DNA from: a virus
Lineage: Duplodnaviria; Caudoviricetes
Length of the DNA: 39,708 nucleotides
Direction: 5' to 3' (one strand)
Virus record (IMG/VR): IMGVR_UViG_3300020045_004239
Span: 1 to 39,708 of that record
Below are positions 1-39,708 of the stretch, piece after piece. The translations under genes and the position numbers were made by a program. Under the pieces are notes generated by a model. The model was not told where the DNA came from, did not search any database, and worked only from the letters and a program-made list of their open reading frames with translations. The stretch's first letter is position 1; every line of letters begins with the position of its first letter.

Positions 1-915
1 CCAACCATGATAATCATCAGCAATTCCTAAATACTGTTTTAAGCTAAACACAGTTTTATCATGGCAATGGCTATGATGACACTTAAAATTCCCTTGGTCA
101 TAACCATTATAATGAGCCAAGAAATAACGTGCAGAGCCATCAGGAGTTTTATCAGTATGATTATCAGTCCAAGGGCAATCTAACCTATAGATACCACTGT
201 TTATGCGCTCGATTATTAATCCTCTATTATTTAGCGCATCAAAAACTTGGTCATCTATCTCTGGTATGAATTTTGATTTATTCGATGGAGACTCAAAACC
301 AACAGCGGTCTCAGAGATTTCAGAGTATTTCCCAAATACCAAATCTAATTCCTCAAACGAGTATCTAACATTATTGTCAATAAAACAAACCCTGCTAGGA
401 TTATCCTTGTCCTTCCAATGCAAATACCCAGGTAATCTCAAATACCTAGTACAATCCTTAGCACCTTTATCAAATCCATAGTGCGTAACTAATTTAGATT
501 GAAGAATATTCCATTGTTCTAAGCTAACTACGCTATTATCTGATATTAACCAGTAATAATGATACTTATTGCCCTCTTTAGATGAAGATGATTGAACAAT
601 CAATGAAGGTTTTAAATCAAAATCATCCCTAGGTTCTGGTCTTTTAATATCATCATCACCAAACAATGCTCTAGCCCGCATAAACATAGCGGTTGTTCTT
701 TCTCTTTCTGGGTCTTTCGATTGGTCTAATTCATTTACTGTAAAGAATATGGATTCTTTATGTTCATTATTTCTTGGTATTAAATTCTGTTTTGCAAAGC
801 GGTATTCCCTTTGCTGATGCCTAGGGCGATTTGAAGCATCATCCATAACAACAAATATTTGTTTTCCAACAAAATGCCCCAAAAATGATTCAGTATCAAA
901 AGACCAATCTTTCAT
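1..915 (-). CDS. RepB-family (AEP) DNA primase with C-terminal zinc-binding domain; runs off the window start
   Basis: Not in the ORF track; translated by hand from ATG at 915 (AGGA upstream): MKDWSFDTESFLGHF...ALFGDDD...PSLIVQSSSSKEGNKYHYYWL...DCTRYLRLPGYLHWK...CPWTDNH...FKCHHSHC. 305 codons with no stop. The DxD, SS..GxxHxYW and RLPG motifs are typical of RepB-type primases. Confidence 0.85.
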   Translation of the reverse strand, partial: MKDWSFDTESFLGHFVGKQIFVVMDDASNRPRHQQREYRFAKQNLIPRNNEHKESIFFTVNELDQSKDPERERTTAMFMRARALFGDDDIKRPEPRDDFDLKPSLIVQSSSSKEGNKYHYYWLISDNSVVSLEQWNILQSKLVTHYGFDKGAKDCTRYLRLPGYLHWKDKDNPSRVCFIDNNVRYSFEELDLVFGKYSEISETAVGFESPSNKSKFIPEIDDQVFDALNNRGLIIERINSGIYRLDCPWTDNHTDKTPDGSARYFLAHYNGYDQGNFKCHHSHCHDKTVFSLKQYLGIADDYHGW

Positions 916-1030
916 AAAATTCCTATATGTGCTTGTTAGATAAACGGTTGATTTAACATAGCCTTATGCGATAAGGTGAAACCTAAGCCGGATAATCAGG
1001 TTACTCCTAAGCGGGAATTTTTGCAAGACA

Positions 1031-1186
1031 CTATATATTGTGTTTAAATTTCACAAAACAATCATTTACACACAACAGATACTGTGGAAATTATTAGTTT
1101 GGGTTGCATCGCTTAATTGGATTATTTGTACAACCAATATATTTCATACCAAATGGAAATGTAAACTTATATACATAATATTTCAT
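1031..1186 (-). pseudogene. Degenerate GIY-YIG endonuclease remnant
   Basis: ATG at 1186 reads MKYYVYKFTFPFGMKYIGCTNNPIKRCNPN then TAA TAA; the same frame continues ...VNDCFVKFKHNI*. YVY..YIG.T....R is the GIY-YIG signature. Confidence 0.7.
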
Positions 1187-1229
1187 AATAAACCTATATT
1201 TTATAATTAATAAACCTGTAGTTTATAAT
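1187..1229. repeat. Tandem imperfect 21-bp direct repeat with 22-bp period
   Basis: AATAAACCTATATTTTATAAT (1187-1207) and AATAAACCTGTAGTTTATAAT (1209-1229), 19/21 identical, in the AT-rich divergent intergenic region. Confidence 0.75.
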
Positions 1230-1267
1230 ACTTGCCCTACAAAACATATAATAGCACAAAATAAGAC

Positions 1268-1296
1268 TTGCACTGTAAAACTATTTATGCTATCTT
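1268..1296 (+). promoter_or_regulatory. Sigma70-like promoter of the rightward replication operon
   Basis: TTGCAC-N17-TATCTT with extended -10 TG, upstream of the ORF at 1350. Confidence 0.6.
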
Positions 1297-1349
1297 ATGC
1301 ACGCACTAGAAAGAGGTGCAAAAACTTTTAACTTAATATAAGGAATGAT

Positions 1350-1523
1350 ATGAACAAGATCAGAATAATCTTTTATGATAATAAAATTATACTAGATATT
1401 ATGGAAATATCTGAACCATTTAGAAAAGATGGAAGCCTTCGTTCTTTTATCTCAAAAGCTATAATAAGAGCAATTAAACAAGGCAATACAATAAAGATTG
1501 AAAACATAGGGGAAGGCGAATGA
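1350..1523 (+). CDS. Small hypothetical protein (57 aa)
   Basis: TAAGGA SD then ATG; MNKIRIIFYDNKIILDIME...ENIGEGE*; stop overlaps the next ATG (ATGA). Confidence 0.65.
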   Translation: MNKIRIIFYDNKIILDIMEISEPFRKDGSLRSFISKAIIRAIKQGNTIKIENIGEGE

Positions 1524-1720
1524 AAATCCATGAATTAATAGCAGAATTACAAAATTTTGACTTAAATTTGAATGTTGAATGTTTGTGTGAATGTACTGAC
1601 TGGGCATATAATGAAGAACTTGAATGCTCGGAAGAAGTAGATTCATATTATCAAGGTAATGTTAGTAAGGTTGAACTATGGATAAATAACTCTTCCAAAC
1701 ATGTTGTTAGAATTTCTTGA
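1520..1720 (+). CDS. Hypothetical acidic protein (66 aa)
   Basis: ORF track; coupled to the upstream ORF; MKIHELIAELQNFD start is typical of small phage ORFs. Confidence 0.65.
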   Translation: MKIHELIAELQNFDLNLNVECLCECTDWAYNEELECSEEVDSYYQGNVSKVELWINNSSKHVVRIS

Positions 1721-1732
1721 GGATTTGCATAA

Positions 1733-2410
1733 ATGACAATTAATATCACAAGCACAAAAGAACAATCTTCATTCATTAAAATGATGGTCTATGGTGATGC
1801 GGGTGTTGGCAAGACTTCTCTTATCGCTACTTCACCTAATCCTATAATCATATCATCCGAAAGCGGTTTGTTGCCGCTTGCAGGACATGATATTCCAGTC
1901 ATTAAGATTAACTCATATGATGAATTAGTAGAGGCTTATGACTATTGTATAAACTCAGATTATCAAACGATCTGCCTAGATTCGCTTAGTGACATCGCAG
2001 AGACAATCTTAGCGGAATATAAACAGGAAGAGAAAGACCCCCGAAAAGCCTATGGGCGGCTTGCCGATGATTTGTTGTCTGCGGTACGTGCATTTCGAGA
2101 CATCGAAGACAAGCATGTTTATTTTGTAAGCAAGCAAGCAAGATTAGAAGATCAAGACACAGGGGTGTGCGCCTACAGGCCATCATTCCCAGGCCAGCAG
2201 TTAAACATGAATATGCCATACTTCTTTGACCTGTTATTATGCCTACGTATTGGGGTAGATAAAGATGGCATTAAATATCGCTATCTGCAAACACAAGGCG
2301 ACATTAACCATGTATGCAAAGACCGAAGTGGTAGGCTAGACGAGTTTGAAGAACCAGATTTAACAAAACTATTCAACAAAATAAAAGGTGTAAAAGATGC
2401 CCCTATTTGA
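1733..2410 (+). CDS. AAA_24-type ATPase, Sak4-like single-strand annealing protein
   Basis: Walker A GDAGVGKT, Walker B-like TICLDSLS, C-terminal KDRSGRL; lies next to a DUF669 SSB and an exonuclease. Confidence 0.85.
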   Translation: MTINITSTKEQSSFIKMMVYGDAGVGKTSLIATSPNPIIISSESGLLPLAGHDIPVIKINSYDELVEAYDYCINSDYQTICLDSLSDIAETILAEYKQEEKDPRKAYGRLADDLLSAVRAFRDIEDKHVYFVSKQARLEDQDTGVCAYRPSFPGQQLNMNMPYFFDLLLCLRIGVDKDGIKYRYLQTQGDINHVCKDRSGRLDEFEEPDLTKLFNKIKGVKDAPI

Positions 2411-2624
2411 AATTGAATTTGAAGTATATTGTGAATGTGGTGAAGGGTTATGTAATAGCACAGCAGTTAGAAAAAGTAAGAATAGAGGTGTGGATCAAAT
2501 AGTTGTTGGACCATGCAAATCTTGTATTGAAGAAGTGGAAAACGAAAAGGATAATGAAATATATTACCTTAAAAAGGAAATATTAGAATTGGAAATTAAG
2601 ATAGAGGAGTTGACTATGCCATAA
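2397..2624 (+). CDS. Small zinc-finger/coiled-coil hypothetical protein
   Basis: CECGEGLC...PCKSC followed by an acidic heptad tail. Confidence 0.65.
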   Translation: MPLFEIEFEVYCECGEGLCNSTAVRKSKNRGVDQIVVGPCKSCIEEVENEKDNEIYYLKKEILELEIKIEELTMP

Positions 2625-2675
2625 AAAACTGAAACTAAACCAGCTAAATAACTTTTAACTTAATAGGAAACAAAA

Positions 2676-3107
2676 ATGGCGAAATTACCACAATCATTTT
2701 CAAGTGATGAATCAGACGATATTTGTCCAACAGGCGACTATCTTGCTGAAATCATTAAAACAGAAATGAAAAAAACAAATAGCGGCGATGGAGAATATCT
2801 TTCTTTGCACTTTAAGATTCTTGAAGGCGCACAGAAAGGCTCACTTGTCTTTTCTAATCTTAATCTTATCAACCCAAATGAAATGGCAGTCAAAATTGCT
2901 AATGGACAATTGAAAAGGATTATCAATGCAATTGGCAAAGATCCTGCTAAAATGGTTGATTCTGATGAACTCAAAAACATACCTCTTATGATTAGTGTTG
3001 TTAAGCGTCCTGAAGATGATGCTTATCCTGGTGTTGACATCAAGAAGTTTTTTAAAGCAAGTGCTGATGGCTCTAAGCCTAAAGCAAATCCATTTGCTAA
3101 AAAATAA
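2676..3107 (+). CDS. DUF669-family single-stranded DNA-binding protein
   Basis: PTGDYLAEIIKTEMKKT.SGDGEYLSLHFKILEG...NLNLINPN..AVKIA pattern; Sak4 gene context. Confidence 0.8.
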   Translation: MAKLPQSFSSDESDDICPTGDYLAEIIKTEMKKTNSGDGEYLSLHFKILEGAQKGSLVFSNLNLINPNEMAVKIANGQLKRIINAIGKDPAKMVDSDELKNIPLMISVVKRPEDDAYPGVDIKKFFKASADGSKPKANPFAKK

Positions 3108-3117
3108 TCTGCGCTTC

Positions 3118-3149
3118 GCCGCTCGGCGTAATCCTCAGAAAAGAGCGGC
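3118..3149 (+). other. GC-rich inverted repeat after the SSB gene (possible RNA-stabilising or processing hairpin)
   Basis: GCCGCTC (3118-3124) pairs with GAGCGGC (3143-3149); 18-nt loop, weak U tract. Confidence 0.4.
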
Positions 3150-3170
3150 ACTTTAACTTTGGAGAATGAA

Positions 3171-3347
3171 ATGAAATATTTAATGTTATTGTTATGCTTA
3201 ACAGGCTGCTCACATGAATTCTGGTGGGGCGATGGTAGGCCTGTTGTGTATAGCCCAGAAGCGGCAGAACATTATCAAAGAATGCGCGAGCTTACAACAA
3301 TATATCAGATGCAACGCAATGACCAATTGCGTGATATGAATAGGTAA
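3171..3347 (+). CDS. Small predicted lipoprotein (58 aa)
   Basis: GGAG SD then ATG 3171; MKYLMLLLCLTG|C is a signal peptide II with an LTGC lipobox. Confidence 0.7.
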   Translation: MKYLMLLLCLTGCSHEFWWGDGRPVVYSPEAAEHYQRMRELTTIYQMQRNDQLRDMNR

Positions 3348-3417
3348 AGATGATGGATGAAAAATTAGACGTGATTTACATTATTGTTTTCATATACTTT
3401 TTATTTAAGGGGTGATT

Positions 3418-4236
3418 GTGGCCATACTACCCAAACAAAACAATACTGCTGGACAAAACATTGCTGATATTCTTAATGATGGATTGATTAATCAAATCCA
3501 AAGAGGATACTTAGGCTATTCATCAAGCGGCGAACCTTGTTTAAGAAAATTGTGGTACTCTTTTCGATGGGCTAGTGAGGACTTGATTAATAAGCAAACA
3601 AAGCGCATTTTTGATCTAGGGCATACACTAGAAGCGGAAATCAAAAAGGATTTAATTGCTCATGGTTTTACTATTACTGATGAACAATTATTTGTTGAAG
3701 GGTGCTATGGTCATGCTAAAGGGCATATTGATGGTATCATATGCTTACCTAATAGTAGTGAAAAAATGCTGCTTGAGATTAAAACATCGAATACGCTTGC
3801 ATGGAGTGCTATTGTTAAGCGAAGCGTAGAGAAAGAAAAACCTGCCCATTATTTACAGATGCAAGCGTATATGGGAAAACTTGATTTACGCTTTGGTTTA
3901 TATGTTTGTTGTAACAAAAACACAAGCGAATATTACACTGAGATAGTGGAATTTGATGCATTATGTTTCAATGATATTGACAGAAAGTTTAATAGTGTAT
4001 TAATGAGCGAATTTCCACCTGACAAGATAGGAGACAGAGACTATTATTCATGTCAGTGGTGCACACACAAAGCTGTATGTCATGAGCAATCAGTGCCAAG
4101 CGTTAATTGTAGAACTTGCCAGTTTGTTTCAATAGAAATGAATGGAGAGTGGAAATGTGGAAAGACAAACAATTTATTAAGCGAAGACGAACAGCGTATA
4201 GGTTGTAACAAATATAAGAGAAGCGAAATGTTATGA
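3418..4236 (+). CDS. PD-(D/E)XK Cas4-like exonuclease
   Basis: GEPCLRKLWY, GHIDG, LEIKT, HYLQMQAYM and C-terminal CQWC...C/CRTC cysteines. GTG 3418 is preferred over 3412 for SD spacing. Confidence 0.85.
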   Translation: MAILPKQNNTAGQNIADILNDGLINQIQRGYLGYSSSGEPCLRKLWYSFRWASEDLINKQTKRIFDLGHTLEAEIKKDLIAHGFTITDEQLFVEGCYGHAKGHIDGIICLPNSSEKMLLEIKTSNTLAWSAIVKRSVEKEKPAHYLQMQAYMGKLDLRFGLYVCCNKNTSEYYTEIVEFDALCFNDIDRKFNSVLMSEFPPDKIGDRDYYSCQWCTHKAVCHEQSVPSVNCRTCQFVSIEMNGEWKCGKTNNLLSEDEQRIGCNKYKRSEML

Positions 4237-4261
4237 AATATTATTTAAAAGAAATGGCAAT

Positions 4262-5821
4262 ATGAAACCAAGATCATACCAAGTCGAAGCATACAATAGT
4301 GCTATAGATTACATGATGCAGCGTCCTGATCGGCATGGTATTATTGCTATGCCTACAGGAACTGGCAAGTCACTTGTAATTGCTATGATTGCCGCTTTTG
4401 TTAACACTGAGTGGAAAACTAAAGTGTTGATTTTATCGCACTCTGAATCAATATTGAAACAAGACTATATACAACTCGCTGAATTATTACCTGATATTGG
4501 TTTATATTCAGCTGGTTTAGATTCAAGAATTGTTAAGAATGTGACTATAGCAGGTATTCAATCAATCTATAAGCAACCAGAATTATTCAAAGACATAGGC
4601 TTAGTAATAATTGATGAATGTCATAGCATAAGCAATGAAGATAATTCTATGTATAGGATGTTTTTGAATAGCGTAGGCAAGATATACCTAGGGTTTACAG
4701 CTACGCCTTACCGCTTGTCTAGTGGTTTGATGTATGGTAAGCCTATTTCATTGTTTAGTGATTTGATTTATGACTTAACTAACATAGATAACTTTAATAA
4801 ATTGATTGAAGATGGTTATCTTTGTCGATTGAAAGTGCCTAGTACGCAATTAAATATTGACACTTCTGAATTACATCATAGAGGTGGAGAATTTATTGAT
4901 AAAGAAATGTCATCATTGATCGATAAAAAAGAAATAACAGAAGCAGCATTGCTAGAAACGATTTACATTGCTAATCAATATAACTGTAAGAAATGGCTTA
5001 TATTCGCAATTGATATAAAACATTCAGAAAACATAGCGGAAGCATTGTTATCGAAAGGAATTAAGTCTGGTGTTATGCACTCTAAAATGGATTTTGACAA
5101 AGATTGGGTCATTAATGCACATAAATCGGGTGATATTACCGCTTTAGTCAATGTCAATATGCTTACTACTGGTTATGACGACCCTGGAATTGATTTAATT
5201 GTCATGTTGCGCCCTACTGAATCACCAGTTTTACACGTTCAATCTGCTGGCAGAGGGACTCGTATATCTCCTAATAAAGAGTTTTGTGTATTTTTAGATT
5301 TTGCAGGGAATACTAAGAGACTTGGCCCAATTAACGCTGTGCAAGTAAAAGATAAATATAAACTTGATAAGACAATAGGCGAGCCAATATATAAAACTTG
5401 CCCTGAGTGCGAATCTTTGACTTATCCTGCTTGTAAAATTTGCAATGAATGTGGATATAAATTTACTTTTGAAACGAAGTTGGAATATACTAGTTCTAGG
5501 ATTGAGGTTATTGCTGAAAACAAAACTTGGTACGCTGTCGATTCTGTTGCTTATTGGGTAATTGCCCTGCCTAGTGTAGAGGCTATCAAATGCACGTACC
5601 AAAGCGGCCTACAGTCTTTTAATGAGTTGTTTTGCCTAAATCATACAGGGTATGCCCGATCACGCGCGGTTAACGTGCTGACCTTTAGGGGTGCAAGCCC
5701 TATTGATTTGCGCTGCTGTAATGACTTCTTAGATAGTCCTATCGAAAATTTAAAATCCCCTAAAAGAATTTTGATAGATTCGAGTGCAAAATATTCTAAG
5801 GTTTTGAAATATGAGTATTGA
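4262..5821 (+). CDS. SF2 DExH helicase with zinc ribbon (RadD/YejH-like)
   Basis: PTGTGKS, IIDECH, TATP, LTTGYD, QSAGRGTR and CPEC...CNEC. Confidence 0.9.
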   Translation: MKPRSYQVEAYNSAIDYMMQRPDRHGIIAMPTGTGKSLVIAMIAAFVNTEWKTKVLILSHSESILKQDYIQLAELLPDIGLYSAGLDSRIVKNVTIAGIQSIYKQPELFKDIGLVIIDECHSISNEDNSMYRMFLNSVGKIYLGFTATPYRLSSGLMYGKPISLFSDLIYDLTNIDNFNKLIEDGYLCRLKVPSTQLNIDTSELHHRGGEFIDKEMSSLIDKKEITEAALLETIYIANQYNCKKWLIFAIDIKHSENIAEALLSKGIKSGVMHSKMDFDKDWVINAHKSGDITALVNVNMLTTGYDDPGIDLIVMLRPTESPVLHVQSAGRGTRISPNKEFCVFLDFAGNTKRLGPINAVQVKDKYKLDKTIGEPIYKTCPECESLTYPACKICNECGYKFTFETKLEYTSSRIEVIAENKTWYAVDSVAYWVIALPSVEAIKCTYQSGLQSFNELFCLNHTGYARSRAVNVLTFRGASPIDLRCCNDFLDSPIENLKSPKRILIDSSAKYSKVLKYEY

Positions 5822-5846
5822 CACGGCTTGAAAGTTTTGCTAGACT
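5818..5846 (+). promoter_or_regulatory. Strong sigma70 promoter
   Basis: TTGACA-N17-TAGACT with extended -10 TG; overlaps the helicase stop codon. Confidence 0.75.
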
Positions 5847-5880
5847 CTAGTCTCTTTTAATTTTTATAGGAATAAAACTC

Positions 5881-6513
5881 ATGAGTAATGCACAAAAATT
5901 TGTTAATGAAGAAATTGTTGACGAAAACGAAACCAAACAAGACATCCAAAATGATACACAGGAAGAAGACAACAAAGACCCAGCTTTTGAAGAAATCAAA
6001 GCAGCGTTCCAAGAAGCATATGCAAAAGAAGGCGCAGATGACGAAGCTGTTAAGATGGCTATGTTGATGGCTGGTGCTAAGTTTGCTAATGTAGCCCGTT
6101 ACTTTAACCAACTAATGGTTGAATTTGGTTTTACTAAGAGCAAAGAAGAAAGAAATCAAATCCTTGACAAGTTGCTTTCTGGTCTTGACTTGACTATTGA
6201 AACTACATTTGATGAAGCACTGAACAAAACTGCCGAAACGCTGGATGTTAACGAGCGTTCTGCCGCTACTTCTGTAAGAATGTGGTGCAAGAAAAATGAA
6301 GTTGAATTTTTCAAGAAACCTAAAGCAGAACCAAGTGAAAGTCGTTCAAGTTTCGATACCAATATGTATCAGTGGATTCTTGACAACATGAATGCAACGG
6401 TTGAGCAATTCACCACTTACTTGGATGAAGTTGGTACAGAAAACACAAAGCGGTTCAGAGCCAAACATTTGGGTATTTTTGATTTTGTACAAAAAATCAA
6501 AGCCAAGTATTAA
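5881..6513 (+). CDS. Hypothetical protein (210 aa), acidic N-terminus; paralog of 38435-39004
   Basis: Has its own promoter, AGGA SD and downstream terminator; the C-terminal ~60 aa align by eye with 38435-39004. Confidence 0.8.
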   Translation: MSNAQKFVNEEIVDENETKQDIQNDTQEEDNKDPAFEEIKAAFQEAYAKEGADDEAVKMAMLMAGAKFANVARYFNQLMVEFGFTKSKEERNQILDKLLSGLDLTIETTFDEALNKTAETLDVNERSAATSVRMWCKKNEVEFFKKPKAEPSESRSSFDTNMYQWILDNMNATVEQFTTYLDEVGTENTKRFRAKHLGIFDFVQKIKAKY

Positions 6514-6535
6514 TCATTAGGCTTAATGTCAATCC

Positions 6536-6566
6536 ACAGGGCATTTAATTATGCCCTGTTTTATTT
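6536..6566 (+). terminator. Rho-independent terminator
   Basis: ACAGGGCAT-TTAATT-ATGCCCTGT followed by TTTATTT. Confidence 0.75.
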
Positions 6567-6579
6567 GTGGGAGATAAAC

Positions 6580-7455
6580 ATGATAATTTTAGGTGCAGGA
6601 TTAAGTGGATGTATTGCATCACTAATGATTCCAGGATCCAAAGTATATGAGCCGCTTAAAGAAGTCAAAAAACATCAAGCAATTTTAAGATTTAAAAACG
6701 ATTCAATTTCAAAAACATTAGGCATACCATTCAAAAAAGTTAAAGTATATAAAGCCATCTGGCACAATGATCGCAATGTTCAATTATCTCCACAATACAT
6801 AATAAGATACTCTAGGAAAGTATCACCAAAAATATCCCATAGATCAATATGCAATCTTGATACAGAAGAAAGATATATTGCACCAAACAATTTGCATGAA
6901 ATATTGCTTGAAATGTGTAGTCCTATGTTTGGATTTGATATTAATTTAATAAAAGAGAATAGTCATACAACAATAAGCACACTTCCAATTGATGTATTAT
7001 GTTCTAATCTAGGGATTGATATACCCAAACTAGAATATCATTCAATATTAATAAGCAGGTTTAGAGTTCCTGATTGCGACGCACATATGACCAACTATTA
7101 TACAGGCGCGACTACCGCTGTATACAGAGCATCCATAGTAGGGGATGAATTGATTATTGAATCAGCTTTTGATATAATAAAAGAAGATATTGAACAAGTA
7201 TTAAACTCTTTCGGGTTAATGGGTATTAGGGTTCTTCCTATCATTGAAAATTATGAGCAAAAGTATGGCAAGATTACACCTTGGTGTGATGATGAGCGAA
7301 AAGCAATATTATATAAACTAACAAAAGAACATAACATCTATTCATTAGGCAGATTTGCTGTGTGGAGAAATATACAGTTAGATGATGTGTACAATGACAT
7401 ATTGCGAATTAAAGAGTGGTCTAATTTAAATGAATATGATAAGATTGTAAGCTAA
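6580..7455 (+). CDS. FAD-dependent oxidoreductase, UDP-galactopyranose mutase-like (291 aa)
   Basis: GGAG SD and ATG 6580 (the track start at 6526 runs through the terminator). N-terminal IILGAGLSG...VYE Rossmann motif; C-terminal IYSLGRFAVWRNIQLDDV resembles the GRxxxY.Y..MD motif of Glf/UGM. Confidence 0.65.
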   Translation: MIILGAGLSGCIASLMIPGSKVYEPLKEVKKHQAILRFKNDSISKTLGIPFKKVKVYKAIWHNDRNVQLSPQYIIRYSRKVSPKISHRSICNLDTEERYIAPNNLHEILLEMCSPMFGFDINLIKENSHTTISTLPIDVLCSNLGIDIPKLEYHSILISRFRVPDCDAHMTNYYTGATTAVYRASIVGDELIIESAFDIIKEDIEQVLNSFGLMGIRVLPIIENYEQKYGKITPWCDDERKAILYKLTKEHNIYSLGRFAVWRNIQLDDVYNDILRIKEWSNLNEYDKIVS

Positions 7456-7937
7456 TGTTAAATCAAATACTGCTAAAGAAATTATTAAACTATGATGAAA
7501 ATACTGGTATTTTTACTAGAAGAATTTCGTTACATGGTAAGGTAAAAGTAGGCGATATTGCAGGTACAATTGCAAATGATGGCTATTGCCACATACGAGT
7601 TGATTCAAAAAGATACCAAGCACACAGATTAGCTTGGCTTTATGTCCACGGGGAATGGCCTACGAATCAAATTGACCATATTAATGGTATAAGAAACGAC
7701 AATAGGATTGCAAACTTAAGAGAAGCAACTCGTTCTGAAAATCAACAAAATAGAAAAACATCTAATTACAATAGTACTAGTGGTTATTTAGGAGTTTCTG
7801 TAAATAAAGATGCTTATACATCCTATATTAGATTAAATGGAAAAATAATTTATTTAGGAAGATTTAAAAACCCATAGCTGGCACATCAGGCTTATTTAAG
7901 TGCTAAACGTCAACTACACTCACACAATACATTATGA
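7455..7937 (+). pseudogene. HNH-AP2 homing endonuclease interrupted by an in-frame TAG at 7875-7877
   Basis: AHRLAWLY...IDHING.R.DNRIANLR...N motifs; after GRFKNP* the frame continues LAHQAYLSAKRQLHSHNTL*, the AP2 C-terminal helix, ending in an ATGA overlap with the next gene. Confidence 0.8.
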
Positions 7938-8665
7938 AAGTAACATTAATTGATTATCAACCAGATGCACTTGAGCTTTTAATATTTACTAGAGGAACTA
8001 GGTTAAAAGGTGTTAAAAGCATAAACGATATTCGCAATTGGACAGAGCAACAAAAACTAGATGAGCTTGCTAAGATCAAGGACACTATCAAGTCATCATG
8101 GGAATTTGCAACTTACATATTTTCAATTGAAGGTGTCAGCAGGAATTTCACTCATCAGCTAGTTAGAACTCGTACACAGTCTTATGCACAAGAAAGTTTA
8201 CGCGCTGTAGATGCAAGCGAAAGCGGCGTTTATAATCTTGGTCTTAATGAGGCTTATGATGATGCTGTTTACACTTCATTAGCTTGCTATAAGGAGCAGA
8301 TAGGGCAAGGCGTACCGATTCAGGACGCTAGGGGATGCCTCCCTACTGATATACTCACTAACATACTTGTAAAGACAGATTTACGCACTTTACACGATAC
8401 CGCTTTAACTAGATTGTGCGTACGAACAGCGGGGGAATATCAATCAATATTCAAAGCTATGAAAGCTGAGGTAGTTAAAGTTCATCCTTGGGCAGAAGAT
8501 TTTATGAATGTCGCTTGCGTGCAAACTGGTATCTGTTGCTTCCCTAGATATACAGAATGCCCAGTTCAGCCTTATACTATAAAAGTTCAACAAGACCAAA
8601 AAGATGCAATTAAGAAAGTTTGGCGACAAACCAATCACGTAGCAGACCCATCAGGTGTAAAATAA
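7934..8665 (+). CDS. thyX: Divergent ThyX (flavin-dependent thymidylate synthase) homolog
   Basis: FSIEGVSRNFTHQLVRTRTQSYAQESLR, DARGCLP, RLCVR..GE and the C-terminal C..TG.C motif. The canonical RHR-X7-S motif reads RTR-X7-S. Confidence 0.85.
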   Translation: MKVTLIDYQPDALELLIFTRGTRLKGVKSINDIRNWTEQQKLDELAKIKDTIKSSWEFATYIFSIEGVSRNFTHQLVRTRTQSYAQESLRAVDASESGVYNLGLNEAYDDAVYTSLACYKEQIGQGVPIQDARGCLPTDILTNILVKTDLRTLHDTALTRLCVRTAGEYQSIFKAMKAEVVKVHPWAEDFMNVACVQTGICCFPRYTECPVQPYTIKVQQDQKDAIKKVWRQTNHVADPSGVK

Positions 8666-9546
8666 TGAAAGTATTATTGCAAGTACCAAGTTTATATCCA
8701 AATAGATTTGAAATATTTTATGAATCCTTCATTGAACACATGAAGGGGCATTTCCCAAATTGGCATATTAACCGCATTGACACAACACTATATGATGCCC
8801 CTTATATGTGCAGATACAGAGCTAATATCCCAGCTAGGTATGATTACGTCATGCAATGCGATGATGATCTTATTTGGAATAAAGAATGTGTTGATTATTA
8901 TAAAAAAATTGAACTAATATTAAGTAAAATTAGACCTGATGTTTTAAATGTATTTGGTTCTCGTTATCCTAGAGAACTATATCAACCAAATAATTGCATG
9001 ATTGCTACTAATAGAGGGCTGTTTATAAGACAAGAGCATTTGGATTCATTAGTGTGGCTTAATGAAATAAAAGATTTAAAATATGGATTAGAAGAATCTG
9101 TACTTGCGTTTAAGGCACTAGAAAATGGTGGTAAATTTATGGTCATAGGACAATCACCGCTTGAAAGGACGCATAAGTCTGGTAATATTGAACGTGGCAA
9201 TCCTAGTATTTTACATGACTTGACATTAATCGAACAAAACTGTATAAGGTTTATTCGTGAAAGATACAACGACCCTACATGGGATTTTAAAACTGGTAAT
9301 TTTCCTAAAGGATTAAATATGACAGCAAGTAAAAAACAGATAGGTGGTAATCATTACTCAAAGTTAGCTATTCAGCCTTTTGAGTATTGTCACAAAAACC
9401 ACATAGAAGGCGCAGAATCAGCGGTTATAGCATACGTTACCCGTCACCGCGACAAGAACAAGGCTGAGGATTTAAAGAAAGCCATACATACACTTGAACT
9501 TTTACTTGAAGCTGAATATGGAGAAAAATATGATAATCGCGATTGA
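8665..9546 (+). CDS. GT-A-fold glycosyltransferase-like domain fused to a C-terminal DUF3310 (T7 gp1.7/SaV-like nucleotide kinase) domain
   Basis: ATG 8665 overlaps the ThyX stop (TAATG). YDYVMQCDDDL is a DxD motif, followed by GLEESVLA. C-terminal QIGGNHY...IQPFEY...YVTRHRDKNKAEDLKKAIHTLELL is the DUF3310 signature. Confidence 0.7.
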   Translation: MKVLLQVPSLYPNRFEIFYESFIEHMKGHFPNWHINRIDTTLYDAPYMCRYRANIPARYDYVMQCDDDLIWNKECVDYYKKIELILSKIRPDVLNVFGSRYPRELYQPNNCMIATNRGLFIRQEHLDSLVWLNEIKDLKYGLEESVLAFKALENGGKFMVIGQSPLERTHKSGNIERGNPSILHDLTLIEQNCIRFIRERYNDPTWDFKTGNFPKGLNMTASKKQIGGNHYSKLAIQPFEYCHKNHIEGAESAVIAYVTRHRDKNKAEDLKKAIHTLELLLEAEYGEKYDNRD

Positions 9547-10075
9547 TACAGAAACAACTGGGCTTTTGAAGCCTAATGCAGCACCACTCAAAGAACAACC
9601 AAAAATTACAGAAATATATTGTAGAAAGTTTGATTTAGAGGGCAATGTCATTGCAAACTTTCATTCAATGATTAATCCAGAGATTCCTATCCCTGAGCTA
9701 ATTACAAAGATAACAGGCATAAACGACGAAGCGGTTAAAAATGCTCCAACATTTGTCGAGATATACAAAGACTTAGCAGAATTTTTTGTAGGCTGTAAGT
9801 ATGCCACAGGCCATAACCTAGGCTTTGACAGGGATATGCTTGCAAACGAACTGTTAAGGATTGACCAAATTTGCGCTTTCCCTTGGCCACCTTTACAGAT
9901 TTGTACAGTGGTAAAGTCTTATGATATTAGAGGTTATAGATTAAGTTTAGATAAACTTTATCGTGAATTATTTAATACAGATAGACCAGGTGTAAAACAT
10001 AGGGCTATGAATGATGTAGTAGATCAAAGCAAATGCTTCTTTAAGCTAATTGAAAGAGGAAATATTGTATTATGA
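9530..10075 (+). CDS. dnaQ: DEDDh 3'-5' exonuclease (DNA Pol III epsilon-like)
   Basis: GGAG SD, ATG 9530; IDTETTG, GHNLGFD and HRAMND motifs. Confidence 0.9.
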   Translation: MIIAIDTETTGLLKPNAAPLKEQPKITEIYCRKFDLEGNVIANFHSMINPEIPIPELITKITGINDEAVKNAPTFVEIYKDLAEFFVGCKYATGHNLGFDRDMLANELLRIDQICAFPWPPLQICTVVKSYDIRGYRLSLDKLYRELFNTDRPGVKHRAMNDVVDQSKCFFKLIERGNIVL

Positions 10076-12777
10076 TGCGTATCGCACTCTTATCTGAATA
10101 CAGTTTTGGTAAATCATACTCTAAGGTTAAAGATTTAGTAAAACTAGAAGGAGATTATATTGGCATTGCCGACTATAACAACACTTTCTCTCATGTGTAT
10201 CTTGAGAAAGAGTGCAAGTCTATTGGAAAGAAACCTATCTTTGGTGTGCGCCTGAATGTTTGCTCTAATATGACTGAACGATTTGATTATCATTCGTTTG
10301 AAACCATATTGATTGCTAAGAATAACGAAGGTCTTAGGGAAATAAACTATCTAACAAGTAAAGTATGGGAGCAGTTCTATTATACACCTAGGCTTTTAAT
10401 TGACCAGTGGCAAGGCATATCGAAAAACATAATCGTTATTGATGCGTATTCTGAGCTAAAACCATTAAACTTTATGAATGGTGGAAATATTTACGTTGAT
10501 TGCAATAACTATATTAATTTGCAGGACAGGGATATTTATCAAATTGTTGCTGGTTCTTCTAAGCGTGGCGATGACCGCAATTTTAACTTCGATACCGCTT
10601 GCTATCCTCAGCACGTTTTAAGTGAAAGAGAAGCTCAAGCATACTTTGGTCAAGAACCTGTTGATTATACTGATGCTGTAGCTAGTCAATGCAATGCTGC
10701 TATCACTAAAGCGGAAATGGTTAAGTTTGATGGCATCAAGGATTTATATGGCATTTGTATTGATAGCTATAAGTATAAGGATGAATATGCAGAGCGGCTT
10801 GAATATGAACTTGGATTAATAAAATCCAAAGGATATGAGGACTACTTCTTAATCGTATCTGATATGATTAAACATGCAAAGAAAAATGGAATATTAGTTG
10901 GTCCGAGTCGTGGTTCGTCTGCTGGTTCTCTTGTCTGTTATTTGATGGATATTACTGAGATTAATCCAATTGAGCATAACTTATTGTTTGAGAGGTTCAT
11001 TGATATTAATCGTACTGACTTGCCTGATATTGATGTGGATTTTCCTGATGATAGTAGAAGTTTTGTTATAGACTATCTTATCAAGAAATATGGATCTAGT
11101 AATGTTAGTTCAGTTGCAAACATAAACAGGCTACAGGCTAAGTCTGCTATAGCTGAATTTGCTTATGCCCTTGGTATTCCTAGGTATTTAACAGAGGATG
11201 TTAAAAATTCAATTGTTGAACGAAGTAGTGGTGATGCTCGTTCATCTAATACGCTTGAGGATACTTTTGAGGATACAGAAGCTGGAAAAACTTTTATTAA
11301 ACAATATCCTGTTATGCGATTATGTTATGAAGTTGAAGGGCTTGCTAATCATGCTGGTAAACATGCCGCTGGTATTATTGTCTCTAATAAGCCGCTTAAC
11401 AATTTTTCGGCGGTTGATTCTAGGGCGGGTATCATTCAACTAGACAAGAAGGGTGCTGACTACGTAGGCCTGCTTAAAATTGACGCGCTAGGGCTACGTA
11501 CACTAACAATTTTATCCGAGATATGCGGTAGCATAGGGATGTCAATAAACGACCTGTACGGGCTTGATTTAGGGGATTCCTTGACCTATCGATTATTCGC
11601 CGATATGCGCCTGAATGGGATTTTTCAGTTTGAAGGGGCTGCGCTTCGGAATATCGTCAAGCAGATCGGGGCAGAGTGCTTTAACGACCTTGCCTTAATT
11701 ACCGCCCTGAGCAGACCGGGTGCATTGAATTCAGGAGGAACGGGTAGGTATATTGAAATTAAAAAAGGGAACAAGGAGGCGATATATCTATCAGAAAAAC
11801 ACAAAGAGATAACAGAAGAATCCTTAGGCGTAGTTGTTTATCAAGAACAAATGATGTCAATTTGTAAGGAAATGGGACGTATGTCATGGGAAGATGTTAA
11901 CTCTTTACGTGCTGCCGCTTCTAGGTCTATGGGCGATGCGTTCTTTGCACAGTATAAGGATAAATTTATCGAAGGGTGTATGGTTGAGTTCCCTAAAGAA
12001 GAAGCGACCTCTTTATGGGAAAACATCAACAAGTCTGGTTCATGGCTATTCAACAAATCTCATGCTGTTAGTTACGCTGTTGTGTCTTATTGGACTGCTT
12101 ATTTCAAGGCGAACTATCCAAAAGAGTTTGCGATTGCTAATTTAAATCATGTTGCTGATGAACAGGCTGGCGTGAGTCTTTTGCGCGACCTTGTTGAAAA
12201 TGATGGCATGAAGTACAAAGCGGTAGACCCTGACGAATCGGATGTGTATTGGACTATTAAAGATGGTATCCTTTTAGGTGGACTTACTAATATTGATGGA
12301 ATAGGCGTATCTAAAGCAAAGGATATTGTTAAGAATAGAAAAACAGGCAAGATGACGCCTGGATTAATGAAAAAGTTAATGAATCCTGTTACTGTTTACG
12401 ACGACCTATATCCAATCAAAACTAAATTCGGAAAGTTATTTACTCCAAATATATCATTCATTAAGGATGTTAAAACAAAAGGCAAGTATGAAATAATAGG
12501 AATGATTGAAACACTTGATACTCGTGATGTAAATGATTATCAGGCACTTGCCAGGCGTGAAGGTAGGCGAATAGAAGGCAATAGTCTATATCTTCGTTTC
12601 ATTATTAAAGATGATACCGATTCTATAATTATGCTTGTCAATTATAAGAGCTATGAAAAGATGAATGGCAAAGCTTTATCAGAAGCGGCAGTTCCAGGAA
12701 CATTTGTATATGTTCGTGCAACACTTGATAGTGAAAGTTGGAGAACACTTAACATTAATTATATTGAGATATTATGA
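10072..12777 (+). CDS. dnaE: Family C DNA polymerase (DnaE / Pol III alpha-like), compact 901 aa
   Basis: PHP-like N-terminus, RGSSAGSLV, LFERF, PDIDVDF, KHAAG, KIDALGL, FQFEG, YQEQ, FNKSHA, HhH GLTNIDGIG and C-terminal OB-like region. Confidence 0.95.
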   Translation: MMRIALLSEYSFGKSYSKVKDLVKLEGDYIGIADYNNTFSHVYLEKECKSIGKKPIFGVRLNVCSNMTERFDYHSFETILIAKNNEGLREINYLTSKVWEQFYYTPRLLIDQWQGISKNIIVIDAYSELKPLNFMNGGNIYVDCNNYINLQDRDIYQIVAGSSKRGDDRNFNFDTACYPQHVLSEREAQAYFGQEPVDYTDAVASQCNAAITKAEMVKFDGIKDLYGICIDSYKYKDEYAERLEYELGLIKSKGYEDYFLIVSDMIKHAKKNGILVGPSRGSSAGSLVCYLMDITEINPIEHNLLFERFIDINRTDLPDIDVDFPDDSRSFVIDYLIKKYGSSNVSSVANINRLQAKSAIAEFAYALGIPRYLTEDVKNSIVERSSGDARSSNTLEDTFEDTEAGKTFIKQYPVMRLCYEVEGLANHAGKHAAGIIVSNKPLNNFSAVDSRAGIIQLDKKGADYVGLLKIDALGLRTLTILSEICGSIGMSINDLYGLDLGDSLTYRLFADMRLNGIFQFEGAALRNIVKQIGAECFNDLALITALSRPGALNSGGTGRYIEIKKGNKEAIYLSEKHKEITEESLGVVVYQEQMMSICKEMGRMSWEDVNSLRAAASRSMGDAFFAQYKDKFIEGCMVEFPKEEATSLWENINKSGSWLFNKSHAVSYAVVSYWTAYFKANYPKEFAIANLNHVADEQAGVSLLRDLVENDGMKYKAVDPDESDVYWTIKDGILLGGLTNIDGIGVSKAKDIVKNRKTGKMTPGLMKKLMNPVTVYDDLYPIKTKFGKLFTPNISFIKDVKTKGKYEIIGMIETLDTRDVNDYQALARREGRRIEGNSLYLRFIIKDDTDSIIMLVNYKSYEKMNGKALSEAAVPGTFVYVRATLDSESWRTLNINYIEIL

Positions 12778-13007
12778 AAAATACATTGCACATAATTGTA
12801 ACAGATTTTGGAAATGTAAAATTATCCAATAAAACTTTAAATTGGTTAAATGGAATTGATAGTAATTGGGAAGAAGTTTATTATAATAAAAGAAAAAGAG
12901 GAAAACATGCAAGATATGTTAGGCAAAATGTAAATGAGCTTTATACTGCAATAAAAATTTCATCAATCATATCGTATTTTAATAATGAAGTTTTAGATGA
13001 ATTTTAA
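12774..13007 (+). CDS. Hypothetical protein (77 aa)
   Basis: ORF track; ATGA overlap with dnaE. Confidence 0.6.
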   Translation: MKNTLHIIVTDFGNVKLSNKTLNWLNGIDSNWEEVYYNKRKRGKHARYVRQNVNELYTAIKISSIISYFNNEVLDEF

Positions 13008-13013
13008 TTGGGA

Positions 13014-13042
13014 TTGGCATTTGCTTAAAAGTATGATACAAT
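13014..13042 (+). promoter_or_regulatory. Sigma70-like promoter
   Basis: TTGGCA-N17-TACAAT with extended -10 TG, followed by AGGAG SD and ATG 13075. Confidence 0.7.
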
Positions 13043-13074
13043 AAAATTTCACTTAAACTAGGAGTTAAAAAATC

Positions 13075-13254
13075 ATGAACTATCAAGATAAGCAGCATAT
13101 TAATCGATTGCACGATGAAATCTCGCAAGACGAATTTTTAGCAAAAACAATGCTCGCAAAATCACCTACAGTTGCAAAAGCAATACAAGAACGCATTACC
13201 CAAAAGCTGGTTGAAATATCTGAGATCTACGAAATTGGCGGGGACTATAGATGA
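13075..13254 (+). CDS. Small hypothetical protein (59 aa)
   Basis: Not in track; AGGAG SD; MNYQDKQHINRLHDEISQDEF...GGDYR*; ATGA overlap with the next ORF. Confidence 0.75.
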   Translation: MNYQDKQHINRLHDEISQDEFLAKTMLAKSPTVAKAIQERITQKLVEISEIYEIGGDYR

Positions 13255-13433
13255 GCAAAATTAAATTTGTGCAAAATGGGAATAAACTTTCTTTTGAAAT
13301 TTATGGTGAAACAATTGCTGTTAAGCGTAACAATGTGTGGGTTAACACAAAACTTCTCACGCCTGAACTTGCAAATGAACTAGAAGAGAAGATTAAAGCG
13401 GTTTGCCCGATGACAATAATAGCGGAGAAATAA
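13251..13433 (+). CDS. Small hypothetical protein (60 aa)
   Basis: ORF track; GGGGA SD; coupled to the upstream ORF. Confidence 0.7.
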   Translation: MSKIKFVQNGNKLSFEIYGETIAVKRNNVWVNTKLLTPELANELEEKIKAVCPMTIIAEK

Positions 13434-13434
13434 A

Positions 13435-13602
13435 ATGACTTTTAAACTTGGAACAAACATAAAACCTGGACAGCAAATAAAAACATCTAATGGCTGGAGA
13501 ATAGTGATTGTTGTAACAGACGAAGGGGCCAAAACTAAGGATGGAATCGTTAAATTTGGTGAAACAGTGCATGGGTGGAAAGGAGCTTACACCATAGCAT
13601 AA
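13435..13602 (+). CDS. Small hypothetical protein (55 aa)
   Basis: Not in track; GGAG SD; MTFKLGTNIKPGQQIKTSNGWRIV...GAYTIA*. Confidence 0.65.
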   Translation: MTFKLGTNIKPGQQIKTSNGWRIVIVVTDEGAKTKDGIVKFGETVHGWKGAYTIA

Positions 13603-13629
13603 GACTACTACGCATAGGTAAACTTAAAA

Positions 13630-14679
13630 ATGAAAACATTATATAAAATCAGTAGTGCAGCGGCAATTCAAGAGTGGAGTATCCGTGAGCATGGAGAATG
13701 CCAGTTAATCATTAACTGGGGGCAAAAGTATGGAGTTAAGCAACAACAAATTGAAGATATTGAACTAAATCAGTCAGGACGCTCTATGAAAGAGCAAGTA
13801 TACTTGCGAATGGAATCTCGTATAAATAAACAGAAGGATAAGGGCTATTGCGAGACAATCGAAGAAGCTAGGGCGAGTATTGGCCTTAATGCTAGTAAGC
13901 TGCTTAAACCTATGTTAGCACAAACCTATGATGGCAAAAGGTCTAATAGAAATGGATTTTGGCAATACAAGTATAATGGACACCGCTGTTTGATTACACG
14001 GCAAGGCGACGAACTTATTGCTTACTCCCGCAATGGCAAGCCTATCAATACAGTTAACCATATATTTGAAGGTATGGATATTCCTGAAGGCGTAACGCTT
14101 GATGGCGAATTGTACATACATGGCAAGCCTTTACAGACTATCTCAAGTATTGTTAGGCGCGTGCAACCAGACAATGCAAAGCTCTCGTATATTATTTATG
14201 ATTCAATATCGAGTAAAGTATTTAGCGATCGTTTCAATATGTTACAAACATATAAAATAGGGAACAACGCTATTACTGCCCCAACATTTAAAGGATATAC
14301 AAGTAATCTAGCATCTAATCTTTCTATAAAAGAAGTTCAAGCCAAAGGATTTGAAGGCTTAATGTTCAGGGATAACAATAAGCCGTACGAACCAGGCAAG
14401 CGGTCATCACAATTGTTGAAAGCTAAGATTTCGGATGACATGGAAGTTAGAGTGCTAAAGATTAGCCCATCTAAAGATGGCTGGGCTATACTGCATTGCG
14501 TAACACCAGACTTGAAGTTTGTTTCTGTTACCGCTCCTGGGACTATGGAACAGAAATATGAAATTTACGAGAATGCACACGTCTACGTTGGTAAAATGTT
14601 AAATATTGAATTTGCTGAACTTACAAAAGATGGCGTACCTTTTCACCCTGTGGCAATTGCTTTTAGAGAGGAAGAATAA
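13630..14679 (+). CDS. ATP-dependent DNA ligase with N-terminal WGR-like region
   Basis: KPMLA, motif I QYKYNGHRC, YSRNGK, LDGELY, FEGLMFR, LLKAK and OB domain ending DGVPFHP. Confidence 0.9.
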   Translation: MKTLYKISSAAAIQEWSIREHGECQLIINWGQKYGVKQQQIEDIELNQSGRSMKEQVYLRMESRINKQKDKGYCETIEEARASIGLNASKLLKPMLAQTYDGKRSNRNGFWQYKYNGHRCLITRQGDELIAYSRNGKPINTVNHIFEGMDIPEGVTLDGELYIHGKPLQTISSIVRRVQPDNAKLSYIIYDSISSKVFSDRFNMLQTYKIGNNAITAPTFKGYTSNLASNLSIKEVQAKGFEGLMFRDNNKPYEPGKRSSQLLKAKISDDMEVRVLKISPSKDGWAILHCVTPDLKFVSVTAPGTMEQKYEIYENAHVYVGKMLNIEFAELTKDGVPFHPVAIAFREEE

Positions 14680-14798
14680 TGGAAATTTATCTTGCTTTTT
14701 TCGCAGGTCTTATTATTGGCCAGGTTGCGACGTTGCTTTGTGTGTTCAATATAGTGCGACAATATTTAGATGACAAAATTTTTAGAGAGAAAGAATGA
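14679..14798 (+). CDS. Small single-TM membrane peptide 1 (39 aa)
   Basis: MEIYLAFFAGLIIGQVATLLCVFNIVRQYLDDKIFREKE*; GAGG SD; TAATG overlap with the ligase. Confidence 0.65.
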   Translation: MEIYLAFFAGLIIGQVATLLCVFNIVRQYLDDKIFREKE

Positions 14799-14902
14799 TG
14801 GAAATTTTATTTGCTTTTATCGCTGGCATTATCTCGGGTCTTATTATTGGCAAAGTTGCTATGTTGATCTGGGTGTTCATCGTGGGCGACAATGAAAATT
14901 AA
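14795..14902 (+). CDS. Small single-TM membrane peptide 2 (35 aa), paralog of peptide 1
   Basis: MMEILFAFIAGIISGLIIGKVAMLIWVFIVGDNEN*; shares GGTCTTATTATTGGC with peptide 1. Confidence 0.65.
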   Translation: MMEILFAFIAGIISGLIIGKVAMLIWVFIVGDNEN

Positions 14903-15032
14903 CTGCTTAATGAGAATGCCACTGATGACTAGCACACCGCTTGCTGAATGGCTCATTAAGACAACACCATCTTGCGCCACCTGTAGCGTGATTTTTTATA
15001 TCTTGTTCGATTGATTCTTTGGAGAATGGCAT

Positions 15033-15140
15033 ATGTTTGAGTTTATTATAGGACTTGTTCTGGGTATTACTATTGGGTCTTTTGCTATGTTTGTCTGGGT
15101 AATTTTGTGCAGTGGTCTTCGAGATGACTGGGACGATTGA
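15033..15140 (+). CDS. Small single-TM membrane peptide 3 (35 aa)
   Basis: GGAG SD; MFEFIIGLVLGITIGSFAMFVWVILCSGLRDDWDD*. Confidence 0.65.
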   Translation: MFEFIIGLVLGITIGSFAMFVWVILCSGLRDDWDD

Positions 15141-15154
15141 CTTAAATACAACAT

Positions 15155-15349
15155 CTATCGGGTGCAGTTTTTTTTAGCATCCTCAGCCGCTTGTTTAGCG
15201 TCTTTCAATGCCTGAGTATACAGCTGTTGTATTTGCTGATCCTTGCCTTTGACATCCTGTTGTAGATTTGATATTACAGCATTGTCGGGGCAAGGGATAG
15301 CTACAATAGTAGCAAGGATAATAAACACTACAGATAAGGGGCTATTCAT
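15155..15349 (-). CDS. Putative spanin-like protein (N-terminal hydrophobic segment plus coiled coil)
   Basis: Start at ATG 15349 (MNSPLSVVFIILATIVAIPC...), overlapping the upstream stop; last gene of the lysis cassette. Confidence 0.5.
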   Translation of the reverse strand: MNSPLSVVFIILATIVAIPCPDNAVISNLQQDVKGKDQQIQQLYTQALKDAKQAAEDAKKNCTR

Positions 15350-15539
15350 CTTTCTTAACCCCGTACTTCTCAGTGACACCCGCCGCAATAGCTAACAGCG
15401 TACTTACCGCATAATTAGTGTAAGGTATAGTAAACCAGTGCGACGCTACCCATATTGTAATACAAGCAATAGCTATCAACAAAAATATTACTGCTTGATA
15501 GCTATTGTTAAAACATTCTGTAATTTCTTGGCAATTCAT
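15342..15539 (-). CDS. Small two-TM membrane protein in the lysis cassette
   Basis: Two hydrophobic segments and a charged C-terminus; directly downstream of the endolysin. Confidence 0.55.
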   Translation of the reverse strand: MNCQEITECFNNSYQAVIFLLIAIACITIWVASHWFTIPYTNYAVSTLLAIAAGVTEKYGVKKDE

Positions 15540-16171
15540 GACAGTCCCAAAACTTTAAACATTGTTCTAGTTTGAGCTATTCTATCTTCCAGCCCATTTG
15601 TACCACCATTGACGCGCTTAGTGACTGTTGTTATGCACGATGTGGATGTAGATGTGCATTGCTTACGAACCCCGTTCTTCTCAAACCAGTACTTACCAGC
15701 CAAAAAATAATTTTTAGGGTTGTCTAATAGTAGTTCTGGATCAGACTCTGTGTCTACTCCAATATATCTCATAAAAGACTGTATGTTATCTTTTCCAGTT
15801 AATTGTAATCCAAAGATGCCACGATATTTCCAACCATCGCCACTGGCTTCGTTGCCATTCCCCATGCGGTTAGCATATACCCAGTTAGCAATTTTTTCTG
15901 GGTTCTTTGCATAAGCAGCTGCATTTCTGCCGCCTGGTTGACCTGTAAAATACTTTTTAAAAATGTTAAGCAATCCAACTTCGTTATAATTCAGGTTCTC
16001 TCTTGCGTACTTATACAACCCGCTTTCATGCGCTACCTGTCCCATCATGTGTGCAAAAAATAACTTATCAGTTATGCCTAAGTCTTCCATCATCGCTTTA
16101 GCAGTGGCTGGACCCATGACGCCATCAGCAGTTAAGCCTAGCTGTTTTTGGTATTCAATTAAGTAATTCAT
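15536..16171 (-). CDS. Endolysin, glycoside hydrolase family 19, with N-terminal peptidoglycan-binding repeat
   Basis: YQKQLGLTADGVMGPAT; QVAHESG...ENLNY; YANRMGNG...GDGWKYRG..GLQLTGKDN; TKRVNGGTNGLEDR. Confidence 0.9.
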   Translation of the reverse strand: MNYLIEYQKQLGLTADGVMGPATAKAMMEDLGITDKLFFAHMMGQVAHESGLYKYARENLNYNEVGLLNIFKKYFTGQPGGRNAAAYAKNPEKIANWVYANRMGNGNEASGDGWKYRGIFGLQLTGKDNIQSFMRYIGVDTESDPELLLDNPKNYFLAGKYWFEKNGVRKQCTSTSTSCITTVTKRVNGGTNGLEDRIAQTRTMFKVLGLS

Positions 16172-16584
16172 ATTGACCTAGAGACCTGGATTTTCTCAAC
16201 CGTACGCGCAGCGGCAAGGCCCAACATCCCAAATAAAACCTGGCTGGTGATAGTTGTGTCAATTACTGGAAAAATACCCGTATAAGCAAAACCCACAATA
16301 GCCAAGAAACGGGCTAATGGCTCAAGAACAGCAACATAGGCCATTCCCGCAACACATACCCAACCGACTGCTGGCCGCCACCCTGAAACAAATAAACTTG
16401 GGTTGGCCGCTTCAACTTTATTTATCTCAAGCTGGCCAAGGATAAGCTGGTACTCATTTTGCATCTCCTGCATGGCTTGTGTCAATTTCGCCTTTTCGAT
16501 CTCGGTGGCATCAGGCCAAACCCGCTTAACCACGCTGTCAGCCAATGTGCTTACCGCCGCTATGGCATCATCTATTCCAAACAT
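16168..16584 (-). CDS. Holin (3TM gene-transfer-agent holin-like family)
   Basis: INKVEAA...FVSGWRPAVGWVC...GMLGL...RTVEK motif; start probably MFGIDD at 16584. Confidence 0.8.
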   Translation of the reverse strand: MFGIDDAIAAVSTLADSVVKRVWPDATEIEKAKLTQAMQEMQNEYQLILGQLEINKVEAANPSLFVSGWRPAVGWVCVAGMAYVAVLEPLARFLAIVGFAYTGIFPVIDTTITSQVLFGMLGLAAARTVEKIQVSRSI

Positions 16585-16625
16585 AACCCACCCCACATTA
16601 AATTTATTAATAACATTTTGACTAC

Positions 16626-16904
16626 CTAAATAATTCGACGATCAACCTTAACAGGCCTATTTCTCCTACGTCTATCATGTAGTACATTGAACTCGTACAT
16701 GATTCTTAGCACACAAGCCTTAGTCTTTTCAATACTTAAAATCAATTCGTTTCTGCTCTCTTCGTTTTGCAGTTTCAACTCATTTATGTTTTGTTGAATG
16801 TCGTGCAAATGCCTGAAAACAAGAACAAATAAAAGTAAAATAACAAGGCCAGCGATTCCGCCAGCCTTGCTAAATACATCTAGTATGTGGTCTAGATGGT
16901 TCAC
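16626..16904 (-). CDS. Single-TM membrane protein with coiled coil and basic tail (lysis-associated)
   Basis: GGIAGLVILLLFVLVF hydrophobic segment and DRRRRNRP tail. Confidence 0.6.
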   Translation of the reverse strand: MNHLDHILDVFSKAGGIAGLVILLLFVLVFRHLHDIQQNINELKLQNEESRNELILSIEKTKACVLRIMYEFNVLHDRRRRNRPVKVDRRII

Positions 16905-16909
16905 TAATA

Positions 16910-17275
16910 TTACGCTACTGGTGCATCTGGATTGATGTCATCCAAACTTTGTACAGATACGGTCAATTGGTCAGTGGTAGCAATAACTGCGTCCATAGCG
17001 GCTTGCAATTCAGGCGTAACAGTGCTATTACCTGCATCAATTATCGATTGTAAATGTGTAATAGCGTCAAGCTGTGCCTGAGTTGCGTTCCTAACTTCGG
17101 TGGACACTTTTGAAAGCTGAGTCATAATATTGCTCAAATTTGTGTTTACCGCTGTTAGTTGGGTCGCCAGTTCTTCTTGAGTTGACATAATAAGTTTCTC
17201 CAATTTGTGAAGGTGATGTGTTAAATGATTAAACAGCTGCAAAAGCTCTGTTAAAAAATTTTGTTCATTGTGCAT
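16910..17275 (-). CDS. Helical/coiled-coil hypothetical protein with a second in-frame start at 17188
   Basis: GGAG SD precedes both ATG 17275 (MHNEQ) and ATG 17188 (MSTQEELA). Confidence 0.65.
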   Translation of the reverse strand: MHNEQNFLTELLQLFNHLTHHLHKLEKLIMSTQEELATQLTAVNTNLSNIMTQLSKVSTEVRNATQAQLDAITHLQSIIDAGNSTVTPELQAAMDAVIATTDQLTVSVQSLDDINPDAPVA

Positions 17276-17321
17276 ATAATACTCCAATAAAATAGTTCGT
17301 CTCGTGAACCAACCGTTTTAC

Positions 17322-17546
17322 CTAAACTTTAGGCAAATCTGCACAGTGGTCTCTGTTCTGAAATGTACCTACCACGTTGTATTCATTTAATCCCGCTAAC
17401 CAAGCAATACCAGCGGGAGTTGTAGCTCCATGTGGATTGTTTCCTACAACAAGACCAGCAATCTTACCAGATCGACCTTCTGCATAAGCTTTTGCTTGCC
17501 TAAATGTAGGTTGATTAACGCCTGTTACTTTGTACTTGCCACTCAT
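17322..17546 (-). CDS. RMF/CrpP-like small protein
   Basis: AGGAGG SD; AYAEGRSGKIAG...NNPH......IAWLAGLNE matches the A..EG..A...G.....PY......W..GW pattern of ribosome modulation factor-like proteins. Confidence 0.55.
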   Translation of the reverse strand: MSGKYKVTGVNQPTFRQAKAYAEGRSGKIAGLVVGNNPHGATTPAGIAWLAGLNEYNVVGTFQNRDHCADLPKV

Positions 17547-17558
17547 AACTACCTCCTA

Positions 17559-18038
17559 TTAATTTATATGGTAAATTTGCTTAGCATTTATATAAGCTAA
17601 ATTTGCTTCTGATTGTGTTGTAAAAGAGCCTAAATGAATTTGTGTACCAGCAACACCTATTTTCGCATAATACCTATTTACATCACTGCGATAATAAGTA
17701 CCAATACCTATTTTAAATTGATTTTGCATATTTATTTCTCTATTAGATTCCCTTAAATTAGCAATCCTATTATCAGTCTTACATCTATTTATATGGTCTA
17801 TTTCTAATGTAGGAAATACACCATATTCATAAAGCCAAGCAAGTCTATGGGCTAAGAATTTCTTCCCATTAATTTTAATATGGATATACCCACAATTATT
17901 TATACATCCTACAATATCGCCTAACCTTGTTTTTGTATTATGCTTAGTGTATTGTTTCACTAAAATAAATATACCAGATTCAGAAATATATTCAAAATGC
18001 TCTTTAAGAAATTTTTGAGTAATATCACTATTAGCCAT
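17559..18038 (-). CDS. HNH-AP2 homing endonuclease (intact)
   Basis: AHRLAWLY, IDHINRCKTDNRIANLR, and AP2-like HLGSFTTQSEANLAYINAK. Confidence 0.9.
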   Translation of the reverse strand: MANSDITQKFLKEHFEYISESGIFILVKQYTKHNTKTRLGDIVGCINNCGYIHIKINGKKFLAHRLAWLYEYGVFPTLEIDHINRCKTDNRIANLRESNREINMQNQFKIGIGTYYRSDVNRYYAKIGVAGTQIHLGSFTTQSEANLAYINAKQIYHIN

Positions 18039-18039
18039 T

Positions 18040-19599
18040 TTATTTCTCCTTAATTTTGTTTTTTAAATAATAAGGTGTATTTTCACCTGTCGTTGACTCT
18101 AATAAAAATTGTTTTATAAGTGATGGCACTTCTGCCCTATTAGAAACATTAGCGATATTACCAGCTAACTGTGCGCCTAATGAGGATATATAAGGCGACC
18201 TGCCTGCAATATGAGCAGCGGCGTATGCGGGGGAAAGTAAAGATGCTCCGCCTCCTATCATTCCTAAATCAAAAATTCCCGCATTAGATGGAATCATTGC
18301 AGATGATCTATTTCCTGCAATAGCAGGAATAAAATTATCCTTTGAATCGAATTTCTCAATAATTTTTCTAACATGGGGTTTTTTAAAAGTTGATTGCAAC
18401 TTATTTATAACATTTTGTGGATTAGCCTTTTTACCTAAAGATAGGTTATCACGCAGTTCTTTTAAAAAATCAAGTGTATCAGAAGACTCGCTTGTCATTT
18501 TTACATAAAGTGGGGATTCTTTTTTGATAACAGAATCTACCGCTTTGGATATCTCTGCAATAGCAGTAAAATCAGGATTAGCAAGCACGTCATTTCCACG
18601 ATTAGATGGAATGGACCTTATTTCTCTTTTTAGAGAATCTAGCCCAACAGGTGTATGATATTCTGGACCACGCGATTCATAATCCAATACCATTTCTTTT
18701 ATCTTTGCAGCAGTTTTGACTAAGTTAGGATTATTCACATGGTCCTTAAATTTTCCACGCGATATTACATCATCAATCTTATCATAAATAGAATCAAATG
18801 GCAAAATTTGATTGTCTGATTCAACTGCTTTTTTATTAGCAACATATTTTTGTAGACCAGATTGTTTTACTTTTTCATATAAACTATCAGCCTTTACAAC
18901 CAATTCATCAACCAAATCTTCATTAGAGCGAAATTTTTTAAATTCTTGTTGTGCGCTTTTGCCTCCCTTGCTAAATATATCATATACCACTGAAAGCGGA
19001 GTTTGTGAGAATCTTGATAACCAAGGCGATACAATTTTCGTGGCAGATTTAGGTAGTTCTGCTAATCCAGACAATGCTAAACTGCCAACAGTTGACATAT
19101 TGGTATTAGCCATTTTATCTTTTGCATAGTTATCAGAATTAATTACTGGGCTAGTTAAACCAGTAGCAAAACCAGTAGTTATGGCAGGAGCAATCGCTTT
19201 AATAATAGATGGTAATTTAGTTGATGCTTGTATTGCTTTACTTGCATATTTTAAACCCGCGAGAGGTGTTGCTGCTTGACCAAGTAAGTTATACACATCA
19301 ATGCCTGGATTTGCCGCTTTATCTTGAGTATTTTGCTCATTTATATATTTATCGACTTCATCAGTTTTTATACCTGTTAAATGAGAAGCACCTTGGGCCA
19401 ATCCTTCTCCAAGAGATAGTGCACCTCTACCTATCCTGTAAACAGGATTTTGCAATACTTTTTTAGATGAATGCAATGGGTCAAATTTTTTATTTTCTTG
19501 CATAGAAGTATAAGCATCTGCAAGTTTTCTAGCAGACTCAGTATCACCAGCAGCATGAGCGTTTCTTAAAGCATCTTCGATCTCTGCTAAAGTAGCCAT
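18040..19599 (-). CDS. Putative internal virion / DNA ejection protein (519 aa)
   Basis: Position at the end of the tail operon; N-terminal ALRNAHAAGDTESARKLA helix and Gly/Ala-rich hydrophobic stretches typical of podovirus ejection proteins. Confidence 0.6.
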   Translation of the reverse strand: MATLAEIEDALRNAHAAGDTESARKLADAYTSMQENKKFDPLHSSKKVLQNPVYRIGRGALSLGEGLAQGASHLTGIKTDEVDKYINEQNTQDKAANPGIDVYNLLGQAATPLAGLKYASKAIQASTKLPSIIKAIAPAITTGFATGLTSPVINSDNYAKDKMANTNMSTVGSLALSGLAELPKSATKIVSPWLSRFSQTPLSVVYDIFSKGGKSAQQEFKKFRSNEDLVDELVVKADSLYEKVKQSGLQKYVANKKAVESDNQILPFDSIYDKIDDVISRGKFKDHVNNPNLVKTAAKIKEMVLDYESRGPEYHTPVGLDSLKREIRSIPSNRGNDVLANPDFTAIAEISKAVDSVIKKESPLYVKMTSESSDTLDFLKELRDNLSLGKKANPQNVINKLQSTFKKPHVRKIIEKFDSKDNFIPAIAGNRSSAMIPSNAGIFDLGMIGGGASLLSPAYAAAHIAGRSPYISSLGAQLAGNIANVSNRAEVPSLIKQFLLESTTGENTPYYLKNKIKEK

Positions 19600-19600
19600 A

Positions 19601-20830
19601 TTACTTACTCTTATATTTGTTAACTAAATCATCAATACCTAAGTTTTTATCATCTATTTGTTCTGGTTGAATTTCTTTATCAACTGAATCAGTAGAGTTA
19701 ATTGAACCATCAGGATTTAATGTTACATTATCATAAATTTTAACCCATTTATTTCCAACCTTAGACTCAAGTGTTTTATTTACATGGTCGTATCTTTCTT
19801 TTCCAGTATCTGAATATTGAAACCCTTGTTCTTCTTTTTGATCTTTAGGTGGAGATATAGATTTAAATCCATTATTTTCGTTGTAATAATTATCATATTG
19901 TTTTTGAGTTGTTAAAACTTCATCACGCAATACTTTTAATTTTGCGATTGCAGAATCTTTATCATCCGTTGATGATGGCAAATGGGTTCTTAAATCAGGC
20001 ATTTCTCCAAATGTTGCAGTTGCCCCAGTAATATCATGTTTTCTAAGAGACTTTATTTTACCAATTTGTGCAATAGTCGCTGTATGTTCTGGTTTAGTAA
20101 ATCTATTTTTAATATCTTGTGTAGGTTCTGTTATATTAGCATAATTTTGAATACCAAGAGCATCAGGGTTTTCTTCAATCATTTTTATTGCTTTGTCAAT
20201 TTCTTCTACAGTTGCATTATTAGCGTTATAATCACCAACATGCTTTGCTGGTGGCATTCCTAGCTTAATTGGTTTTTGAGCAATCGTTCCATCTTTTAAT
20301 ATTTGTGCATCTTTATACCGCATATTTATATCGGCATTTTTCTGAGAAGTGCCAGAATTTAGTCTTAGTGTATCCGCATTTTGTTGCTTGATAGAACGAT
20401 CTTGAATATCAGCAGGGCGTTCTTGCATTTCAATTTGCCTAACCATTTCCCTATTTTGCTCAGGAATAGCTTCACTATAAACATAGTCAGCATTTTTCTG
20501 AACCACTGAACGATTTGAATCTTCAAGATTATTCTTAATAACATTACCAAAATATTCAGGGAACATTTTTGCAATATCTTCACCTTGCATGGCTGCCATA
20601 GTTTCCATAGAATCATATATACTAATTCTTCTGGGATCACTTGTTGCTGCTCTTAGTGGCGCATTTATGTTTTTTATGTGATCTGCATATAATTTAGCAG
20701 TTTCTTTATTTTTAACCGATTTAGCATAATCCTGCTCTTGCTGCTTCATCGCATTGAAATAGTTAGGGGCAACTTGAGACAGAAAGCCTTCCATCAAACC
20801 ACCCATGAATCCTTCTGCCATATTAGCCAC
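19601..20830 (-). CDS. Putative internal virion / DNA ejection protein (409 aa)
   Basis: Synteny with the three-ejection-protein layout; amphipathic Gly-rich N-terminus and helical body. Confidence 0.55.
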   Translation of the reverse strand: MANMAEGFMGGLMEGFLSQVAPNYFNAMKQQEQDYAKSVKNKETAKLYADHIKNINAPLRAATSDPRRISIYDSMETMAAMQGEDIAKMFPEYFGNVIKNNLEDSNRSVVQKNADYVYSEAIPEQNREMVRQIEMQERPADIQDRSIKQQNADTLRLNSGTSQKNADINMRYKDAQILKDGTIAQKPIKLGMPPAKHVGDYNANNATVEEIDKAIKMIEENPDALGIQNYANITEPTQDIKNRFTKPEHTATIAQIGKIKSLRKHDITGATATFGEMPDLRTHLPSSTDDKDSAIAKLKVLRDEVLTTQKQYDNYYNENNGFKSISPPKDQKEEQGFQYSDTGKERYDHVNKTLESKVGNKWVKIYDNVTLNPDGSINSTDSVDKEIQPEQIDDKNLGIDDLVNKYKSK

Positions 20831-21524
20831 CCATTAGTTGTCTTAAATAAGCACTTAGATCATTATCTGCCCACGGTTTGTCTCCGATTGCCTGTTGTAC
20901 TTGAGGGACACTAATATCACCAAAGTTTATTTCAGGAGCTTGTGGGATACTGCCGCCCTTTTTTATGCTATCCCCAAGCATTGAGCCAATCATGCCACCC
21001 AAATTTTTTCCATCAAATTTCCCATCTTCGCCATATAACCCAGCGCCTTGCAAAGCATCACCCATAAAACCATTAGACTTAGGCACATTAGACGCCTTTC
21101 CAGCGTCTGTTTTGGCAATTAATTGGCTCATAGAGCCAGCGGTATCAGGCAACGCAGGAGCAGGGTTTGGCCCACTCATAAGCATTTTTATCAAGCCCAT
21201 TGCAGGATCAGACATACCACCATCTGAACTACCTGAACTCGTGCCACCACCAGAACCGCCCATCATAGATTGTAGTCCGCCTAGCATACCGCCTTGGCTA
21301 CCACCTACTGCTAAACCAGTCCCAGCTGAATTAAGTGCGCTTGTCCCTAAAGCAGCTTGAGCGGCATTGCCAATACCACCAAGCATAGACCCAAGTGTAG
21401 ATGCGCCTGCCGCTCCTGCTCCTGCTGCTCCTGCTCCTGCTGCTCCTGCACCAGCGGCAGCTCCTGCTGCACCACCCATGCCCAATGCAGATAAAACTGA
21501 TGCCCCAAATGCCATTATGCTCAT
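20823..21524 (-). CDS. Gly/Ala-rich putative ejection (pilot) protein
   Basis: GAAGA repeats (GCTCCTGCT tract at about 21411-21470) and low-complexity G/S/M segments. Confidence 0.55.
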   Translation of the reverse strand: MSIMAFGASVLSALGMGGAAGAAAGAGAAGAGAAGAGAAGASTLGSMLGGIGNAAQAALGTSALNSAGTGLAVGGSQGGMLGGLQSMMGGSGGGTSSGSSDGGMSDPAMGLIKMLMSGPNPAPALPDTAGSMSQLIAKTDAGKASNVPKSNGFMGDALQGAGLYGEDGKFDGKNLGGMIGSMLGDSIKKGGSIPQAPEINFGDISVPQVQQAIGDKPWADNDLSAYLRQLMGG

Positions 21525-21940
21525 TTTGCTATCCTCTTTTGGTATTCTTCCATTGTGTCAACTGATAAATACGATTCTATTTCGTGTATGTCTTTTAAGT
21601 CACAATGATGAACAGTTAAAAATAATGAATCTTGAATAGAATATACAGCTTTTTTGCTGCCAGCCTTTGAATATGAAATATCACCAGCTTTCATTAAAAG
21701 ATGCTCACCAGAGTCGTTTACAATAGACACGCAGCCTTTTGTAATTACTGTATAGCTTTCAGTCGTGTGTACCTTCCCTGTGCATACATATCCCGCTGGC
21801 ATTGAAAATTCCCGCATATAAACGCCATCAACACACATAAAATGCCGAACATTATTCTCCATTTGAGGCAATTTTTTTAGATGGTTTTCAAGATTTTCAA
21901 TGATTACTAATGCTTGAGATTTTTCAACTATTTCATTCAT
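21521..21940 (-). CDS. Cupin-like protein in the virion module
   Basis: HF..DGVYMREFSMPAG....GKVH.......KG.V......AG.KKAVY...D..FLTVH double-stranded beta-helix pattern. Confidence 0.65.
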   Translation of the reverse strand: MNEIVEKSQALVIIENLENHLKKLPQMENNVRHFMCVDGVYMREFSMPAGYVCTGKVHTTESYTVITKGCVSIVNDSGEHLLMKAGDISYSKAGSKKAVYSIQDSLFLTVHHCDLKDIHEIESYLSVDTMEEYQKRIAK

Positions 21941-21942
21941 AG

Positions 21943-22770
21943 CTATTTACCAGAATAAGAACTGCCACTTTGTATAGCATTTGTTAATATTGTTGGATTA
22001 CCTATAGCAGCAGAATAATTTTGCAAATTTTGCCAAGGCATCTGCGATGGAGCAAGCTGCCCCATTATAGACTTTTGAATACCTGGGATCATATTTGCAG
22101 CTTGATTCATATTCGCGTCTTTTCCTTGTAACGCACCGCTTGCTAAATTAGCGTACATGCCTTGCCTAGCTGTCATTTGTTCATCTGCCATTCTTGCAAT
22201 ACCCAGCTTGTTTTGCAAGTCTTTATCAAATGAGTCATAACCGACTTTAGTCATATTGTCTTGTAAATTCTTATCAATATCACGACTAATTAGTGCTTCT
22301 GCAACACCATGCCTAGAGCCACCTGCCATACCAGTGCCAGCCAATCTAGCATCAAGACTGGCTTCGCTTAAGTCCCTAGTTCTTTGTGCGTCTTTGGTAA
22401 ATATATTTTTCATAGCATCGACGTAGTCGTTGCCCTGACCACCCATAATGCTTTCATACAAGCCTGTAGACTGACTAGGCGTATTTTGAAAGCCTTCTAT
22501 CTTGCCTAATATAGAATTAAGGTCTGCGCCTGCATAAGCCCCGCCGCCGCTTAATGCATTATGTGAAGCATTTTGTTTACCAAGGGCTTCAGCCATTTGC
22601 GCTTGCAACTGCGGAGCCATAGCCTTGACATTTGCGTTTTGCTCAGTAAATGTTTGTTTTGATTGCCGCATTAAGTTTGCTAATGCTTTGCGTTGATACG
22701 GCGGTATTCTTTGTGTAGATGAACCACTACTATTGCTAGATGATGACTGTGTACCTAATAAACTTGCCAT
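21943..22770 (-). CDS. Putative internal virion / DNA transfer protein (275 aa)
   Basis: SSSSGSSTQRIPPYQ N-terminus, GMAGGSRHGVAE and PWQNLQNY motifs typical of podovirus DNA transfer proteins. Confidence 0.6.
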   Translation of the reverse strand: MASLLGTQSSSSNSSGSSTQRIPPYQRKALANLMRQSKQTFTEQNANVKAMAPQLQAQMAEALGKQNASHNALSGGGAYAGADLNSILGKIEGFQNTPSQSTGLYESIMGGQGNDYVDAMKNIFTKDAQRTRDLSEASLDARLAGTGMAGGSRHGVAEALISRDIDKNLQDNMTKVGYDSFDKDLQNKLGIARMADEQMTARQGMYANLASGALQGKDANMNQAANMIPGIQKSIMGQLAPSQMPWQNLQNYSAAIGNPTILTNAIQSGSSYSGK

Positions 22771-22771
22771 T

Positions 22772-23206
22772 TTATTGCTCCACTTTATATATTAAAGTTG
22801 TACTTAATTTCTCCCAATTGGGGTTTGACTTTTTAAATTGTATTTCCCAACCCACTCTAGCACCTATAGCTCTTATTTCACTGCAATTTAAATCTTTTGA
22901 AATAGCTATCAAAACTTCATCATAGTCGCCACAAAAAATGTCAAGGCTGCCACCAGCCATTGAAACATTAAGAACTCTAAGCCCAGTATCAAAAACTTCT
23001 ACTTGTAAAATAACAAGACTTTTTACTGATCGGCCATCTAAACACAGTATCATCAAAGCATTGTCACTTTTTAGCTTAGCCTTTACAGTATCAAGGTTCA
23101 TTTCTCCATGAGCCTTAGCAATAATAGAAGATATAATGTTTTCAACAAAAGGCCACATAAAGTCTATCAAGTAATGAGGAATAGCGGCGATAGTGTATTT
23201 CATCAT
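22772..23206 (-). CDS. GNAT-like virion assembly protein
   Basis: LNVSMAGG...ISKDLNCSEIRAIGARVGW pattern; located between tail and ejection genes; start at the ATGA overlap (23206). Confidence 0.6.
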   Translation of the reverse strand: MMKYTIAAIPHYLIDFMWPFVENIISSIIAKAHGEMNLDTVKAKLKSDNALMILCLDGRSVKSLVILQVEVFDTGLRVLNVSMAGGSLDIFCGDYDEVLIAISKDLNCSEIRAIGARVGWEIQFKKSNPNWEKLSTTLIYKVEQ

Positions 23207-23868
23207 GCAGCCCTTATTAAGCATCCTTGAAATAATGTCGCACTGCCATTAAGCACTAAAGTATTTGAAGCAGCCCCAGAAAAGCACCTAACATCAACAA
23301 AATCAGTTGTTCCATTCATATTTACAATACCTGTTACAGTATAAGTACCAGATGCTTCGTTTAATGCTTCATATTTACCAATAAAAAAAATAACATTATT
23401 TTTAAAAATTGACAATAAGTGCGTAGTATTAGTTGTGTCGCACTGGATACTTGCATTAATTAAATAATAGCCCGCTACTGTTGGGGTAAATACACCTGTT
23501 ACATTGTTATAATTAGAATTTGTATCAAAATCTTCTATATTATGGATAACTTTAGTGTATACTGCGGCAGCTAATGCGTTTGCAACAGTATGGTGTGCAG
23601 AAAAAATAGGCCCATTCCCTGCAACATTTGCCGCTAGTTTAGGCTGCGTGACTGAACCATCTGCTAATTTAGTAGTTGTTACAGCACTATCTGCTAGTTT
23701 AATAGTTGTTACAGCGCCATCTGCCAAATTTGCCGTTTTTATAGCTCCAGACAACGATATATTTTTAGCAACTTCAATTACATTATTAAGACGCACCTCT
23801 AAATCTCTTAGAGCTCTGGTTAAGAAGCTAGATTGGTTATCGTCAAATGACTTAGGTGGTTGTTCCAT
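23203..23868 (-). CDS. Short tail fibre/needle with 10-aa repeats and C1q-like tip
   Basis: LADGAVTTIK-LADSAVTTTK-LADGSVTQPK repeats; FSAH...DTNSNYNNVTGVFTPTVAGYYLI...MNGTTDFV...FQG. Confidence 0.75.
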   Translation of the reverse strand: MEQPPKSFDDNQSSFLTRALRDLEVRLNNVIEVAKNISLSGAIKTANLADGAVTTIKLADSAVTTTKLADGSVTQPKLAANVAGNGPIFSAHHTVANALAAAVYTKVIHNIEDFDTNSNYNNVTGVFTPTVAGYYLINASIQCDTTNTTHLLSIFKNNVIFFIGKYEALNEASGTYTVTGIVNMNGTTDFVDVRCFSGAASNTLVLNGSATLFQGCLIRAA

Positions 23869-25454
23869 TATCTTGCTATCACAGGTATAGTGCCACCAAT
23901 TCTTGAGCCTGAATCTTCAAATTCAAACATCAAACCATTTAGCTCAAAATACGAGTCGTTAACGCTCGACACTCTCCAAGAATGTAATGCTCCAGTAGAG
24001 CGTATATCAACTTTTCTTTGCGTGTTAGGTGTATAAGTCACAGGAGGCTTCCACCTAACAGGAGCGCCAACATAGTCATGAGAACCTACTTCGATAAGTA
24101 CACTTCCATTCGATTTTATATTAGGCCAAACTCTAGTAATTGTACTAACATTATCATTATCTTCTAGCATTAAATTAGTGCGCTCAATAACTGTCCCGTA
24201 GTTACCAATACCGCTTTGCGCGATCGGCTCCAAGTTTTTAAGAGTCCCTACACTGTCCAGTGCAATAATCCTTCCAGAACCAGTACCAGAGTCCCAAGCA
24301 GTAGAATCAGAATCCCATATAGTAGTATCAGAATCCCATGTATCAACTACAGGTTGTAGTGGACCAAATGTCGCATGAGCTTTACTACCAGAAATATCTC
24401 TGATAGAGACAGTGCCATCAACAGAATGTATTATAAACGCTATATTTGGGTACGTAGAACCTTGCTGAACAATAAAGAACCACACCTCTTTAGTTATTGG
24501 ATTATACTTAACAAACGAATTTTTAAAGTTATCAGAACTTATTGTAGAGTCTAACAACCGCTTTTGTTTTTTGTGCAATACAGAGCGAACAGTGTTGCCA
24601 TCATTCAGAAGTATATCACCATTCATTAGTATATAGTGATTGCCTAATACTTCTGCTATGTTGTCAATTGCTAAATAGTTGTTAGTTTTTGACAACACGC
24701 GACGTTCAAATGGAACATCACTTCTACCTGTATATGACAGTAAGTGGATGCCCCTATTTGTGTATATACAAAACTCGTTTCTTAAAGATAATCCATCAAT
24801 GATAAATTCTTCATCTATCATTTCCTTACTTGCGATAGTCGATAAGTCTAGCTCATCCCACGAGAAAGGCAACCCATTAATATCAGCAGGGTGTGACCAC
24901 CTGTATGAGCTAGGTAAAGCAGTTGCTCCTTCTGTAAGATTTAATGCGAATAAGAAATTCAAGTGCGAACGAATTACTTTGCATTTATACCCCTTAGTTC
25001 TCCAAGTAGTAGCAGCATCAAACTTTAAATCTTGCATAACTTGAGCGGTGCTTAGTGGAGACCAATACTCTGGAAAACCTACATTATTTGTTATTACAGG
25101 GATCTTACCTAACTTGCACCCTGTCCAAGTTAGCTCTTCACCTGCACTCATGCCATAAGCAGTAATATTGCTTATATCAAACCATGATAACGAGCTTAAC
25201 TGATATACTTTAACAGCGTTTAATCCAGCAACTAAATAAAAAGTTTCTGTATCTGTTTGAACAGTGTCGACATAGCCAGAAGTCACAGCACTTCCACCCA
25301 CAGAGTTAGACTCTTCATTATTAAAAGTTATATACTTTTCATCACGAATTATATAATTCTTAGCATAGGTAATGTCATCAAGCTCAAGGCAAGCCGCATT
25401 TAAGTCAAGGTTAGGTGACTTACGTCCTAATGACTTTAATGGCAGCTTTTTCAT
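23868..25454 (-). CDS. Tail nozzle / tail tubular protein B-like
   Basis: 528 aa, beta-rich; RWS...P.SWD, TKEVWF and a WDSD repeat; expected position after the adaptor. Confidence 0.7.
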   Translation of the reverse strand: MKKLPLKSLGRKSPNLDLNAACLELDDITYAKNYIIRDEKYITFNNEESNSVGGSAVTSGYVDTVQTDTETFYLVAGLNAVKVYQLSSLSWFDISNITAYGMSAGEELTWTGCKLGKIPVITNNVGFPEYWSPLSTAQVMQDLKFDAATTWRTKGYKCKVIRSHLNFLFALNLTEGATALPSSYRWSHPADINGLPFSWDELDLSTIASKEMIDEEFIIDGLSLRNEFCIYTNRGIHLLSYTGRSDVPFERRVLSKTNNYLAIDNIAEVLGNHYILMNGDILLNDGNTVRSVLHKKQKRLLDSTISSDNFKNSFVKYNPITKEVWFFIVQQGSTYPNIAFIIHSVDGTVSIRDISGSKAHATFGPLQPVVDTWDSDTTIWDSDSTAWDSGTGSGRIIALDSVGTLKNLEPIAQSGIGNYGTVIERTNLMLEDNDNVSTITRVWPNIKSNGSVLIEVGSHDYVGAPVRWKPPVTYTPNTQRKVDIRSTGALHSWRVSSVNDSYFELNGLMFEFEDSGSRIGGTIPVIAR

Positions 25455-26023
25455 ATAATTTTGAATCCAAAAAACATTGAATCAACACTATTTACAACTA
25501 AAGGTGGTTCGGCTGTAGTTTGCGATGGGCAAGTAACTTTTATAATATCGCCATTAGCAACAACAGCTAGCTTTAAGATTAAACCAGATGATATAGTCTT
25601 TGAAACGATTACACCATTTATTTTTATATTGAAAGTAGCATTTCCAAATAGTTCTACTGCAAATAACCACAAGCCAGCCAAACCTGTAGGTATAACAAAC
25701 TGATTAGACGCAAATCCATTTTTATTGTCATAAGTTTCAGTTTGCCAAAGAATATCTGTTATAGTAGACGCTGGTATAGTTTGGTTAGCATTTTTAGCTA
25801 CAATAAAAGCAGCTCTGTCTAACAACAGTTGTGGCAAAGCATTTAAATCACTTTCTGTTGCAGTTATTGGCACATTAAAACCAAGTCCACCAGAACCTGG
25901 AAACTGTGTTTTTAGCAAAGATTTTATTAGTCTTAAATGATTATCTCCTTGAGACTTCTGGTCACCACCTAATGGCCAAGTAGCGTCTAACTGCGATATT
26001 GTAGTTCCTGTTTCTAGTCCCAT
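25451..26023 (-). CDS. Tail fibre-like protein with C1q-like C-terminal domain
   Basis: MGLETGTTISQL...P.GGD.KSQGDNHLRLIK.LL..QFP attachment-type N-terminus; AFIVAKNANQTI...ETYD...AGLWLF. Confidence 0.65.
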   Translation of the reverse strand: MGLETGTTISQLDATWPLGGDQKSQGDNHLRLIKSLLKTQFPGSGGLGFNVPITATESDLNALPQLLLDRAAFIVAKNANQTIPASTITDILWQTETYDNKNGFASNQFVIPTGLAGLWLFAVELFGNATFNIKINGVIVSKTISSGLILKLAVVANGDIIKVTCPSQTTAEPPLVVNSVDSMFFGFKII

Positions 26024-26643
26024 TAACCTATCCTCGTACGAAGCGAATTGCCAGAATATTTAGAAGTTAAATCCTTGGCAAAAATTTGCCCAATAATCTT
26101 ATCAAAAACAGCAGAAAATCTATCGGCAGCTGGCCAGTCTTTAGCAAATACACCTATCAATATAAGCAGCCCTACAACATACAAGTCAGGATGCTTGACA
26201 GATAACCAGTTAGTCGTTATTGTCGCTGATAGTGGAGGGACTTTTTGCATATATGTCAAGAATAACGCTTGTGTACTTGACAATGCTGGATAAACTTCTA
26301 GCTTGTTCTCATTAATAGAATAGAACAAATCATCACACCTATTTTGGTAAGCCCAGGATATTTGCTCAGGATTACAAAATTCAAAAGGAACTTTGCTTTT
26401 CCTATCAGTTCCAGTAATCCTACCAATAAAACGCATTTCTTCATAATCAGAAGGTAAGGCGTACTGATACGTATCATCTGAAACGTAAGGTATAATAGCA
26501 GATGTCTCTTTCTCTAATGATCGCAGTAAGCGATTTACCTCAGCTTCAATTAGGTACAGAAACCCGTCTACCCTAGAAGCTAAGTCACTGTCCTCTCTAT
26601 CAGAAAGAGACAGTGCTAATGCAACAATTTCGCTGTATGTCAT
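26023..26643 (-). CDS. Head-tail adaptor protein
   Basis: MTYSEI...FLYLIEAEVNRLLR...ALPSDY...NWLSVKHPDLY pattern of SU10-like adaptors. Confidence 0.75.
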   Translation of the reverse strand: MTYSEIVALALSLSDREDSDLASRVDGFLYLIEAEVNRLLRSLEKETSAIIPYVSDDTYQYALPSDYEEMRFIGRITGTDRKSKVPFEFCNPEQISWAYQNRCDDLFYSINENKLEVYPALSSTQALFLTYMQKVPPLSATITTNWLSVKHPDLYVVGLLILIGVFAKDWPAADRFSAVFDKIIGQIFAKDLTSKYSGNSLRTRIG

Positions 26644-26753
26644 GGTTTAGTTACCACAATCTTAGGTCTACGAACTAATTTAACAATAGCATTTTTACCA
26701 ACAACACCACCCTGAGCAGTGTTGCTTTTAACTAACCGCAACTTTGTTTTCAC
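26640..26753 (-). CDS. Small basic protein (37 aa)
   Basis: Not in track; GGAGG SD 6 nt before GTG; MKTKLRLVKSNTAQGGVVGKNAIVKLVRRPKIVVTKP*; ATGA overlap with the adaptor. Confidence 0.6.
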   Translation of the reverse strand: MKTKLRLVKSNTAQGGVVGKNAIVKLVRRPKIVVTKP

Positions 26754-27063
26754 GTTTATCCTCCACTAAGCAAGCCTTGCCAATGTCAGTTGCTAAAAAT
26801 CTATAAAGTTCTTTGTTAGCTGTCTTTGAATCTTTACTGTTTAAATCAAAACCATCTTTGATAGCTTTATCCCATATAATCATAGGGATATTACAAAGCA
26901 GTCTACCCCACGTCTCTCCTTCATCTTTTAACTCATTAATGACACCAGTATTTTGCCTTAGGCGTTTATTGCGCTCTAAGATAACATCTTCTGATGGCTG
27001 AGTTAATTTATGAACAATATGGCCATGTTCAAAATATAGCTCTGATTTAAATACTTCATCCAT
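26728..27063 (-). CDS. Hypothetical virion-module protein (111 aa)
   Basis: GGAG SD; Q...VILERNK.LR...GR...IP..I...W pattern; lies between capsid and adaptor genes. Confidence 0.7.
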   Translation of the reverse strand: MDEVFKSELYFEHGHIVHKLTQPSEDVILERNKRLRQNTGVINELKDEGETWGRLLCNIPMIIWDKAIKDGFDLNSKDSKTANKELYRFLATDIGKACLVEDKRENKVAVS

Positions 27064-27072
27064 AACAACTCC

Positions 27073-27101
27073 AAAAAACTCCCGCTACTTGCATAGCGGG
27101 A
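27073..27101 (-). terminator. Rho-independent terminator downstream of the capsid genes
   Basis: On the - strand TCCCGCTAT-GCAA-GTAGCGGGA followed by GTTTTTT; GNRA loop. Confidence 0.8.
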
Positions 27102-27121
27102 TATTACAGGTGATACGCTAA

Positions 27122-27301
27122 TTAAACTTTTTCTAAGTAAGTACCAACACAGTTTTCGTACTCAAACTTGCTGCAATGGCCAGATTCACCAGGCTTAATT
27201 TCTCCATAGGTCAGATATATTGACACCTTAGAGATATTCTTAACAGCAATTTTTGCTTGTAAAACTACTTCTTCAACAGGCTGTTTAATTGCTTCTGTCA
27301 T
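27122..27301 (-). CDS. Small hypothetical protein after the major capsid gene (59 aa)
   Basis: Not in track; GGAG SD; MTEAIKQPVEEVVLQAKIAVKNISKVSIYL...YLEKV*. Confidence 0.7.
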   Translation of the reverse strand: MTEAIKQPVEEVVLQAKIAVKNISKVSIYLTYGEIKPGESGHCSKFEYENCVGTYLEKV

Positions 27302-27314
27302 ATCAGTTCTCCAA

Positions 27315-28358
27315 TTATGCTACAACAGCGGTAGCAGGATTAATGTCATTAATCATTGCTTGAGCCTTTTCGTTACCCACGCAAAGAGTCCAGTCAACAA
27401 GCAGTTGTCTGTTATTTGCAGAACCAGTTTTAGCTAGTTCTTCTGTACGATAACCTTGCAAATAAGAAATTGACAAGTAACTTGGGTCAAGAACGAAAAC
27501 ATCTGCCGCATTTGTAACCGCTGCAATTGTGAACTTAGGTTGCAAGCGATTAGGCACAAATTTCAATGTACCAAAGTCTGTAACAAACACGTTAACAGAA
27601 CCCATTGCAGTAGCTTTAGCAGAAGATCCTTCAATGTCACTCATTAGAGTGGCAACACGAGCAGAGGAAGTGAACAGGTACGAGCTGAAAGCCTGTACGA
27701 CATCTGGTGTAGACATAAAGACTGATGCTTCACCGCCTTGTTGATACACTTGCTGTGCAGCAGTACGCACCTTAGTTTCAGTTAAACCAATGGCAGCAGC
27801 AGCACGAGTAAACGCAACAGTTAAGCCAGTACCAGTTGCAAAACCACCTGCTACTTCGCCACCTGTCAACTGAACGTTTGTTTTAATCCAAGAAGGCAAA
27901 CCACCTGATTTACCAGGCGTAGCGTTACCATCGTCTGAAACAGAGGCTTGATTAAGCAACATAATTGCTTCAACGTCACGGCGCAACTCTTGTTGGCGTC
28001 TTGACAATTGGTAAGACAACTCTTTCGCGCGGCCAATAGTGTTAGAAGCATCGGCACGAAATGACACCTTAACAACTTTATCAGAAATTTGGTGATGATT
28101 ACCAACTCTTTGTCCAGTTGCAGTGTTATTTGTACCAGCGTCAGCACCATCAACACGGGCATTTGTAATATCAGGAACTGCCAACTCGTCAGTAGTCCAC
28201 TCTTTGTATGGGTGGCTAGAGCTATCAGTCCCAATCATATCAGTAAAAGGCAATGGAATTTTACTAATATCCCAAATCTTATTCATTACATCTTCACGAA
28301 TAAGACCACCACGCGCAACCGCTTTTAAGTCTGCGGCATCTAAATTGGCTGTACTCAT
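27315..28358 (-). CDS. Major capsid protein (SU10 / DUF5309-like)
   Basis: REDV...I.DIS....PF, EWTTDEL, R.GN..QI..K...VS, ELSYQ......ELRRDVE, FVTDFG.LKFVPNR, ELAKTG. Confidence 0.9.
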   Translation of the reverse strand: MSTANLDAADLKAVARGGLIREDVMNKIWDISKIPLPFTDMIGTDSSSHPYKEWTTDELAVPDITNARVDGADAGTNNTATGQRVGNHHQISDKVVKVSFRADASNTIGRAKELSYQLSRRQQELRRDVEAIMLLNQASVSDDGNATPGKSGGLPSWIKTNVQLTGGEVAGGFATGTGLTVAFTRAAAAIGLTETKVRTAAQQVYQQGGEASVFMSTPDVVQAFSSYLFTSSARVATLMSDIEGSSAKATAMGSVNVFVTDFGTLKFVPNRLQPKFTIAAVTNAADVFVLDPSYLSISYLQGYRTEELAKTGSANNRQLLVDWTLCVGNEKAQAMINDINPATAVVA

Positions 28359-29404
28359 GTTTTTACTCCAGTATCAATAAGTAATTGTGCAATAGCGTCA
28401 GTTTCAGCAGCACGTTTTTGAGTTCCAGTTGATGTCGCTGCACGCTTAATTAGTTTGTCCAAATGCGAAACATTGTTACGTTTTGCACTTGTTTGTTTTT
28501 GGAAATTAGGTTTTTGTTGAACAATTTTTTGTTCTGCTTCCTTCATTCCACGTCTGAATTTCATAGCGTCTTTAAGGACTTCTACCATGCGGTGATCGTT
28601 AATTGACGCAAATTCTTGAGGCGTAAAGCCATAGGCTTCTCCTGCAAAAGAATTTATATCTTCGAGCGCACTTTTTAGAACCTTTTGATCTCGCCATTCA
28701 GGATTTTTTTCTAAAGTCAATTCGATTTGCCTTTGATGCAACTGTTTTTGACTTTCTTGAAACTCATTTTGAAGTTTCGCAACTTCATCATTTTTAGTAG
28801 ATGCAACAATTTCCAGAATCCTATCAAACTCTGCATTTTGCATTTGAAAATCTTGTACTAGTGCAGCATACTCAGCAGGATTTTGTTGCCTAATCAACGT
28901 CCAGTTTACATCTTCATATTGCTTTAGAAACTGACTTTTAACATAAGCTGTAGTTTTTTCCAAAGAATCGATTTTATCTGCATATTGCCGAGTTGTATCG
29001 TTTACAAAATCTTTAAATTTTTTGGTTTCTTCCGACAATACTTGACTTTTTTGTGTGTTATGCTTATTGTACTGATAACCAGAAACAAGCTCTTTAAGAG
29101 CCACTTCTTCTTCTTGGCCATCTACTTTAACCTTTACCGCCTTCAAATTGCCTTCGTCGTCAAGAACAATAGCGGAATCATCTAATCCAAGAGCCTTGCC
29201 CCATGTAACATCTTCTTCTTTTTCTTCTTCTTTTTCTTCGATGACTTTATCTTCTTTTTCATCAACAACTGCATCATCCAAGCCTTCTACATCAACAAAT
29301 AACTCAGCAATATCATCTAATGACTTTGCAGATTCCAAAGTATTTTGTGTAGAACCTTCTTGCCCAGGTTCTAAATTTTGTAGCTTATTTTTAAAACGGA
29401 ACAT
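28355..29404 (-). CDS. Capsid scaffolding protein
   Basis: Acidic N-terminus; VKVKVDGQEEEVALKELVSGYQ....TQKSQ, NPAEY, PEWRD, DHR; directly upstream of the capsid gene; start at 29404 after AAGGTG. Confidence 0.85.
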   Translation of the reverse strand: MFRFKNKLQNLEPGQEGSTQNTLESAKSLDDIAELFVDVEGLDDAVVDEKEDKVIEEKEEEKEEDVTWGKALGLDDSAIVLDDEGNLKAVKVKVDGQEEEVALKELVSGYQYNKHNTQKSQVLSEETKKFKDFVNDTTRQYADKIDSLEKTTAYVKSQFLKQYEDVNWTLIRQQNPAEYAALVQDFQMQNAEFDRILEIVASTKNDEVAKLQNEFQESQKQLHQRQIELTLEKNPEWRDQKVLKSALEDINSFAGEAYGFTPQEFASINDHRMVEVLKDAMKFRRGMKEAEQKIVQQKPNFQKQTSAKRNNVSHLDKLIKRAATSTGTQKRAAETDAIAQLLIDTGVKT

Positions 29405-29414
29405 AAAATCACCT

Positions 29415-29687
29415 TTAATCAAATTTATCAATCATTTTTTGAGCAACTTTACCATCATTGATGTGAGACTCTATCATATCTCTCAAATCAAGTAAAGCAT
29501 CAAAACGCCTTTTTATAGGATAAAGTAGCATAAAATCTTCATCAAAATCAACCTTAGTATTAATAAAAGCATTTAGCAAATCGTTCTTATATTGCTCAAT
29601 GATGTCCAAAAGATATGAGTGCGCCACTTCTGCTTTCTTAGCAAGTGTCATCGCCTTAATGCAGTCATTTTTAGATGAAAGTGCCAT
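29415..29687 (-). CDS. Hypothetical helical protein preceding the scaffold (90 aa)
   Basis: ORF track; ends I..HINDGKVA; GAGG SD. Confidence 0.7.
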   Translation of the reverse strand: MALSSKNDCIKAMTLAKKAEVAHSYLLDIIEQYKNDLLNAFINTKVDFDEDFMLLYPIKRRFDALLDLRDMIESHINDGKVAQKMIDKFD

Positions 29688-29833
29688 TATTCGTCTTCCT
29701 CTGGATATTCAACAACTTCCCAATCATCAGCAACTACATCTTCAATCAAAATCCATGAGCCTGAGTCCCATGACCTTCTACGAAGCATTCCACCATCGTC
29801 GTAAAGTTGCTCAATACCTTGTTCTAAGTCCAC
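29687..29833 (-). CDS. Miniature DUF2829/Tad2-like protein (48 aa)
   Basis: Not in track; GTG start after AGGGTG; MDLEQGIEQLYDDGGMLRRRSWDSGSWILIEDVVADDWEVVEYPEEDE*; fills the gap and overlaps the next ATG (TAATG). Confidence 0.6.
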   Translation of the reverse strand: MDLEQGIEQLYDDGGMLRRRSWDSGSWILIEDVVADDWEVVEYPEEDE

Positions 29834-29844
29834 AATATTTCACC

Positions 29845-31593
29845 CTAAAGTAGCAATAAAAGTTCTTCGTCTTCTCTGTAAAGCCTATTTAAATACTCAA
29901 CTGCAACTAAATAAGCATTTAATCGAGTTTCCTCTAATACTCGTTCTCTTTCTGCCTCGACTTGATTCGCATTAAATCTATCCAGAACATCAGAGACCAC
30001 GGAATCAGCAAGAACATCAACCCCAAAATCCTTAACATTTGCTTCACGCAATACCTCTTTTGCTTCGTTAAATAAAAGATTATATACTTGCTGATCTATT
30101 TCCTCAGGTCTTAATTTTAAGACTTCTTGCTGTTTCTTGCCTTTTATGTAAGTAACGTGCTTCTTGCCGCTTATTCCTTTGTCTTTATCAACAACAGGAG
30201 CTTCGTCTGTAACTATAGCATCTAAAACACCGCTTATGCCATCAAGTGCGCCGCCTAGTGATATAGCAAGCGGGTCAAGCGCAGAAGTATTGATGACCCC
30301 ACTTACATCACCTACGCTACCAGATATAAATATATCTGTAGCAGTAAACGAATTGATGCTTCCTGTTAAGCTGCCTACATCTCCACCAAGCAATAAGCTA
30401 GTAACAACTGTAGCTTGTAATTGTCCAGAAACATCGTCAAACGCACCCTGCAATACTACATCAAGCGTAGGAGTTCCTGCATTTATAATACCACTTATAC
30501 TACCAACATCGCCAGTTAGAGAAATGTCTGTAGTAGTAAAAGCAGAAATGCTACCAGAAATGTCGTCTAAAGCACCTTGCAATATAACATCAGGTGATTG
30601 TAAACTAGCATTTATAGAACCACTTATTTCGCCAATGTCTCCCTGTACAAAGACATTAACAGAAACATTAGCAATTAATGAGCCAGATATTTCGCCTATA
30701 CCACCTTGTAGGATTATATCTTCGCTCACATTGGCAACAAGCGAACCGCTTAACTCTCCAACAACTCCTTGCAATATAGAATTTGTTGCAGTATTTGCAA
30801 CAATGACGCCATCTATTCCACCTATATCACCTTGTAAACTTACACTATTACCAGAAACATTGGCAACTAACTCTCCATATATTTCACCTATGTCGCCTTG
30901 CAAACTTGCACTACTAGAAGCAGTGCCAATTACTGTTATTAAGTCTTTGTCGAATAACCCTGCCGCAGACAAAAGAGCAGAAAACGCCCCGAAGCCAGTA
31001 AAGTCGCTGGTATTTGTACGCCTAGTTTTGCGCTTTTTTGTTGGTAATTTCTTACTTGTATCTATGGCAACAACAAAATCACCACCAGACCAGTCATCAA
31101 ATGATATTGCAGGCTGAGATGCATAAAACCCAGCTGACCCAGATGTCAGGTCTGTGTCTGTCCGAGTAGCTTGCAGGACACCATTTTTATACGCCCTTAA
31201 AGTAGTGCCTTCAACCTCCAGTCTTACTACGTCACCAATCGTGTTGGTCCCGAACACCCCTCCCAACTCTGTATACGAACCATCAACAAATTTGAATATG
31301 AAAAATATAGAATTAAGAGTACATAGTATATAGCCAGATTTGTTAGATGAAGATATACGCACTGCTGGCCCAGCATTAACAGATCCGCCAGTTGATGTTA
31401 TTGTGTATTCTGACCATTGGTCATTAGGCCATGAAATCGCATTGTAATAAGTAACACAGTCTGCGGCGACAGCTGGCCCTATAATTTGATTTGCATCCAG
31501 GCGTAGATTACCAGTACTGGGAGCTGGTGACCAATTTCCAGCTAAGGGCGACTCGTTCGCCCTGTTAAAATTATCGGTTGCTAAGATCGCCAT
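29845..31593 (-). CDS. Putative virion fibre/decoration protein: ConA/lectin-like N-domain, eleven 21-23 aa repeats, helical C-terminus
   Basis: DNFNRAN...GDVVRLEVEGTTLRAYKNG...SGSAG...FDDWSGGD; repeats of LQGDIGEISGSxxA; ends EDEELLLLL. Confidence 0.6.
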   Translation of the reverse strand: MAILATDNFNRANESPLAGNWSPAPSTGNLRLDANQIIGPAVAADCVTYYNAISWPNDQWSEYTITSTGGSVNAGPAVRISSSNKSGYILCTLNSIFFIFKFVDGSYTELGGVFGTNTIGDVVRLEVEGTTLRAYKNGVLQATRTDTDLTSGSAGFYASQPAISFDDWSGGDFVVAIDTSKKLPTKKRKTRRTNTSDFTGFGAFSALLSAAGLFDKDLITVIGTASSSASLQGDIGEIYGELVANVSGNSVSLQGDIGGIDGVIVANTATNSILQGVVGELSGSLVANVSEDIILQGGIGEISGSLIANVSVNVFVQGDIGEISGSINASLQSPDVILQGALDDISGSISAFTTTDISLTGDVGSISGIINAGTPTLDVVLQGAFDDVSGQLQATVVTSLLLGGDVGSLTGSINSFTATDIFISGSVGDVSGVINTSALDPLAISLGGALDGISGVLDAIVTDEAPVVDKDKGISGKKHVTYIKGKKQQEVLKLRPEEIDQQVYNLLFNEAKEVLREANVKDFGVDVLADSVVSDVLDRFNANQVEAERERVLEETRLNAYLVAVEYLNRLYREDEELLLLL

Positions 31594-31596
31594 GTG

Positions 31597-32859
31597 CTAG
31601 TAATCGCTAGAACACGAATAAGAAGATAATTCAAACGCAGTAGTAGTCACTGTAATATTTGCAGTACCATTGGACATAGCCAACTCTTGCCCTAAAAATG
31701 CGGTCGTTAATGGGATTGTTGTACTAGTAGTGGTGTCAACCAAGATTGTCCCAGTGTTAAGTTCTTGTAATGCGTAGCCTATCACGCCACCATTTGTGGC
31801 AGACCATATCCAGCAATCAAAGGCTTGACCTGCTGCCAATGCTGTAGCGAGTGTAATAGCCGCCTTTGTGGCTGTTGTGCCATCACGAGTAACAAAGTTA
31901 AGCACCGTTGCCGCTTCTGTGGTGTCATGCCAAAATCCACACCCGTTACCAGTAAGCGTGTCTGATATTACCCAGCCAGCATTTGAATCGTTAAGACCAA
32001 CAAATAGCCGCACAGTAGCTGCGGGCCACAATCCAATCGAAAACCGTGCATGGAATTTAAAGCCACCTAGCCCTGCTGCGTTTCCTCTCCAATACCGCTT
32101 TTCAGCCGTTGCCGTCCTAAGTCCTAAGACTTGGTTAGTCGTTGTAACAACATTCGCCCATCTTGTGCGCTTTTGTTGATTGACAATGGCAGGTGATGTG
32201 CTGGATGGAGTTGGATGTGATACCGTTCCACCCGAAGTCCACGCCATACCATAGTTAAGGCCGACAGTAGTACCATTGTTTGGCAAGTACATGGAAAAGC
32301 CGTTTTCGCTTATATTGCTTTGCACCCGCTCATCTTGGCCTGATGGGGTAATCCACTTTAGCTGCATCATACCCGCACGTTTACGAGCAAATATTTTAAT
32401 CGTGTCGGTATCTGATGACGTTTGAGCTGCCGCAGCAACCGCTGGCAGTTGTTGGATATTGGCTAAAGTCTGAGGCTTCTCTAACCCGTCTGCGCCGTAA
32501 ACAGTATATAAGCCAGTTTCGTCATATTCGACACGTTCGCCAGCCAGCAATGTACCTTTCCACTTAACAACTGCATCTGTACCATTGAACTGCTCGACAG
32601 TACATAGATTTGATGTAGTAGCGTGATTGTTGGTTATCGTCAATTGCTTTACATTGCGCGTTGTAGATGCTGCGGGAGCAGCGACGATAGTCGTAGTCGT
32701 AGCCGTCGATATGTTGGTAAGCGTGTCACCAGATGCGGTGAAGTTGCTTGAACTTCCAGCAGGTACTGGCGCATCTATGTAGCTATGGCTAACTTCAATG
32801 TCACCAGCCGAGCCAGTGACAAGCCTAAGGATAGTCGACGTAGTGGATAGATTAAGCAT
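31597..32859 (-). CDS. Thr/Ala-rich beta-structured putative virion protein (420 aa)
   Basis: Start at ATG 32859 (TAATG overlap); N-terminal TTTIVAAPAASTTRNVKQLTITN beta-sandwich and lectin-like C-terminus. Confidence 0.55.
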   Translation of the reverse strand: MLNLSTTSTILRLVTGSAGDIEVSHSYIDAPVPAGSSSNFTASGDTLTNISTATTTTIVAAPAASTTRNVKQLTITNNHATTSNLCTVEQFNGTDAVVKWKGTLLAGERVEYDETGLYTVYGADGLEKPQTLANIQQLPAVAAAAQTSSDTDTIKIFARKRAGMMQLKWITPSGQDERVQSNISENGFSMYLPNNGTTVGLNYGMAWTSGGTVSHPTPSSTSPAIVNQQKRTRWANVVTTTNQVLGLRTATAEKRYWRGNAAGLGGFKFHARFSIGLWPAATVRLFVGLNDSNAGWVISDTLTGNGCGFWHDTTEAATVLNFVTRDGTTATKAAITLATALAAGQAFDCWIWSATNGGVIGYALQELNTGTILVDTTTSTTIPLTTAFLGQELAMSNGTANITVTTTAFELSSYSCSSDY

Positions 32860-33440
32860 TACGCATTGCCTTCTGTCCAAGAACCGCTTGTGACGTTAAC
32901 AGTTTGACCTGTTGTTATCGCCGCTGGTGTTACTCGTACATCATGAGAAAAAGTTCCGTTTCCAGATACTGCACCAGTGTTCTCAATGCTAAGGTGGACA
33001 GTCGTGCCTTGAATATCCACGACTCTTGCATTAGCGGCAATGCCTGTGCCAGAAACAGACATGCCGATGAGTATGCCAGAGGCAGAGCCCACCGTAATGG
33101 TATCCTGTGACGCTGAACCCGTTGCCGTTGTGACGACATCAGCACCAGCACTCATATCGTCTACAATAGTCGTGCCATCTGATTTTAACAACCTAGCCCA
33201 AGTAGCAGTACCAGTATTGTTAGCTGAAGTATCAGAACCAATAGCGTTGAATGTTAACACACCAGCGGCAACAGTTCCAAGAGTAGCTGCACAAGTATGT
33301 TCTGATAGAATATTAGTTGCAGCGCCACCCGTAGCAGGGCGAGTGCCATCCAATATTCGTAATATTGCACTTGCACCCGCTTCGGTTACAATTGCGTTTA
33401 ATCGTGCATTTCTCAATGCTGTTGACATGCCATGAGCCAT
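32859..33440 (-). CDS. Putative virion structural protein (193 aa)
   Basis: STALRNARLNAI...LRI.DGTRPA...GTATWARL...ITTGQTV.VTS...TEGNA, a pattern common in phage structural modules. Confidence 0.6.
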   Translation of the reverse strand: MAHGMSTALRNARLNAIVTEAGASAILRILDGTRPATGGAATNILSEHTCAATLGTVAAGVLTFNAIGSDTSANNTGTATWARLLKSDGTTIVDDMSAGADVVTTATGSASQDTITVGSASGILIGMSVSGTGIAANARVVDIQGTTVHLSIENTGAVSGNGTFSHDVRVTPAAITTGQTVNVTSGSWTEGNA

Positions 33441-33442
33441 TT

Positions 33443-33700
33443 TTATTCCTCTATTACATGAGTTATTAAACCATTTTCGTCACGTATTGGTCTTTTAATA
33501 CGTGGCCTACTTATTGCTTCTTGCATATCTTGAACAGTTTTTGCAAGAAAGCCTATTTGTTCAGTAATGATGTCATTACCTTGTAACTGCATATCAGTTA
33601 ATAATTTAATTGGTTGCTCTAGTTGCTTAATAGAGACTGCACCAAAGTTATCAACGTAGCGCACATATTCTGTCACAACCAATTGTTCGTAATTAATCAT
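33443..33700 (-). CDS. Hypothetical protein coupled to the portal (85 aa)
   Basis: ATGA overlap with the portal stop; ends RPRIKRPIRDENGLITHVIEE. Confidence 0.7.
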   Translation of the reverse strand: MINYEQLVVTEYVRYVDNFGAVSIKQLEQPIKLLTDMQLQGNDIITEQIGFLAKTVQDMQEAISRPRIKRPIRDENGLITHVIEE

Positions 33701-35859
33701 GCTGCTTCACCAGTTTTATCTTCCTTAGAATTAGCGTTAATTAATGCAATGTCCTTTTGTGCATTGATTGTAGTAAGTGTCTTGAACACATCAACATCCA
33801 TAGCTTTATGCCTAAGTTCCATATCAGCACTCTTATTAGCATCATCAGCCAATATCTTCATTTGCTCATACTGCTGCTCGATAATAGCCAGTTTAGCTTC
33901 GTACTGATGCTTCATCAAATCAAGTTTTTGCTTATTAGCTTCTGCTTCTGCTTTGTACCTAACACTTTGCTGCATAGCTTCCGCTTTGCCTAGCTCAGCT
34001 TGAGCCAAAGATGCTTGCATTTGCATTTGAGCAACTTGTATTTGTTGTTGCTCCTGCTGAGCTGCTTGCTGTGATTGTTGCTGTATTTGTTTTTGTTGCT
34101 GTGCCACATCAGATTGCGGGTCTAGCACATACTTGTAAGCAGAGTGTAAGCCAGAGAGCTTGCAAAACTCATTAATAGTGTTGTAAATTCGTACATCATC
34201 TAACAAATAAGTGAAAGGCGAGCTTGCAAGTGTGCCTTGTATTGATTGCAATTGACTAATAGCCCCGAGTTTTTCTTGCTTATTACCAGCTCCTAAGCCT
34301 ACTTTTACAGTAGTTTTGCATCTAGCTATCCACTCAGAAGGATTGACTTGAACCCATCTGCCTTTGAACTTGTAATCTTCAATAGTGTCAATATGATTGT
34401 GAGCTAAATCCCTTATTTTTAAGTAAATTGGCTTAAGGCCTGTTTCAGCCAAGACGCGAATAATAAGGCCTGAAAGGGCTTCTTTAGCAGTCATTAATTG
34501 TGCAACACCTTGAGACCCTACCCTATCCCCAATGTTCTGCGGAGCAGACGGGCCATCAGCAGACACACCTGTGCGACCCGCTTTCATTTCAGCCAAGTAC
34601 CGCATCAACAGTATGGGTGAATCTGTAAAGGCTTGGACAGGAATAGGATTGATAGCACCAGCTTGCTTAACACGCTTAATTCCACCAGGAGTAGAATAGA
34701 GTACTTCGTCCATATCGACAACAAGGGCTTCCACAACTTCTTTTTCTTGATTATTTTGAAGATAAAAGTTGTCTAAAGTTGAGCGCAATACTGCTGTTGA
34801 CTGATCTTGTATTTCCTTTATCCTGTCATAAATAGATAGGCCACGAAACTTATGCGACATCAAAATACCAGTACAACCAACCCAAGGAGAGCCATCAGGA
34901 AGCGGCTCAACAGAAATAAGGTGTGTTGGTGTGCCTTCGCCTACTGTAGTAACTTTAACGTATTCAGCTAACCCATCGTTGTTATAATCCATGTATAAAT
35001 ACGATTCTTGCAAGTCATATTCCTGCATCGTTATATCGACAGAACTGCGAGAACTTAAAATGGACTCATTTTGAGCTTCTTGCCTAAATGAATTTCTATA
35101 ACTATTTGCTAGTGGTAAAACTTTAATTACCTTTTCGTCGATACCAAGATTAACAAGGTCTGTATACGTTTTGACCATTTCGTGGCAAACGAATCTAGCA
35201 CTTGTCAAATTGATTGAATTATGGTCAGAGTTGACTTTTATGTTTTCTAATGGTACAGACTCAACGTTTATCTTGCCATATATGCAAGTTTTTTTGAATT
35301 GAATGTCGTAAAAAGTTCCAAATTCTGTGGCTTCTTCTTGCAAAGAAAGGATTTCGATGTCTTTCTTTGATGTCACTAAAAGATGTAATTGTTCCTGAGT
35401 TAGACCAGAATAGAATATAGTTTCAACTTTTTCTTCTTTTGTGTAGTAAACTTTACTTATGCCATTGTTTTGCAGAAGTGCGTCTTTTGCCATTTGATGA
35501 AGAATAATAAATCCATCGTTTTTCTTCATCAAAACATCGTATACATATTCTGTTTCCAACTCCGCTTGTTCTTCATCTTGTGGGTTAACAGGATCAAACG
35601 AAACGCAGTCAGACGAGCCAAGAAAAGCCTCCATGACAGAAGGCATAATCCACTCTATGCAATCTGCTACATCTGTGGAGGTCACTTGAGAGCGACCTTC
35701 GACTTCTGTTCCATCAGGTCTTCCAAGGTAATAGTTAAGCGGAGTCTCTATATCAATGGACGTTCCGCTTGAAAAATTATTTGGAGAAAACGACAGCGTT
35801 TGTTCCAACTCATTGTTGATTACAGAAAGAACAAAGGCATCATCTATTTTTTGTTTCAT
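33697..35859 (-). CDS. Portal protein (SU10/P22-like, with Gln-rich barrel)
   Basis: YYLG.P.G.EVEGRSQV.S.DV.D.IEWIMPS, DALL..NG..KV.Y, GRWV.VNP..W and a long Q/A-rich C-terminal helix. Confidence 0.9.
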   Translation of the reverse strand: MKQKIDDAFVLSVINNELEQTLSFSPNNFSSGTSIDIETPLNYYLGRPDGTEVEGRSQVTSTDVADCIEWIMPSVMEAFLGSSDCVSFDPVNPQDEEQAELETEYVYDVLMKKNDGFIILHQMAKDALLQNNGISKVYYTKEEKVETIFYSGLTQEQLHLLVTSKKDIEILSLQEEATEFGTFYDIQFKKTCIYGKINVESVPLENIKVNSDHNSINLTSARFVCHEMVKTYTDLVNLGIDEKVIKVLPLANSYRNSFRQEAQNESILSSRSSVDITMQEYDLQESYLYMDYNNDGLAEYVKVTTVGEGTPTHLISVEPLPDGSPWVGCTGILMSHKFRGLSIYDRIKEIQDQSTAVLRSTLDNFYLQNNQEKEVVEALVVDMDEVLYSTPGGIKRVKQAGAINPIPVQAFTDSPILLMRYLAEMKAGRTGVSADGPSAPQNIGDRVGSQGVAQLMTAKEALSGLIIRVLAETGLKPIYLKIRDLAHNHIDTIEDYKFKGRWVQVNPSEWIARCKTTVKVGLGAGNKQEKLGAISQLQSIQGTLASSPFTYLLDDVRIYNTINEFCKLSGLHSAYKYVLDPQSDVAQQQKQIQQQSQQAAQQEQQQIQVAQMQMQASLAQAELGKAEAMQQSVRYKAEAEANKQKLDLMKHQYEAKLAIIEQQYEQMKILADDANKSADMELRHKAMDVDVFKTLTTINAQKDIALINANSKEDKTGEAA

Positions 35860-35866
35860 TGTTATC

Positions 35867-36070
35867 TTAATCTAATAAAGAGTGTATCATTTCTTGTAAT
35901 ATCCCAACCATTCTGTATCTATCATTTATATAAGACGTAGATATTTCCCATTGTAAATCTTTGTTTTTGCCAACAATTAGAACTTCTGTCATTCCACTGT
36001 TGATTGCTTCTTGTAATAATTTTTCTGAATTATCAGCAGTATGTGGTTTCAGTGCTACTATAGGTTTCAT
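35867..36070 (-). CDS. Hypothetical protein (67 aa)
   Basis: ORF track; AAGG SD; between terminase and portal. Confidence 0.65.
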   Translation of the reverse strand: MKPIVALKPHTADNSEKLLQEAINSGMTEVLIVGKNKDLQWEISTSYINDRYRMVGILQEMIHSLLD

Positions 36071-36076
36071 TATAAA

Positions 36077-37498
36077 CTACCTTATTCCTCTTAACGTACG
36101 TGAATAATCCAATTTTTTATGCTTAGATCCACCTATTGTATTAGATGAACCAATAGCTCCTAAAACTAAATATTGTGCCGCTTCTGATACGTGGGAATAT
36201 TGATTTTTATCTGGAACTTCTTTAAACCTATCTTCGTTTGCGACAACTAATCTTTTATATTTGTATCCTCCACCCATTCCTTTGCGAAGCATAGGTGCGC
36301 CAGAGGAGATCATAAAAGATGGTTTACCAGTAAAATCAAGTGTAGTTAACATATTGGCAACTGACTCTCTACGAATCGAAAAATCATTCGTGAAAGTTGG
36401 CCAGACATTAAGGCCATTATTTGCAAGAATAAGGAAAGGGGTCATCTCATCTGTCTGAGCGCGTTGTTCTCCAGCAGGATCTCCATAAATTTCTATGTGA
36501 GAGAATATAGAATATTTGTGCGAACTGAGTTTTTCATGAAGGAGTTTACCAAAAGATGTTGCTCCCATGTTAAATGTGACAAGCTCATCTACAATAAGAA
36601 TCTGGCCAGAAGGCTGTTTAACACCAATTACCGCTGCTGGTGTGAGGCCAAAGTCTATACCAACATAGAGTGTCCATTTTGCCGATAAATTGACTGGCTC
36701 ATCTGTATAGTGCAGATCGTCATTGTACTCAGGATAGACAGGTGATCCATCTGATACAAAGCCATAAGTGCCATGAACATAGACATCAATCCATTGTTTT
36801 GTTTTACCACGCATCATATCAGTATAATACGTATCTTCTAAATTATTAAGATTTTCAGCGTTAGGTGCAATACCAGAAGGCTGTTTGAATAGTTTGTATC
36901 CTTCTGGTTTTTCTTCTTCAAAAACTTTATAAAACCAATGGTCAGAATCAGGTGGATTTGTATCCATTATTACTCCTCGCCATGTAGCACCATAGATTTT
37001 CTTTCCATCCTTTTTAACAGTCTTAGGGAATCTAAGACGCCCAGAAACTGCATCTGCAATAACACGAGGAATTTCGCGAACTTCATTAAGAAACGCGCCA
37101 GTTATCTCTAAGGACAAAAGTTTTTTGACATCATCTGGTTTATCCAAAGCTCTAAAAATAAACTCCGCTTCTAAGTGTGTGCCATCTGAGAGCTTTTGGC
37201 GCATTATGAACTTCATATTTCCCGCTTGATACTCTCCAGATGATTTAGGAACCCATTCAAAGAAGGTTTCCATAGTGGTATCTAGGAGTTGCCTATAGGT
37301 GTTTCTTATAATTGCCCAGCGTGTTCGCCTAACGCCATTTTCATCTGGCTCTTGCTGATGAGCGCGAATAAGAATCTCAACTACACAAGCGACACTTTTA
37401 CCTGAACCAAATGGACCCATAATAGCGCGAACCATATTGTCATCATTATGAAATAATGCGCCTGTTGGGTTAGCTATATAATTAATCTCTTTGGCCAT
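36077..37498 (-). CDS. terL: Terminase large subunit
   Basis: GPFGSGKS Walker A, IIRNTY, FLNEVRE Walker B, DTNPP, nuclease motif GIDFGLTPA. Confidence 0.95.
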   Translation of the reverse strand: MAKEINYIANPTGALFHNDDNMVRAIMGPFGSGKSVACVVEILIRAHQQEPDENGVRRTRWAIIRNTYRQLLDTTMETFFEWVPKSSGEYQAGNMKFIMRQKLSDGTHLEAEFIFRALDKPDDVKKLLSLEITGAFLNEVREIPRVIADAVSGRLRFPKTVKKDGKKIYGATWRGVIMDTNPPDSDHWFYKVFEEEKPEGYKLFKQPSGIAPNAENLNNLEDTYYTDMMRGKTKQWIDVYVHGTYGFVSDGSPVYPEYNDDLHYTDEPVNLSAKWTLYVGIDFGLTPAAVIGVKQPSGQILIVDELVTFNMGATSFGKLLHEKLSSHKYSIFSHIEIYGDPAGEQRAQTDEMTPFLILANNGLNVWPTFTNDFSIRRESVANMLTTLDFTGKPSFMISSGAPMLRKGMGGGYKYKRLVVANEDRFKEVPDKNQYSHVSEAAQYLVLGAIGSSNTIGGSKHKKLDYSRTLRGIR

Positions 37499-37675
37499 TT
37501 AGTTATATTTATCGTAAATGTTTCTTACTGTGTTCTCTTGTGCCGCTGTCAGTGGATGGTTTTGATCTGAAACAGATTGAATAAAATCTTCTTCCCATTG
37601 AGTAAGATTGAAAAATTGGCAATCTTCAATCATTTTGTCAATTTTGTCATCTGTTTTTATGTTTAATTTGGCCAT
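37499..37675 (-). CDS. Small hypothetical protein between terS and terL (58 aa)
   Basis: Not in track; fills the gap exactly; MAKLNIKTDDKIDKMIEDCQFFNLTQWEEDFIQSV...LTAAQENTVRNIYDKYN*. Confidence 0.7.
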   Translation of the reverse strand: MAKLNIKTDDKIDKMIEDCQFFNLTQWEEDFIQSVSDQNHPLTAAQENTVRNIYDKYN

Positions 37676-38068
37676 TTAGAAACTTGAATCATTTGGTAAA
37701 GTTACTGTGAATTTGAAGTTATTATCAGCCCCATCAGACTCCTCACTTTTCTTCCAAGTTTCAGAGCCAAAATGCTTTAAGTAACAGATACTGGACTCTT
37801 TACCCTTTTGACCACCCATTGATTGGAACAATGATTGAACCGCTTTCCGCTTTGCTTCTGTGCGTCCTTTGTTGTATGCCCTGAAAAAGTAAAAATAATC
37901 TTGCTTTTCCGCTTCCACTTCTTGCATGGTTAAGCCATAGTAAGATAGTATTTCCTCAGGTTCTAGACCAGCTGCCATACACTCGACTTCATTTAAGGTC
38001 ATAATGTCGAAATATTGCATTTTTTCTATGTCAATATCCCTGTAAATACCTTTTCTTGCGATAGCCAT
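37676..38068 (-). CDS. Putative terminase small subunit
   Basis: First gene of the late operon; HTH-like MAAGLEPEEILSYYGL, then F..AYNKGR....AV..LF. Confidence 0.65.
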   Translation of the reverse strand: MAIARKGIYRDIDIEKMQYFDIMTLNEVECMAAGLEPEEILSYYGLTMQEVEAEKQDYFYFFRAYNKGRTEAKRKAVQSLFQSMGGQKGKESSICYLKHFGSETWKKSEESDGADNNFKFTVTLPNDSSF

Positions 38069-38138
38069 TTTCTTTTGTTCTGTAATTGTTCTAGTTAGGG
38101 GTAGATTAACAGGTATTTTGGATTATGTCAAGTTTATG

Positions 38139-38151
38139 TAAGTGATTGAAA
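38139..38151 (-). promoter_or_regulatory. IHF-like binding site upstream of terS
   Basis: TTTCAATCACTTA against consensus WATCAANNNNTTR (one mismatch), next to long A/T tracts. Confidence 0.4.
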
Positions 38152-38345
38152 TGTAAGTGGAAAATTTTTTTTGAAATTTTTTTTGAGATTTGCGTGAGGC
38201 AAATAGTGTAGAGCCTAACTTTCAAAAACTCCCCCATCCTGCCTCCACTGGTTTTTCCGCTGCATGACTTCGGCACATCGCGCAAAATACAGCATAGAAT
38301 CATTAGACTTTATCTAATTACTTCTAAACCTTTGCACTAAAACTA

Positions 38346-38373
38346 TTGACAAACTGCAAAACTTGTATACAAT
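38346..38373 (+). promoter_or_regulatory. Strong sigma70 promoter
   Basis: TTGACA-N16-TACAAT upstream of the ORF at 38435. Confidence 0.7.
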
Positions 38374-38434
38374 ATTGATGAAGCTAAACGATTAGCTTAA
38401 AACATTAACATCAACTTAAACACAGGAACACATC

Positions 38435-39004
38435 ATGACTACTAACTCAAACGACACTACTAAAGAACAGGCACTGAACTCTATATATAAAAAGTACCTA
38501 ACAATTATTGAAGGGATGCAACGTGATGAGGCTGTTCAATTCACGCGGGACAACCCTTGTCAATATACTGCGGATCAATTGAATCAGGCGATCACAAAGA
38601 AACACAAGCTAAACTTTACATTTGCCGAAAAACCTAAGGACAACGCACCTAAAACATTGCAAGACTATTTGAACGAACAACAAATAGCGGAAGCACGCCG
38701 CTTAGTTGAAGCGGGCATTCGGGGAAATACGCTTAAAATGTATTGCAGGGATTTGTTCAAGATACGCGACAAGGCAATATTACAGGCTATCGTTACATTG
38801 CTTGACGTAAAAGTTACGCGCACGGGGTCACGCGGCGATTCATTAGACGACAAGTTCAATGCGTTCTGTGCCGAGAAGGTGCGGACAACTGATGAGATGA
38901 AGGCATTCATCAATGAAATAGGAAGCAAAAACTTTGTGCGGTTCACGCCTCACTTGATAGCTAGGGGTGAAATGTTTAACAAAGTGCATGCAATGCACAA
39001 ATAA
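38435..39004 (+). CDS. Hypothetical early protein (189 aa); paralog of 5881-6513
   Basis: AGGA SD and own promoter; C-terminal domain aligns by eye with 5881-6513. Confidence 0.8.
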   Translation: MTTNSNDTTKEQALNSIYKKYLTIIEGMQRDEAVQFTRDNPCQYTADQLNQAITKKHKLNFTFAEKPKDNAPKTLQDYLNEQQIAEARRLVEAGIRGNTLKMYCRDLFKIRDKAILQAIVTLLDVKVTRTGSRGDSLDDKFNAFCAEKVRTTDEMKAFINEIGSKNFVRFTPHLIARGEMFNKVHAMHK

Positions 39005-39040
39005 CCTTTATGGCAGGCTTATATTTTAATGGGTAAAATC

Positions 39041-39154
39041 ATGACTATTGAAAAACTAATTCAGCAACTCGAGCGCGAATTGAAAACACTGCAAGACTTA
39101 CGCATCATTAGGTTAGTGCAAATGCAAATTGACAACTTACGCGCTATTCAATGA
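39041..39154 (+). CDS. Small coiled-coil peptide (37 aa)
   Basis: Not in track; MTIEKLIQQLERELKTLQDLRIIRLVQMQIDNLRAIQ*, directly followed by a terminator. Confidence 0.6.
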   Translation: MTIEKLIQQLERELKTLQDLRIIRLVQMQIDNLRAIQ

Positions 39155-39165
39155 CCCTAACAACT

Positions 39166-39193
39166 AAGCCCGATTTATTTCGGGCTTTTCTTT
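39166..39193 (+). terminator. Rho-independent terminator
   Basis: AAGCCCGA-TTTATT-TCGGGCTT followed by TTCTTT. Confidence 0.8.
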
Positions 39194-39305
39194 GCCTGTA
39201 ACAATAGCGAATCGCTATCAAAATACGGCATTCTGAGCCTGTTTTGCCGCTAGGAGGTAGGGTAGTAGCGGCCTATGCGTTTTCGCGCCTTGCGACCCCT
39301 AGATT

Positions 39306-39698
39306 TTAGATTAACGAGCGTCCCTGATCTGTATTAGGGACAACAAACCCCGCTTCCCTTATCACGACATAAATCGCGCCGTTTTTGACTACCTGACCCC
39401 GATACGCTGCGATCTGTTGCACTTGTGCGTCATTGCCTATTGTTCGTGACTCTTGCAGTGTATCTAAGATAGGCTTTAGCCTGTTGTCTATGTCATATGA
39501 CCTATTGTTCGGTGGATATAACACTATTGATAAATGGATGTCATATAGTATCGTTTCGATATTTGGTAACTGTCCTTGTATCAATTCAACACCGCTTTGT
39601 TTTGCGTGCCTTCCTGCTTTTGACAGGAAAACTCCATTACGTGTCTTTATGTAATAGTTATTGATGCTAGGCATCCAATTTAGGTATAAATTAATCAT
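39306..39698 (-). CDS. rusA: RusA-family Holliday junction resolvase
   Basis: PSINNYY...PPNNRSYDIDNRLKPILDTL......NDAQV motif. Confidence 0.9.
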   Translation of the reverse strand: MINLYLNWMPSINNYYIKTRNGVFLSKAGRHAKQSGVELIQGQLPNIETILYDIHLSIVLYPPNNRSYDIDNRLKPILDTLQESRTIGNDAQVQQIAAYRGQVVKNGAIYVVIREAGFVVPNTDQGRSLI

Positions 39699-39708
39699 AT
39701 TTAGTCCA

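What the first reader, a model, noticed from the sequence alone, without database searches (positions are those of the whole stretch)
6580..12777. Candidate new DNA base-hypermodification operon: UGM-like flavoprotein, atypical ThyX, glycosyltransferase-nucleotide kinase fusion, and dedicated DnaQ/DnaE
Seen: six genes with overlapping stop/start codons once the HNH is read through its amber (junctions at 7455, 7934-7937, 8665, 9530-9546 and 10072-10075). Established: phages protect DNA with thymidylate-synthase-family enzymes that functionalise pyrimidine C5, followed by glycosyltransferases (T4 glucosyl-hmC; arabinosylated cytosines in T4-like phages). UGM/Glf flavoenzymes make furanose NDP-sugars, and T7 gp1.7 (DUF3310) is a dNMP kinase. 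Inference: the ThyX-fold enzyme makes a non-thymine C5-modified dNMP, the flavoprotein supplies an unusual (furanose?) sugar donor or oxidises the base, the GT-kinase fusion glycosylates and phosphorylates it, and the phage family C polymerase incorporates it. I know of no characterised ThyX-based pathway of this kind. Caveat: no dUTPase/MazG or dCMP deaminase was found.
Basis: partly seen in the sequence, partly recalled or inferred. Interest (0 to 1): 0.88.

Follow-up and report, generated by a model that had tools for sequence, protein, structure and literature searches.

The report
Candidate ThyX-based sugar-thymidine hypermodification operon
This uncultured phage carries, beside its own DNA polymerase, an altered thymidylate synthase and a sugar-mutase-fold enzyme shared with phages known to have sugar-decorated thymine of unknown origin; the set likely builds that base, possibly by joining a five-carbon sugar to uracil, which would explain a 50-year-old puzzle.

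Summary
The operon is real, in a near-complete ~40-kb podophage. The flavoprotein has a UDP-galactopyranose-mutase fold. The ThyX keeps its dUMP/FAD arginines but lacks folate-stacking His53 and Tyr91 in all 73 clade members. Flavoprotein, ThyX, DnaQ and DnaE co-occur (59, 60, 59 of 63 loci) around a swappable slot of hydroxyl-capping enzymes; here a likely GT-A fused to DUF3310. Pbunaviruses F8 and 14-1 share the core and carry a measured hypermodified thymidine whose genes are unassigned. The HNH is a mobile passenger with a nonsense codon, not recoding. The scan found this cassette before on other DNA. New here: SP-15, Carin-5 and YerA41, the other phages with polyol-linked thymidine, share a second diverged ThyX family, and the four masses (T+120, +104, +88) fit one pentyl chain losing oxygens. 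Best reading: ThyX couples a pentose to dUMP C5 (about 0.45; about 0.75 that the cassette modifies thymidine). Against: no chemistry for this phage, 14-1's mass and TG specificity are unexplained, no TG-site signature in this genome, the clade ThyX is usually the only thymidylate synthase.

The parts
6580..7455 (+). Flavoprotein of UDP-galactopyranose-mutase fold, 291 aa, phage family of unknown function (core gene)
   Evidence: phrog_4828; model pLDDT 95; top Foldseek and VIA hits UGM, 4dsg Z 20.5; 1148 clusters at 50% identity
7455..7937 (+). HNH endonuclease, optional insertion, interrupted by TAG at 7875-7877; passenger, not part of the pathway
   Evidence: HNH_3; intact in L005, absent in L006
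7934..8665 (+). Atypical ThyX: His53->Ile52, His79->Thr79, Tyr91->Ala91, arginines kept, clade motif TKxTRL (TRGTRL here) at 19-24 (core gene)
8665..9315 (+). Likely GT-A glycosyltransferase domain (CDDD and GLEE motifs); variable tailoring slot
   Evidence: ESM Atlas 0.96 to viral GT2/GT64 clusters; motifs; no PDB or clear Pfam hit
9316..9546 (+). DUF3310 (T7 gp1.7-like) helical domain fused behind the GT; predicted nucleotide kinase
   Evidence: exchanged with a DUF6378-like domain in relatives
9530..10075 (+). DnaQ-like DEDDh proofreading exonuclease
   Evidence: (DTETTG, HNLGFD, HRAMND)
10072..12777 (+). Family C DNA polymerase DnaE, 901 aa
   Evidence: PDIDVD at residue 318

Best explanation
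The operon is a conserved phage cassette that likely makes a sugar-chain-modified thymidine nucleotide, and its ThyX is predicted to join a pentose, instead of a folate-borne CH2, to C5 of dUMP. Steps: (1, shown) the ThyX keeps the dUMP- and FAD-binding arginines and has lost His53 and Tyr91 across the clade. (2, inferred) Reduced flavin N5 would take up the aldehyde carbon of a pentose phosphate as it takes up formaldehyde in T. maritima ThyX, pass it to dUMP C5, and reduction would give 5-(2,3,4,5-tetrahydroxypentyl)-dUMP, nucleoside mass 362, the mass measured in F8. (3, inferred, weakest) The UGM-fold flavoprotein would supply the ring-opened sugar or reduce a C-ribosyl intermediate (360 to 362). 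(4, inferred) DUF3310 would phosphorylate the bulky dNMP and DnaE/DnaQ would put it in place of part of the thymidines. (5, inferred) The GT domain would cap a chain hydroxyl, as methyl-, sulfo- and carbamoyltransferases would in relatives; no SDR/VOC pair here, so the chain should keep all four hydroxyls (362, or 524 with one hexose). Purpose: likely protection from host nucleases. Odds: about 0.75 that the cassette modifies thymidine, about 0.45 for the pentose coupling.
For: Co-occurrence: of 63 IMG/VR loci with at least 5 kb downstream of the flavoprotein (80 fetched, the best of 398 confirmed; several near-duplicates), 59 have the clade ThyX, 60 DnaQ, 59 DnaE; 7 of 7 GTDB contigs with the flavoprotein have the clade ThyX. 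Residues (73 clade sequences; T. maritima numbering): H53->I 73/73, Y91->V/A/T/I 73/73, S88 kept in 34/73, R78, R80, R90, R147, R174 73/73. H53 stacks on folate and Y91 mutants slow the step 100-1000-fold; ThyX can use free formaldehyde through flavin N5 (PMC11940539, PMC8316439, passages). F8 and 14-1 carry both core genes and a thymidine of 362 or 390 u (END preprint section 8). F8 has no ThyA-family gene, so no classical hmdUMP synthase; 31 of 32 cassette genomes lack one. SP-15 gp130, a second diverged ThyX, has 11 tblastn matches in 50,697 phage records, among them Carin-5 and YerA41, the phages with measured linkers T+88 and T+104; SP-15's chain is C-linked dihydroxypentyl; masses 362/346/330 fit 4/3/2 hydroxyls. 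An SDR is present in SP-15, Carin-5, YerA41 and absent in F8. Variable slot: SDR 27 and VOC 26 of 80 loci, methyltransferase 19, sulfotransferase 4, carbamoyltransferase 4, radical SAM 4, GT-like 7. One complete genome (G005) has a second ThyX with His and SQRY kept.
Against: No chemistry exists for this phage. 362 is equally a tetritol ether of hmdU, and 14-1's 390 fits pentosyl-hmdU and does not sit on the ladder without an extra step, although F8 and 14-1 have the same cassette genes (ThyX 94%, flavoprotein 97% identical). A precursor route does not explain why the Pbunavirus base sits in TG. The window shows no relief of avoidance for TG-containing palindromes (0.63 vs 0.76, p 0.82), nor do its two closest tested relatives; 10 of 18 cassette genomes do, but so does 1 of 5 controls. 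The clade ThyX was the only ThyX match in 28 of 28 cassette genomes, as an ordinary dTMP synthase would be. The SP-15-type ThyX is a separate family (hhalign probability 72.8) and SP-15, Carin-5, YerA41 lack the flavoprotein. One complete genome (G004) and 3 further loci of the 63 have the flavoprotein without the clade ThyX. The ribose labelling of SP-15's chain is known to me from a reference title only.
Confidence: 0.45

Rival explanations
1. Hydroxymethyl route: ThyX stops at 5-hydroxymethyl-dUMP, the UGM-fold enzyme makes a furanose NDP-sugar, and a transferase attaches it before or after replication.
For: 390 equals pentosyl-hmdU; the END authors read 14-1 as a cyclised aldopentose; a true UGM supplies galactofuranose in RL38J1; the flavoprotein's best fold match is UGM; loss of Tyr91/Ser88 could stall the reaction; a GT is present here.
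Against: GT-like genes are in only 7 of 80 loci and none is annotated in F8, 14-1 or PB1; loss of folate-stacking His53 in 73 of 73 argues against a folate donor; SP-15's chain is C-C linked.
Confidence: 0.27
2. Post-replicative route: the flavoprotein, or another gene outside the cassette, modifies T or dU in DNA at TG sites; ThyX only feeds or balances the pool.
For: Strict TG context with about a quarter of T replaced; TG-palindrome relief in F8, 14-1, Ss1, VA-RY-3; flavoprotein without clade ThyX in G004.
Against: Tight linkage to a kinase-like domain, a HAD phosphatase (50 of 63 loci) and the phage's own DnaE/DnaQ points to a nucleotide precursor; SP-15's base is reported as made before DNA synthesis.
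Confidence: 0.15
3. Ordinary replication module: a drifted but working dTMP synthase, kinase, exonuclease and polymerase, with unrelated passengers; the Pbunavirus base is made elsewhere.
For: Only thymidylate synthase in most genomes; arginines and Ser88 kept in this copy; no TG signature in this genome.
Against: Clade-wide fixed loss of His53 and Tyr91 with a new fixed motif; near-obligate partner flavoprotein; a slot filled again and again by hydroxyl-capping enzymes; below the TIGR02170 cut-off (77.8 vs 87.9).
Confidence: 0.13

Closest known systems
Pbunavirus F8 / 14-1 hypermodified thymidine (Yee et al., bioRxiv 10.1101/2025.03.31.646159; passages and section 8 read, spectra not seen)
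   Same: Same core: flavoprotein (34-36% identity), clade ThyX, helical domain, DnaQ, DnaE.
   Different: Here a podophage; HAD-DUF6378 replaced by GT-DUF3310; no MazG match; genes unassigned in the paper; no TG signature in this genome.
SP-15 5-(4',5'-dihydroxypentyl)uracil and the Carin-5 / YerA41 linkers (PMC5977210, PMC12686479, PMC13697223; passages)
   Same: Polyol chain on thymine, partial replacement, a diverged ThyX lacking His53 and Tyr91 by alignment, later glycosylation.
   Different: Their ThyX is a separate ~400-aa family; family A polymerase; SDR present; no flavoprotein; a nucleoside 2-deoxyribosyltransferase-family gene lies near it in 4 of 7 loci.
Flavin-dependent thymidylate synthase ThyX (PF02511, TIGR02170)
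   Same: Fold, dUMP/FAD arginines, E58.
   Different: His53, His79, Tyr91 lost; Ser88 variable; TKxTRL motif; under the TIGR cut-off.
UDP-galactopyranose mutase (Glf), incl. RL38J1 gp84 (PMC13326640, passages)
   Same: Best structural match (Z 20.5, rmsd 3.4 A over 283 residues); GxGxxG.
   Different: No Pfam, NCBIfam or PDB sequence match; 70-180 residues shorter; other amine-oxidase-clan folds follow at Z 17.8.
ThyA-family routes: T4 glucosyl-hmC, arabinosyl-5-hydroxy-dC, hmdU hypermodification of M6/ViI/PaMx11
   Same: Thymidylate-synthase relative plus tailoring enzymes beside the replisome.
   Different: They use the unrelated ThyA fold, absent from 31 of 32 cassette genomes.

Membership tests
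Canonical ThyX | ThyX fold / PF02511 | tested here: met
Canonical ThyX | RHRx7S signature | tested here: not met
   RTRx7S here; His in 4 of 73, Ser in 34 of 73
Canonical ThyX | Folate-stacking His53 and acid Tyr91 | tested here: not met
   Ile52, Ala91; 0 of 73 keep either
Canonical ThyX | dUMP/FAD arginines R78, R80, R90, R147, R174 | tested here: met
   73 of 73
Canonical ThyX | TIGR02170 cut-off | tested here: not met
   77.8 bits vs 87.9; the second ThyX of G005 also falls short (82.9), so this is a weak test
Canonical ThyX | dTMP synthesis, thyA complementation | not testable with these tools
   needs bench
UDP-galactopyranose mutase | UGM fold with dinucleotide-binding GxGxxG | tested here: met
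UDP-galactopyranose mutase | Sequence family match (GLF) | tested here: not met
   no Pfam, NCBIfam or PDB hit
UDP-galactopyranose mutase | Substrate-binding arginines and tyrosines | tested here: inconclusive
   invariant R88, R98, R183, Y77, Y173 exist; their match to UGM residues is recalled, no residue-level superposition was returned
UDP-galactopyranose mutase | Pyranose-furanose interconversion | not testable with these tools
   needs bench
GT-A glycosyltransferase | DxD-like motif after a strand and acidic catalytic pair | tested here: met
   D66-D68 invariant in 13 close homologs, D66 and E144 in the 7-row wider set
GT-A glycosyltransferase | GT-A fold or family match | tested here: inconclusive
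   Atlas 0.96; GT2 in 1 of 13 at E 0.015; none; no fold run (both predictions spent)
T7 gp1.7-like kinase (DUF3310) | Domain match | tested here: inconclusive
   12 of 13 homologs match, this copy under the cut-off; PHROG kinase E 6e-11
T7 gp1.7-like kinase (DUF3310) | dNMP kinase activity | not testable with these tools
   reported for gp1.7 only (PMC9339283 passage)
Pbunavirus thymidine hypermodification | Shared candidate core genes | tested here: met
Pbunavirus thymidine hypermodification | TG context | tested here: inconclusive
   no palindrome signature here; test imperfect
Pbunavirus thymidine hypermodification | Modified nucleoside in virion DNA | not testable with these tools
   no isolate
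SP-15 DHPU system | gp130-type ThyX, SDR and family A polymerase | tested here: not met
   different ThyX family, no SDR, DnaE instead

The most novel reading that the evidence does not exclude
ThyX-fold flavoenzymes without the folate histidine form a C-C bond between a sugar and dUMP, a new reaction for the thymidylate synthase families, used by two phage lineages: the flavoprotein-linked clade (over 1,000 protein clusters, therapeutic Pbunaviruses included) and the SP-15/Carin-5/YerA41 clade. One pentyl scaffold is then deoxygenated (SDR, VOC) or capped (sugar, methyl, sulfate, carbamoyl), giving a whole family of unknown DNA bases; this phage would carry a glycosylated tetrahydroxypentyl-uracil placed by a family C polymerase, perhaps by sequence context.
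Probability: 0.4. Interest if true: 0.92.

Novelty: new variant of a known kind. Interest (0 to 1): 0.76.

Why it matters
It names testable genes for two open questions: how Pbunaviruses, widely used in phage therapy, make their hypermodified thymidine, and how SP-15 makes its pentyl-uracil, unresolved since the 1970s. Gene content predicts the base (no SDR: T+120; SDR/VOC: T+104 or T+88; plus caps). It would add folate-free carbon-carbon chemistry to ThyX, and a polymerase that accepts bulky bases. Many genes annotated 'thymidylate synthase' in these phages would be misnamed.

Tried and rejected
Amber read-through or recoding: rejected; no tRNA genes. Sequence searches of the flavoprotein and GT against PDB, Pfam, NCBIfam: nothing. 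SP-15 as holder of the same cassette: rejected, no flavoprotein and a different ThyX. Gene difference between F8 and 14-1 to explain 362 vs 390: none found in the 15 gene pairs compared. Palindrome-avoidance test for TG modification: inconclusive for this genome, one false-looking positive among five controls. ThyX tree: long branches, no usable answer on common origin. Complex prediction of ThyX dimer with the flavoprotein: no answer. dUTPase, MazG, dCTP deaminase, NDT, HAD, SDR, VOC in the window: no match with the queries used; the record lacks part of the primase at its join, so absence is not absolute. Literature: searches found no paper assigning genes to the Pbunavirus base or proposing pentose coupling by ThyX; the library omits most subscription papers, and bioRxiv supplements and figures were not visible, which may bear on the linkage of the F8 and 14-1 bases.
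Full report
Observation. The window is a near-complete ~40-kb podophage genome (portal, capsid, terminase, lysis genes) related in gene order to Cronobacter phage Ss1 and Vibrio phage VA-RY-3. The six ORFs and their overlaps are as described. The HNH is not read through: TAG ends four other ORFs of 37 checked, the L005 orthologue is intact with the same tail, and L006, whose flavoprotein is 82% identical, has no HNH.

Flavoprotein (6580-7455). No Pfam, NCBIfam or PDB sequence hit; phrog_4828 of unknown function. The model (pLDDT 95) matches UDP-galactopyranose mutases best by Foldseek and by VIA (4dsg Z 20.5, rmsd 3.4 A, 283 residues; protoporphyrinogen oxidase next at 17.8). The family has 1,148 clusters at 50% identity, 362 of 50,697 phage records, mostly Pbunavirus and kin, and only 7 hits, with one pattern, in the GTDB genomes, all MAG contigs that also carry the clade ThyX.

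ThyX (7934-8665). Fold confirmed. Mapped on T. maritima ThyX, the 73 clade sequences keep R78, R80, R90, R147, R174 and E58 without exception, replace His53 by Ile and Tyr91 by V/A/T/I without exception, keep Ser88 in 34 and His79 in 4, and share a new TKxTRL motif (four ThyX rows of other types left out). His53 stacks on folate and Tyr91 mutants slow the carbon transfer 100-1000-fold (PMC11940539, PMC8316439; passages). The same papers show that ThyX can take free formaldehyde onto flavin N5.

Context. Eighty IMG/VR loci were fetched on the flavoprotein (best of 398 confirmed; some near-duplicates; the ThyX profile was built from 53 of them). Of 63 with at least 5 kb downstream, 59 have the clade ThyX, 60 DnaQ, 59 DnaE, 50 a HAD phosphatase, and 55 either DUF3310 or a DUF6378-like helical domain, never both. 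Between ThyX and DnaQ sits a swappable slot: SDR with a glyoxalase-fold protein, methyltransferase, sulfotransferase, carbamoyltransferase, radical SAM enzyme or a GT-like domain. In the nearest relatives it holds a GT-A-like domain (window, L006), an unassigned 303-aa protein that looks GT-B-like to me (L005; no family hit), a methyltransferase (L007, L009) or a sulfotransferase (L008, L012). Most of these act on hydroxyls, which suggests a polyol substrate (inference). The GT call rests on Atlas look-alikes at 0.96 and motifs; DUF3310's kinase role rests on T7 gp1.7.

Link to measured chemistry. F8 and 14-1 carry the core and thymidine derivatives of 362 and 390 u replacing about a quarter of T in TG context; the paper assigns no genes (section 8; spectra not seen). 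Wifceviruses, which also carry it, are described as considerably resistant to restriction (passage). F8 has no ThyA-family gene. SP-15 has a C-linked dihydroxypentyl-uracil made before DNA synthesis, and a cited title reports ribose label in it. SP-15 encodes a second, diverged ThyX, gp130, beside an SDR. Its 11 tblastn matches include Carin-5 and YerA41, the two other phages with measured linkers, T+88 and T+104. Masses 362, 346 and 330 are dU plus a five-carbon chain with four, three and two hydroxyls; an SDR is present in the three deoxygenated cases and absent in F8. By alignment the gp130 family also lacks His53 and Tyr91, and a nucleoside 2-deoxyribosyltransferase-family gene lies near it in SP-15, Va2, 1.031.O and phiXF1, 4 of 7 loci; that some members of this family free ribose 5-phosphate is recalled.

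Mechanism. I commit to a precursor route in which ThyX couples a pentose to dUMP C5 through flavin N5, the UGM-fold enzyme supplies or reduces the sugar (N5-sugar adducts in UGM are recalled), DUF3310 phosphorylates, DnaE/DnaQ incorporates and the GT caps a hydroxyl. Only the gene content, folds, residue changes and co-occurrence are shown; every reaction is inferred.

Against. 362 and 390 have O-linked isomers on hmdU; 390 is off the ladder although F8 and 14-1 share the cassette. TG specificity is unexplained. TG-containing six-base palindromes are not avoided in F8, 14-1, Ss1, VA-RY-3 and six IMG genomes (10 of 18 at p up to 0.05), but the window shows no such relief (0.63 vs 0.76) and control LIT1 does (1 of 5). 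The clade ThyX is the only ThyX match in 28 of 28 genomes, and 31 of 32 lack ThyA. G005 has a second, more canonical ThyX, which favours a separate job; G004 has the flavoprotein with a third ThyX type and ThyA but no clade ThyX. The two ThyX families are only distantly related and the tree was not usable.

Novelty. No paper in my searches assigns this pathway. Earlier notes of this scan reached the cassette-Pbunavirus link on other genomes; a word search found none with the SP-15 link and a sequence search none with this GT-DUF3310 fusion. Verdict: a new variant of phage pyrimidine hypermodification, with a real chance of new thymidylate-synthase chemistry; interest 0.76.

Noticed in passing
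window 1-915 (-) and 39306-39708: The primase N-terminal half runs off the start of the record and the helicase half is missing, so the record lacks roughly a kilobase or more at its join.
   Followed up: partly
window 5881-6513 (+) and 38435-39004 (+): Two acidic/basic unknown proteins that look alike in style; the first is kept just upstream of the flavoprotein in about 15 podophage loci (cluster 17).
   Followed up: no
L092:13730-16911 (SP-15 gp127-gp130); L096:6998-8224; L097:6920-8083: A ~400-aa diverged ThyX family confined to about ten phage records, with NDT-family and SDR neighbours; best candidate for the SP-15, Carin-5 and YerA41 pentyl linker.
   Followed up: partly
L051:6917-14847 (G004): Flavoprotein, HAD, DnaQ, DnaE, thymidylate-kinase-like gene, a third atypical ThyX type, MazG and a ThyA in one run.
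   Followed up: partly
L084:6944-14601 (G005): Two ThyX genes in one complete genome: one with His and SQRY kept, one of the clade.
   Followed up: partly
L005:9297-10208: 303-aa protein without family hit in the tailoring slot of the closest relative; looks GT-B-like.
   Followed up: partly
W11 (phage LIT1) 1001-41000: TG-containing palindromes escape avoidance (0.90 vs 0.56, p 0.005) although LIT1 lacks the clade ThyX; chance or an unknown protection.
   Followed up: no
window, whole: Strong avoidance of CCGG (2 vs 21 expected) and GATC (57 vs 130), suggesting sensitivity to host restriction at those sites.
   Followed up: no
L004:10001-14170 (Rhizobium phage TM30): Carries flavoprotein and clade ThyX but is listed with SP-15-like family A polymerases; a bridge between the two lineages. 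It also has a distant GT-domain match elsewhere.
   Followed up: partly
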